This document shows, one piece after another, positions 1-64,000 of a stretch of 64,000 nucleotides of DNA; within the stretch, counting starts at the first letter, position 1, and each line of letters begins with the position of its first letter. This DNA comes from Heterodontus francisci (taxonomy: Eukaryota): assembly GCF_036365525.1 (NCBI RefSeq), contig NC_090396.1, positions 69,171,194-69,235,193 on the forward strand, given 5' to 3'. The notes below the pieces were generated by a model that worked only from the letters and a program-made list of their open reading frames with translations, made no database searches and was not told the DNA's origin. Both the position numbers and the translations under genes were made by a program.

Positions 1-815
1 TGCGACCAAACGTTATACCTGCCTTTGCCCCATATCCCTTAATACAAAAATCTATCACTCAGTTTTAAGATAAACAATTGATCTAGCATGAATTGTTGTT
101 TGCGAAAGTGAGTTTCAAACTTTGACCACTCTTTGTGTGTAGAAGTGTTTCTTAATTTCACTGCTGAAAGGTCTGGCACTATTTTTTAAACTATGCCCCC
201 GAGTCCTAGACTCCTCAACCAGTGGAAATCATTTCTTTCTATCTACCCTATCTGTTCTCCTTAATATCATGAAATCTTCAATCAAATCATCCCCAACCTT
301 CTAAATTCCAGTGCATACAACCCTAGTTTGTGTAATCTCTTCTCATAATTTAATCTTTGCAGTCCAGGTATAGTTCTAGCAAAATAAAAACAGACGATGC
401 TGGAAATACTCAGCATCGATAGAGAGAAAAATAGTGTTACCTCATCTGAACCCTTTCCCTCTCCATAGATGCTGCCTGACCTGATAAGTAATTCCAGCAT
501 TTTCAGTTTTTTTCAGATTTCCAGCATTTGCAGTATTTTGCTTTTGTATCATTCTAGTAACTCACCGTTGCACTCCCTCCAAGGCCAATGTATCCTTCCT
601 AAGATGTGGTGCCCAGAACTGCTCACAGAACTCCAGGTGTAGTCTAACCAGGGCTTTGTATACCTAAAGCATGACTTCAATCCCCTTGTGTTTTAGTCCT
701 CCAGCTATAAAGGCCAGCATTGTATTAGCCTTTTAGATTATTTTCTGTACCTGTTCATGATATTTTAATGACCTGTGTACTTGGACCTCCACTGTGTCTA
801 GCTTTTCACTATTTA
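1..815 (-). mobile_element. CR1 LINE 3' fragment, interrupted at ~381-546
   Basis: The minus strand encodes CR1 RT C-terminal motifs (PGLQRLNYEKRLHKLGLYALEFRRL). Confidence 0.8.
381..546. mobile_element. Degenerate palindromic copy of the hammerhead-bearing (Penelope pLTR-like) short element; ribozyme core lost
   Basis: Inverted arms atgctggaaatactcagc / ctgataagtaattccagcat match the copies at 43889, 51517, 60351 and 62492. Approximate TSD gtat(ag/ca)ttctag in the host CR1. Confidence 0.7.
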
Positions 816-819
816 GAAA

Positions 820-2517
820 TGCGTCATTGTAAAACACAAGGCTGAAGGATTTGTAACCATCTACAGTCAGAATTGCCAAGTGGATGATCATTCGCTCCTC
901 ATCCTGAGGTCCCCACCAACATAGATGCCAGTCTTCAGCCAGTTCGATTCACTCCACGTGATATCAAGAAACATCTGTAGGCACTGGATACAGCAAAGGC
1001 TAGGGCCCCTGACAACAGCCAAGCTGTAGTACTGAAGACTTGTGCTCCAGAACTAGCCATGTCCTTAGCCATGCTGTTCCAGTACAGCTACAACACTGGC
1101 ATCTACCTGACTATGTGGAAAATTGCCCATGTATATCCAGTTCACAAAAAGCAGGACAAATCCAATCCGGTCAATTACTGCCCATCCATCTACTCTCAGT
1201 TGTCAGCAAAGTGATGAAAGGTGTCGTTGACAATGGTATCAAGCAGAAACAACATGCTCATTGATGCCCAGTTTGGGTTTCACCAGGTCTACTCTGCTCC
1301 AGACCTCATTACAGCCTTGATCCAGACATGGACAAAAGAGCTGGATTCCTGGGATGAGGTGAGAGGACTGCCCTTGATATCAAGGAGTATTTGACTGAGT
1401 GTGGCATCAAGGAGCCCTAGGAAAATTGAAGTCAATGGGAATCAGGGGGATAAACTCTCCACTGGTTGAAGTCATATCGAGCACAAAGGAAGATGGCTGT
1501 GGTTGTTGGAGGCCAGGCATCTCTGCCCCAGGGCATGGCTGTAGGAGTTCTTCATGGCAGTGTCCTCGGCTCAACCATCTTCAGCTGCTTCATCAATGAC
1601 CTTCAGTGAGGTCAGAAGTGAGGATGCTCGTTGATGATTACGTGTTCAGTACCATTCGCAACTCCTCAAGTACTGAAGCAGTCCATGCCTGCATGCAGAA
1701 AGACCTGGACAACATTCAGGATTGGGCTGCTAAGTTTCAAGTAACATTCACGCCACACAAGTGCCAGTCAATAACCATCTCCAATAAGAGAGAATTTAAC
1801 CATCTCCCCTTGGTGGACAATGGCATTACCATCACTGAATCTCCCCACCATCAACATCCTGGGGGTTACCATTGACCAGCAATTTAATTGGACCAGCCAT
1901 ATAAATATTGTATTTACAAGAGCAGGTCAGAGGCTGGGATTTCTGTGCTGAGTAACTCGGGTCTTGACACCCCAAAGCCAGTCCACTACAAGGCACAAGT
2001 CAGGAGTGTGATGGACTGCTCGCCATTTGCTTGGATGAGTGTAGCTCCAACAATACTCAAGAAGCTCAACACCATCGAGGACAAAACAGTCATCTTGATT
2101 GGCACCCCATCCACCACCTTAAACGTTCACTCCCTCCACCACCGAGGCACAGTGGCAGCAGTGTGTACCATCTACAAGAGGCACTGCAGCAAATTGCCAG
2201 CGCTTCTTCGACAGCACCTTCCAAACCCGTGACCTCTACCACCTAGAAGGACAAGAGTAGCAGATTCATGGGGACATCACGACTTACAAGTTACCCTCCA
2301 AGTCACACACCATCCTGACTTGAAACTATATCACCATTACTTCACTGTTGCTGGGTTAAAATCATGGAACTCCCATCACACAGCACTACACCACATAGAC
2401 TGCAGTGGTTTAAGAAGGCGGCACACACCACCTTCACCTTCTTGAGGGAAATTAGGGATGGGCAATAAATGCTGGCCTTGCCAGCAATGCTTACATCCCA
2501 AGAGTTTAAAAAAAAAA
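820..2517 (+). mobile_element. Decayed LINE of a second CR1/Jockey-group family ('family B'), 3' half
   Basis: RT remnants (…LLSVVSKVMKGVV, …RMLVDD, YKAQVRSVMDCSPFAW). 3' tail attagggatgggcaataaatgctggccttgccagc plus A-run. Homologous to 49425-51320. Confidence 0.8.
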
Positions 2518-2549
2518 TCTTATTTAACTTTCAAAAAAATTACTCTGCT

Positions 2550-3350
2550 CTGTTGTGTCCTTTTTCAGTCCAAATCGGGTGGCCTCTCATTTTCCTACAT
2601 TGAAATCCATTTACCTTAGTTTTGCACATCACTTAATCTATTGATATACGAATTAGGAGCAGGAGTAGGCCACTCGCCTCTCGAGTCTGCTCCACCATTC
2701 AACAAGATCATGGACGATCTAATTGTAACCTCAAATCCACATTCCCGTCTACCCCCCGATAACCTCTCACCTCCTTGCTAATAACAAATCTATCTACCTG
2801 TGCCTCAAAAATATTCAAACTCCTCTTCCACTGCCTTTTGAGAGAGAGTTCCAAAGACTCACAACCCACTGAGAGAAAAAAGCCCTCCTCATCTCTGTCT
2901 TAAATGGGCGACCCTTATTTTTAAACAGTGACTCCTAGTTCTAGATTCTCCCACAAGAGGAAACATCCTTTCCACATCCACCCTGAAAAGACCCCTCAGG
3001 ATCTTATATGTTTCAATCAAGTTGCCTCTTACTCTTCTAAACTCCAGCGGATATAAGCCTAGCCTGTCCAACCTTTCCTCGTAAGACAACCCGTTCATTC
3101 CAGGTATTAGTCTAGTAAACCTGATATTGCTTTGTAAATTTATGCTTCCATCTAAACTGCTTATAATGCTGCCTATCTTTGTGTCACTAGCAAATTTGGA
3201 TAAGTGGCTTTCTATCGTATCATCTCAGTTATTAACATTAATAGTTGAGGTCCTGACATTGAGCCTACTCACATCCTGCTAATTAGAGTGTCCGCCCAAT
3301 ATCCCTATTCTCTGTCAATTTCCTAACCAGGTCAAGAATTTGTCTTCAAT
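2550..3350 (-). mobile_element. Nested CR1 fragments (younger 3' end ~2650-3120 inside an older copy)
   Basis: ORF 2889-3098 GLSYEERLDRLGLYPLEFRRVRGNLIETYKIL and CR1 3' UTR. Confidence 0.8.
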
Positions 3351-4547
3351 CCATGAGTGTGAGCAACCCAAGCGTCTGATGAAGCTTTGCTTTTGGTGAG
3401 TTGATTGTTAACAGATATAGATGACTCACCTGCTGGGATGACCACTTATATCATTGAAGGAACCATGTTCTGGGTGTGCTGCAGCTGATGCAGTTTATAT
3501 TTGTGTGGAGCTGGAGAATAAAAATGAATTTTTCACGAATTGGAAACACTTCTGTGGAAGAAAATTATCGCATATATAAATTCTGATTTCAGTTGCTACT
3601 TGGAGGTACACTATAGCTACAGCCGATCGTACATTTCTACCCAGGTTCAAATTAAAATACTTTATCTGTTCATCTGCAAGGAGTTGTCTTACAGGATTAA
3701 AGGTGTAACCCAACTACAATAATCAATTAGCTGAATAGTGGCAAGGTCAACCAAGGACAAAATGTGCATGCATAATAGTAATTTTAAAATTAGACTTAAA
3801 AAATTGGTCAACTCAATGGGGCCCTCTTCCTATGGAGGGACTGACAGCATGGTGGAGATGAGAGGGAGGAGAGAGGAATGCAAATTTGTCTGTTCACATT
3901 GAAGGTGTTGAGAAAGGGAAGACAATTGTGTAAGGCTGGTTCTGAGATCATCAAGAAAAAAATTTGCAATGGAATTTCCTCAATTTATTTATTCTCCTGA
4001 GGGAGATGAATACCAGAGGAAACTTGAGATTTCTCGCTGACTCCTGAATAGTAACATCTATCATATGTTAGCTTTTATATACTGGGTATCTTCCATAGAT
4101 TTAATCTTGCCCTCGCTGCTAACCTGTAAATTGTTGTATGACTGTTGTTGACAGAACAGCGTTTGGAACAGATACAGCTGTTGGTCTATGAATAATACTA
4201 AACTCATCCATGCAGTGTAGCAAACCTGACCAAACCCAAAAACTAGTTGGAGTCTGGAAATGGTTCCTCAATTTTAAGGTAGTTTTGTTGTCTGACTTTG
4301 AAGGGAAGTAAAATTTTATACTGCAATAAAAAACACAACTGCATTGGTTGTTGGAATTTGCAGAATAGTTTCACTCCAACTAAAACTTTTCTGGTTTTAA
4401 GTTTCATTTCTCTGCCTGTTGAACATTTGTATAAATATCACTGTTTAACAAATATATGAGCAGTAAACCTAATTAGGTGCAATGGAAGTATTGTACTGAA
4501 AGGCAAGGTGTATGCCGAATTACCACACTGTTGCTTAATGCAATTCA

Positions 4548-4645
4548 TCTTCTTCTTTGGCCTCCTTGTCTCGAGAGACAATGGGTAAGCGCCTAGAGGT
4601 GGTCAGTGGTGTCAGTCGCTGTGAGGCAACTATGGAGTGACCTCT
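4548..4645 (-). mobile_element. Very short 3' terminal fragment of RTE-clade LINE
   Basis: Reverse complement of the 3' UTR and (GAA)n tail seen at 35530-35588. Confidence 0.8.
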
Positions 4646-5059
4646 CCATGGCAATTGGAACCCATTTTTGTATTGAAATTGCATTGCACTGAAAAATGTT
4701 GGTATTTATTTGAGTATAATGGATAGCTGGGAGTGATTTATAAATCAGTACAGTAATTCATGGACACAGGTAACATTTCAAGTTCTGAAATTGAGATTTC
4801 AAGCAGTTAATGGCAGTGATCTGAACCCTGGGGATTGGGTTACATTCTTAAAATTGTACCCTGGTATTTATTTGTAATAAGTACCATGTGAAATCTTGAA
4901 TGGAAATCTTTGCTTTTGGACACTTTTCTCTTTTGCTAGTAGCAGCTTCCTGTCCCCAATATGTGATGTTCACACAAGAGGATAAGTAGTTGAGACATTG
5001 CTTGTGTTGATTTATCAAAGTGATCTGCAATTACTTACCATGACGTTCCATACACATTT

Positions 5060-6585
5060 AACTAATCGGAACAGGAGTAGGGCATTCAGCCTCTCAGGCC
5101 TCTCCCACACATTTGTTAGATTGTGGCTAATCAGCATCTCAACTCCATTTACCCAACCTGTGTACATGTCATTTGAAATCTTACCTAACTCACATCAATC
5201 ACTCTTGGTCATTAAAATTTGAATTGACAGCCTTGTGTGAAAATGTTCTTCCTAATTTCATTCCTAACTGGCCTAGCTCTCATAGGATCATAGGAAATAG
5301 GAGCAGGAGTAGACCATTCAGCCTGTCGAGCCTGCTCCATCATTCAAACAGATCATGGCTGATCATCTATCTCGACGCCATTTTTCCCCACTATCCCCAT
5401 ATCCCTTGATGTCGTTGGTATTCAGAAATCTATCAATTTCTGTCTTGAACATGTTCAGTGATTGAGCTTCCACAGCCCTCTGGGGTAGAGAATTCCAAAG
5501 ATTCACCACCCTCTGAGTAAAGAAATTCCTCCTCATCTCAGTCTTAAATGGCCTGTCCCTTATTCTGAGACTGTATCCCCTTGTTCTAGACTCACCAGCC
5601 AGAGGAAACATCCTATCCACATCAACCCTGTCACACCCTGTAAAAATTTGTAAGTTTCAATGAGATCACCTCTCATTCTTTGAAACTCTAGAGAATACAG
5701 GCCCAGTTTCTGCAATCTCTCCTCCATCCCAGGGATTGGTCTGGTGAACCTCTGTTGTACTCCCTCTATGGCTAGTATATCCTTCCTTAGATAAGAAGAC
5801 CAAAATTGTACACAGTACTCCAGGTGCAGTCTCACCAATGCTTTATACAATTGCAGCAATACATCTTTACTCCTGTACTCAAATCCCCTTGCAATGAGGG
5901 CCAACATACTATATTTGCCTTTTTAATACTTGCTGCACCTGCATACTAGCTTTTAGTGACTCATGAACAAGGACACCCAGGTCTCTTTGGACATTAACAC
6001 TTCTCAATCTCTCACCATTTATGAAATACTCTGCCTTTCTGTTTTTTCTACCAAAGTGGATCACTTCACACTTACTCACATTATATTTCATCTGCCAAAT
6101 TCTTGCCCATTCACTTAGCCTGTCCAAATCCCCTTGAAGCCTCCTTTCATTCTGTCACAACTTGCATTCCCTCCTAGTTTTGTGTCATCCGCAAATTTGG
6201 AAATATTACAATTTGGCCTACTACAACTGTTTGAGCCCCTGAATTTTTCTTGTGGGTCTGCACTGTACCCCCTTCAAGACCAATCTATCCTTCCTGAGGT
6301 AAAGTGTCTAGAACTGAATGCAATATTCCAAATGGTATCTTACCAAAGCAGTATGCACCGGAAGCATAACTTTCTCACTTTTGTATTCCAACCCCCTTGA
6401 GATAAAGACCAACATTCCATTAGCCTTTTTGATTAATTTTTGGACCTGTGCACTAGATTTTAGTGATTCGTGTATAAGGACATCCAAATCTATTTGCTCC
6501 TCCACGTTGTTTAGTCTCTCACCATTACAAAAATATTCCAGTTTCTACTTCTGGGATTCAAGATGGATGACCTCACACACTGAAT
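5060..6585 (-). mobile_element. Nested CR1 LINE fragments
   Basis: ORFs 5363-6505 carry CR1 motifs (LVRLHLEYCVQFWS, KCEVIHFGRKN, RRNFFTQRVVNLWN). Confidence 0.85.
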
Positions 6586-6878
6586 AGTAGCACGGTGGAT
6601 AGGGGTGTGTCTCTGGATGTTGTCAAATGGACTTGTGGAAGGAATTTAACAGGCCTCCGCACAAGGGATTATCATCAAGAATGAAAGCGCATGGAATTGG
6701 AGGTAGCCTTGCAAAGTGAGTTGGTAATTGGCTGAAAGGTAGGAGATGAAGAGTCTGGGTAAAGGGAACATGCTCAGACGAGGGGGATATGACGAGTTGT
6801 GTTCCCCCAGGGATCTTTACTGAGGCTGCAGCTTTTCACCAAATATATTATTGACTTGGATGAAGGAATAGAGAGTAG

Positions 6879-6952
6879 TACACTGGACCCTGCTATAACG
6901 CAGTCCAGAGGGTCCATATCTTGAGACCTTGTTATAATAAGGCCCCAAAGTA
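6879..6952. mobile_element. Possible tiny Tc1/mariner (Tigger-like) MITE remnant
   Basis: TA-flanked imperfect inverted ends tacactggaccctgctataac / gttataataaggccccaaagta. Confidence 0.3.
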
Positions 6953-7039
6953 TTTGATGGGAAACCCATCTGACTTGTTATATTTTTGTTTCCTAGATCA
7001 ATCAGTATTTCCTCCCAGGCTAGGAAGATTTGTGTGCAT

Positions 7040-7270
7040 TGGACCCACTTGTAGCTGTGCCTTTTGCTGATACCAAGCACTCAGGATTGCACATATATGC
7101 ACTGTACAGCAGGAGTTACTGGACAACCAGCGGCAACCCTAGCAGGTTTGCCTCTTTCCTGACGCAGGGGTGCTGAGGTCAACTGAAATGCCTTTACTGC
7201 TGCCTCAGCAGAGCTCAGTGACTAAGCTGGAAGACTTCCTGACTTGTGTGTTTTAATATGACACCAGACA
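7040..7270 (-). mobile_element. Degenerate SacSINE1-like (DeuSINE) fragment
   Basis: Resembles the reverse complement of the element at 60290-60665 and the recalled SacSINE1 consensus (aggggtgctgaggtcaa…gctgcctcagcagagctcag). Confidence 0.45.
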
Positions 7271-9280
7271 AATCTTATTTAATGGAAAATTTTGGGGTCT
7301 GACACAGACCCGCATAATACCGAGTTATGCGCTATGGCAGGGTTGCCATGTATATCCAAGTTGGCAAATGGCGCTTGAGTCAGAAGTTTTAGAATTTGTG
7401 TAGATGGGAGCAGGAAATTTTCAAAGCGACATACACAGATTAAGTTAGTGGATAGAACTATGTTAGATGGTGATTGGAAGTGCATTCAGTCTATATAAAG
7501 AAGACAAAATGTTACTGGTATGAGGAAAGCTAAAAAAATAATTAAGGGGAGCATCTCAGTAACTTTAATATAGTTGTTAGAAATGGTAATGGAGCAGATA
7601 ATGGGCAAGGTGGACACATCTCCAGAGAATGGTGGTTTCCTAAAATACTAAAAGAAATAGGTGAGGAAATTGCAGATGCTTTCGCCCTAATTTTCCAAAG
7701 TTCCAAACTTTCAGGAATTGTGCCCTTGGACTTGGTTATTGTAAGTGCCACCTGTTATTTAAGAAGGGAGAGACCAGGCAAGTACAGATCTGCCACTTTG
7801 AAATGAGTTGTGGGAAAGGTATTGGAATCTACCATCAGGCACAGAATGGCTAAGCACTTGGAGACGTACTAGCTGGTCAAGGAGAGCCAGCATGGCTTTG
7901 TGTAAGGTAGGTCATGTCTGACAGTTCTAGTTGAATTTTTTGAGGAAATTGCTAGCATAGGACAGAGAGATCTGAGTTGAAAATCTTTAAATTGTGTACA
8001 GGTAGAAAGGCTATCAAAAGGCAAATATGATTCTGGGGTTTATATACAGAGATTGAGTATCAATGCAAGGAATTAATATTGAATTTGTATGAGATGTTAA
8101 ATCACTATTGGAGCATTGTGTGCAGTTCTGGATAACAAATTATATGAATACTACCATAAAATGAAAATTATATGTCAAAGATTCATCTTAAGTACACAAC
8201 TAATAAGAATATAGATTTGTTGTGAGGTAATTGAGTATTTTATGTAACTTGCTTTCAGTAAAGATTATTCAGTAATTAAGTTCTGAGTTTTGAGAATTGT
8301 CAGTGCATTTACTATTTTCCTTTTGCATGTGTTTTGTAACCCTTTTCACATTTGAGATATTTTATAAAGATTTTTCATAAGAAATTTTAATGAAGGTTCT
8401 TGTTGCATTTTTGCTTCAATTCCAATTAACTTAACAGTTAAGCACTGCAGTAGTATTTTGTTCTTTCAACTAGCTTTCTCTGAGTGTTGTATGGTTGCTG
8501 CATATTAAACCTGGCCTTTGAGTTCTATTTTTTACAGTTCTGCACATAAGCACCCACCCTTCGCCGCCCCCCACTCCCCCACTCTCCCACCCTGCCCTTT
8601 TGCGTGCCATGTTTAATTTTGGATTCTTTCCACATTTCAGTGCTATTTCAAATCCAAGTGGATTGCTAAATTATGTTTTTGCTTGCAACTGCAAAATGGA
8701 CAAGATGAAGTAATCACTAAATGACTACATTGTCATGGTGATTCTTGCCCATGTGCAGCAATGAGCACATGGTGTATATGATGTAGTTCAGATGTTACTA
8801 GTAATGGTCAGTGCTGTTAAGATTGTGCACTTATCTAGAATCATGTCAATTTGGAGTAATCTCCTGCAGCCAGATTAAGATTCACTCCAGTAAGAGGGGC
8901 GAATCCCAAATGCTTTATGTTAGTTCTACTTTTATAGGATACACTAGTTGAAATCATATGGTGTTACCTACAGTAAGTCGGAAGATACAGTGTTTTGTAA
9001 CGAGTGAATCAGACCAAGTATTGACGATGTAGTATAGTGTATAGTGTTGTGATGGAGGATCTCTCTGAATGGCCGATTGGATTAAAGCAAGAATGCCCAA
9101 TTTCTGGAAGTAAACAAATCCTGAGATCACTCTGAATTGAATTGTTTTTGTCAGGGAACTTTGCAGATTGTAATAGCATGAGAAAATCATGATACCAGCC
9201 AGGACTGACCAAACATGGAGCAAATTTGTGACACAGGAAATAAATGTAAAAAGCAGGGAGTGCCCACAGACGCAGGTCTT

Positions 9281-9915
9281 AGAATCATACAGCATAGAGG
9301 GAGGACATTCAACCCATTGTGCCTGTGCTGGCTCTTTGAAGGAACTATCCAATTAGTCCCATTCCCCAGCTCTTTCCCCATAGCCTGGCAATTTTTTACT
9401 TTTCAAAGTATGTATCCAATTTCTTTTTTAAAGTAATTATTGTATCTGCTTGCACCACCCTTTCAGGCAGGGCATTCCAGATCATCATAAAGTACTTCAT
9501 GAAAACATTTCTCCTCATCACTCCTCTGGTTCTTCTGCCAATTATCTTAAGTCTGTGTCCTCTGGTTGCAAATCCTTCTGCCAGTGGGAACAGTTTCTCC
9601 TTATCTACTCTGACAAAATTGGTCATCATTTTGAATGCCTCCACTAGCGCTCACCTTAACTTTCTCTGTTCTGAGAAGTACAATTGCATCTTCTGCAGTC
9701 TCTCCATGTAACTGAAGTGCCTCATCCCTGGTATTATTCTAGTAAATCTCCTCTCCAAGGCCTTGACATGCTTCCTAAAGTATGGTGCCCTCTATAGTGC
9801 ATATGGCTCTAGCTGAGGCTTAATCAGTGATTTAGAAAGAATTGCAGTACTTCTTTGCTTTTCTACTCTGCCTCTATTTATAAAGTCTAGAATCTCATGC
9901 TTTTTATTAACAGCC
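9281..9915 (-). mobile_element. CR1 LINE 3' fragment
   Basis: ORF 9396-9644 (…TRGHRLKI…WNALPERVV) and CR1 3' UTR. Confidence 0.8.
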
Positions 9916-9920
9916 TCAGA

Positions 9921-10273
9921 GGGCGGCACAGTGGCGCAGTGGTTAGCACCGCAGCCTCACAGCCCCAGGGACCCGGGTTCGATTCCGGGTACTGCCTGTG
10001 TGGAGTTTGCAAGTTCTCCCTGTGTCTGTGTGGGTTTTCTCCGGGTGCTCCGGTTTCCTCCCACAAGCCAAAAGACTTGCAGGTTGATAGGTAAAATTGG
10101 CCATTATAAATTGTCACTAGTATAGATAGGTGGTAGGGAAATATAGGGACAGGTGGGGATGTTTGGTAGGAATATGGGATTAGTGTAGGATTAGTATAAA
10201 TGGGTGGTTGATGTTCGGCACAGATGTTCGGTGGGCCAAAGGGCCTGTTTCAGTGCTGTATCTCTAATCTAAA
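9921..10273 (+). mobile_element. HE1-type tRNA-derived SINE (V-SINE superfamily)
   Basis: A box tggcgcagtgg and B box ggttcgattcc, V-domain-like core gtgggttttctccgggtgctccggtttcctcccac, CR1-like tail gggccaaagggcctgtttcagtgctgta. Confidence 0.88.
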
Positions 10274-11310
10274 CTTTTACTAGCAGTTCTACTGTGGTGC
10301 TGCTCATGGTGAGTAAGAAGTTTTATAAGAACAGGGATGTTATTCCAGATAATACCAGGATCACTGTCTTATCAGCACTGAGATTTCCAGGAAATATTGG
10401 AACATCTATAGAAGGGGTCCAGGGATTGACAGTACTGGGATGGTATTATCATTGTTCAGTATTTTAATGAAATCCTGAGTTCTGTGAACATGGGGTAGGG
10501 AGATTTTACAAACACTGGGATAGATTTTGAGATTGTTGGGTCAGGGGTAGAAGGATCTGGGTACATTTGGGAGCACTGGCAATGGGATCTGAAAGCTTGT
10601 TAGCACAGGAAGGTTTTCAGGAGTAGAGGATCCTTGGGTCCAGCAGGTCTGGGAAGGAGGTTTTGAAGCACTCTGGGAAGGAGCATAATAGATGCTGGAA
10701 TCTGGCAGTATTGGGGTTAGCAGGATCCAGCACTTTTGTGGAGAGGAGAGCCTGAGAATTGGAGCCCAAACAGCCCTTGGCCTCCTTCGAATCATTAGAT
10801 TTTAACCCCCCCCCCCCTTCCACACCACTGTGTTTCCTTCTCCCCACCCTCCAATTGATCCCCTTTCAAAAGCCATCCGTAGCGACATTTACACCCTTGG
10901 GTATTCCCCTCTGCCCCAGTATTTTCCCACTGTCAGCCAATATCTCTTTTTATTTGTCTGCCTTAACAGATCTAAGGCTAGATTTTGTGTTTCTTAAAAT
11001 TAATGGATGGAAACTCACAGATTGATTGGTTTACAGTTTGCTGGTACATGCATTGTCGTGCAAAGTTTATCCGTTAGTTCATTATTGGTGAATTTGCCAA
11101 CTTAATAAACATACATTTGCATAAGCAAGCAAGCATTGCTTATAACCTGCTCAAAAGTTCATCACTTATATAGTTTTCAAGTTTTTATGTACTGAAAACA
11201 TTCCTTTGTCTCAAAATTGATTCAGAACAGCAGATTTTTAATCGAACTTTCAACAGCAGGAAAGAGATGAAAGAATTTCATTTTTTAGTTTTTTTCGATA
11301 AGCAATAGCT

Positions 11311-13581
11311 TTGTTTCCTTTTCTAGCCATCAAGATCGTAACCTGGCCCGGCCAGGTTGTTGAAGTTTCAGTAGGGGACTACTTTGGGAATAGTGATCAC
11401 AATTCCGTAAGCTTTAAAATACTCATGGACAAAGACGAGAGTGGTCCAAAAGGAAGAGTGCTAAATTGGGGGAAGGCCAACTATACCAAAATTCGGCAGG
11501 AGCTGGGAAATGTAGATTGGGAGCAGCTGTTTGAAGGTAAATCCACATGTGATATGTGGGAGGCTTTTAAAGAGAGGTTGATTAGCGTGCAGGAGAGACA
11601 TGTTCCTGTGAAAATGAGGGATAGAAATGGCAAGATTAGGGAACCATGGATGACAGGTGAAATTGTGAGACTAGCTAAGAGGAAAAAGGAAGCATACATA
11701 AGGTCTAGGCGGCTGATGAAAGACGAAGCTTTGAAAGAATATCGGGAATGTAGGACCAATCTGAAACGAGGAATTAAGAGGGCTAAAAGGGGTCATGAAA
11801 TATCTTTAGCAAACAGGGTTAAGGAAAATCCCAAAGCCTTTTATTCATATATAAGGAGAAAGAGGGTAACTAGAGAAAGGATTGGCCCACTAAAGGACAA
11901 AGGAGGAATGTTATGCTTGGACTCAGAGAAAATGGGTGAGATTCTAAACGAGTACTTTGCATCGGTATTCACCGAGGAGAGGGACATGACGGATGTTGAG
12001 GTTAGGAACAGATGTTTGATTACTCTAGGTCAAGTCGGCATAAGGAGGGAGGAAGTGTTGGGTATTCTAAAGGGCATTAAGGTGGACAAGTCCCCAGGTC
12101 CGGATGGGATCTATCCCAGGTTACTGAGGGAAGCGAGAGAGGAAATAGCTGGGGCCTTAACAGATATCTTTGCAGCATCCTTAAACACGGGTGAGGTCCC
12201 GGAGGACTGGAGAATTGCTAATGTTGTCCCCTTGTTTAAGAAGGGTAGCAGGGATAATCCAGGTAATTATAGACCGGTGAGCCTGACGTCAGTGGTAGGG
12301 AAGCTGCTGGAGAAGATACTGAGGGATAGGATCTATTCCCATTTGGAAGAAAATGGGCTCATCAGTGATAGGCAACATGGTTTTGTGCAGGGAAGGTCAT
12401 GTCTTACCAACTTAATAGAATTCTTTGAGGAAGTGACAAAGTTGATTGATGAGGGAAGGGCTGTCGATGTCATATACATGGACTTCAGTAAGGCGTTTGA
12501 TAAGGTTCCCCATGGCAGGCTGATGGAGAAAGTGAAGGCGCTTGGGGTCCAAGGTGTACTAGCTAGATGGATAAAGAACTGGCTGGGCAACAGGAGACAG
12601 AGAGTAGCAGTAGAAGGGAGTTTTTCAAAATGGAGACGTGTGACCAGTGGTGTTCCACAGGGATCCGTGCTGGGACCACTGTTGTTTGTGATTTACATTA
12701 ATGATTTGGAGGAAAGTATAGGTGGACTGATTAGCAAATTTGCAGACGACACTAAGATTGGTGGAGTAGCAGATAGTGAAGGGGACTGTCAGAGAATACA
12801 GCAGAATATAGATAGATTGGAGAGTTGGGCAGAGAAATGGCAGATGGAGTTCAATCAGGGCAAATGCGAGGTGATGCATTTTGGAAGATCCAATTCAAGA
12901 GTGAACTATACAGTAAATGGAAAAGTCCTGGGGAAAATTGATGTCCAGAGAGATTTGGGTGTTCAGGTCCACTGTTCCCTGAAGGTGGCAACGCAGGTAA
13001 ATAGAGTGGTCAAGAAGGCATACGGCATGCTTTCCTTCATCGGACGGGGCATTGAGTACAAGAGTTGGCAGGTCATGTTACAGTTGTATAGGACTTTGGT
13101 TCGGCCACATTTGGAATACTGCGTACAGTTCTGGTCGCCACATTATCAAAAGGATGTGGATGCTCTGGAGAGGGTGCAGAGGAGGTTCACCAGGATGTTG
13201 CCTGGTATGGAGGGCGCTAGCTATGAAGAGAGGTTGAGCAGATTAGGATTATTTTCATTAGAAAGACGGAGGTTGAGGGGGGACCTGATTGAGGTGTACA
13301 AAATCATGAGAGGTATAGACAGGGTGGATAGCAAGAGGCTTTTTCCCAGAGTGGGGGTTTCAATTACTAGAGGACACGAGTTCAAAGTGAAAGGGGAAAA
13401 GTTTAGGGGGGATATGCGTGGAAAGTTCTTTACGCAGAGGGTGGTGGGCACCTGGAACGCATTGCCAGCGGAGGTGGTAGATGCGGGCACGATGGAGTCT
13501 TTTAAGATGTATCTAGACAGATACATGAATGGGCAGGAAGAAAAGAGATACAGAACCTTAGAAAATAGGCGACATGTTTAG
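11311..13581 (+). CDS. CR1 ORF2 fragment: end of APE endonuclease plus complete reverse transcriptase (756-codon open frame; the first ~10 codons are flanking DNA)
   Basis: SDH motif (GNSDHNSV), KSPGPDG, YRPVSL, QHGF, DFSKAFD, GVPQGSVLGP, FADD, LVRPHLEY. Confidence 0.9.
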   Translation: MFPFLAIKIVTWPGQVVEVSVGDYFGNSDHNSVSFKILMDKDESGPKGRVLNWGKANYTKIRQELGNVDWEQLFEGKSTCDMWEAFKERLISVQERHVPVKMRDRNGKIREPWMTGEIVRLAKRKKEAYIRSRRLMKDEALKEYRECRTNLKRGIKRAKRGHEISLANRVKENPKAFYSYIRRKRVTRERIGPLKDKGGMLCLDSEKMGEILNEYFASVFTEERDMTDVEVRNRCLITLGQVGIRREEVLGILKGIKVDKSPGPDGIYPRLLREAREEIAGALTDIFAASLNTGEVPEDWRIANVVPLFKKGSRDNPGNYRPVSLTSVVGKLLEKILRDRIYSHLEENGLISDRQHGFVQGRSCLTNLIEFFEEVTKLIDEGRAVDVIYMDFSKAFDKVPHGRLMEKVKALGVQGVLARWIKNWLGNRRQRVAVEGSFSKWRRVTSGVPQGSVLGPLLFVIYINDLEESIGGLISKFADDTKIGGVADSEGDCQRIQQNIDRLESWAEKWQMEFNQGKCEVMHFGRSNSRVNYTVNGKVLGKIDVQRDLGVQVHCSLKVATQVNRVVKKAYGMLSFIGRGIEYKSWQVMLQLYRTLVRPHLEYCVQFWSPHYQKDVDALERVQRRFTRMLPGMEGASYEERLSRLGLFSLERRRLRGDLIEVYKIMRGIDRVDSKRLFPRVGVSITRGHEFKVKGEKFRGDMRGKFFTQRVVGTWNALPAEVVDAGTMESFKMYLDRYMNGQEEKRYRTLENRRHV

Positions 13582-13678
13582 AGAGAGGATCTGGATCGGC
13601 GCAGGCTTGGAGGGCCGAAGGGCCTGTTCCTGTGCTGTAATTATCTTTGTTGTTGTTGTTCTTTGTTGTTCTTTGTTG
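11340..13678 (+). mobile_element. Young 5'-truncated CR1 (HER1-like) LINE
   Basis: Uninterrupted ORF2 frame. The 3' UTR gggccgaagggcctgttcctgtgctgta is shared with HE1, followed by a (TTCTTTGTTG)-like tail. Confidence 0.92.
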
Positions 13679-14484
13679 TAAGTGCTGCTGGTTGGAGGTG
13701 TGGGCAGTCTGAGCAGTTCAGTTTAGTACATAGCACTGGTTAATACTGTCAGATTCGCCTGAAATAAAGCTTTGGGAATTCAAGCTCCAATTTTATTCAA
13801 AGTCTTTTGGAAAAAGTAAAAGAACTCATTAAAGGGTGAGGAGACAAACCTTTTATACCCTTCAAGGCACACTGAGACACAACTGGAATGCTGGGAAATT
13901 GGAAATATTCAATGCACGGATAGCATCCTGGGGAATTTTGTGAATTGCACATATTGAGAATGCACAGATTTGGTTGAAAGATCAGACAGCTCTTAGGTGG
14001 TAAAAATAATCAGCCAAATCTTTGGCTTTCTAAGTGAAAAGTTTAACGGAGATGTCAAGAGACGCAAAAGACAATTCAATAGGAAAATTTAATCATGTTA
14101 TAAAGGAATGTATTTTTAAAATTTTGTTCAAAATTTATTTTGGGTAAAACTTCAGTTGTTGATGAAAAATTGGCATCTGAAATTTGTTTCAGAAATTGTT
14201 CTGAGCACATCATTTGGTTCATGAATTTCATGTGAAATGCTGACATGAGTTACTAAAGATTCATGACCAGAGGAAGTAAAGTTTGTGACCAGAGTTGTGT
14301 GTTTTGACACAAATTCATTGTTTCATGTTTTTACCAAGTTGCCTTGCACTTTGCTTCCAATCCCACTTTTCTCTCTTCACCACATAACATTCCTGGGGCG
14401 AGGTCAGACAGATGGCCTTTTCTCAGGCTTTTGCTGAAGTAGCTTTGTTTACTGTTGAAAGCCTGGAGTTTTAGAGCCATCGAG

Positions 14485-16700
14485 ACATAATGGCACAGTA
14501 AGTGTAGAGCAATCCAATCAGTCCCATTCCCCAGCTCTATCCCCATTGCCCTGCAAGCTTATTTCCGTCAAGTGCCCATCCAATTTCCTTTTGAAATCAT
14601 TAATCATTTCTGCTTCCACCACCTTTGTAGGCAGCAAAGTCCAGGTGATTGCTATTCGCTGCATAAAAAATGTTCTTCCTCATATCCCACCCCCACCCCT
14701 CGCTGCCCCAAATTTTGCCCAAAACCTTAAATTGTCCCATAGTCCTTGTACCCTCAGCTAATGGGAATAGCTTTTCTTTGTCTATCTTATCTAAACCTGT
14801 CATAATCTTGAACACCTCTATCAAATCTTCCCTCAAGCTCCTTTGCTCCGAGGAGAACAACCCTAGCTTCTCCAGCCTAACCTTGCAACTAAAATTCCTC
14901 ATCCCTTCAACCATTCTAGTAAATCCCCTCTGCACCCTCTCAAGGGCCCTCACGTCCTTTTTAAGTGTGGTGATCAGAACTGGGCGCAATACTCTAGTTG
15001 CAGCCTAGCTTTATAAAGGTTCATCATAATTTCCCTGCTTTTATACTCAATACCTCAATTTATGAAGCTCAAGATCCCATATACTTTGCTAACTACTCTC
15101 TCAGTATGTCCTGTCACTTTTCAAAGATCTGTGCACATCAACTCCCAGATCCCTATGTCCCTGTGCCATTAAGTCTATATTGCCTCTCTCTATCCCTTCT
15201 GCCAAAATGCATCACCTCACACTTCTCTCTATTAAATTCATTCTGTCTGTCCATTCTGCTAGCCTATCTATGCCCTGTTGCAGTTGATTGCTATCATCTA
15301 CACTGTCTGCCACACCTCCCAGTTTGGTATCATTGGCAAATTTTAACATTTTACTCTGTATTCAATATCCAAGTCATTATATATAAAAGCAGTGGCTCTA
15401 GCACTGAACCTTGGAGAACACCACTGTCAACCATCCTCCAGTCTGATAAACAACCATTTACCATGAGTCGCTGTTTTCTGTCCTTTAGCCAATTTTTTAT
15501 CCAAGCTGACACTAACCCTCCTATTACAGGAACCTCAATTTTGTTAACCAGCCTTTTATGTGGTACTTTGTCAAATTCTTTCTTAAATCTATATAGACGA
15601 TATACATTGCTTTTCCTTCATCAACTTTTTCTGTTACTTCATCAAAATATTCAGTTAGATTAATCAAGCATGATCTGCCTTTTACAAATCCGTACTGGCT
15701 CTCCTGAATTAACTCAAACCTCTCCAAATGCCTGTTGATTTTTTCCCCCCGTACTTATTGTTTTTGAAACGTTGCCAACCACTGATGTTAAACTGACTGG
15801 CCTGTGGTTATGAGGAATGCCTTTACACCCTTACATTTGCCAATCTCCAATCTTCTGGCACCTCCCCTGTATCTAGGGAAGATTGGAAGGTTAAGGCAAG
15901 CCCTTCCGCTATTTCCACTCCCACTTACTTTAGCAACCTGGATGCAAGCCATCTGCACCAGGTGGCTTATCCATTTTAAACATAGCTAGCCTTTCAAGTA
16001 CATTCTTCCTATCAATTTTCAACCCATCCATTACCTCTACCATCTCCACTTCTACCAATATTTTGTCAGCATCCTCTTCCTTAGTAAATACTGATACAAA
16101 GTACTCATTAAGTCTTGCCCTGCACCTCTAAGCATATATCACAGTCTTTGTCCCTAATAGGCCCTACCTCTTACTACCCGCTTACTATGTACATGCCAGT
16201 AGAAAACTTTTGGGTTCCCTTTTATGTTCACTTCTATTCTCGTGTTCTGTCTTTGCCAGTCCTATTTTCTTCTTCACTTCCCCTCTCAACTTACTGTATT
16301 TGGCCTGGTTCTCGCTTGAAGAATTCATCTGACATGCGTCATACACCTTTTTTTTGTTTCTTCATGTTCTCTATCTCCCTCATCATCCAAGGAGCCTTGG
16401 CTTTGGTTCCCTTCCTTTCGCCCTTGTTGGAATGTACCTAGCCTTAAAGTTCATCCATTGTTCTGTTACAGTTTTTCCTGTCAATCTTTTGGTTCCATTT
16501 TACCATGGAGAGATCCCTCTAATCTCATTCCTCTTCTAATTTAGAAGTTCCACTTAGATTGTTCCTTGCTCTTCACAATTACTAATCTAAACTTTATGAT
16601 ACAATGATCACTTTTACTCAAATGTTTCCCCACAGACTCTTGGTCCACTTGGCCCACCTCATTCCACAGCACCAGATCCAGCAATGCTTCTTTCTCTGGA
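14485..16700 (-). mobile_element. Decayed CR1 LINE (EN C-terminus to 3' UTR)
   Basis: EALLDLVL…SDH (16541-16786), SQYGFVKGRSCLINL, LERVQRGFTRMV. Confidence 0.85.
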
Positions 16701-16960
16701 AAAGAGAAGACTGAGTGATGACCTGATGGAGGTTTTTTTAATTTTGGAAGGGTTTGATAGGGTAGAAATAGAGAAGACGTTTCCAATTCCAGGTGAGATC
16801 AGAACTAGGGTCCATAAATATAAAATCATCACTAATAAATCCAATAGGGAATTCTGGAGAATTCACTTTACCCAAAGAGCGACTAGAATGTGGAACTCAC
16901 CACCACCTGGAGTAGTTGAGGTGAATGCATAGATACATTCAAGGGGAAGCTCGATAAATT
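16690..16960 (+). mobile_element. CR1 3' fragment
   Basis: ORF 16684-16932 SLEKRRLSDDLMEVF…FTQRATRMWNS. Confidence 0.75.
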
Positions 16961-17007
16961 TGGTGATCCCAGCTGGGAAAGCATTAAGCACACATTGTGT
17001 GTTTCAA

Positions 17008-19352
17008 TAGCATAGTGGTTATATTACTGGACTAGTAATCCAGAGGCCTAGACTAATGATTCAGAGACATGGGTACAAATCCCACCACAGCAGCTGGAGT
17101 ATTTAAATTCAGTTAATTAAATAAATCTGGATTAAAAAGCTGGTATTAGTAATGATGACAGTTAAAGTATTGGATTTCCGCAAAATGCCAGGTAGAAAAT
17201 ACTATGAGAACCAGGCTGAATATAGAAGGTCCAGAGAGGAAGTGAAAAAGCAAATAAGAGAAGCAAAGAGAGAGCATGAGAAGAGACTGGCAGCTAGCAT
17301 TAAAGGAAATCCCAAAGTTTTCTATAGGCATATAAATAGTAAAAGGTGGTAAAAGGAGGAGTGGGGCCAATTAGAGAGCAGAAAGGGAATTTGCACATGG
17401 AGGCCGAGGGCATAACTGAGGTATTAAATGAATACTTTGCATCTGTTTTTACCAAGGAAGAAGATGCAACCCAGGCAATGTTGAAACAGGAGGTACGTCA
17501 GACACTATAGGGGTTTAAAATTAATAAAGAGGAAATATTAGATAGGCTGTCTGAACTTAAAGTGGATAAAGAACCAGGGCCAGATGAGACGCATCCAAAG
17601 ATACTGTGGAAATCGCAGAGGCACTGACCATAATTTTTCAGTTTTCCTTAGACTCAAAGGTGGTGCCAGAGGACTGGAGAATTGCAAACTTTACACCCTT
17701 GTTCAAAAAAGGGTGTAGAGATAAGCCCAGCAACTACAGGCCAGTCATTTTAACTTTGGTGGTGGGAAAACTTCCAGAGAAATTAATTCGGGACAAAATC
17801 AATAGTCATATGGACAAATGTGAGTTAATTAAGGAAAGCCAGCATGAACTTCTTAAGAGAAAATCATGTTTAGCAAATTTGCTGGAGTTTTTTGAGGAGG
17901 TAAGACAGAGGGTTGATGAGGGCAATGCTGTTGATGTGGTGTACATGGACTTTCAAAAGGCATTCGCTAGAGTGCCACACAACAGACTTGTGAGCAAACT
18001 TGTAGCTCATGGAATAAAAGGGACAGTAGCAACATGGATACAGAATTGGCTGAGTGACAGGAAACAAAGACTAGTGGTTAATGGATGTTTTTTGAGCTGG
18101 AGGAAGGTTTGCAGTGGAGTTCCCCATGGACCAGTGTTGCGACCCTTGCTTTTCCTGATATATATTAATGACCTAGACCTTGGTGTACAGGGCAGAATTT
18201 CAAAGTTTGTAGATGATACGAAACTTGGAAGGATTGTGAACTATGAGGGGGACAGTGTAGAACTTTAAAAGGACATTAACAGGTTGGTGGAATGAGTAGA
18301 CAGGTGGCAGGTGAAGTTCAATTCAGAGAAATTTGAGGTGATTCATTTTGATAGGAAGAACATGGAAAGACAATAGAGAATAAAGGGTACAATTCTAAAA
18401 GGGCTGCAGGAGCAGAGGGACCTAGGTGTATATGTGCATAAGTCATTAAAGGTGGAAGGACAGGTTGAGAGAGCAGTTAATAAAGCATACCGTATCCTGG
18501 GCTTTATTAATAGAGACATAGAGTACAAGAGCAAGGAAGTTATGTTGAATTTGTATAAGAACTTGTTTGGCGTTAGCTGGAGTATTGTGTCCAATTCTAG
18601 GCGTCGCACTTGAGGAAAGATGTGAGTGCATTGGAGAGAGTACAGAAGAGATTCACGAGAATGGTTCCAGGGATGAGGAATTACAGTTATGAAGATGGAT
18701 TGGAGAAGTTAGGACGGTTTTCCTTGGTGAAGAGAAGGCTGAGAGGTGATTTGATAGAGGTATTCAAAATCATGAGGGGTCTGGACAGAATAGATGGAGG
18801 GAAACTGTTCCCACTCGTGAAAGGATCGAGATTTAAAGTATTTGGTAAGAAAAGCAAAAGTGACAACAGGAAAAACTTCTTCATGCAGCGAGTGGTTAAG
18901 GTCTGGAATGTGCTGCCTGAGAACGTGATGGAGGCAGGTTCAATTGAAGCATTCAAAAGGGAATTAGACAGCTATATGAAAAGTAAGAAGGTGCAGGGTT
19001 ATGGGGAGAAGGCAGGGGAATGGAACTGAGGGAATTGCTCTTTCAGAGAGCCAGTGCGGACATGATGGGCCGAATGGCCGCCTCCTGCATTGTAACATTT
19101 CTGCGATTCTGTGGGGAGAAAAAAAACATCTGGTTCACCAGTGTCTGTGAGGGAAAGAAATACAGCATCCTTACCTGGTCAGTCCCATATGCGACTTCAT
19201 ACCCACAGCAATGTGGTTGACTCTTAACTGCCCTCTGAACTGACCTAGCAAGTCACTCAAGTTGTATCAATTCCATTATGATCTTTGCCACAAAGAGTTC
19301 AAGGGACAGTTAGAAATTGGCAATAGATACTGTGAATGAATAATAAAAAAAA
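17008..19352 (+). mobile_element. tRNA-derived SINE split by a CR1 insertion (head ~17008-17170, tail ~19118-19352)
   Basis: The head has A/B box-like motifs (tagtggttatattactggactagtaatccaga…gggtacaaatccc). The tail ends ttcaagggacagttagaaattggcaata plus A-run, resembling the family-B LINE 3' end. Confidence 0.65.
17180..19112 (+). mobile_element. 5'-truncated CR1 LINE
   Basis: ORFs 17606-18268 (YRPVIL, DFQKAF, GVPHGPVL, FVDD) and 18610-19029. Confidence 0.88.
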
Positions 19353-20184
19353 GTGTGGATATTGAGAGAGGACTTGGTCAGGCTGGACTGTCATGCGTCA
19401 TACATATAGCCTGGTAACAATCACTGAGAGACTCACATTATGAATGGCCATCTAATGCAAGTTAGATATATATTCTAGGAGAGAGGAAGATAAGACGTAA
19501 ATAATTATGGAAGTGATTTTTGAACCTGTCCATGTGAACTACTTTATTTAAATCCCTACGTGTTTCTTGACATATAACTGGTGCTATTGGATGTGTACCC
19601 TGCTCTGAGGTGAAGGCAGCGAGTAGACAGCAAGCAAATGGATTCAGTGTTTTTATCAGTTGCAACTGATTTTTCCCAATTACCTATTTCTGTTCTTTTG
19701 GACCTTCATGCTCACATTGGCAGAAGCATTTTGGCTGTTAGAAAGCTGAAGTGCATTCATCTGCTAAGATGTCGCCTCTGGCCCAGAGGTGATCAGATAA
19801 GGGTAGATAAGCTAACAGCACTGATCAGTAGTTCAAAGCAGATGGAGCCTTAGGCATCAGATAACGAGGAGCCCATATGCATAGAGTTCTGTTTATAAAG
19901 TAGGAAATTAAACAGATCAAATAGATTATAATTTTTTAAGTAAATACATGCAAGGCAGGCATAACTGAAATTGGTAACCAGAGGAGAACTGCGTGAACAA
20001 AAAAAAAGTTGGCTATCAGAAATTGCTCACAGTTAGTGTATATTACAGCAGGCTAGAAAATTAAATTGGCAAAGCATCAGTTAAAGAGTAATAAATCAAG
20101 GTGATCAGATCAGTTTTTGTGAGAGGAAAAGAAGAAGTTTATCACACTGAAGGTCTCTGTGATAGAATGCATGTGATTCATGAT

Positions 20185-21908
20185 CCTCTGTCCCCAGTCT
20201 TGTTTGTTTGCTGTATTGAACCCTTTGCTGAGTCTATTAGGAAGGATGCGAGCATAAGAGGGGTGACAATCCCAGGCAGCGGAGGCACTCAGGTCAAAAC
20301 CTCCCTGTACATGGATGACGTCGCCGTTTTCTGCTCGGATCCGCTGTCCGTGCGCAGACTGATGAGCATCTGCGACCAGTTCGAACTGGCCTCGGGAGAC
20401 AAAGTTAACCACGGCAAGAGCGAGGCCATGTTCTTTGGCAACTGGGCTGACCGATCCTTTGTCCCCTTCACCGTCAGGTCAGATTACCTGAAGGTGCTGG
20501 GGATATAGTTCGGAAGGGCCGGGGCGTGCACCAAAACATGGGAGGAGCGAGTAGCCAAGGTACAACAAAAGTTGGGCATGTGGGGGCAGCGATCTCTCTC
20601 CATTGTGGGTAAGAACCTGGTCATCAGGTGCGAGGCGCTCACGTTGTTGCTCTACGTGGCGCAGGTCTGGCCCCTACCCCACTCCTGCGCCGTGGCAGTC
20701 ACCCGAGCCATTTTCCGCTTCGTCTGGGGATGTAAAATGGACCGGGTCCGGAGGGACACGATGTTCAAATCTCTGGACAAGGGCGGGAAAAATGTACCCA
20801 ACGTGGCCCTCATCCTGATGACCACCTTGCTGTGCGGCTGCATCAAGCTGTGTGTAGATCCCCAGTACGCAAACTCCAAGTGTCACTACTTGCTGAGGTT
20901 CTATCTGTCCCCGGTGTTGCGAAGGATGGGCCTGGTCACATTGCCGCGGAACGCTCCGTGCAGTTGGGACGTGCCGTACCACCTATCCTTCGTGGAGCAG
21001 TTTCTGCGGGAAAACACCTTTGACCACCGGTCCATCAGGCAGTGGTCTGCACGGAATGTCCTCAAGGCCCTACGGGAAAAGGAAACGGTGGATCCTGTCG
21101 GATGGTTCCCCGAGCAGACCGTCAAAGTCATTTGGCGGAATGCCTCATCACCAGAACTTTCAAACAAGCACCAAGACGTAGCTTGGCTGGTGGTGAGAAG
21201 GGCCCTCCCCGTCAGATCCTTCATGCACACCCGAAGTCTCGCCCCCTCCGCACAATGCCCCCGCGTTGGCTGTGGTGGGGAAGAGACGGTCGCCCACCTC
21301 CTCCTGGAATGTGCCTTTGCAAAGCAGGTGTGGAAAGAGATGCAGTGGTTTTTGTCAAGGTTCATCCCAAGCAGCTCTGTAACATAGGAGTCTGTGCTCT
21401 ACAGGCTGTTCCCAGGGACGCACACCGAGACAAACATCAACTGCTGCTGGAGGACTATCAATTCGGTGAAAGACGCCCTTTGGTCTGCCCGAAACTTGCT
21501 GGTCTTCCAGCGCAAAGAGTTGTCCACCACCGAATGTTGCAGACTGGCACATTCCAAGGTCCAGGACTACGTGCTGAGGGACGCACTAAAGCTTGGGGCA
21601 GCCGCAGCAAAGGCTCAATGGGGAAAGACCACAGTGTAAGGTTCCCCCACCAAGCTGGACTGAGGGGCTGGATCCATGCGAAACCCCTTGAACTGTATCG
21701 TTAATATTCTCAATTGCTGTAAATGTAAAACTGTAATTGACATGACAATTGTGAAACGGAAGGGTTGGGAAGAAACTCATGACAGTATTGAAGGAAACTG
21801 ATCTCCCTTGCAATGTTTGTATTTTTTGGTGCTGTTTGGAAACATGTTTGGCAAGGTAATTTTTACAGATTTTTATGAATAAAGTATATTTTGGAAATAA
21901 AAAAAAAA
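20185..21908 (+). mobile_element. 5'-truncated Tx1-like LINE (L1 clade) with poly(A) and 14-bp TSD
   Basis: PLSPVLF…YMDD RT motifs, C-terminal zinc motif CPRVGCGGEETVAHLLLEC, AATAAA plus poly(A), TSD atgtgattcatgat (20171-20184 / 21909-21922). Confidence 0.9.
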
Positions 21909-22194
21909 ATGTGATTCATGATACTGAGGAAGTAGCACTCCAGTAGTTGCATTCTGAATACTGCTACCAGTTCAGGTGACTTTACTGTGCTTTCAGTAGT
22001 GAAGTGCCACCACTCAGTGCAGTGGAGTAGTAGCAGTGTGTTGCACTTTAGCTAGGTTGCTGGATTGTTGTCCTTTGTTGTATTATTATGGCAAATCAAC
22101 AAAGATGCCGCGTCACTTTGCACACAAAAGCCGATAAGTTGGACTACGAGGTGTCTATGAACAACTATCAAAACTCCTTTCAGTACCTTTGTCG

Positions 22195-22650
22195 TAGAAT
22201 CATACCATCTTACAGAACAGAAGGAGGTCTGTTGTGTCTGTGCCGACTCTTTGAAAGAGCAAGCCACTTCACTGCTGTTTCTCCATAGCCCTGCAATATT
22301 TTCCTTTTCAAGTATATATGCAATTCGCTTTTGAAACTATTGTATAGCCACAAACTTTCAAGCTGTATTCCAGATCATAACTTGCTACATAAAAAAAGTC
22401 TTCTCATCTCCCCTCTGCTTCTTTTGCCAATTTTCTTAAATGTGTGACCTTTGGTTACTGACCCTACAGCCACTGGATACAGTTCCTATCTACTCTATCT
22501 TACTCTGCTCAGCCTTCTCTGCTGTAAGAGGAGCGATTCCAGCTTTTCTAGTCACGCCACAAAAGTGAAGTTTTCTGTCTCAGGTATCAGTCTGGTAATT
22601 CTTCTCTGCACCCTCTCCAAGGCCTTAACATCCTACCTAAAATGTGATTA
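22195..22650 (-). mobile_element. Degenerate CR1 3' fragment
   Basis: ctctgcaccctctccaaggccttaacatcctacctaaaatgtg and CR1 3' UTR on the minus strand. Confidence 0.7.
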
Positions 22651-22839
22651 TCGTTGCTGTTTGACTGATCGTCATATGGCACTTGCTGATGTGGCTCAAA
22701 TGTTGAGGAATTGAGAATGAGTACATGTGTCTGACCACTCAGGAATGCAGTGTGCTGGCTCTGATTTGAGTTAATAATGCTTGTAGTACTTATAAAATAC
22801 TGATCCTCTTTACTCCTACTGTCCCATCACAAATACAAT

Positions 22840-23598
22840 GGCCGGAATTTTTCATTGGGCAGGAGGCCTCGCCCACCGGCCGAAAAGTTGGTGGCGAGAC
22901 CACCTCCGCTGGGCCTGGGGAGCCAGGCTGGGACTTTTCGCTCCCCAGGCCCTTAATTGGTCTTGAGTGGGACTTCCACCTTCTTGAAGCAGGATGTCCT
23001 GCCTAATGGAGCTGCCAGCCAATCAGCGGGCTGGCAGCTCTTAGTCCCAGCAGTGCCACCGAGAGCGGTGGCCACAGCTGGGACTACACCCAGCCATTGC
23101 AAGCAAGGTGAAATGTGGCCTGGAAGACAGATAAGTTTTTACGGTCTTGCCAGGGCCAATCGGCTGGGCCCCGGCAAGGCAAGGGTGTCGGTTAGGGAGG
23201 CCGGGGGAAGTGTTGTGCATTAGGGGCGGTTGGGGCTTCGGGGGCGGCCCTCCGTGGAGCACAGGGTGCATGATTAGAGGGCCACCACCCCACCCACCCC
23301 CAGCCCTCTTGAAGGCCACCTGGTTTTATCAGGCACGGTTCTTGAGGCTTTTGCCGTCCGGTCACCGGGGGTAAAATACCTGCAGTGGTGGGAGGTAGCC
23401 CTTAACTGCCAGTTAATTGGCCTCTTAAGGGCCTTGATTGGCTAGGGGTGGGAGGGACGTTCCTCGCCGCCGCCGCCCTACATAAAATTGCAGCAGGGGC
23501 AGGAGGGGGGTCGGGAATGGCCCCCGCCTCCCACTCAATTTTTCGTTTAGCAACCCCCCCCCGCCACCAGCTTGTTTGAGGGCCGTAAAATTCCGGCC
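22840..23598. mobile_element. GC-rich non-autonomous DNA transposon (PIF/Harbinger-type MITE)
   Basis: Perfect 12-bp TIRs GGCCGGAATTTT / AAAATTCCGGCC and a 3-bp TSD AAT on both sides; no transposase ORF. Confidence 0.8.
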
Positions 23599-24047
23599 AA
23601 TATTGTTCATTTTTTTTAGCTCATTGTAAAATTGAGGCTATGGTAATATCTTTCCTTGTAGAGCTGAAGAAAAGTGCTTTGCAGGGCAACAACTGACAAT
23701 TAACAGCAAAATTAAAAGATTATCAAAAATTGTGCCATAATTTATGGTCTAAATAGCAGATTTTCTTTTTTTTTAAATGTCCATTTAAATTGTCCATTTT
23801 CAGCATGAAAAATTACTGTTGGTTCATTTTTTTCTCTGAATAAATTCTATAAATAAAATGTGAAGCTGAAAATTGAATATCAAAGTATGTTTGTAACATC
23901 TAGAGTATAATTTTTCATGAGTACGTTTTGCATTGAAAATGATGGTATGTGTTATTAAATTCCATGGCTCACATTCCATATTCTCTTTAATTTAATGTAG
24001 GAAGCAGATAATGTAACACCCTTTGTTCACTTGTTTTTAATCAAAAG

Positions 24048-24134
24048 GTTGAGATGAAGACAAAGATGCTGGAAGCAAAATTCCATGAGGAGAAGCTCAA
24101 ACTGCAGCAAAAGCATGACACTGATGTTCAAAAG
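24048..24134 (+). CDS. CEP112: Internal coding exon of centrosomal protein 112 (87 nt, phase 0/0)
   Basis: Pyrimidine-rich tract then AG at 24046-47 and GTAAAT donor at 24135. Translates to VEMKTKMLEAKFHEEKLKLQQKHDTDVQK, matching recalled vertebrate CEP112 (LDMKTKMMEAKFHEEKLKLQQKHDADVQK). Confidence 0.92.
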
Positions 24135-24509
24135 GTAAATTTTATAATTTCTCTTGCTGTGGGGTATTGCTTCTATAAGAACACACAATATTTTGGCATC
24201 TCACTATGATATAGAAGGAAAAGAAAATCAGGGGTTCAGTCAGCCTGGGGTGAAACTTTTTCTCACTTTCAGTAAGGCAGCATAGGTGGAGGCCTGGGTT
24301 CTTGGTTTGGGAGATTGCATAAAAGAAAAAATAAATGATAAAAAATGTGATTATTAGAAACAATTTTATGAAGGTGTTAGCTGAAGATAAATATAAATTA
24401 GTTGGAGTATAATCCAGAAACACTGTTGTGTGATCCTCTAAGGTTACTGCAGCCTTTTCCGGACTCCTTTTTCTGTGCCCGTATCTCAAGGAGCTCCTTC
24501 AGTTTGGCT

Positions 24510-25764
24510 ACCTAAAACTGTACTCCAGGGAAAATGTTGTCACTCAGACCGCCCTCAATGCAGCCCAGTCTCTGCCATTCATGGATGAGCTGGACGAACA
24601 GCCAACAAAATCAGAACTCAGTGATGCCATTGATTCTCTAGCCAGTGGAAAAGCCCCTGGAAAGGACGGCATTACCCCTGAAATAATCAAGAGTGCCAAG
24701 CCTGCTATACTGTCAGCACTCTTTGCCTGCTTTGCCTGTGCTGGGATGAGGGAGCAATACCACAGGACATGTGCGATGCCAATATCATCACCCTCTATAA
24801 GAACAAGGGTGACTGCGGTGACTGCAACAACTACCGTGGAATCTCCCTGCTCAGCATAGTGGGGAAATTCTTCACTGGAGTCTTTTTAAACAGACTCCAG
24901 AAGCTGGCTGAGCGTGTCTACCCTGAGATACAGTGCGGCTTTCAAACAGAGAGATCCACCATTGACATGCTGTTCTCCCTTCGCCAGCGACAGGAGAAAT
25001 GCCGCGAACAGCAGATGCCCCTCTCCGTTGCTTTCATAGATCTCACCAAAGCCTTTGACTTCATCAGCAAACGTGGTCTCTTCAGACTACTAGCAAAGAT
25101 CGGATGTCCACCAAAGCTACTAAGTATCATCACCTCATTCTATGACAATATGAAAGGCATGATTCAGCATAGCGGTGCCTCATCAGACCCCTTTCCTATC
25201 CTGAGTGGCGTGAAACAGGGCTGTGTTCTCGCACCCATACTGTTTGGGATCTTCTCCCTGCTGCTCTCACATGCGTTCAAGTCTTCAGAAGAAGGAACTT
25301 TCCTCCACACAAGATCAGATGGCAGGTTGTTCAACCTTGCCCTTAAGAGCGAATACCAACGTACAGAAGGTCCTCATCAGGGAACTCCTCTTTGCTGACG
25401 ATGCTGCATTAACATCCCACACTGAAGAGTGTCTGCAGAGTCCTGTGACATTGAGCACAAGTCGTGGGTGTCAGTTGCCAGTGATCGCCAGAGCTGGCGG
25501 ACAGCCATAAAGGCGGGGCTAAAGAGTGGTGAGTCGAATAGACTTAGCAGTTGGCAGGAAAAAAGACAGAAGAGCAAGGAGAGAGCCAACTGTGTAACAG
25601 CCTCGACAACCAATTTTATCTGTTGCGCCTGTGGAAGAGTCTGTCACTCTAGAATTGGCCTTTATAGCCACTCCAGGTGCTGCTTCACAAACCACTGTCC
25701 ACCTCTAAGCGCTTACTCATTGTCTCTCGAGACAAGGAGGCCAAAGAAGAAGAAGGAAAAAAAA
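24510..25764 (+). mobile_element. 5'-truncated RTE-clade LINE with internal deletion
   Basis: KAPGKDGI, NYRGISLL, AFIDLTKAFD, GVKQGCVLAP, LFADD, C-terminal CxxC…IGLYSH, (GAA)n tail, 27-bp TSD (24483-24509 / 25765-25791). Confidence 0.9.
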
Positions 25765-25848
25765 ATCTCGAGGAGCTCCTTCAGTTTGGCTTTCCTGTGG
25801 GTGGGGTCATTAATAGTAACCTCTCCTGTTAGGGACTTGGGTTCACAT

Positions 25849-26001
25849 CATTGTTACGTCTAAGCTGCCCGCGTGCGTGGCGTGCAGCAACCTGGAAGGT
25901 ACTGGTCAGGCCGCTCGTGACCATGCAAAGGAATTTAAGGGTACTGCGCATTAAAATGCACATGCTGCGCACAACAAAATAAAGATTTAGTGAGAACATT
26001 G
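25849..26001. mobile_element. Possible degenerate hAT-type MITE
   Basis: Imperfect TIRs cattgttacgtctaa / ttagtgagaacattg; weak 8-bp TSD gttcacat / gtgtgcat. Confidence 0.4.
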
Positions 26002-26237
26002 GTGTGCATCACTTGGCTTTCCTCAGCAAGGCAAAAAACTTGGAGTTAGAATATTTAGCGCCTAGTTCCCTTCGAGGCGTTTCTGAGAGGGGCTGATGTC
26101 AGGTTGTTGACATCTTGTTGCTCAGTAGCATTACCACTTGCATTTCAAAGACTGCAGCTGCCTTTCCCACCCCATATTGTTGATGCATGTCCAAAGGACA
26201 CCATTTCCTGCCCATTATCACCTGTGTTAAGTATAAT

Positions 26238-27822
26238 TTTTTTTTTATTTCCAAAATATACTTTATTCATAAAAATCTGTAAAAATTACATTTCCAAACA
26301 GTTTCAAAACAGCACCAAAAAATACAAACATTGCAAGGGAGATCAGTTTCCTTCAATACTATCATGAGTTTCTTCACAACCCTTCCGTTTCACAATTGTC
26401 ATGCCAATTACAGTTTTACATTTACAGCAAATGAAAATTTTCCCGATACAGTTCGAGGGGTTTCCCATGGATCCAGCCCCTCAGTTCAGCTTGGTGGGGG
26501 GACCTTACACTGTGGTCTTTCCCCATTGAGCCTTTGCTGCGGCTGCCCCAAGCTTTAGTGCGTCCCTCAGCACGTAGTCCTGGACCTTGGAATGTGCCAG
26601 TCTGCAACATTCGGTGGTGGACAACTCTTTGCGCTGGAAGACCAGCAAGCTTCGGGCAGACCAAAGGGCGTCTTTCACCGAATTGATAGTCCTCCAGCAG
26701 CAGTTGATGTTTGTCTCGGTGTGCGTCCCTGGGAACAGCCCGTAGAGCACAGACTCCTGTGTTACAGAGCTGCTTGGGATGAACCTCGACAAAAACCACT
26801 GCATCTCTTTCCACACCTGCTTTGCAAAGACACGTTCCAGGAGGAGGTGGGCGACCGTCTCTTCCCCACCACCGCCAACGCGGGATGACGTCGCCGTCTT
26901 CTGCTCGGATCCGCTGTCCGTGCGCAGACTGATGAGCATCTGCGACCAGTTCGAACTGGCCTCGGGAGCCAAAGTTAACCACGGCAAGAGCGAGGCCACG
27001 TTATTTGGGAACTGGGCTGACCGATCCTTTGTCCCCTTCACCGTCAGGTCAGATTACCTGAAGGTGCTGGGGATATAGTTCGGAAGGGCCGGGGCGTGCA
27101 CCAAAACATGGGAGGAGCGAGTAGCCAAGGTACGACAAAAGTTGGGCATGTGGGGGCAGCGATCTCTCTCCATTGTGGGTAAGAACCTGGTCATCAGGTG
27201 TGAGGCGCTCACGTTGTTGCTCTACGTGGCGCAGGTCTGGCCCATACCCCACTCCTGCGCTGTGGCAGTCACCCGAGCAATTTTCCGCTTCATCTGGGGA
27301 TCTAAAATGGACTGGGTCCGGAGGGACACGATGTTCAAATCTCTGGACAAGGGCGGGAAAAATGTACCCAACGTGGCCCTCATCCTGATGACCACCTTCG
27401 TGTGCGGCTGCATCAGGCTGTGTGTAGATCTCCAGTACGCAAACTCCACGTGTCACTATGTGCTGAGGTTCTATCTGTCCCCGGTGTTGCGAAGGATGGG
27501 CCTGGCCACATTGCCGCGGAACGCTCCATGTAGTTGGGCCGTGCCATACCACCTATCCTTCGTGGAGCAGTTTCTGTGGGAAAACACCTTTGACCACCGG
27601 TCCATCAGGCAGTGGTCTGCACGGAATGTCCTCAAGGCCCTACGGGAAAAGGAGACGGTGGATCCTGTCGGATGGTTCCCCGAGCAGACCGTCAAAGTCA
27701 TTTGGCGGAATGCCTCATCGGCAGAACTTTCAAACAAGCACCAAGATGTAGCTTGGCTGGTGGTGAGAAGGGCCCTTCCCGTCAGATTCTTCATGCACAC
27801 CCGAAGTCTCGCCCCCTCCGCA
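26238..27822 (-). mobile_element. Tx1-like LINE with 5' inversion (3' part on - strand 26238-26882; inverted 5' part on + strand 26883-27822)
   Basis: Highly similar to 20185-21908. Poly(T) at the left end and 16-bp TSD ctgtgttaagtataat (26222-26237 / 27823-27838). Confidence 0.92.
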
Positions 27823-28948
27823 CTGTGTTAAGTATAATGGCTGCAAATTCTCTCAAAATTTGTCAACAACTGCTGCAGGACTGCCGATAGCTCCTGAAGC
27901 CTTTACACAGTCAAGGACTTCACTTCTTTGTGATCCTGCCCAAATGTTTTATCCTGAAAAGTTACAATAGAAAATCTCTTCCTTCAGCTTGAATAGTGTT
28001 CTCTTAAACCTATGTCAGGTGGGGTACTGTAACATATCAGAGTATAATTTTGAACATAGAACTTCAGTGTTTTCTTTCTGCTGGAAGAATTACAATTCAG
28101 TGTTACTTTTTTTTAAAAGTTATGTCAAGTAAAAACCTGCTCAAGTTTGAAATAAGCGACTTGTTGTCAAGAGCTGCGTGACTGGATGTAGCAGTTTTGG
28201 TTGTTGAACCCTCCCTGCATATACTGATGTTGTAATTCTATCAAGCACATATATATGCGATTAAATGTAATTGAGATAGACAGTTGCTACCTCACAGGGC
28301 TGCTGTTAGGTATATGAATGGCTGGGTAAACTTCAACAGTGGCTTTTTAGATCAGGTTTCGACCAGTGACAGCTAAGATTAGTCCATTGTTGCAGCCTTC
28401 ACTCCAGCTAACCTGGAGGATGGAATGAACTGGGATTGGTTGGTTTTAGGCAATTGTAATCTGAAATTAATGAAAGGCAAGTGATATTGTTCAGGGTGGG
28501 TCAAATACTTTAAATTTAAGCATTGCTACCAGCTGTTACAAATTTGTTTTTAAATGCTGGTTTAAATGTTTCTCTACTCTGAAGAAGTCTTTAAAGTTGT
28601 TGGACACTGGACACTCTGATGGAGACTTGCACTTAGAGTCTCAATGGGCGATATGTGATGGGGCCCATCAGAGGGCAACTCGGATTATACCAAGTAGAAA
28701 TTGTCTTGGTGACTGGTCTTGGTGCTTCACGGTGCTATGTTCAGGAGTTGAGACTGGGGCTGATAGGAAATCAGCAGTCAATTTATGATTTTAATTTAGA
28801 TTGATATCAAAAAAATCTTATTAAAGTACACAACTAAGATTGCCACTTTGTTTGCCCCTGACACATCTAAACTCATCACCCTCTAATTATTCTGAAATTT
28901 GGTGCAGCACCCAATACCACTAAGTTCCTCCCATAGATGTTCCATGCC

Positions 28949-29125
28949 GCTGAGTTCCTTGTCTCACTTGTAGGTGTTGCAAACTATCCTGCTGAGTCCC
29001 TGGGTCTCAGTTGTAGGCTTTGCAGGCTATTTCGCTGAGTTTGATCTCGGCTCTTGGTAATGTTTTCCTGACCTCAGTTATAGGTGTATATAAATCATGA
29101 CTTGAGTTTCTGACCCTGGCTGCTT
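28949..29125. repeat. Degenerate ~42-bp tandem repeat
   Basis: Units beginning gctgagt…tctca(c/g)ttgtagg recur 3-4 times. Confidence 0.5.
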
Positions 29126-29479
29126 TGCTGGTTATGGGAAATGCAGAGGTGGGGTGGGGGGTGGTGGAGGGGGCGCGTAGGCAGTCTCTTCCTACATATA
29201 GGGGAATTTATGTGTGAGGCACCTTTGAATCTCTGTAAAGATTGGTTTCAGAACGGCATAGATGGCAATCAAGCTGCTTGCTCACCCTCCTAGCTGGTGA
29301 TGGTGCTTAGAATAAGGAGACTCGTGTTAGGGAAAGCTTATAAAGGGCAGAAAAAGATACTTGTTTGCTGCAGTCACCATTCACATGTTTTAACAACTGA
29401 TCTTTTTCCTGTTTGATTTGAAACTGAAATTGATTAATTTCTTAATTATATTTCTTAAAAATTGTATCAAATAGCTGTG

Positions 29480-29875
29480 AGGTACTTTTGTTAGATCAGA
29501 TGAGATTACAGAGTGACTTGACAGAGGTTTTTACAATTATGTAGAAATGAGACAGAGTAGATAGAAACAGACTGCTTCTTGTGGTTGAGGGGTCCAGAAT
29601 GAAGGGAAAAGTTTTAAAAGTTTATAAGTTTAAGTGTAAGAGATTGAAAATAAAGAGTTGTAAGGCTGTGGGATGCACTAACAGAGTTAGTGATTGAAGT
29701 AGAAACCATGTCAACTTTTGAGAATAGGTTAGAGAGTTTGTTGAAGGAAAGGAGAGTGCAGGGATGTGGGAACAAGGTGGGCAGGTGGTATTGGAACTAC
29801 TGCTCATTTAGAGGATAAACACCAACACAGATTGATGCCGAATGACCTGTTTCCATGTGATGATTTCCATATAAT
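29480..29875 (+). mobile_element. Old CR1 3' fragment
   Basis: agagtgacttgacagaggtttttacaattatg… and a CR1-like 3' UTR. Confidence 0.6.
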
Positions 29876-32687
29876 TCTATATGTATGTAAGCATGAAAAT
29901 AGTGCCGAATTTATAGACAGAAAAAACAATCAACATTTTCAATGTGATGTCTATGATTGTGAGTGGAATCCAAAATTAGTGACTGTCAGAAAATCTGAGA
30001 CATTCCATAGCAACCATCCAAAATACAAGCGTTTTAAATTCATTTTCCAATTGCTCCAGTTTGTGCAATGCAAAGCAGATAGCTGGAGCTTTACAACTAA
30101 CAGTAAATGTCAAGCTTTTTTTTTAGGATAATATCCACAGCCCTTATTTTTAGAACCTTGTTCGACACATGACTGTTTATGTGGGTTATTGGATTCTTTT
30201 GTATTTTGCTCTGTAACCTTGAAGCCTATTCAGACTGAAGAGTGATCCTCCACTTTTTGATGTGGTTAGTCATGTTTTCTGAAATTCTTAAAAGAAAAGA
30301 AAAGTCATGTTCATGGAGAGATCAAACTTCAAGCTTGCAAGATACAGCTGTTATTAGTCACAAAACATCATTAGTCACAAATAATATCTGTTGGTATTGA
30401 AGGAAATTTGCCATATTTTTATAATTATACTGTGCTCTGGATATAGTACAATAGGCTGGAAATTGTATAACAACTGTATAACAAGCTCAACTGTCTCTTG
30501 TTTTTATTAACTTCCATTTTTCTCCAGATTTGTTCTCTCTTCCCCAATGCATCCATAGTGATATTTATGTATGTATATGTGTGTGTAATTTGCTCCTCTC
30601 TTCTCATCCTGTTCCTTTGGCATCGCTTTTTCCTAGTTACTTTAACCGCTTCAGCATATTCAATTTTCTCAGACTGTTATGTGTGGTATTCTCCTAAGTA
30701 CCTTACATCTTGCACCAATAACATCAATTTCTTTGTCCTTGTTCATTTTTTGACTGGTTGTCTTGTTTGGTGGTGCACTTTTTGCAGCTTCTTCCATTAT
30801 TATTGTAATGACTTTGTTATATCTTGTGTTAGGGTCCACCTCTTTGACTTCTAGATCATCAAATCTGTTTTTGAGTCTGAGTTGGAATTCCTCCCTCTGT
30901 TCTCTAAGCTTGAAGAGATTTACTTCTTTTTCGTGTTGATAAATTTCAGTCCAGCTAGTTTTTTTTATTGATGCTCAGCGTTGCTCTTATCATCCTGTGA
31001 TTGCTGACAATATCCACTTTGATGCTGACTTCACTGTTTTCCACTTTTCCCCTTTGACTGCTCAGTATAAAATCAATTTGATTCTTGAAAGTTCCATTTG
31101 GACTTTCCCATGTCCAATATCAGATTTTGTTTTTCTTGAAATATGTGTTCGTGATGACAAGTCCATGCTGAGCTGTAAATATAATCAATGTTTCTCTTTT
31201 ATTTCTTTCTACAACTCCAAATTTTCCTATAACTGATTCTTCTCCTCGTTTGGGTTTTCCTATCTTTGCGATGTTATCTCCCATGACAATTGTATACTTT
31301 GATTTTATATCAGTATATAAGAAACAGGAAGAGGACCAAAAGAAACAGGGCAAAAAAGAATTCAACAATTCAGTTTAAAAAAAAAAGCAGATGTCAACCT
31401 TACATCAAATAGAGGAAAAGGACTTAAGATACGTTTGGACTTCTACCAGGACTTACACAGCTCCAAAGCAGAAGGATCTGAAGATAATGAAACAACAATG
31501 TCATCTGACGCAAACGAAATACCAAGTGTTACCGAGGCGGAAGTTGAAAATGAATTAAAACAGATGAAAAGAAACAGGGCCCCAGGGTAGGATGACCTAA
31601 AAAATGATGTAGTCAAGGAGGGAGGTAATGAGACAATCACACAGTTCACTATGTTAAATAACCAAATATTCAAGGAGACAGAACAGACATTAAGAATTAC
31701 TGACTCATCAGTCTATTATCTCATTTGTACAAAAATTCTAAATAGAATTATTCAAAATAGGTTAAAGACAACATTGGACGAACAGCAACCAAGAGAACAG
31801 ATACAATACAGCTTTAGAGAAAGATACTCTACAACAGATCATCTACATACAATGAACCAGCACTTTGAGAAGGCAAACAAATTATCAGTTGAACCTTTGT
31901 GATGGATTTATTGACTGAGAAGGCAGTCAATTAAGTGGAACGCAGATTTATTTAAAGCTTTATGGAAAACAGGGGGATATGTGGAGATAATAGACATTTA
32001 CATAGATGCAACGGCCAGAATACACATCGACAAAGACGTAACACAGATGATAAATATTGAAAGAGGAGTGAACCAAGGGAATACAATCTCTCAGAAAATA
32101 TTCACCCAGCAATGGAAGACATATTCAAGAAGATACCCTTAGAGGAGAGAGGATTAAATATTGATGGAGAAAAACTAACAGACGCTTTGCAGATGATGTC
32201 GCACTAATGAGTTCATCTGTTAAAAGGCTTGGAAGTAGAAATAAATAACTTAAAGAGAGTAAAAATATTGTACTGAAAATGCACAAAGAAAAAACAAAAG
32301 TATATAATGAACTTTAAGACTGTAGATACCATACAAATAGAAGACCAAGAAATTGAAAAAGTGATTGAAAGCAAATATCTGGGCTAAAGATTAAAGATAG
32401 AGGATTGTACAAATGAAGTGATACTGAGTGGGATTAGGGCAGGATGGAGTTGTTTCAGGAGATAAATTTTGTGTGATAAAATATCACTGCCATTAAAGAG
32501 GAGGGTATATGATCAGTGTGTGCTACCAACCATGACATATGGCGTGGAATCATGGACAACTACAAAATATATAGAACAAAAACTGTGTACAGCTAAGAGA
32601 GCAATGAAAAAGAAAGTATTATATGCCTCAATTCTTGATAAAATCGGAGTTAAGGGCATCATTCAGAAGATTAAAAAAGCCAAATGG

Positions 32688-33750
32688 TGTTACGAGAGTG
32701 CTTCTATTTTTTGTAGAATATGTTTTTAAGAATTTATAGTTGAATTATAGACATTGATTTATCTAGAAACTTGAAGAGATGCTGAAGTTTTTTTTTAAGG
32801 GAGGTTACCAGAAGGTTTTTGGACTGAACTTGAAAACAAACAATTACTGGAAGGCACCAGTCTGCAGATAATTACCCACCAGTGGCTGTTTTTGACTTGG
32901 GGAAAGATGTTTGCAGAGAAGTGACAGGTCATGATTTATAGCGGTCAGGAGGCTTGTCTCTTGTGACATTGTTTATGGTTTCATTTTGGATAGTGAGTTG
33001 GTATATGGAAAATGGTTTTAAAATGACAGTTGGAGTGTAAACTGCTTGGAAGACAGTTGGTTTTTGCCTGCCAAAGAAACCCAGCTCATCTCTCTTGAAA
33101 AGAAACCCCGCGTATCCAGTATGTCAATCTCCTTTTTCCAATGTATTTGAAGAAACCCTGCGTATTAAATGTGTGGGAACTGAAACCCTTGTTGCCGCAT
33201 TTCTGCTTTAACGCCTGTCTGAAGCCTGTGTAGCTGCATTTCTTGGAAACCCTACCCAAACTGATCTTCAACATCGCCTGGAAAGAACTATTCTAGGAAG
33301 ATTCCAGTGACAGCCATCCATATGCAATTGGGACGCCAAACCAAAACAAAGGATATCTTTTCATGTCTTTTATTCTTAAAGAATGAGCAAGTATTCAGCC
33401 TAAGTGTTTTTAATTTTTTATTGTAATAGAGCTCTAAAACCAAAATCCCTTTGACTTTTCCGGTTAACCCACGTATGTGTGTGTGAGGGGCTACGGTAAA
33501 AAGGGAACTGTTATACTTCAATTTGTGTGATTATGCTTTGCTTCTTTGCTGGTTAAGACTTGTTTTATAATCTGATAATTTTGTTGTTTATTGAAGAAAA
33601 CTGGTTGGTGTGTTTTATTCTGGGAAAAATAGAGTATATGATTGACCATATCGGTAAGTGGGAAAATTTATATTATGTTATGATCTGTTGTGACCTGTGG
33701 AGAAGTGGAACTAGAATAAACAGTGCATTCCTCCCACCTCGGTTGTAACA
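32688..33750 (+). mobile_element. Solo LTR (Gypsy-type)
   Basis: TGTTAC…GTAACA termini and 4-bp TSD ATGG (32684-87 / 33751-54). Confidence 0.85.
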
Positions 33751-34395
33751 ATGGAGATGGGCTGGGTATGTTGGTTGAAGAAATTATAACAAGTGCCAAA
33801 AAGGCTAATGGATTGGCAGCAGAAAAAGAAAGGCAGTGAGGGGACGCAGTGAGAAGAGATATTTGCCCGAGTGAGACATTGCCAGAGTGAAGCTGGAATT
33901 TGGTGCACGTGGTAAATTCTGGTAAGTTTTTGTCATGCTTAAACTTTCGATTAAGAGTCAGGCTTTAAAATCTCCTGTTTAGGTAAATAACCTTGTTAAA
34001 CAAGAAGCAGCCAGCAGTGGCAGTTATCTGTCAATCAGTTGAAAGTAGTTAGGTTCAATAAGTGTTAATTATTGCAGAAGCTGAGCTAATGAGTCATCAG
34101 AATCTCTATATAAAGCAGACTAGTTCTTAGCTGAACACAGTGAGAAGAGACATTTACCTGAGTGAGACATTGCCAGAGTGAAGCTGGAATTTGGTGCACG
34201 TGGGAATTAAGTGCAGAGGGGGAAAGAGGAGCTCCTTTTCCCAGTGTTTTTAGCCTCCAGCAGCTGGTGAGTCTTCTTCCTTTGGCTCCAAGGTAGGTGG
34301 TTGGCTGGTGAGTGTTTTATCATTTATTTTTCAAAACTCAGGTAATTTTAGAAATTATATGGTTTTTAATTGGTAATACTAGTTAAGCTAGTTAA

Positions 34396-35588
34396 GAGTG
34401 GCGTGAAACAGGGCTGTGTTCTCGCACCTACACTGTTTGGGATTTTCTTCTACCTGCTGCTCTCACATGCGTTCAAGTCTTCAGAAGAAGGAATTTTCCT
34501 CCATGTAAGATCAGGTGGCAGGTTGTTCAACCTTGCCCATCTAAGAGCGAAGACCAAAGTACGGAAAGTCCTCATCAGGGAACTTCTCTTTGCTGACGAT
34601 GCTGCATTAACATCTCACACTGAAGAGTGTCTGCAGAATCTCATTGACAGGTTTGCGGCTGCCTGAAACGAATTTGGCCTAACCATCAGCCTCAAGAAAA
34701 CGAACATCATGGGACAGGACGTCAGTAATGCTCCATCCATCAATATCGGCGACCATGCTCTGGAAGTGGTTCAAGAGTTCACCTACCTAGGCTCAACTAT
34801 CACCAGTGACCTGTCTCTCGATGCAGAAATCAACAAGCGCATGGGAAAGGCTTCCACTGCTATGTCCAGACTGGCCAAGAGAGTGTGGGAAAATGGCGCA
34901 CTGACACGGAACACAAAAGTCCGCGTGTATCAAGACTGTGACCTCAGTACCTTGCTCTATGGCAGCGAGGCCTGGACAACGTATGTCAGCCAAGAGCGAC
35001 GTCTCAATTCATTCCATCTTCGCTGCCTGCGGAGAATCCTTGGCATCAGGTGGCAGGACCGTATCTCCAACACAGAAGTCCTCGAGGCGGCCAACATCCC
35101 CAGCTTATACACTCTACTGAGTCAGCGGCGCTTGAGATGGCTTGGCCATGTGAGCCGCATGGAAGATGGCAGGATCCCCAAAGACACATTGTACAGCGAG
35201 CTCGCCACTGGTCTCAGACCCACCGGCCGTCCATGTCTTTGCTTTAAAGACATCTGCAAACGCGACATGAAGTCCTGTGACATTGATCACAAGTCGTGGG
35301 AGTCAGTTGCCAGCGATCGCCAGAACTGGCGGGCAGCCATAAAGGCGGGGCTAAAGTGTGGCGAGTCGAAGAGACTTAGCAGTTGGCAGGAAAAAAGACA
35401 GAAGCGCAAGGGAGGAGCCAACTGTGTAACAGCCCTGACAACCAATTTTATCTGCAGCACCTGTGGAAGAGTCTGTCACTCTAGTATTGGCCTTTATAGC
35501 CACTCCAGGCGCTGCTCCACAAACCACTGACCACCTGCAGGCGCTTACCCATTGTCTCCCGAGACAAGGAGGCCAAAGAAGAAGAAGA
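34396..35588 (+). mobile_element. 5'-truncated RTE-clade LINE inserted in CR1 5' UTR
   Basis: GVKQGCVLAP, LFADD, FTYLGS, LRWLGHV, C-terminal CSTCGR…IGLYSH, (GAA)n tail, short agttaag TSD. Confidence 0.9.
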
Positions 35589-37286
35589 GTTAAGCTTCGT
35601 ACATTGGGAAACAGTGAGAGAGGTAATTAAGAAAGTAATTAAGTAAATAAAGTGAATTAACTAATAGCATAAGTAACAATGGCAGGACAGGTGTTATGTT
35701 GCAGCTGTGGTATGTGGGAGCTTTTGGATGCCAAGGTGATCCTGGACAAACATGTCTGCAGAAAGTGTTAGCAGCTAGAGGAATTCCGGTTCAGGATTAT
35801 TGATCTGGAAGGCGAACTGCAAACACTGTGCAACACAAGGGAGGGGGAGCAATACCTGGTCATTTTGCTCCAGAAGACGGTCACACCTCTTAGAACAGGG
35901 TCACCTGTTTTGGTCAACAATGAGGGATAGGAAGATGTGACCGTGAGTGAGGCAGGTAACGGGACTGAGCAGACAGTAGTGCAGGAGCCTCAAACTTTGC
36001 AATTGTCAAACAGATTTGAGGTGCTTTCAACCTGTGTGGAAGAAAGTGAGATCTGCAGGATGGATGAGCAGACTGGCCATGACACTGTGATACAGGAAGC
36101 CATTCAAGTGGGGGGAGCAAAAAGGAATGTAGTGGTAGTAGGGGTTAGTATAGTGAGGGGGATTGACCCTGTTCTGTGCAGCCAAGAGTGTGAGTCCAGA
36201 AGGCTGTGTTGCCTATTCGGTGCCAGGGTTCAGGACATCCGCTCAGGGCTGGACAAGAACTTGGAGTGGGAGGGGGAGGATCCAGTTGTTGTGGTCCTTG
36301 CAGGTACCAACAACACAGGTAGGACTCGGAAAGAGGTTCTGCTTAGAAAGTACGAGGAACTAGGCACCAAATTGAAGAGCAGAACCTCAAGGGTAATAAT
36401 CTCTGAATTATTACCGCAGCCGCATGCAATTTGGTACATGGGGAACTGGCACCAGTACTGGGAAAGTTGGGGCTGGACATTGGGACGGTCTGCACCTGAA
36501 CCGTGCTGGGACCAGTGTTTTAACAAACAGTATAACTAGGGAAGAAGAGAGGGATTTAAACTAAACAAGGGGGGGTGAGGGATTAAGCCTGGGTAGATGT
36601 AGCAAACCAAGGCAGGAGAGCAGAATAGTAAAATGGGAAATGAAGGTCAGAAAATGGCAGGAAGGGACAGAGAGAAAAATACATAAGAACACACTAACAG
36701 TCGAGACTAGAAGTTACAAAAATAACAAAAGGACAAAACGAAAGGCTCTGTATCTGAATGCATGCAGCATTCATAACAAAGTAGACGAACTGATAGCGCA
36801 CTTTGATGTAAATAAATATGATCTGATAGCCATTATGGAGATGTGGCTGCAGGATGACAAGGATTGGGTCCTGATATTGAGGGGTATATGATGTTGAAGA
36901 AGAATAGGAAGCTAGGTAAAGGTGGAGGGGTAGCACTCTTAATCAAGGATGGCTTTGGTGCAATAGTTAGAGATGACCTTGGTTCAGGACATCAGGATGC
37001 ACAATCGATTTGGGTGGAGATGAGGAATAGCAGGGGAAAGAAGTCACTAGTGGGAGTGGTCTACAGGCCCTCTAACAGTAACGTAGGCCGAAGTATCTAA
37101 GAACAAATATTGGGTGCTTGTGATAAAGGGATGGCAGTAATCATGGGTGATTTTAATCTACGTATAAACAGGAAAAATCAGGTTGGCAATAGTAGCCTGG
37201 ATGAGGAGTTTATGGAATGCTTTCGAGATAATTTCTTAGAGCAGCACATTCTGGAACCAACCAGATAGCAGGTTATATTAGAATTG

Positions 37287-40200
37287 TGTCATACAGGCCC
37301 CCACCTGCCAAGAATGAGGCACATTAATTTTGCCACATGACCATTAATCTTCAAATTGTTGCTGGGGAGAAGGCTTGTTACAAGGAATTGCCAGGTTCCT
37401 GGCCAGAAAGACATGTTTGCATATTAGCAGACAGTGGAACAAAGGAGCTATCCGCTGCTCTCAATACACACAACAGACCTGGTCGAACCTGTCAATCACG
37501 TGACCACCCTGCTGGCTAACGTGGGGAGTTTTAAATTATGGAGACTGTGTTTGAACTGGGACAAAAACTGTTTGCTCCTGCACTGAAAAAGACCTCCTCT
37601 CCTCCTGTCTGCTCTCATCCCTTTTTCATGGAACTGAAACCCACTGAAGACACGTGAACCCCAAGAGAGAAAAGCCTCTTAAAGTGAACAAGGTTTAAGA
37701 AGAATACTGGGCCCCAACGAGAAGCAAGATCCACCTACAAACAAGGACTCTACAGTGAGATTGATGACCTGTAACAAAAAACTTTTCAGATATTGCCTCA
37801 AACCTTTCCACTTTATTTTTCTTCTGCTCTTTTCTGTTGCTATCATGTATGCATGCTAGCGTGGGGCGCGACATGCATCCGTAGGCGTTAACCGAAATAA
37901 GAGTTTTTAGTTTAAGTTTTAATAAATTTCACCTTTCTTCTCTAAACCTAAGAAAGTCTGTTTGTGCTCACTTCTTTGCCTTATAATTGGAAAGCGGTGA
38001 ACAAGGATTCACTAAGGGGGAGCTCAAAACAGTCTGTTTAAAATTACACCCTGTTACACTAAGACCAGGTGAAGGCTGAGAGAGACTCCTAGGCACCTTT
38101 CTCACTTGGTCATAATAGAAATTTGGGTGCTAGCATCTGAAATTTTACCCACAGACAAATGAGAGAAATTGAAAGTAGGAAGCCAAATTTTTCCCAATCA
38201 AAAAAGAGCAAGATTAATACAGGTTTTCTTGTGGTTGTGTGTGATTGAATACTAACATGTCTGCAACTGAAGCTAGTAGCTCTCCAAGCCAGGGTGAAGT
38301 AACTTGGGATAAGGTAAAAGTACTGGCAATGGAGAAGTTGAGGAAAATGGCTGAGCAGTGTGGGATCACTTTACGTGGCAAGGCTAGGAAGTCTGAACTC
38401 CTCAGGCTGGTGGCCAACCATTTTTCCCTTGAATCTGAAGAAGCAGAAGCAGGGTTGGAAGTAGACCTGGACAGGGTACTGCTAGCAAAGATACAATTGG
38501 AACAAAAGAAACTTGCATTAAAAGACAGGGAAAGAGAAAGGGAGAGACAAGATAAAGAGAGAGAGAGGCTGGAGAGGAAGAAAGCGAGAGCCTCCCAGAA
38601 GGAACGTGAAGAAAGAGTTGAAGCAGCTTGAGTTAACTAGGGGGCGACAAAGTAACCCCAGTGAAAGCATGGCCAATATAGAGGAAAGTAATTCAGGGCT
38701 GGGTACAGAATTGTTAAAACTAGCTCATCTAATCCCAAAATTCAATGAGAAAGATATGGAGGCATTTTTTGTGTCCTTTGAGAAACTGGTAAGGCAACTA
38801 AAATGGCCAGCTGAGACCTGGTCTCTTTAACTACCAAGCAAGATAACCGGAAAAGCCCATCAGGTTTATTCCCTGTTGCCAGATGAGAGTTCATCAAATT
38901 ATGAACTGACCAAAAATGCTATCCTCGGGGAATATGAATTAGTACGCGAAGCCTATTGCTAAAAGCTTAGAACTCTCAAAATCAAACTTATCTGGAGTTT
39001 GAAAGAAGCAAGCAGCTGGCTTTTGACCAGTGGCTGAGGGCTCTTAAAGTATAGCTCAGCTATGAGAATCTCAGGGAAGTAATTCTGTTAGAGGATTTAA
39101 ACACTCTCTCCCACTCTCCATAAAGATCCATGTAGAGAGCAGCAGGTTCAGAGAGCCTGGCAAGCGGCCATTCTAGCTGATGAGTTTGCTTTAATTTATA
39201 AGTCGGGTTTCCCAGGGGAGAACCTTTCCTAATCACCCCCACAAATCCGAAAAGGACCAAGGGTGGGAAGGTGATATCTGCCCAGGCAGTCCTGGGAGAG
39301 AAAAGAAAGCAGGAGACACAGGGGACCCTCCTCCAGCCAAAAAGGAAGGTGCTGTGAGCAAGAGGGAGACCCGGAGACCTGTGTGCTTCCATTGTAATAA
39401 AGCAGGGCATTTAAGAGCTGACTGCTGGAAACTAAAGGGAAAACCAGTAGGGTTAATAAGGGCACACCTGCTCAGTGAAGACTGGACCCTAATGGAAAGC
39501 ACAGCAGAACAAGCTGTGGCTTTAACTGCAGTAAGAGTGAGACCCAGGAAGCTTACTGCCACACGTGCAGGAAAATTTAATAGGATTCCTGAAGGTTATC
39601 AGGAATTTGTATTTGAAGGGAGAATAACCCCATACCCCTCGAGTGGGGCCAGCAAGCCCACGGTAATTCTCAGGGACACAGGGGCCACTAGATCCCTTTT
39701 ACTGGGAAAAGGCCTGACCTTTCCCCCAGAGAGTGCAGTGAATACCAGAATGGTATTGGAGGGCAGTGTATGCCTGTACCTGTACACCGGGTGCAGCTGG
39801 AGTGCGACCTAGTTTTGGGACCGGTGAATGCAGTAGGGAAAGAAAGACCGCAGGAAGTCAGAGAGACAGGGCAGTGGCAGGAGATGGTCCCCTGCAGTTT
39901 CCCTGAATGTGTAGTGGATCAGGCCATGATCAAACCAGCTCCCCCAGAGGAGACTGCATTGACACTGCAGGCAGATAACCATGAGGTCTGCCTGTCCGAG
40001 ACTTTCTTTGGAAAGTTAGGAGACCCAGGGAATGAATTAAATGGATTTTCCCTAGCTGAGGCTCAATCAGCCGACCCAGTATTGCGAGAATTAGCACAGG
40101 CTGCCCAATCTGAAAGTGAAGCAGAGGGAGTCCCTGATTGCTACAGTTTAAAGAATGAGGTACTGATGAGGAAATGGAGTTCTCCTCACAGATCTGAGAG

Positions 40201-41219
40201 CAAGGAGTGGACAGTAGTTCACCAGTTAGTGGTGCCACAGAGGTACCATAGAGAAATATTAAGACGGACCCACGAGGCTACAGTGGTTGTACATGCTGGT
40301 ATACAGAAGAACAAAGCCCACACAAGACAGCAGTTTGACTGGCCAAAACTCCACAAAGATGTGGTGCAGTACTGCAGGAGTTGTCACATGTGCCAGGTTG
40401 AGGGAAAACCCCAACCTGCAGTGAAACCTGCACCCCCAGGTCCTGTACCAGTGTTAGGAGGACCCTTCAGCAGAGGGCTGGTGAACTGTAAGGGACCCCT
40501 GAAGAGAACAAAAGGGGACAGGCAGGCAGACGGCTGGCAAAAGTTTAGAAAGAGAAGGGGAAAAGGGGTGACCAAGAGGGCGGTTAAAGGAAGTCCGGGA
40601 GGAATCCCGGATGGAAACCCCTACTGTCCAGTCAGCCAACCCTGAAAAATGTGTAAAGTTAGACCCCACCTCCTCCTATGTAAATGCAGACACTGGAAGC
40701 ACCCCACCAGAGTTGTTAACAGCATTTACTGGAACCTGCAGAGACAAAAGAAGACCTCTAGGGGGCACAGAAACCATGAGGGTGATGCCTCACCTAGTCG
40801 AAGTGCCACATGGGAATGCAGTAGAGTCTGCACAAATACCTGCAGGCAGGAGTGTCCCAGAGGACAAAGGGAAGATTAACAAAGAATCCTCCCCCACAGT
40901 CAGAGAAAAAAGGAAGCAGCTATCCCCTGAAGTCAAAAGCCTTTGCATGACTCAGCAAAGCACTGAAAAAGAGTTCAGGATAGACCTGCCCACTGCTTAC
41001 TCTCCTGAACAAAAATGACGTCAGCAGGAACAAAGACCCAAGGCAGTCATGGCAATGGGCAAACTGAAGAAAAACTTCCCCAAAGAACCACATGTTTACT
41101 GGGGTGCCAAAAAGGGGACAATTAAAGCATCACTGGCACCAAGAAAAGATAGTTCTAGTAAATTTTAGGATTCATGAATGTATGGAAAATGCATGAGAGA
41201 AATGCATGGTTTTCTGTAT

Positions 41220-41267
<48 letters not shown>

Positions 41268-42156
41268 CTCAAGGCTTATAATGAAATGTGCCTTTTTTTG
41301 CAAATCGTATTTCATTCTCCTGGGTATGGAGGTGTCCAGCATGCCCCCAGCTGCCAAAAATGAGGCACATTAATTTCGCCACCTGGACATTAAACTTCAG
41401 ATTGTAGCTGGGAAGAAGAGAAGGCCTGTTCCAAGGAATTGACAGGCCCCTGGCCGGAAAGACATTTTTGCATATTAGCAGACTGTATTGGAATAAAGGA
41501 GCTATCCCCTACTACCAATACACTGAACAGACCAGGTCAAACCAGTCGGTCATATGACCACCCTGCTGACCAACTTGGGGAAGTTTTAAATTGTAGAGAC
41601 AGTGTTTGAACTGGGAGAAAAGATCTTTGCTCCTGGACTGAAAAAGACCTCCTCTCCTCCTGTCTGCTCCCATCTCTTTCCGCGGAACTGAAGCCCACTG
41701 AAGGCACTTGAACCCCAAGAGAGAAAGGTCTCCTACAGTGAACAAGGTTTAAGAAGAATACTGGGCCCCAATGAGAAGCAAGATCCAGCCACAAACAGTG
41801 AGCTCGAAGACCCATAACAAAAAACTCTTCTGATATTGCCTCAAACCTTTCCACTTTATTTTTCTTCTGCTCTTTTCTGTCTCTGTTGGCATGTGCGTAT
41901 CACCTATGCATGCTAGCATGGGGCGCGGTGTGTATTAGAGTTTTTAGTTTAAGTTTTAATAAATTTCACCTTTCTTCTTTAAACCTAAGAAAGCCTGTTT
42001 GTGCTCATTTCTTTGCCTTATAATTGGAAGGCAGTGAACAAGGATTCACCAAGGGGGAGCTCAAAACACAGTGTGTTTAAAATTAAACCCTCTTACAGTA
42101 AGACCAGGTAAAGGCTGAGAGAGACCTCTAGACACCTTTCTCACCTGGCCATAACA
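37287..42156 (+). mobile_element. Non-autonomous Gmr1-like Gypsy LTR retrotransposon (LTRs 37287-38117 and 41333-42156)
   Basis: Paired ~0.83-kb LTRs TGTC…ATAA(T/C)A, TSD attg/cttg, purine-rich PPT. Gag (IPKFNEKD…FFVSFEK), CCHC knuckle CFHCNKAGHLRADC, protease LRDTGA, integrase HHCC (H…HAG…CRSCHMCQ). No RT/RH. Confidence 0.88.
41222..41264. repeat. (TA)n microsatellite
   Basis: About 21 TA units inside the LTR element. Confidence 0.95.
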
Positions 42157-43888
42157 CTTGGTATCATGTAATGTGACAGGATTAGTTAATGACCGCAGAG
42201 TAAAGGCACCTTTAGTTAGCAGCGACCACAATATGATTGAATTTTACATCCAGTTTGAAAGAGAGAAGAGTGAGTCTAAGACTAGTATTTTAAACTTAAA
42301 TAAGGGCAACTATGTGGGCATGAAAGCTGAGCTAGCTGAAGTGAACTGGGTTACTCGGCTAGGAGATAGATCAATAGAGAAGCAGTGGCAGATATTCAAG
42401 GGGATATTTCAGAATACTCAGGATAAGTATATTCCTACTATAAAGAAAAATTCAAAGGGGAGGACCCACCATCCGCGGTTAACTAAAGAAGTTAAAGAAA
42501 GCATCAAACTGAAGGAGAAGGCGCAAAGATGAGTGGCAGGTCAGATGATTGGTCAGGATATAAAGAACGGCAGAGAATGACTAAAGGTTAATCAGGAGAA
42601 AGAAATTAGAGTATGAGAGGAAGCTAGCTGGAACTGTAAAAACGGATAGCAATAGTTTCCACAGGTATTTAAAAAGGAAAAGATTAGGTAAAGTGAGTGT
42701 TGGACCTCTAAGGTGTGAATGGGGAACTAAGGAAATGGCAGATGAAATAAACAAATATTTTGCTCCTGTCTTCACTATAGAGAATACAAAAACATTCCAG
42801 TAATAGCTGTAAATCAGGAGGTGGAAGGAAGAGAGGAACTTGGTGAAATTACAATCAACAGGGAAGTGGTCCTGACCAAACTGATGAAGCTGTGGGCTGA
42901 TAAGTCCCCGGGTCCTGATGGGCTTCATCCCAGGGTCTTAAAAGAGGTGGCTTATGAGGTAGTAGATGCGTTGGTGTTAATTTTTCGAAATTAGCTGGAT
43001 TCTGGAAAGGTTCCATCAGACTGGAAAATAGCAAATATAACCCCTCTATTCAAGAAGTGGGGGAGGCAGAAAACGGGTAGCTATAGGCCAGTTAGCTTGA
43101 CATCTGTCATGGGGAAGATGTTAGAATTGATCATTAAGGAGGCTATAGCTGGGCACTTACAAAAACTCAAGGTAATCGGGAATAGTCAGCATAGCTTTGT
43201 GAAAAGGAGATCACAATTAACCAATTTATTGGAGCTCTTTGAAGGTGTAACATGTGCTGTGGATAAAGGGGAGCCCGTTGACCTGCACTTGGATTTCCAG
43301 AAGGCATTTGACAAGGTGCCACATAAAAGATTATTGCGCAAAGTAGGAGCTCATGGTGTAGTGGGTCACGTATTAGCATGGATAGAAGATTGGCTGGCTG
43401 GCAGAAAACAGAGTAAGCATAAATGGGTCCTTTTCTGATTGGCAAGATGTGACGAGTGGAGTCCTGCAGTGATCTGTGCTGGGTCCTCAACTTTTTACAA
43501 TTTATATCAATTACTTCGATGAGGGGAGCGATGGCATGGTAGCTAAATTTGCAGATGAGACAAAGATAGGTAAGAAAGTATGTTGTGAAGAGAACATGAG
43601 GTTGCAGCTCGATATAGATAGGTTGAGTGAGTGGGCAAAAATCTGGCAGATGGAGTATAATGTGGGAAAATGTGAAGTTGTTCACTTTGGCAGGAAGAAT
43701 AAAAAAGCAGAGTATTGCTTAAACGGAGAACGACTGCAGAGCCCCGAGGTGCAGAGAGATCTAGGTGTTCTAGGGCATGAGTCGCAAAAAGTTAGTACAC
43801 AGGTACAGAAAGTAATAAAGAAGGCGAATGGAATGCTATCCTTTATTAGGAGAGGAATTGAAAATAAATGTAAGGATCTTATTCTTCA

Positions 43889-43994
43889 ATAATAAAAACA
43901 GGAAATGCTGGAAATACTCAGCAGGTCTCGCAGCATCAGTGGAGAGAGAAGCAGAGTTAATGTTTCAGGCCAGTGACCCTTCATCAGAACTGGC
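43889..43994 (-). mobile_element. Short Penelope pLTR-like element with minimal hammerhead motif (- strand)
   Basis: Reverse complement reads ccagttCTGATGAagggtcactggcctGAAACATTaact. Approximate TSD aa(g/a)gat(c/a)ttattcttca. Confidence 0.75.
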
Positions 43995-45309
43995 AAAGAT
44001 ATTATTCTTCAGTTATACAGAGCATTGGTGAGACTACATCTCGAATACTGTGTGTAGTTTTGGTCTCCTTATTTAAGGAAGGATGAGAATGTGTTCGAGG
44101 TGGTTCAGAGGAGGTTTACTAAATTGATACCTGGAATGAGTGGGTTGTCTTATAAGGAAAGGTTGGATAGACTGGGCTTGTTTTCACTGGAGTTTAAAAA
44201 AGTGAGGGGAGACTTGATTGAAGTTTATAAGATCCTGAATGGTCTTGACAATGTGGATGTGGAAAGGATGTTTCCTCTTGTGTGGTAGTCCAGAACTGGG
44301 GGCACTGTTTTAAAATTAGGGGTCGCCCTAATTTTTTTTCTCAGAGGGTTGTGCGACTTTGGAACCCTCTGCCTCAAAAGATGGTGGAGGCACGGTCATT
44401 GAATAATTTGAAGGCGGGGATAGATAGATTCTTGCTAGGCAAGGGAGTCAGAGGTTATCGGGAGTAGATGGGAGTGTGGAATTCAAGACACAAACAGATC
44501 AGCCATGATCTTACTGAATGGCGGAGCAGGCTCGAGGGGTCGAATAGCCTACTTCTGCTCCTCATTCGTTTGTTCGTGAAAAGGGGGAGACCGAGAAGAA
44601 GATTGAGAGATGACTTATCATACCTATGGACCACACTGGTGAGAACAGAAAGGGGTAGAGATAAATGGAAAAGGCATGAGGAGGGTAACATCCTACGGTG
44701 GATGAGCACAGCCTAAATGATGATGAATGATATATTTGTGTGTGTGTAATATATATATTCTCAATAATTGGATGTGTGAAATATCACTATATTGTCAATG
44801 CCATTACTTAGTCAATTTGCAGGAGTTATTTTGAATGGAGTGACTTGGAACCCTATCCTCTTGCTTCTGCAGTATTAGCTTTTATTCAATAATTATACAT
44901 GTTCCTAAATTATTAATAAAATTCATCACACTGCATTGAACTTTATTGTGGGAATGTAAGAATAAAAAAAATGGTGTTGCAACCATCCAGTTCACCGTGT
45001 CAGTTTGCTCATGCAGATCATTTTTAATCTTCCTTAAAATCCCAAAATAAACTTGGGCAATAGAGAAATGGTGTCATTTATAACTAGGGCAGGTCTCATA
45101 TACCCACGCGCCTGATAGGCTGGCATATACAAGTAACCATGGCACTGGTAAGCGATAGAAGCAGGTTATCCATATGAAGCAAAACACCCATAATTAAAAT
45201 ACATACAGGTTTTAACAAAGGAAAACACCAGTATCTCCTTTAAACAGAATGGCCTAGTTTAGTTTAATTCAAAGATTTCTTATTAACTTTTGATGCTGGG
45301 AATACTAAG

Positions 45310-46293
45310 TGTTATGAATGCTGGATTTTGTAACATGATTATGCTTTAAAAACTGATCTTTTACAAGTTTAGGATGAAATAGAGAGGTCAGGTGACCTTA
45401 CATCAACTCTGCTTAATGACAGAAGTCATGGTTACCAGGACAACACAGAATACAGATCAAAGATTTATTTTTGAAAAACAGAGACTGCAGGGGTATAACA
45501 CATGAAGAACAATGGGTTTTGCTCTCCCAAACTTTCGGATTGTAAACAAGGAGTCAGTGATTCTGAGGATGCATAGGAGCATGCATGGCAGCTGCTAACA
45601 TCTGGAAACAATGGAAGGCCCAGGTAGCGCTGCTGAAACCTAACTTGTGGGCTTTGCATATTGGAAAAGGACAGTGACTTTTGATTGCAGATAGATTTAA
45701 CAGATTTTCTGAAGGCAGAGAAGCTGTAAGAAAGGAAACCAGCAGTTGCAGTCTCAGGAGAGGATGTAAGAATGGAAGACAACCAGCTGTGGCAGCCTCA
45801 AGGGAGAGAGAGGGAGCACCTGCTTTCAGGAAAAAATTGATACTGCAAAAGGCTGTGAGGACTTGAACCTGTTTTAGAAGTTAAGGTTCGCAGAGAAGTA
45901 AAACATCAACAGGATCCCCAGGAATCGCCTTATTCACAGACGTCCAGGTCGAAAGTGCCAAAGAGGTGAGTAACGAGGACATTTCCTTTGAGCAAGATCT
46001 GGGAGATCCAACCCATTGCAACTGAGAGGACTTTGGAACTTTTAACCGCAAAGATTTCGCTATCAAAGAGGACTGTGTAACATAGAAGTGTGTTGTGAGG
46101 TTTTCAAGTATTTTAATAAGTAAAGAAAACACCTTTCTTTGTAATTCGGGTTATCAGCCATTTATAAAGTACTATTTAATGAGGATTTCTTTTAATTTGA
46201 TTGTTATAATAAAAGTGCTAAAACCTGAAATTTTGTGCAATTCTTTAAATTGGTCTGGGTGTTCATATCTCGTATTTTAATGAGGTCATAACA
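45310..46293 (+). mobile_element. Solo LTR (Gypsy-type)
   Basis: Perfect 8-bp terminal inverted repeat TGTTATGA…TCATAACA and 4-bp TSD TAAG. Confidence 0.85.
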
Positions 46294-47249
46294 TAAGCAA
46301 TTGCTTTGTTAAAATAATGGCTTTCTGTAAAACCACATTAAAGCATCACATCATTCTGCCTAGCACTAAAGGCATTAAAAAACGGCCTAATTATAGAGTC
46401 TCTGGGGAAGAGTGATAAGGACACAGAATGCTAAATAAAACTGGTGGATTATTGAAGGGATAATTTTATCTTCATGGAAACAAATATTAAACGCAGTCTT
46501 CATCTGAGTCTGGCTTCGCAAGTGAAAGTAGTTCGCAAGTAGTGTGGCCTGATCTGTTGTGATAATTCAATACAACAAAGTTCCAAAAGAGTGGCAGGAT
46601 GATTTAGTTTACAGGCCTCCTGTTTTGGGTCTCACACTTAACAGATGCTGCAACAGGTTATTTCTTACAGTTGTAGACTGTAAGACTTAGGGTTGGGGTT
46701 CCTTCAATCACTAACAACATGCAGGAAGTTCCTGTGCTAAAAGCAGATTCCTACCCTCACATCAAAGACTTCGTTGTCTGATGCTAATATTTGCTCAGGT
46801 ACATCTTGGGCATATTAAACTTAGTCTGAGTATATCTACCACAGATGATGACCAGTTGTGTCTGGCCTGGTGAGAATCAGTACAAAGCAGGACAAGACTC
46901 TGACCCTCTACTGGCTAAGCTTTGATGTGCAGGTTGTAATTTTTATTCAGCTGAACTTTTTTTTTGCTAGTGACCGCATAGAATGCTTTGGACAGATGAA
47001 TCTGGCGAAAGATCCTTTTCTGTTTTGCAGATGCAGAGCACAGGTGAAGTACATTTGATACTCTCTGCACAGTCCAACAAACGCAGTCTCTCAGTGCAGA
47101 CCTACATGGATATAGCACAAATGAATAATGACTCCTATTATCTTCTGCATCGGTTGTTGGGAAGTAATAGGTGTATATAACAGATTAAATTTTTTACTGG
47201 GAAAACCTCACATGTTTCCTTTTGTAGTATTGTGATTTCATTTATAATT

Positions 47250-48247
47250 TTAAGAATAATATTAACGGGAGGCTTGCGAGTGCTGTCAGGAAAGTTTTAA
47301 ATTAGCTTGGCAGGGGAATGGGAACCTGAGCACAGATTCAGGAGGGAGAAAAGCAAAGCTGAAAATGGAAGGCAGGAAATTACTAGGTGAGTATGGTGGG
47401 CAGCGAAGACAAAGGCTAGAAAATGGACAACAAAGGAGTTGTTCAATGATGAGTTTATACTTCTATCCTTAGTCTAGTTTAGTGAATAAGGCAGATGAGC
47501 TGAGGGCAGGGATAGACACTTGGAAGTATGATATCATAGCTATTACTGAGACATGGCTTAAAGAAGGACAGGAATGGTAGCTCAACATACCTGGTTACAG
47601 GGTTTTCAGACAACATAAAAAAGGAAGCCGGGGTGGGGGGGGGGGGCGTTGTGGTGGAGGCGGGTGGCAATGGTTCACAATATTGGTTAAAGAAACAATC
47701 ACAGCTTTGAGGAGGGATAATATACTAGAAGGACCATCCAAATTAGGCCATATGGGTTGAACTGAGGAACCAAAAAAAGGAGCAATCACACTGCTGGTAG
47801 TAAACAGTCCAAACAGTCAGAGGGAGATAGAGAAAATATGTAAGCAAATTACAGAGAAGTGCAGAAACAATAGGGTAGTAATAGTAGAGGATTTCAACTA
47901 TGCTAATATTAAGTATCAAGGGGAGAGCCAACTGTGCAACAGCCCCAACAAACAAATTTCTCTGCAGCACCTGTGGAAGAGCCTGTCACTCCAGAATTGG
48001 CCTTTATAGCCACTCCAGGCGCTGCTTCACAAACCACTGACCACCTCCAGGCGCGTATCCATTGTCTCTCGAGATAAGGAGGCCCAAAAGAAAAAAGAAT
48101 ATTAAGTGTGATAAAATCAGTGTAAAAGAGGGAACAGAATTCTTAAAATTCAGACGAATTTATTTTGCTAGTATATAGCAAGTACAATAAGAGAAGGGGC
48201 AGTTCTGGATTTAGTTTAAGGAAATTAAGCTGGGTAGGTGGAAGGGT
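47250..48247 (+). mobile_element. CR1 fragment (ORF1 end and EN domain)
   Basis: aataaggcagatgagctgagg…tatgatatcatagctattactgagacatggct encodes NKADEL…YDIIAITETWL. Confidence 0.75.
47915..48097 (+). mobile_element. Short RTE 3' end
   Basis: Near-identical to 54215-54395; 10-bp TSD aatattaagt. Confidence 0.88.
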
Positions 48248-49420
48248 GGTTATAAATCAAAGGGTGGTCCATGTTTATTTAGTACGGTCATATTGGGAAG
48301 TATAAAGACCCTACACAATGGCAACCCCTCTTGTTGATGCAGACAGTGTGTCAGCAGCTACCTCAGTCAGGGGTTTAGATTATTCATATGATTTCCCAGA
48401 TTAAAGAGTAGATTTGGAGATGGAAATAATTAATTTAAATTGCTATATGGGACATCCCACCTGTACCACATTGCTATGCAGATAGATGATGCAGGGGGTG
48501 TCTTGTTTTTTTGATCTGTGTACTTTCTGACACAGTCAGTTGGCTTTTGGACAAGCAGTGGCTTTTGAGAACGTTGCTGGCTTCGGACAAGCAGTTGGCT
48601 TTTGGAAGTCAATTGGACTCGGGAGCAAAGAGGCCATCGGGAACCAGGGCGTATCTGTTTTGAGGCAGGCCTGAACTCAAGCTGGGAAGTCCAGATCTGG
48701 GAGATCTGGTCCTTCAGAAAATAACTAAGGAATAAAGGAAATCAATGTGAATTCATAAGAACTGTGGTACACTTTGGATTGGTCCCAGGAGTAGTGAACA
48801 AACTTCCAAGATCCTGTAACGTTATAGGGAAATTCTTGGGGTGGAAGTAACAGTCGAATAGGAATGTTCTTTTGAGATTTAGAGTTTATAGCATATGACT
48901 TCATGTTCTGTTCAGATGTTAAGTTTAAAATCTAAATGTTTCCAAATTGTAGTGTTGTTAGTAGTGTTTTGCTTTGTTTAACTCTTCTACAGTAAAGTTT
49001 TTTTTGTTTAAAACGTGAAATCTTGTAGCGTAGTTCTTTCAGTAATAACTGGGAATTCGACTTTCTCTTTTTAAAAGTTAACAGTCCCTAACAGGATTGT
49101 AACAAATTGGGGGGTATGGCGAGATTTCAAATCCACAAACTGAGATGGGTACGTTGGGATTTGCTACAGTTTAAGCGGACAAGATTTCAAGTTGAATTTT
49201 ACTGTAGTTATTGAGAAGGAGAATGGCTGTGTCAATTGTTAAGACCTTTCTGGGATGGGAAGATTTATCTCTGAGTGTTTTGCAACAATCAACAAAGGTT
49301 AGCTTGATGGCGTAGGCAAAAGAGTTAAAGACAGAGTTAAAAGCAGGGACTAAAAATGCAGAAATAGTGGAGACTTTAGCACAACATCTGGAATTTAAAG
49401 AGGAACAGGTTGACCCTGAT
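48248..49420 (+). mobile_element. LTR (to 49104) plus PBS and start of gag from another Gypsy-like element, truncated
   Basis: LTR ends …TGTAACA, followed by aattggggggtatggcgagat (tRNA-Pro PBS-like). Gag-like start MAVSIVKTFL…EIVETLAQHL at 49223. Confidence 0.6.
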
Positions 49421-49424
49421 AAGG

Positions 49425-51320
49425 CACCGTGGACCAACAGCAACAGCTGAAGCGTATTCAACCACAATTTGTAACCTCATGGCCCGGCATATCCCTCACT
49501 TTACCAGGGGATCAACCTGGGTTCAATGAGGAGTGCAAGAGAGCATACTTAAAAATGACTGCTAACCTGGTGAAGCTACAAATCAGGACTACATGCGTGG
49601 TACACAGCGGAAGAAGCATGTAATAGAGCCAAATGATCCCACAATCAATGGATCAGATCAAAGCACTGCAGTCCTGCCACATCCAGTCATGAATGGTGAT
49701 AACCAGAGGAGGAGGCTCCACAAATATCCCCATCCTCAATGAGGAGGGAACCCAGAACATCAGTGCAAAAAACAAGGCTCAAACATTTGCAACCATCTTC
49801 AGCCAGAAGTGCTAAGTTGATGATCCATGTTGGCCTCCTCCTGAGGTCCCCAGCATCACAGCTGCCAGTCTACAGCCAATTCAGTTCATTCCATGTAATA
49901 TCAAGAAAGTCTGAAGGCATTGGATATAGCAAGGGCTATGGGCCCTGACAACATCCCGACTGTACTACTGAAGACTGGTGCTCCAGAACTAACAGCACCC
50001 CAAGGCAAGCTGTTCCAGTACAGCTACAACATTGGGACCTACGTGATAGTGTGGAAAAGAAGTGAGGTGGGGCTTATTAGGGACAAAGAGGGTGATATAT
50101 TTAAGTGCAGCTTGATGGAACAGTCAGCAATAACCTGCTCACCAATGTTCAGTTTGGGTTCTGCCAGGGGCACTCAGCTCCAGACCTCATTACAGCCTTG
50201 GTTCAAACATGGACAGAAGAGGTGAGGTGAGAGTGACTGCCTTTGACATCCAGGCAGCATTTGACCAAGTGTGGCATCAAGGAACCTTAGCAAAATTAAA
50301 GTCAATGGGAATCAGGGGGAAATGCTTCAATGGTTGGAGTCATACCTAACACAAAGGAAGATATTTGTTGGAGGCCAGTCATCTCAGCTCTAGGTTATCA
50401 CTGCAGAAGTTCCTCTGGGTAGTGTGCTCGGCCCAACCATCTTCAGCTGCTTCATCAATGACCTTCCCTCTTATCATAAGGTCGGAAGTGGGGATGTTTG
50501 CTGATGATGTTCAGTACCATTCAAGACTCCTCAGATCCTGAAGCAGTCCGTACTCATGTGTAGAAAGATTTGGACAAGAGTCAGGCTTTGGCTGATAGTG
50601 GAAAGTAAGGTTCGTGCCACACAAGTGCAGGCAATGACCATCTCCAACAAGAGAGAATCTAACCATCTCCCCTTGATGTTCAATGGCATTCCTGTCACTG
50701 CATCTCCCACTATCAACATCCTTGTGCTTACCATTGACCAGAAGCTTAACTGGACCAGCCATTTAAATACTGTGGCTACAAAAACAGGCCAGAGGCTGGG
50801 AATTCTGCGGCAAGTAACTCACCTCCTGACTGCCCAAAGTCTGTCCACTATCTTCAAAGCACAAGTTGGGAGTGTGATTGAATATTCCCCACTTGGGTGG
50901 ACAAGTGCAGCTCCGACAACACTCAAGTAGTTCAACACCATCCAGGACAAAACAACCTGCTTGATCGGCACTGCCTCCACCACTAGCACACTGCAGCAAC
51001 TTGCCAAGTCACCTTCAACAGCACCTTCCAAACCCATGACCTCTACCACCTAGAAGGACAAGGGCAGCAGGTGCATGGGAACACCACCACCTGCAAGTTC
51101 CCCTCCATGCCACACATCATCCTGATTTGGAATTATATTACCGTTCTTTCACTGTTGCTGGGTCAAAAACATGGAACTCCTAACAGCACTGTAGTTGTAC
51201 CTATACCAGATGGGCTGCAGTGGTTCAAGAAGGCAGCTTATCACCACCTTCTCGAGGGCAATTACGGATGAACAACAAATGCTGGCCTTGCCAGCAACGC
51301 TCCCATCCCATGAAAATATT
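49425..51320 (+). mobile_element. Decayed family-B LINE, 3' part
   Basis: AMGPDNIP, DIQAAFD, VPLGSVLGP, MFADD; same 3' tail as 820-2517. Confidence 0.82.
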
Positions 51321-51516
51321 TATAAAAGCTATCTTCCTCAAAGTTCACCGTGCTTTGAAGTTTTGTGTCATGTGCAAATTTTGTGCAGACCCAAATCTAG
51401 GTCATTAACATAGGCTAAGCAAGAGTCCTAATATCGACCCATGGAGAACCCCACTATATACTTTCCTCCAGTCCAAAAAACATCTGGCCATTCACTTAGC
51501 CAACTTTGTATCCATG

Positions 51517-51652
51517 CAGTTCCGATGAAGGGTCACTGACCCGAAACGTTAACTCTGCTTCTCTTTCCACAGATGCTGCCAGATCTGCTGAGTGATTCCA
51601 GCATTTCTTGTTTTTATTTCAGATTTCCAGCATCCGCAGTATTTTGCTTTTA
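51517..51652 (+). mobile_element. Short Penelope pLTR-like element with hammerhead-like motif (core variant CCGAUGA)
   Basis: cagttCCGATGAagggtcactgacccGAAACGTTaact; perfect 12-bp TSD tttgtatccatg (51505-51516 / 51653-51664). Confidence 0.8.
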
Positions 51653-53183
51653 TTTGTATCCATGTTGTTGCTCTCCTTTTTATTCCACGTGCGTCAACTT
51701 TGCTGACAAGCCTGTTATGTGGCACTTCATCAAATGCCTTTTGGATGTCCATTTACACCACATCAACTGCATTACCCTCATCAACCCTCCCTGTTACTTC
51801 ATCGAAAAACTCAATCAAGTTAGTTAAACATGATTTGCCCAAAACAAATCTGTGCTGGCTTTCCTTAATTATTCCATCTTTGTCCAAGTTACAGTTAATT
51901 TTGTGCCGGCATATTGTTTCTAAAAGCTTTCCCACCACCAAGTTAAACAGACTGGCCTATAGTTGCTTTTTTTTATCTTTAAACTCATTTTTGAACAAGG
52001 GTGTGACATTTGCAAATATCCAGTCCTCAGGCACGATCCCTGTATCTAAGGAGGATTGGAAGATTATGGCCAATGTCTCTGCAATTTCCATCCTTACTTC
52101 CCTCAGTATCCTCAGATGCATCTGATCCGGTCCTGGTAGACTAACACCTTTAAAGTACAGCCTGCCTTTCTCTATCAATTTTAGCCCATCCAGTGTGTCA
52201 ACAAGACAAGTAGACAGTCTCAACTAGACAGTGTCTCTAGATAGTTATTCAGTACTCTGTTGAGGTAGATGATCAACAATGATCTAATTGAAAGGTGGAG
52301 CAGTCCCGACCGGTGGAATGGCCTGCTTCTATTCCTATGTTCTTAACTACCTCCTCTTTCACTGAGGCTTTGGCAGCATCTTCTTCCTTGGTAAAGTCAG
52401 ATGCAAAGTAGTGATTTTGTACGCCATACATTCTGTCTCCACACGTAAATCTCCTTTTATGTCTCTAATTATCCCCACTTCTATTACTTTTACTGTTCAT
52501 ATGCCTTTAGAAGATTTTTGGATTCTCTTTTATGTTGGCGGCCAGTCTCTTCTCATAATCTCTTTTTACTGCTCTTATTTCTTTTTTCACTTCCCCTCTG
52601 AGTTTTCTATATTCATCCTGGTTCTCACTTGTATATTCAACCTGGCATCTGTATTATGCACCCCTTTTTCTGCTTCATCTTACTCTCTATCTCTTTCATC
52701 ACCCAGGGAGCTCTGGCTTTGTTTGTCCTACCCTTCAACATCCTGGGAATGTAAATCGACTGTACCCAAGCCATCTCCTCGTTAAAGGCAGCCTGCCAAA
52801 ACAGTTTTGCTTGCCAGTCTTCGATTCCAGTTTACTTGGGCCAGATCCGTTCTCACGCCATTTAAATTGGCCCTCCCTCAATTTATTTATTTTTATGCTG
52901 GATTGCTCTTTGTCCTTTTTCCATAGCTAACTTAAACCTTATGATACTATGATCACTGTCCCCTAAATGTTCCCATACTGACATTTGATCCATTTGTCCC
53001 ACCTCATTCTCCAGAACCAGATCCAGCAATGCCACCTTCCTCGTTGGATTGGAAATATACCAATGTAGAAAATTCTCCTGAACACCCTTTAGAAACTCTT
53101 GCCCCATCTGTCCTTTACACTATTATTTGCTGACTATATTAGGACAATTAAAGTCCCCATTACAATTACTCTATAGTTGATGC

Positions 53184-54395
53184 GGAGGAAAATTCCTTCT
53201 TCAGAGGATTTGAACGCATGTGAAAGCAGCAGGGAGAAGAAAATCCCAAAAAGTGTGGGTGCGAGAACACAGCCCTGTTTCACACCACTCAGGATAGGAA
53301 AGGGCTCTCCACACAAGATCAGGGGGCAGGTTGTTCAACCTTGCCCGTCTAAGAGCGAAGTCCAAAGTACGGAAAGTCCTCATCAGAGAACTCCTCTTTG
53401 CTGACGATGCTGCTTTAACATCTCACACTGAAGAGTGCCTGCAGAGTCTCATCGACAGGTTTGCGGCTGCCTGCAATGAATTTGGCCTAACCATCAGCCT
53501 CAAGAAAACGAACATCATGGGGTAGGACGTCAGAAATGCTCCATCCATCAATATTGGCGACCACGCTCTGGAAGTGGTTCAAGAGTTCACCTACCTAGGC
53601 TCAACTATCACCAGTAACCTGTCTCTAGATGCAGAAATCAACAAGCGCATGGGTAAGGCTTCCACTGCTATGTCCAGACTGGCCAAGAGAGTGTGGGAAA
53701 ATGGCGCACTGACACGGAACACAAAAGTCCGAGTGTATCAGGCCTGTGTCCTCAGTACCTTGCTCTACGGCAGCGAGGCCTGGACAACGTATGCCAGCCA
53801 CGAGCGACGTCTCAACTCATTCCATCTTCGCTGCCTTCGGAGAATACTTGGCATCAGGTGGCAGGACTATATCTCCAACACAGAAGTCCTTGAAGCGGCC
53901 AACACCCCCAGCTTATACACACTACTGAGTCAGCGGCGCTTGAGATGGCTTGGCCATGTGAGCCGCATGGAAGATGGCAGGATCCCCAAAGACACATTGT
54001 ACAGCGAGCTCGCCACTGGTATCAGACCCACCGGCCGTCCATGTCTCCGCTATAAAGACGTCTGCAAACGCGACAGGAAATCGTGTGACATTGATCACAA
54101 GTCGTGTGAGTCAATTGCCAGCATTCGCCAGAGCTGGCAGGCAGCCATAAAGACAGGGCTAAATTGTGGCGAGTCGAAGAGACTTAGTAGTTGGCAGGAA
54201 AAAAGACAGAGGTGCAAGGGGAGAGCCAACTGTGCAACAGCCCCGACAAACAAATTTCTCTGCAGCACCTGTGGATGAGCCTGTCACTCCAGAATTGGCC
54301 TTTATAGCCACTCCAGGCGCTGCTTCACAAACCACTGACCACCTCCAGGCGCGTATCCATTGTCTCTCGAGATAAGGAGGCCCAAAAGAAAGAAA
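53184..54395 (+). mobile_element. RTE-clade LINE with 5' inversion (53184-~53308 inverted)
   Basis: The inverted segment encodes GVKQGCVLAP…SEEGIFL and the + segment continues HTRSGGRL…; 11-bp TSD atagttgatgc. Confidence 0.9.
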
Positions 54396-55955
54396 ATAGT
54401 TGATGCACCTCGATGTACTTCCCTTGCAAATTTATTCCCTTATATTTTTCCCACTGGTTGGTGGCCTATAGAATACACACAGTCGTATAATGGGTACCTC
54501 TATCGTTTCTTAGCTCTAAAGAAATAGATTCTGTCCTTGACCCCTCTAGACATCCTCTCTCTCCAGCACTATCCTTAATTAATGCTGGTACCTCTCCTCC
54601 TTTCTTTCCTTCCCTACTTTTCCTGAACACCTTGTATCTAGAATAGTTAATACCCAGTCCTGCCCTTTTTTGAGCTAGGTCTCCGTTATTGGCACAACAT
54701 CATATTTCCACATGGCCTGCCCCTGCAGCTCACCACCTTATTTACCACACTCTGTACATTCACATATTTGCATAGTAAACCTAATTTAGACTTAATTACA
54801 TTCCTTCTTACTCTGACCCACTTTATACCTTACTATTTCTTACTCTAGTGCTGACTGTCCCTCCCAATTCTTTGTGCACCTTGTTTTTCCTCTCTAATGT
54901 TACCTCCTGGTCCCATCCCCCTGCCAAGTTAGTTTCAACCCTCCCGAATAGCAGTAGCAAACCACCCCACAAGGATATTATCAGATGCAACCCGTCCGGC
55001 CTGTACAGGTCCCATCTCACCCAGAACCGGTCCCAATGTCCCTGGAATCTAAAGCCCTCCCTCCTGCACCATCTATCCAGCCAAGCTTTATTCTCCAATT
55101 TCTATACTCGCTAGCAGTGGCACTGAAAATAATTCGGTGAGTACTATCTTTAAGGTACTGCTTTCTAGTTTCTTTCCTAGCTCCCTAAAATGTACATGCA
55201 GGACGTTTTGTTGTTGGCACCGCTGTGGACCACGACCTCTAGCTATTCAAGTGCCCCCTTCCAGTGTGTTCTGTAGCAGCTCAGTGACGTCCTTGACCCT
55301 GGTGCCAGGGAAGCAACATACCATCCTGGATTCATGTCTGCAGCCTCAAACACCTGTTTCCCTAACTGTAGAATCACCTGTCACTATTGCTTTCCCAATC
55401 TTCCTCTTGTACCCTGTACAGCTGAGCCAGCTGTGGTGCCGTGGACTTGGCTCTGGCTGCACTCCCCAGAGGAACCATCACTGCCACCAGTATTCAGATC
55501 TGAATATCGTTTGGAGAGCGAGATGCACTCTGGAGACTTCTGCATTATCTACCTGGTCTTCCTTGACTGCCTGGTGGTCACCCATTCCTTCTCTGAATGG
55601 AAACCCTTAAGCTGTGGGGTGACCATATCCAGAAACATGCTGTCCTTGGAACTCTCAACATAGTGACGTCAGCTACTGCTCAAGCTCCAAAACCCAAAGC
55701 TCGAGCTGCACTAGCTGACAACACATCCTACACATGTCATTGTCCAAGACACACAAAGAATCCTGGAGTTCCCACATGGAATAGGATGTGCACTCCTTGG
55801 GACTGAGATGCCCTGCCATTCCTCTATCTATTGGACTACTGACTGACTTCACAGAAATAAATTTAAGACAAATAAATACAGACTCACCAGTCTCTCACCA
55901 ATCAGCTGCTTCCCTTTTGCTGAGGTCACTTTATTTTATAGGGAGTTAACTCAAA

Positions 55956-56311
55956 TGCACAGTGGCGCAGTGGTTAGCACCACAGCCTCACAGCTCCAGC
56001 GACCCGGGTTCAGTTCTGGGTACTGCCTGTGTGGAGTTTGCGAGTTCTCCCTGTGTCTGCGTGGGTTTTCGCCGGGTACTCCGGTTTCCTCCCACCACCA
56101 AAAGACTTGCAGGTTGATAGGTAAATTGGCCATTATAAATTGCCCCTAGTATAGGTAGGTGGTAGGAGAATATAGGGACAGGTGGGGATGTGATGGGAAT
56201 ATGGGATTAGTGTAGGATTAGTATAAATGGGTGGTTGATGGTTGGCACAGACTCGGTGGGCCGAAGGGCCTGTTTCAGTGCTGTATCTCTAAATTAAAAA
56301 AAATAAAATAA
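55956..56311 (+). mobile_element. HE1-type SINE
   Basis: Highly similar to 9921-10273. Confidence 0.88.
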
Positions 56312-56544
56312 ACTCTTATTACCTACATACCTCAGATTTTAATTTACTGTAAAATTCAGAACGCTTTAGTGTTGCTATCCCTTTATATTTAATTTTAAAT
56401 TTATCCCTAGATTTGATTTGATTCATTGAACACCGATTTGTAACTATATGATTAAATTATCAAATTGGCTTTAGTTTTATGCTTAATAATTGATATTGTC
56501 TTAATTTATAGTTGATTAATTTAATCAATGAGGGTAGTGTATTT

Positions 56545-58470
56545 TAGTTTAGTTTAGTGATACAGCACTGAAACAGGCCCTTCGGCCCACCGAGTCTGTG
56601 CAAAATGTAAGAGTCCATGGGATCCAAGGGTAAGTGAAGTGAAAGTTGGATTTAGACTTGGCTCAGTGGATGAATGCAAAGTGTAATAGTCGACAGATGG
56701 TTTTGAGACTGGAAGGCAGTTTCCGATGGGGGTTCCACAGGCTCCATTGAGATAGAAAGATTTGTGGCACAGAAGGAGGCAATCGACCCATCATGTCCAT
56801 GCCGGTGGAAAAAGAGTTATCTAGTCCAATCCCGCTTTCCAGTTCTTGGTTTGTACCCCTGTTGGTTACGGCACGCCAAGTGCATATCCAAGTGTTTTTT
56901 AAATGTGATGAAGGTTTCTGCTTTTGCCACTCTTTCAGGCAGTGAGTTGCAGACTCCCACCACCCCCAGAGTATGAAGTTTCTCCTCAACTCTCTTCTAA
57001 TCCTTCCACCAATTACTTTAAATCTATGCCCCTGGTTATTGACCTCTCTGCTAATCGAAATAGGTCCTTCCTATTCACTCTATCTAGGCCCCTCATTATT
57101 TTATACCTCAATTAAATCTCCCTTCAGCCTCCTCTGTTCCGAAGAAAACTAACCCAGCTAATCCAATCTTTCTCGACAGCTAAAATTCTCCATTCCTGGC
57201 AACATCTTAGTAAATCTTTTCTGTAGCCTCTCTCATGTGATCACATCCTTCTGTAATGCGTTGACCAGAACTGTATGCAGTACTCTAGTTGAGGTCTAAC
57301 TAGTTTTTTATACAGTTCTAGCATTACCTCCTCTTATAGTCTAGGCCTCGGCCAATAAAAGGAAACTATCCTGGCGTACTTTTCTTTATTAGCTCGGGCA
57401 TGGCATGTAAGAGCAGGGAGGTTATGCTGGAGCTGTCTAAAATACTAGTTAGGCCACAGCTAAAGTACTGTGTACAGTTCTGGTCATCGCATTGCAGGAA
57501 AGATGTGATCACACTAGGATGGTACAGAGGAGATTTATGAGGATGTTGCCAAGAGTAGAAAGTTTTAGCAACGAGGCTAGATGGTATAGGCTATGGTTGT
57601 TTTCTTTGGAACAGAGGAGGCTGAGTGGAGATTTAATTGATGTGTGTAAAATTATGAGGAGTGTAGGTAGAGTGGACAGGAAATGCCTATTTTCATTAGG
57701 GGAGAGGTCAATAATCAGTGGGCATAGATTTAACGTCATTGGCAGAAGGATAACGGGAGAGTTGAGAAATGTTTTCACCCAGAGGATGCAGGTCTGGGTT
57801 GCACTGCCTGAAAGGGTGGTAGAGACAGAAACTGATAGCATTTAAAAAAAATACTTGCATTAAAAGCATTTTAAGTGCTGTAACCTACAGGGCTACAGAC
57901 CAAGCCTTAGGGATAGGCAATAAATGTTGGCCTAGCCAGCGATGCCCACATCCCATGAAGGAATAGAAAAAACAAAAGCTGGAAAGCTGGATTCGACTGG
58001 ATTGCTCATTTTTGGCTGGCACAGACACGATGGGCCAAATGGCCTCCTTCTGTAAATTTTCTATGTTCTACATTGTAAGTTCTTAGGATTTGTCGGCACA
58101 AGCACTTATTGGAACGCAAGAATTTGTGAGACAAGAACAGGTCCGATTACTTTTGATGGAAAGTGTACCCTTATATCATTTTTGGGACAGTATCTACAAT
58201 TATTATTGTTTTTGACTTTGATCATTGGAGGATGAACAAACAGTTTATATTTAATCCGAAGATAATGAATGTATGAAACGGACTACCAGGGAGATAATGG
58301 AGGAGGATAGTCTTAGCAAATTCAAGAGAGATTCACAGATTTCCAATGAAAGATGCGATTGAAAGGTATGAGGTAGAATATAGCAGTTATGTCTTGAATT
58401 TTGGGACTGGTGAGCTGGGCCACAGTGGGCTTTTCTGATCCTGTATATCGATAGGTTCCTATGATCTCCA
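56545..58470. mobile_element. Cluster of fragments: HE1 tail (-) 56545-56600, CR1 pieces in both orientations, and a family-B 3' tail at ~57906-57975
   Basis: ORFs 56663-56989 (-) and 57492-57845 (+) have CR1 motifs; tagggataggcaataaatgttggcctagccagcgatgcccacatcccatga matches the family-B tail. Confidence 0.75.
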
Positions 58471-59311
58471 AGTATCTTCACTGTTTTTTTGCTTTATGAT
58501 ATCAGGAGTAGTTTTGCAGGGCTCTCCAGTGTGGCACCTTGCTTAATGCAAGTCCAGGTGGAGACAGAAATGTAACATTATAAAGCCAATTCTGTGACCT
58601 ACACATCTGTTCTCTGAGGCTCCATGCTGGAATATAAAGTATACTAATAGTATAATTTCAAACTTCTGGTAGATATGTTCTACATAGTATCACTGTTTAC
58701 TAAGAGCCAAGGAATAGTTGGTGACTAGCTGGTAGTATTAGTTACCATTGGACATTTATGACCAAAATGACAGCAGGTTTACGTCTGACTGCACTGTATT
58801 TATCTGAGGTGCACTTTCCTTGCGTTGTTATTTTGTTTCTTTTTCAAGCATTTAAAATCTGAATGTTTCTAGCTATTAATTACCTGCTCTAAACCTTATC
58901 TTTTAAGTTTCATAAATTATGTATTGCCTAAAACATTTCTTCATTCCCAGTACTTTTAAGATCAGTTTGAGCTATTGTTTTGGTACTAAAATACCACTCC
59001 ATTTCTCTAAAATTTAAAGTGTTTGCCACATGAGCATGAACACATTGCGTTATTTATAGTTTTCAGAGTATGCAGTTTGCCATAACATGGCAGCTATTGG
59101 ATATTATGACCAAATTATGTTATTAGATTCCAATTGACTCCTGGATAATTTATTTTTCACTTGAAGGTAGATTTTGCTTTTACCCTTTCTTTTCTCTCTC
59201 TCTCTCTCTCCACCACCCCCCCCCCCCTCACCCCACTCCACCAACTTTTCTTTATTCTAAAATAAATTATATGTCTGCTAAAAGGCATTGCAGTTGTGAG
59301 CGCTCTTTGAT

Positions 59312-59660
59312 TTTTTTAGATTAGATTAGAGATACAGCACTGAAACAGGCCCTTCGGCCCACCGAGTCTGTGCCGAACATCAACCACCCATTTATACTAA
59401 TCCTACACTAATCCCATATTCCTACCAAACATCCCCACCTGTCCCTATATTTCCCTACCACCTACCTATACTAGTGACAATTTATAATGGCCAATTTACC
59501 TATCAACCTGCAAGTCTTTTGGCAGGAAACCGGAGCACCCGGAGAAAACCCACGCAGACACAGGGAGAACTTGCAAACTCCACACAGGCTGTACCTGGAA
59601 TCAAACCCGGGTCCCTGGAGCTGTGAGGCTGCGGTGCTAACTACTGCGCCACTGTGCCGC
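59312..59660 (-). mobile_element. HE1-type SINE
   Basis: Reverse complement of 9921-10273 with (TCTAA)n tail. Confidence 0.88.
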
Positions 59661-60289
59661 ACTGTTTCTTTTGAAACGCTGTGTGTATAGGTGTAAATGA
59701 CTAATCAAAGCATTAGTAATGCACTACATCGATTCTTATCAGTTATAAGTGTACACTAGTGCTTCTTGTTCCCTCTCAGAATCATATTCAGAAATAATTC
59801 AGGACTGGGATTTTTTTCTAGCCTTCCCCCACCACCCTCACAACCTTTCCCCCATAATAACAATTGAACACCATTGTTGCAATTTTTTATTCAAGCAGTA
59901 CCTGGAAGGTACAGCTTATTGTAGCCTACCTTGTAGAAGGTACGACACCTTGGACTACCAACTATCCGACCTATAGTAAACTGCACACTAGAATTGATGT
60001 CTTTACCTACTTAGGTAAATTAAATAGCAAAACACAAATCAGAGCATGTACAGGTTTAAATTACATCCACATTTGTTTTTAAAATGGTAGGGGATTAAAT
60101 AGATCGCTTTTTCAGAGATCTCCCACAGGTGCAATGTACTGACCAGTTCCTTGGTGCTGTAAAATTCAATGCCTTTAAAGCACAGGTGATACTTCAGCCT
60201 AATTAGTCGAATACTACAGAGCACAAGACCGTGTTCACATATACACAACATTGAAAGTACATTGAGAATTTAACTTCTGGAATTAAACA

Positions 60290-60665
60290 GAACAACTCAT
60301 TAGCTGTTCCCAGCCACAGCTGCAATGGCGGTGCTCCAACTGGCTATATTGTTCTGATGAAGGGTCACTGACCTGAAACGTTAACTCTGCTTCTCTCTCC
60401 ACAGATGCTGCCAGACCTGCTGAGTATTTCCAGCATTTCTTGTTTTTACTACAGTGCTCTGTTAGGGAAAGGAAAATTAGTTGGGGTTCCTGTTTCTGAC
60501 CGTTATTCAGAAAAACTGTGCATGGGTGGACGTCAGAATATGCCCCACAGTTGAACAACCTGACAGACTCACACATGAATAATAATATACTGGATGAGAT
60601 ATTGGAGGGAAAACAGTGCCCCTGGGACGGTGTCAGTGATGGAGTCAACACATGCAAGAAAGGAA
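60290..60665 (+). mobile_element. Degenerate SacSINE1-like (DeuSINE) copy interrupted by a hammerhead element
   Basis: ttagggaaaggaaaattagttggggttcctgtttctgaccgttattcag…gtggacgtc…ctcacacatgaa resembles the recalled SacSINE1 consensus. Confidence 0.5.
60351..60448 (+). ncRNA. Minimal type-I hammerhead ribozyme motif (60351-60386) at the end of a short Penelope pLTR-like element
   Basis: gttCTGATGA-agggtcactgacct-GAAAC-GTT-aac: intact core boxes, stem II, palindromic AACGUU stem III, stem I guu/aac. Confidence 0.7.
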
Positions 60666-61280
60666 AAACAATCGGAAGAGACAAATCAAAGAGAAAGAAG
60701 CTAAAGTTTTAAGTAATAGCAGTGAAAAGGAAACAAGTCAGTCTTTTCATGTTATTTTTGGTGATCGGTTAATGTCTTGAGCTGTACCCTTCAGTTAGGG
60801 GGCGTTACATGAAATACGTAAGTTGCTTTCAGAATCCATTCCCCTGGACCAAACTAATAGAAAATACAGCAAAAACTAGATAGCTGTAGGAAAAGGACAG
60901 AATTTTTCTATATATTAAAAATTTTTTGTACGTACTCACTTATTATCTAAAGTCATGATTTTTTTGTCATGCTTTCATGTCAATATTTTACATTGAAACT
61001 GCCTATCTAAGCATTTAGAATGGAAATTGTGTAAGTAAGCAGCTATCTATAATATAATTGCAGACTCTGGTCAGTGGTTGATGTGGAGCAGGTTTCTGAA
61101 ATCTCTTTCCTATACTTTGTTGTTGCCTCGTATATTAAAAAAAAATGCATTAAATAACCATGGTGAACCTCATAGGTAATTTACTGTACCCTAAATATAG
61201 TCATTTTTATATTGACTAATGCAGTGTTAATGGCACTACCTTGTGACACACCAGATCTTGTGCAATTGGAAGTAACAACA

Positions 61281-61373
61281 AAAATAAACTTGCCAGTTTT
61301 ACTAAGGCAGGGAGTCAAAGTAATCCGGTGAAAGCCTTGCCACTAACCTCAGTGAATCTGGCAAGTTTATTTT
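61281..61373. repeat. Inverted repeat / hairpin
   Basis: Perfect 16-bp arms AAAATAAACTTGCCAG / CTGGCAAGTTTATTTT, extendable to ~27 bp with mismatches. Confidence 0.8.
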
Positions 61374-62491
61374 GGAATTATTGCCGTCTATGAAAGGCCC
61401 CCTGCTCAGGAGCCAACTGCACTAGAGCCATATACAAGTGGCTTATAATGTGGGATTTCAACAACTCTTAATGAAACTGTCCATAACCAGCAGCAATGGT
61501 TACACTGAAGGCCAGTTCATTACCCAGAGAACATGCACACAGGTTACAATGAGATACAAAACCTTGTACCTTTAAAATACAATGATGCTATTTTCTCCAC
61601 AATATACATGGTAAACTTTCAAACTTAGCGCAATATCTTTTCTTTCAAAGACATGATGGTATTAATTAGATTCAAGGCAACAAACTCCTTTTTGGTGATT
61701 GATCAAAGGCAGAATCTAAACTAAAGAAAAAGCCAGCCAAACACAAAGAACTTCTGCTTATTTAACCCTTGGCTAGTTGTTCTGCCTGCATTATTCTCAT
61801 TTTAAAAAACCTTTTGAAAGTGCACAAATTCACAATTTCAGATGCCTTGGTACTTTCTGTAATTCTAATTGGAATGTCAGTGGTGTGAGTCTATGGGCGT
61901 ATCAATAATTTTGGCACTCTGTGCTACCATCATAGTTAAGGTGATAAGTTCCATTTAATGTTAATCAAGGTTTGCTCTCAAACAGTGTAATGTGGACTTA
62001 GTGGACAGGTAGCTTTAGAAGTTAAACCGTGGCCCCGTGAAAGTAGGGCTGCAATTGCTTGTCTGTGGTACTGAGCATTCCCAAAATCATTTCTCAAAAA
62101 CATACAAAATGTGACCTTCAGAAGTTTAGAATTTCTTTCAGAAGCAGACTCGTTAATGACACCAATATTGCGGGTGTATCTGTTTTATTTATGAGGTATC
62201 AGACTTTTGATTGGTAAGGCAATGTTAAAGATGTCAAGAATATCAATGTGTTTGTGTAATAGCCTTAAGATTTCATTACCTTTGACCCCTAAACTGCTCC
62301 AACTTCCTGATATATTGTGAATAGGCAAATCTTAGAAAAATGGTTAAAATCACACATTTAACTTATATTCTTCAGTAGACAGGAGCAAGTAGAGAACATT
62401 TAATCGAGGCATATATTTCAACAACAACAACAACTTCCATTTCTATAGTGGCTTTAAAATGTAGTAAGCCATGTCAAGGTTCTTGTTCAAT

Positions 62492-62706
62492 TAAAAGCAA
62501 AATACTGCAGATACTGGAAATCTGAAATAAAAACAAGAAATTTTGGAAATACTCAGCAGGTCTGGCATCATCTGTGGAGAGAGAATCAGAGTTAACGTTT
62601 CAGGTCAGTGACCTGATGAAGGGTCACTGACCTGAAACGTTAACTCTGCTTCTCTCTCCACAGATACTGCCAGACCTGCTGAGTATTTCCAGCATTTCTT
62701 GTTTTA
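62492..62706. mobile_element. Head-to-head palindromic Penelope pLTR-like element with hammerhead core at its centre
   Basis: Inverted arms of ~85 bp; CTGATGA at 62613-62619 followed by agggtcactgacctGAAACGTTaac. Confidence 0.8.
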
Positions 62707-63762
62707 ATTTTTGTTTATTCAACTAGTGTTTCCTTTCCCACCTCCTCTTCCTGGCTCTTTCGACCTGACTGTTCTGTTCCCATTTGCAACAACCGTGCTA
62801 CAGGAATGTTGCTTAAGTTTCTTAAAAGTTCATGCAGCTGAGCTGTGCAAAAGGTGAGGCAGGCAACTTAATTGCTGAGAGAATATTGATTCCAATAAAT
62901 TATGTAGGTGAAAAATGTAGCTTTGTTTCTAAATATAGGTATGTTGTAGGTTTGTTCAGTTTGTAAAATAGATTCATTAGCTAAGACTCATTGACTACTA
63001 TTTAGTATATTTAAAAAAAATTAGTCTAGCCTGCTTTGTTTCTTGGTAAAAGAACAAAGAATTGCTGGAGTTTTTGTATTTTGTTTTTAAGTGTTTGCTC
63101 TTTGCCACAATTGTCTCTTCAGGACTGTCACAAATAGGACAGTTTGATTTTCAAGTAAACAGCTTCTTAATCAAACGCTCAGTATTGAACCTGTTGTTAA
63201 TCTGGGGAAGGGGTTTCATGGAAATGATTTGGAGGGGACTTTTAGCCAACAATCCCCCCTTCTTGTTGGAAGTGTATGATTTGAATTCAGGACTGGACTT
63301 TTGTACATCATGTGCTCTCATTGATGTCATTATTTCAGAATAATAGACTGGCATCATTCACTTATGATTTTTCTCTCAAATATTGTAGCTTCTGGCAGTG
63401 GTGTTTTTCTACACTTTCTGTGTAATATTTTTTCTTTAAAAAAAGCAATACTGAAGATTAAATAAATTTGGAAATAACAGCTGTTTTATTTACAGTGGCA
63501 TTTGTGTCTTTGGCTGGATTGACCTATTATTTGTAATGTTTCTAAAATTAATACCCTAACCACACCTATCAATGTACCAATGCCCAAACCACTTCTATCA
63601 GCGCTTGTTTCAAAGGAACTTTTAAATTTTATTTTCATGTTGCTCACTTATTTAATTTTTCTTAGAACTAATTTGTTTCTATATGATATATACTGGAGTT
63701 GGAAAGCCCCTTTTGAAAAAAGGATTGTGCTGGATTTTCAGACTTTTTTTGTCTTGTTCCAG

Positions 63763-63862
63763 ATTTTGGACCGGAAAAATAATGAGATTGAGGAACTAAA
63801 GACATTGTATAGAAACAAGCAAAAGGAAGCAGAGGAGATGAATAAGAAGCTGGAAAAGAGAG
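63763..63862 (+). CDS. CEP112: Next internal coding exon of CEP112 (100 nt, phase 0/1)
   Basis: ttttttgtcttgttccAG acceptor and GTAATC donor. Translates to ILDRKNNEIEELKTLYRNKQKEAEEMNKKLEKR, the direct continuation of the previous exon (recalled human ILERKNNEIEELKTLYRSKQHETEETIRKLEKK). Confidence 0.92.
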
Positions 63863-64000
63863 GTAATCCACAGTTAAAGTTACAGCTGCTGGCACAACAT
63901 GATGCTTATTTGCAGCAGCTTCTCTTCTTACACAGGCTGAGTTGGAATATTTTTATACGAATTAAGTGGGATGCAGAGAAGAAGGAAATTTCTTTTAACT

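What the first reader, a model, noticed from the sequence alone, without database searches (positions are those of the whole stretch)
60351..60448. A mobile family of tiny elements carrying a minimal hammerhead ribozyme (5 copies in 64 kb)
Seen in sequence: copies at 381-546, 43889-43994 (-), 51517-51652, 60351-60448 and 62492-62706. The last four contain CUGAUGA-A-GGGUC(ACU)GACCY-GAAAC-GUU, or a 1-2 nt variant of it. Stem I is formed by (A)GUU/AAC(U) and stem III is a loop-less palindrome (AACGUU). Several copies have TSDs (a perfect 12 bp at 51505/51653), and the element boundary falls within a few nt of the ribozyme 5' strand. No coding capacity. Established: Penelope-like retroelements carry minimal type-I hammerheads in their pseudo-LTRs that cleave as dimers, and non-autonomous retrozymes exist. 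Inference: this is a high-copy, non-autonomous, ribozyme-bearing retroelement of sharks mobilised by a Penelope RT/GIY-YIG. It is easily misannotated as a generic SINE or MITE.
Basis: partly seen in the sequence, partly recalled or inferred. Interest (0 to 1): 0.8.

Follow-up and report, generated by a model that had tools for sequence, protein, structure and literature searches.

The report
Penelope retroelement tails with minimal hammerheads
These short repeats are broken-off tail ends of a very abundant Penelope-like jumping gene that carries a known type of tiny self-cutting RNA motif, not a separate mobile family; the one less ordinary point is that many copies begin at the same spot, probably where the element's RNA starts.

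Summary
The five loci are real and four carry a minimal type-I hammerhead core. They are not an independent non-autonomous family. The same 136 bp is the 3' end (pseudo-LTR: hammerhead plus 34-bp 'tail') of an autonomous Neptune-type Penelope-like element (RT + GIY-YIG); a full pLTR-ORF-pLTR copy was fetched from this genome. A 0.70-Mb sample gives 49 loci (about 4x10^5 genome-wide). Short and long copies interleave on a tree (24 changes, about 25 shuffled), so short copies are by-products of autonomous masters. This arrangement, including dispersed single motifs in fish Neptune elements, is published (Cervera 2014), and this scan has noted it in other shark-like genomes. Less ordinary: 20 of 55 sampled 5' ends fall within +5..-7 of the core's first base (about 14-fold enriched) and none at the cleavage site. 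A TATA-like box lies about 30 nt upstream here and in 5 of 9 distant families. Best reading: RT primes internally at the tail on uncleaved mRNA and runs off its 5' end, leaving promoterless, mostly dead copies. One 252-bp retrozyme-like tandem array exists elsewhere in the genome. Cleavage is untested.

The parts
60351..60448 (+). 5'-truncated PLE 3' end without tail (-3..~+94; numbering from hammerhead C3 = 0 at 60354)
   Evidence: 91.8% to the full-length element L032
60351..60385 (+). minimal type-I hammerhead: helix I GUU/AAC (3 bp left), CUGAUGA 60354-60360, bulged A, helix II 60362-60366/60370-60374, GAAA 60375-60378, palindrome ACGU, predicted cut after 60382
   Evidence: sequence, pattern; the MFE fold keeps helix II but mispairs the core
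51517..51652 (+). youngest-subfamily copy, -5..+130 with tail; core CCGAUGA (U4C); 100% identical 136-mers elsewhere in the genome
51505..51516 (+). 12-bp TSD, repeated at 51653-51664, inside a LINE fragment
43889..43994 (-). copy -7..+96 without tail; helix-III CpG decayed (ACAU); 17-bp TSD at 43872-43888 and 43995-44011
62492..62614 (-). inverted arm with tail (+130 to about +9)
62611..62710 (+). direct arm without tail (core 62613-62641, helix I 5' strand lost); pairs with the other arm as a long hairpin
381..546 (.). older inverted pair (minus arm 382-439, plus arm 455-545 with tail), no hammerhead core, about 12-bp TSD

Best explanation
The loci are 5'-truncated insertions of an autonomous Neptune-type Penelope-like retroelement whose 3' pseudo-LTR holds a minimal hammerhead and a 34-bp tail (shown). 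The GIY-YIG domain nicks AT-rich DNA and RT starts inside the RNA at +96 or +130, the two ends of the tail (inferred from the two 3'-end classes and the Anolis PAc biochemistry). The main transcript probably starts in the upstream pLTR at about -7..-2, roughly 30 nt below a TATA-like box. RT primed on that 5'-proximal site runs off the mRNA end after 100-137 nt, and the short cDNA is integrated with a TSD or folds back or anneals into a head-to-head pair (inferred). The templates were not cut by the ribozyme, because the copies keep both sides of the cleavage site. The short copies lack the promoter and decay. The hammerhead is kept only in the master lineage, where it may act as a dimer or with protein help. 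Confidence: about 0.95 for truncated PLE ends, about 0.85 for not being a separate lineage, about 0.5 for run-off at the transcription start.
For: Parent: 136-bp query hits extend 5' to the ORF. L032 is pLTR (360 bp, 97.5% identical)-ORF-pLTR with hammerheads 3291 bp apart. The protein has DKG, YIDD, a CX4CXXC linker and YIG; Pfam RVT_1 E 1.9e-5, GIY-YIG only E 0.28. Ends: 3' ends 32 of 55 at +123..+130 and 19 of 55 at +92..+102; tail on one arm only in 18 of 20 inverted pairs. 5' ends 20 of 55 in +5..-7, rate ratio 13.6, p 7e-14; 13 of 43 non-inverted loci, ratio 11.4; none between +25 and +42. In two similarity-picked sets 16 of 44 start at -6..0 and the next at -33. Lineage: 24 label changes against shuffled means 25.1 and 25.3; 196 and 177 of 500 shuffles as low. 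Promoter: best TATA-matrix hit at -35 in 35 of 45 long copies and in -41..-30 in 5 of 9 distant families, shuffle mean 1.13, p 0.0013; YCAGTT with A at -4 is initiator-like (consensus recalled). PMC11167929: internal initiation at the two tail ends; uncleaved RNA is the main substrate.
Against: No RNA 5'-end data: the laid runs are contigs and show no start or end piles. The hot-spot bin and the TATA window were chosen after seeing the data, and the hold-out had only one family (1 of 1, p 0.13). The shark box is non-canonical (TTATAA/TTAAAA) and the matrix values are recalled. The same bases read as a branch point plus 3' splice site (CTAAY...YAG|TT), and D. virilis Penelope has its intron end at helix I and a TATA-less promoter (PMC4209133, PMC2377424). 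5' ends scatter over about 7 nt, with no consistent cap-derived G on inspection. The tree has 97 columns and 43 of 67 inner branches are unresolved.
Confidence: 0.8

Rival explanations
1. The short copies are a self-propagating non-autonomous SINE or retrozyme family, transcribed and re-mobilised in trans.
For: Defined ends and TSDs; they keep the putative RT start sites; identical 136-mers exist. A 252-bp tandem array at C1110 fits the operational retrozyme definition (preprint 10.64898/2026.07.22.740005).
Against: There is no short-specific clade; short:long is 16:26, 9:5 and 13:17 in the three subfamilies. Short copies lack the TATA-like box. The array was 1 of 30 loci fetched, and its unit (-33..+218) differs from the dispersed copies.
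Confidence: 0.1
2. The 5' pile-up marks a 3' splice site at helix I, or a hard RT pause on a longer RNA, rather than the transcription start.
For: TTTCTAA (-19..-13) and CAG (-5..-3) are nearly invariant in 45 long copies. The D. virilis intron ends at helix I (PMC4209133). An upstream strand can pair with the core in the young subfamily.
Against: The extra bases between TSD and copy are unrelated to each other, with no shared exon 1 (by inspection). The branch A is only about 10 nt from the AG, short for vertebrates (own knowledge). No splice-type joint among the 15 joints shown, 6 not shown.
Confidence: 0.3
3. The repeats are MITEs, i.e. terminal inverted repeats of a DNA transposon.
For: Two window loci are long inverted repeats.
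Against: The arms are unequal (tail on one only), most loci are single arms (43 of 49), TSDs vary (12-17 bp), and the sequence is continuous with an RT-GIY-YIG ORF.
Confidence: 0.01

Closest known systems
Minimal hammerheads (min-HHR) in pLTRs of metazoan PLEs, including fish Xena, Poseidon and Neptune (Cervera & de la Pena 2014, PMC4209133)
   Same: Type I; short helix I; unpaired base between 9 and 10.1; palindromic 15.2-16.2 with no loop 3; mostly single dispersed motifs 'probably related to truncated PLEs'; some opposite-strand pairs.
   Different: Helix II is 5 bp; the 10.1-11.1 pair goes A-U, G.U, G-C across subfamilies; the young subfamily has U4C; about 4x10^5 loci against 4,000-9,000 motifs reported for coelacanth and Xenopus (different counting methods).
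PAc (Poseidon, Anolis) mechanism (Frangieh et al. 2024, PMC11167929)
   Same: Two internal RT start sites define the tail; AT-rich targets; uncleaved RNA as template; hammerhead at the pLTR-ORF junction.
   Different: Here the clade is Neptune-type and the first in-frame ATG lies downstream of the tail. A 5'-end pile-up at helix I was not reported in the parts read (Fig. S2 not seen).
Non-LTR retrozymes as PLE derivatives (Li, Clavereau & Pollet, bioRxiv 10.64898/2026.07.22.740005)
   Same: pLTR-derived, hammerhead-bearing, non-coding; reported in one chondrichthyan; the 252-bp array at C1110 is of this kind.
   Different: The window copies are dispersed, 5'-truncated monomers or inverted pairs, not tandem units.

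Membership tests
EN+ Penelope-like element | single ORF with RT and C-terminal GIY-YIG | tested here: met
   parent L031/L032, (GIY-YIG below the Pfam cut-off; YIG and CCHH-type residues seen); no ORF piece in the window
EN+ Penelope-like element | partial-tandem pLTRs with a hammerhead in each | tested here: met
   L032, 360-bp pLTRs
EN+ Penelope-like element | 30-40-bp tail at one end; inverted 5'-truncated copies | tested here: met
   34-bp tail; 18 of 20 inverted pairs asymmetric
Neptune clade | CX2-5CXXC linker between RT and EN | tested here: met
   CNRRRCNTC in P0001; criterion from PMC8557442 (Nematis also has a linker finger)
Neptune clade | RT phylogeny with reference Neptune elements | not tested
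   no named reference proteins were fetched
min-HHR | core CUGANGA/GAAA/UH, bulge after A9, palindromic helix III, short helix I | tested here: met
   90.7% of cells paired; same plan in distant families
min-HHR | covariation in helices | tested here: inconclusive
   only pair 10.1-11.1 (GC 42, GU 14, AU 29, AC 0 of 87); score 0.153, 14 of 500 shuffles as high, and the copies are related
min-HHR | self-cleavage as dimer or with protein | not testable with these tools
   needs an assay; no genomic 5' ends at +29
non-autonomous SINE-like family | own lineage of short masters | tested here: not met
non-LTR retrozyme (window copies) | tandem units each with a hammerhead | tested here: not met
   met only by the C1110 array
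non-LTR retrozyme | circular RNA intermediates | not testable with these tools
   only contigs available

The most novel reading that the evidence does not exclude
In Neptune-type PLEs a TATA/initiator promoter places the mRNA 5' end at the first strand of hammerhead helix I. Because RT primes internally only 100-137 nt downstream, the commonest product is a run-off, strong-stop-like cDNA that integrates directly. Roughly a third of about 4x10^5 loci in this genome would then be a fossil map of the transcription start, and evidence that the hammerhead is not cut on the template in vivo. This geometry may be conserved from sharks to invertebrate elements.
Probability: 0.45. Interest if true: 0.5.

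Novelty: new member of a known kind. Interest (0 to 1): 0.3.

Why it matters
As a family this is an expected shark-type example of a class described in 2014. It still matters for annotation: it covers about 3% of the sampled DNA (22,020 of 702,861 bp), no Rfam hammerhead model picks it up, and its inverted pairs mimic MITEs or pre-miRNAs. If the run-off reading holds, it joins the 2024 internal-initiation result to a simple account of why minimal hammerheads occur as vast numbers of single dispersed motifs. It also bears on the open question of what PLE hammerheads do: the integrated templates were uncleaved.

Tried and rejected
Rfam: no hammerhead family among 13 matches; the miRNA and snoRNA hits are below gathering score, and the top ones come from the 62492 hairpin. 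PDB sequence search with P0001: 0 hits. Pfam on the 376-aa piece: 0 families. An own-genome search with 60354-60447 returned nothing, although the window itself holds it; the tool skips very common words. An apparent 5'-end cluster at +25/+26 looked like cleavage products, but in 5 copies inspected it is a later insertion of another element; rejected. Core versus flank conservation: 435 of 452 versus 2358 of 2551 (p 0.0025), but about half of the flank columns are as conserved (0.96 or more) and the gap comes from subfamily and CpG columns, so this is not evidence of selection on individual copies. One search used a mis-registered structure and is replaced. Folding does not favour the active monomer or dimer (helix II about 2% in two array units); nearest-neighbour models are weak for this. 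RNA contigs hold the sequence in 21 listed runs, most only guessed to be RNA. They cannot show starts, circles or expression, and the reference's 1-nt deletion in helix II distorts depth there. Viral contigs gave no relatives. Lunse et al. 2017 is not held.

Full report
Numbering: C3 of the hammerhead core is 0; the predicted cut lies between +28 and +29.

OBSERVATION. Five loci (seven arms) are present at the stated coordinates. The exact core pattern matches twice against 0.04 expected; 51517 differs by U4C and 43889 by a CpG change in the ACGU palindrome. 381-546 lacks the core. 381 and 62492 are head-to-head inverted pairs. TSDs of about 12, 17 and 12 bp at 381, 43889 and 51517 are supported by LINE paralogues without the insert (27, 52 and 6 flank pairs); none could be tested for 60351 or 62492. 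The window is otherwise LINE- and LTR-like debris by my reading of the ORFs, with no Penelope ORF piece. Rfam gives no hammerhead match.

PARENT ELEMENT. Searching the 6.0-Gb genome with 51517-51652 returned 44 scored matches of 284 candidates, and 30 loci were fetched. Their 3' ends coincide while many run 5' into a shared sequence that ends an RT-GIY-YIG ORF. L032 (C276) is pLTR-ORF-pLTR: 360-bp repeats, 97.5% identical, hammerheads 3291 bp apart, one in-frame stop. L031 gives a 756-aa open frame with DKG, YIDD, CX4CXXC and YIG motifs, Pfam RVT_1 E 1.9e-5 and GIY-YIG E 0.28. Its closest named relatives are elasmobranch proteins at 66-73%. The linker finger points to the Neptune clade (PMC8557442, passages); no tree with references was built.

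ABUNDANCE AND ENDS. 72 fixed-position 10-kb stretches of contigs C1-C30 (702,861 non-N bases) were scanned with an HMM of the 3' end. I kept hits of at least 40 bits that reach +78, dropped 7 split or edge-cut hits and hand-corrected 19 5' ends over all sets. That left 55 arms in 49 loci: 4.5 per 64 kb, about 4.2x10^5 genome-wide (Poisson 3.1-5.5x10^5, if the sample is representative). 3' ends are bimodal: 32 at +123..+130 (the model ends at +130; BLAST shows flanks diverging at +129..+132), 19 at +92..+102 and 4 elsewhere. This is the PLE tail. In 18 of 20 inverted pairs from all loci only one arm has it. 5' ends: 20 of 55 lie in +5..-7 (0.037 per nt against about 0.003; ratio 13.6, p 7e-14, bin chosen after seeing the data), 13 of 43 among non-inverted loci and 14 of 38 among the best-scoring. 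None lies between +25 and +42. In the two similarity-picked sets (duplicates removed) 16 of 44 start at -6..0 and the next at -33. An apparent +26 cluster comes from another element inserted at the GTT triplet.

NOT A SEPARATE FAMILY. On 87 arms (49 long, 38 short; 97 columns) the short/long label needs 24 changes against shuffled means of 25.1 and 25.3. Four sets of identical rows span both groups, and all three subfamilies contain both kinds. Resolution is low (43 of 67 inner branches open), but nothing suggests short masters.

RIBOZYME. The plan matches the min-HHR of PMC4209133 (parts 1-2 of 4 read): bulge after A9, palindromic 15.2-16.2, short helix I. That paper reports such motifs in fish Neptune elements and as dispersed singles 'probably related to truncated PLEs', with no monomer cleavage and low dimer cleavage. 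The 10.1-11.1 pair is G-C 42, G.U 14, A-U 29 and never A-C, which suggests structural constraint on masters. It is one lineage path, and overall covariation is marginal (55 of 82 available arms aligned). The helix-III CpG is intact in 59 of 87 arms. Core columns are about as conserved as typical flank columns, so individual copies decay. U4C lowers activity in vitro (PMC3088659, passage) and also occurs in distant families. Folding does not favour the active state. Activity is untested.

MECHANISM. PMC11167929 (parts 1-2 of 4; supplement text search empty; figures not seen) shows RT starting inside the RNA at the two tail ends, with uncleaved RNA as the main substrate. If the mRNA starts in the upstream pLTR just before helix I, priming at the 5'-proximal tail gives 100-137-nt run-off cDNAs, which are the sizes seen. 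Long copies have a C-rich box, then TTATAA/TTAAAA (best TATA-matrix hit at -35 in 35 of 45) and YCAGTT with A at -4. In relatives from metagenome and MAG contigs (91 loci, 21 hammerhead hits, 10 families, 9 with 100 nt upstream) the best hit falls in -41..-30 in 5 of 9 families, shuffle mean 1.13, p 0.0013. Before merging families it was 7 of 10. The window was set, the matrix is recalled, and the hold-out was one family. A TATA plus initiator-like pair in a pLTR was also noted in a rotifer element (PMC3846280, passages). The main rival is a 3' splice site at CAG|TT, as in D. virilis (PMC4209133; PMC2377424, passages). I saw no shared exon-1 bases ahead of short copies and no splice-type joint among 15 of 21 joints listed, but contigs cannot settle this.

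RETROZYME-LIKE ARRAY. At C1110 a 252-bp unit (-33..+218 of the pLTR-ORF junction, 97.6% to L032) is repeated about 3.3 times on one strand and 8.3 times on the other, at 99-100% match. It fits the tandem criterion of bioRxiv 10.64898/2026.07.22.740005 (parts 1-3 of 5; supplements closed and may list related chondrichthyan units), in which 1 of 9 tested Xenopus dimers cleaved.

NOVELTY. The kind is known. Six literature searches showed no listing that describes this family or the 5'-end pile-up; the library lacks most subscription papers, Repbase and Dfam were not available, and Lunse et al. 2017 was seen only as a reference title (review PMC6765202, passages). Earlier notes of this scan report the same kind in other shark-like genomes, one of them also noting starts just before the motif; none matched the words for the promoter/run-off reading, and none exist for this genome. 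Verdict: new member of a known kind, interest 0.3.

Noticed in passing
L050:7552-9147, L132:3057-3678, L132:4741-5475, L107:2903, L074:6776: In five older copies another element with ends like GGGCTGAATTTT...AAAATTCAGCCC (MITE/Harbinger-like by recall; about 3-bp duplication where both ends are seen) sits at +26..+28, on the GTT cleavage triplet of the palindrome.
   Followed up: partly
L034:8424-10000 and L035:1-1341 (G000:C1110): 252-bp tandem array of the pLTR-ORF junction, about 11.6 units with an internal inversion, each full unit carrying the hammerhead; retrozyme-like.
   Followed up: partly
L003, L006, L012, L015, L040, L056, L032 5' pLTR: Weaker second cluster of 5' ends at about -216..-250, at a poly-T/TTCAG stretch; may be microhomology or a second start.
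   Followed up: no
L109:1497: A copy that continues into the ORF has its upstream pLTR starting at -4, as expected for a complete cDNA of a transcript starting there.
   Followed up: partly
L032:3570-3610 (minus): Several pyrimidine-rich YAG motifs resembling 3' splice sites lie at and after the tail, one directly before the first in-frame ATG.
   Followed up: no
window:56845-57904: About 1.06-kb imperfect palindrome (74% identity) of LINE-like sequence.
   Followed up: no
window:20313-21908 and 26237-27823: Two 96% identical copies of an L1/Tx1-like 3' fragment, one with an internal inversion.
   Followed up: no
window:11302-13581: 759-codon open frame of a CR1/L2-like reverse transcriptase, apparently young.
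   Followed up: no
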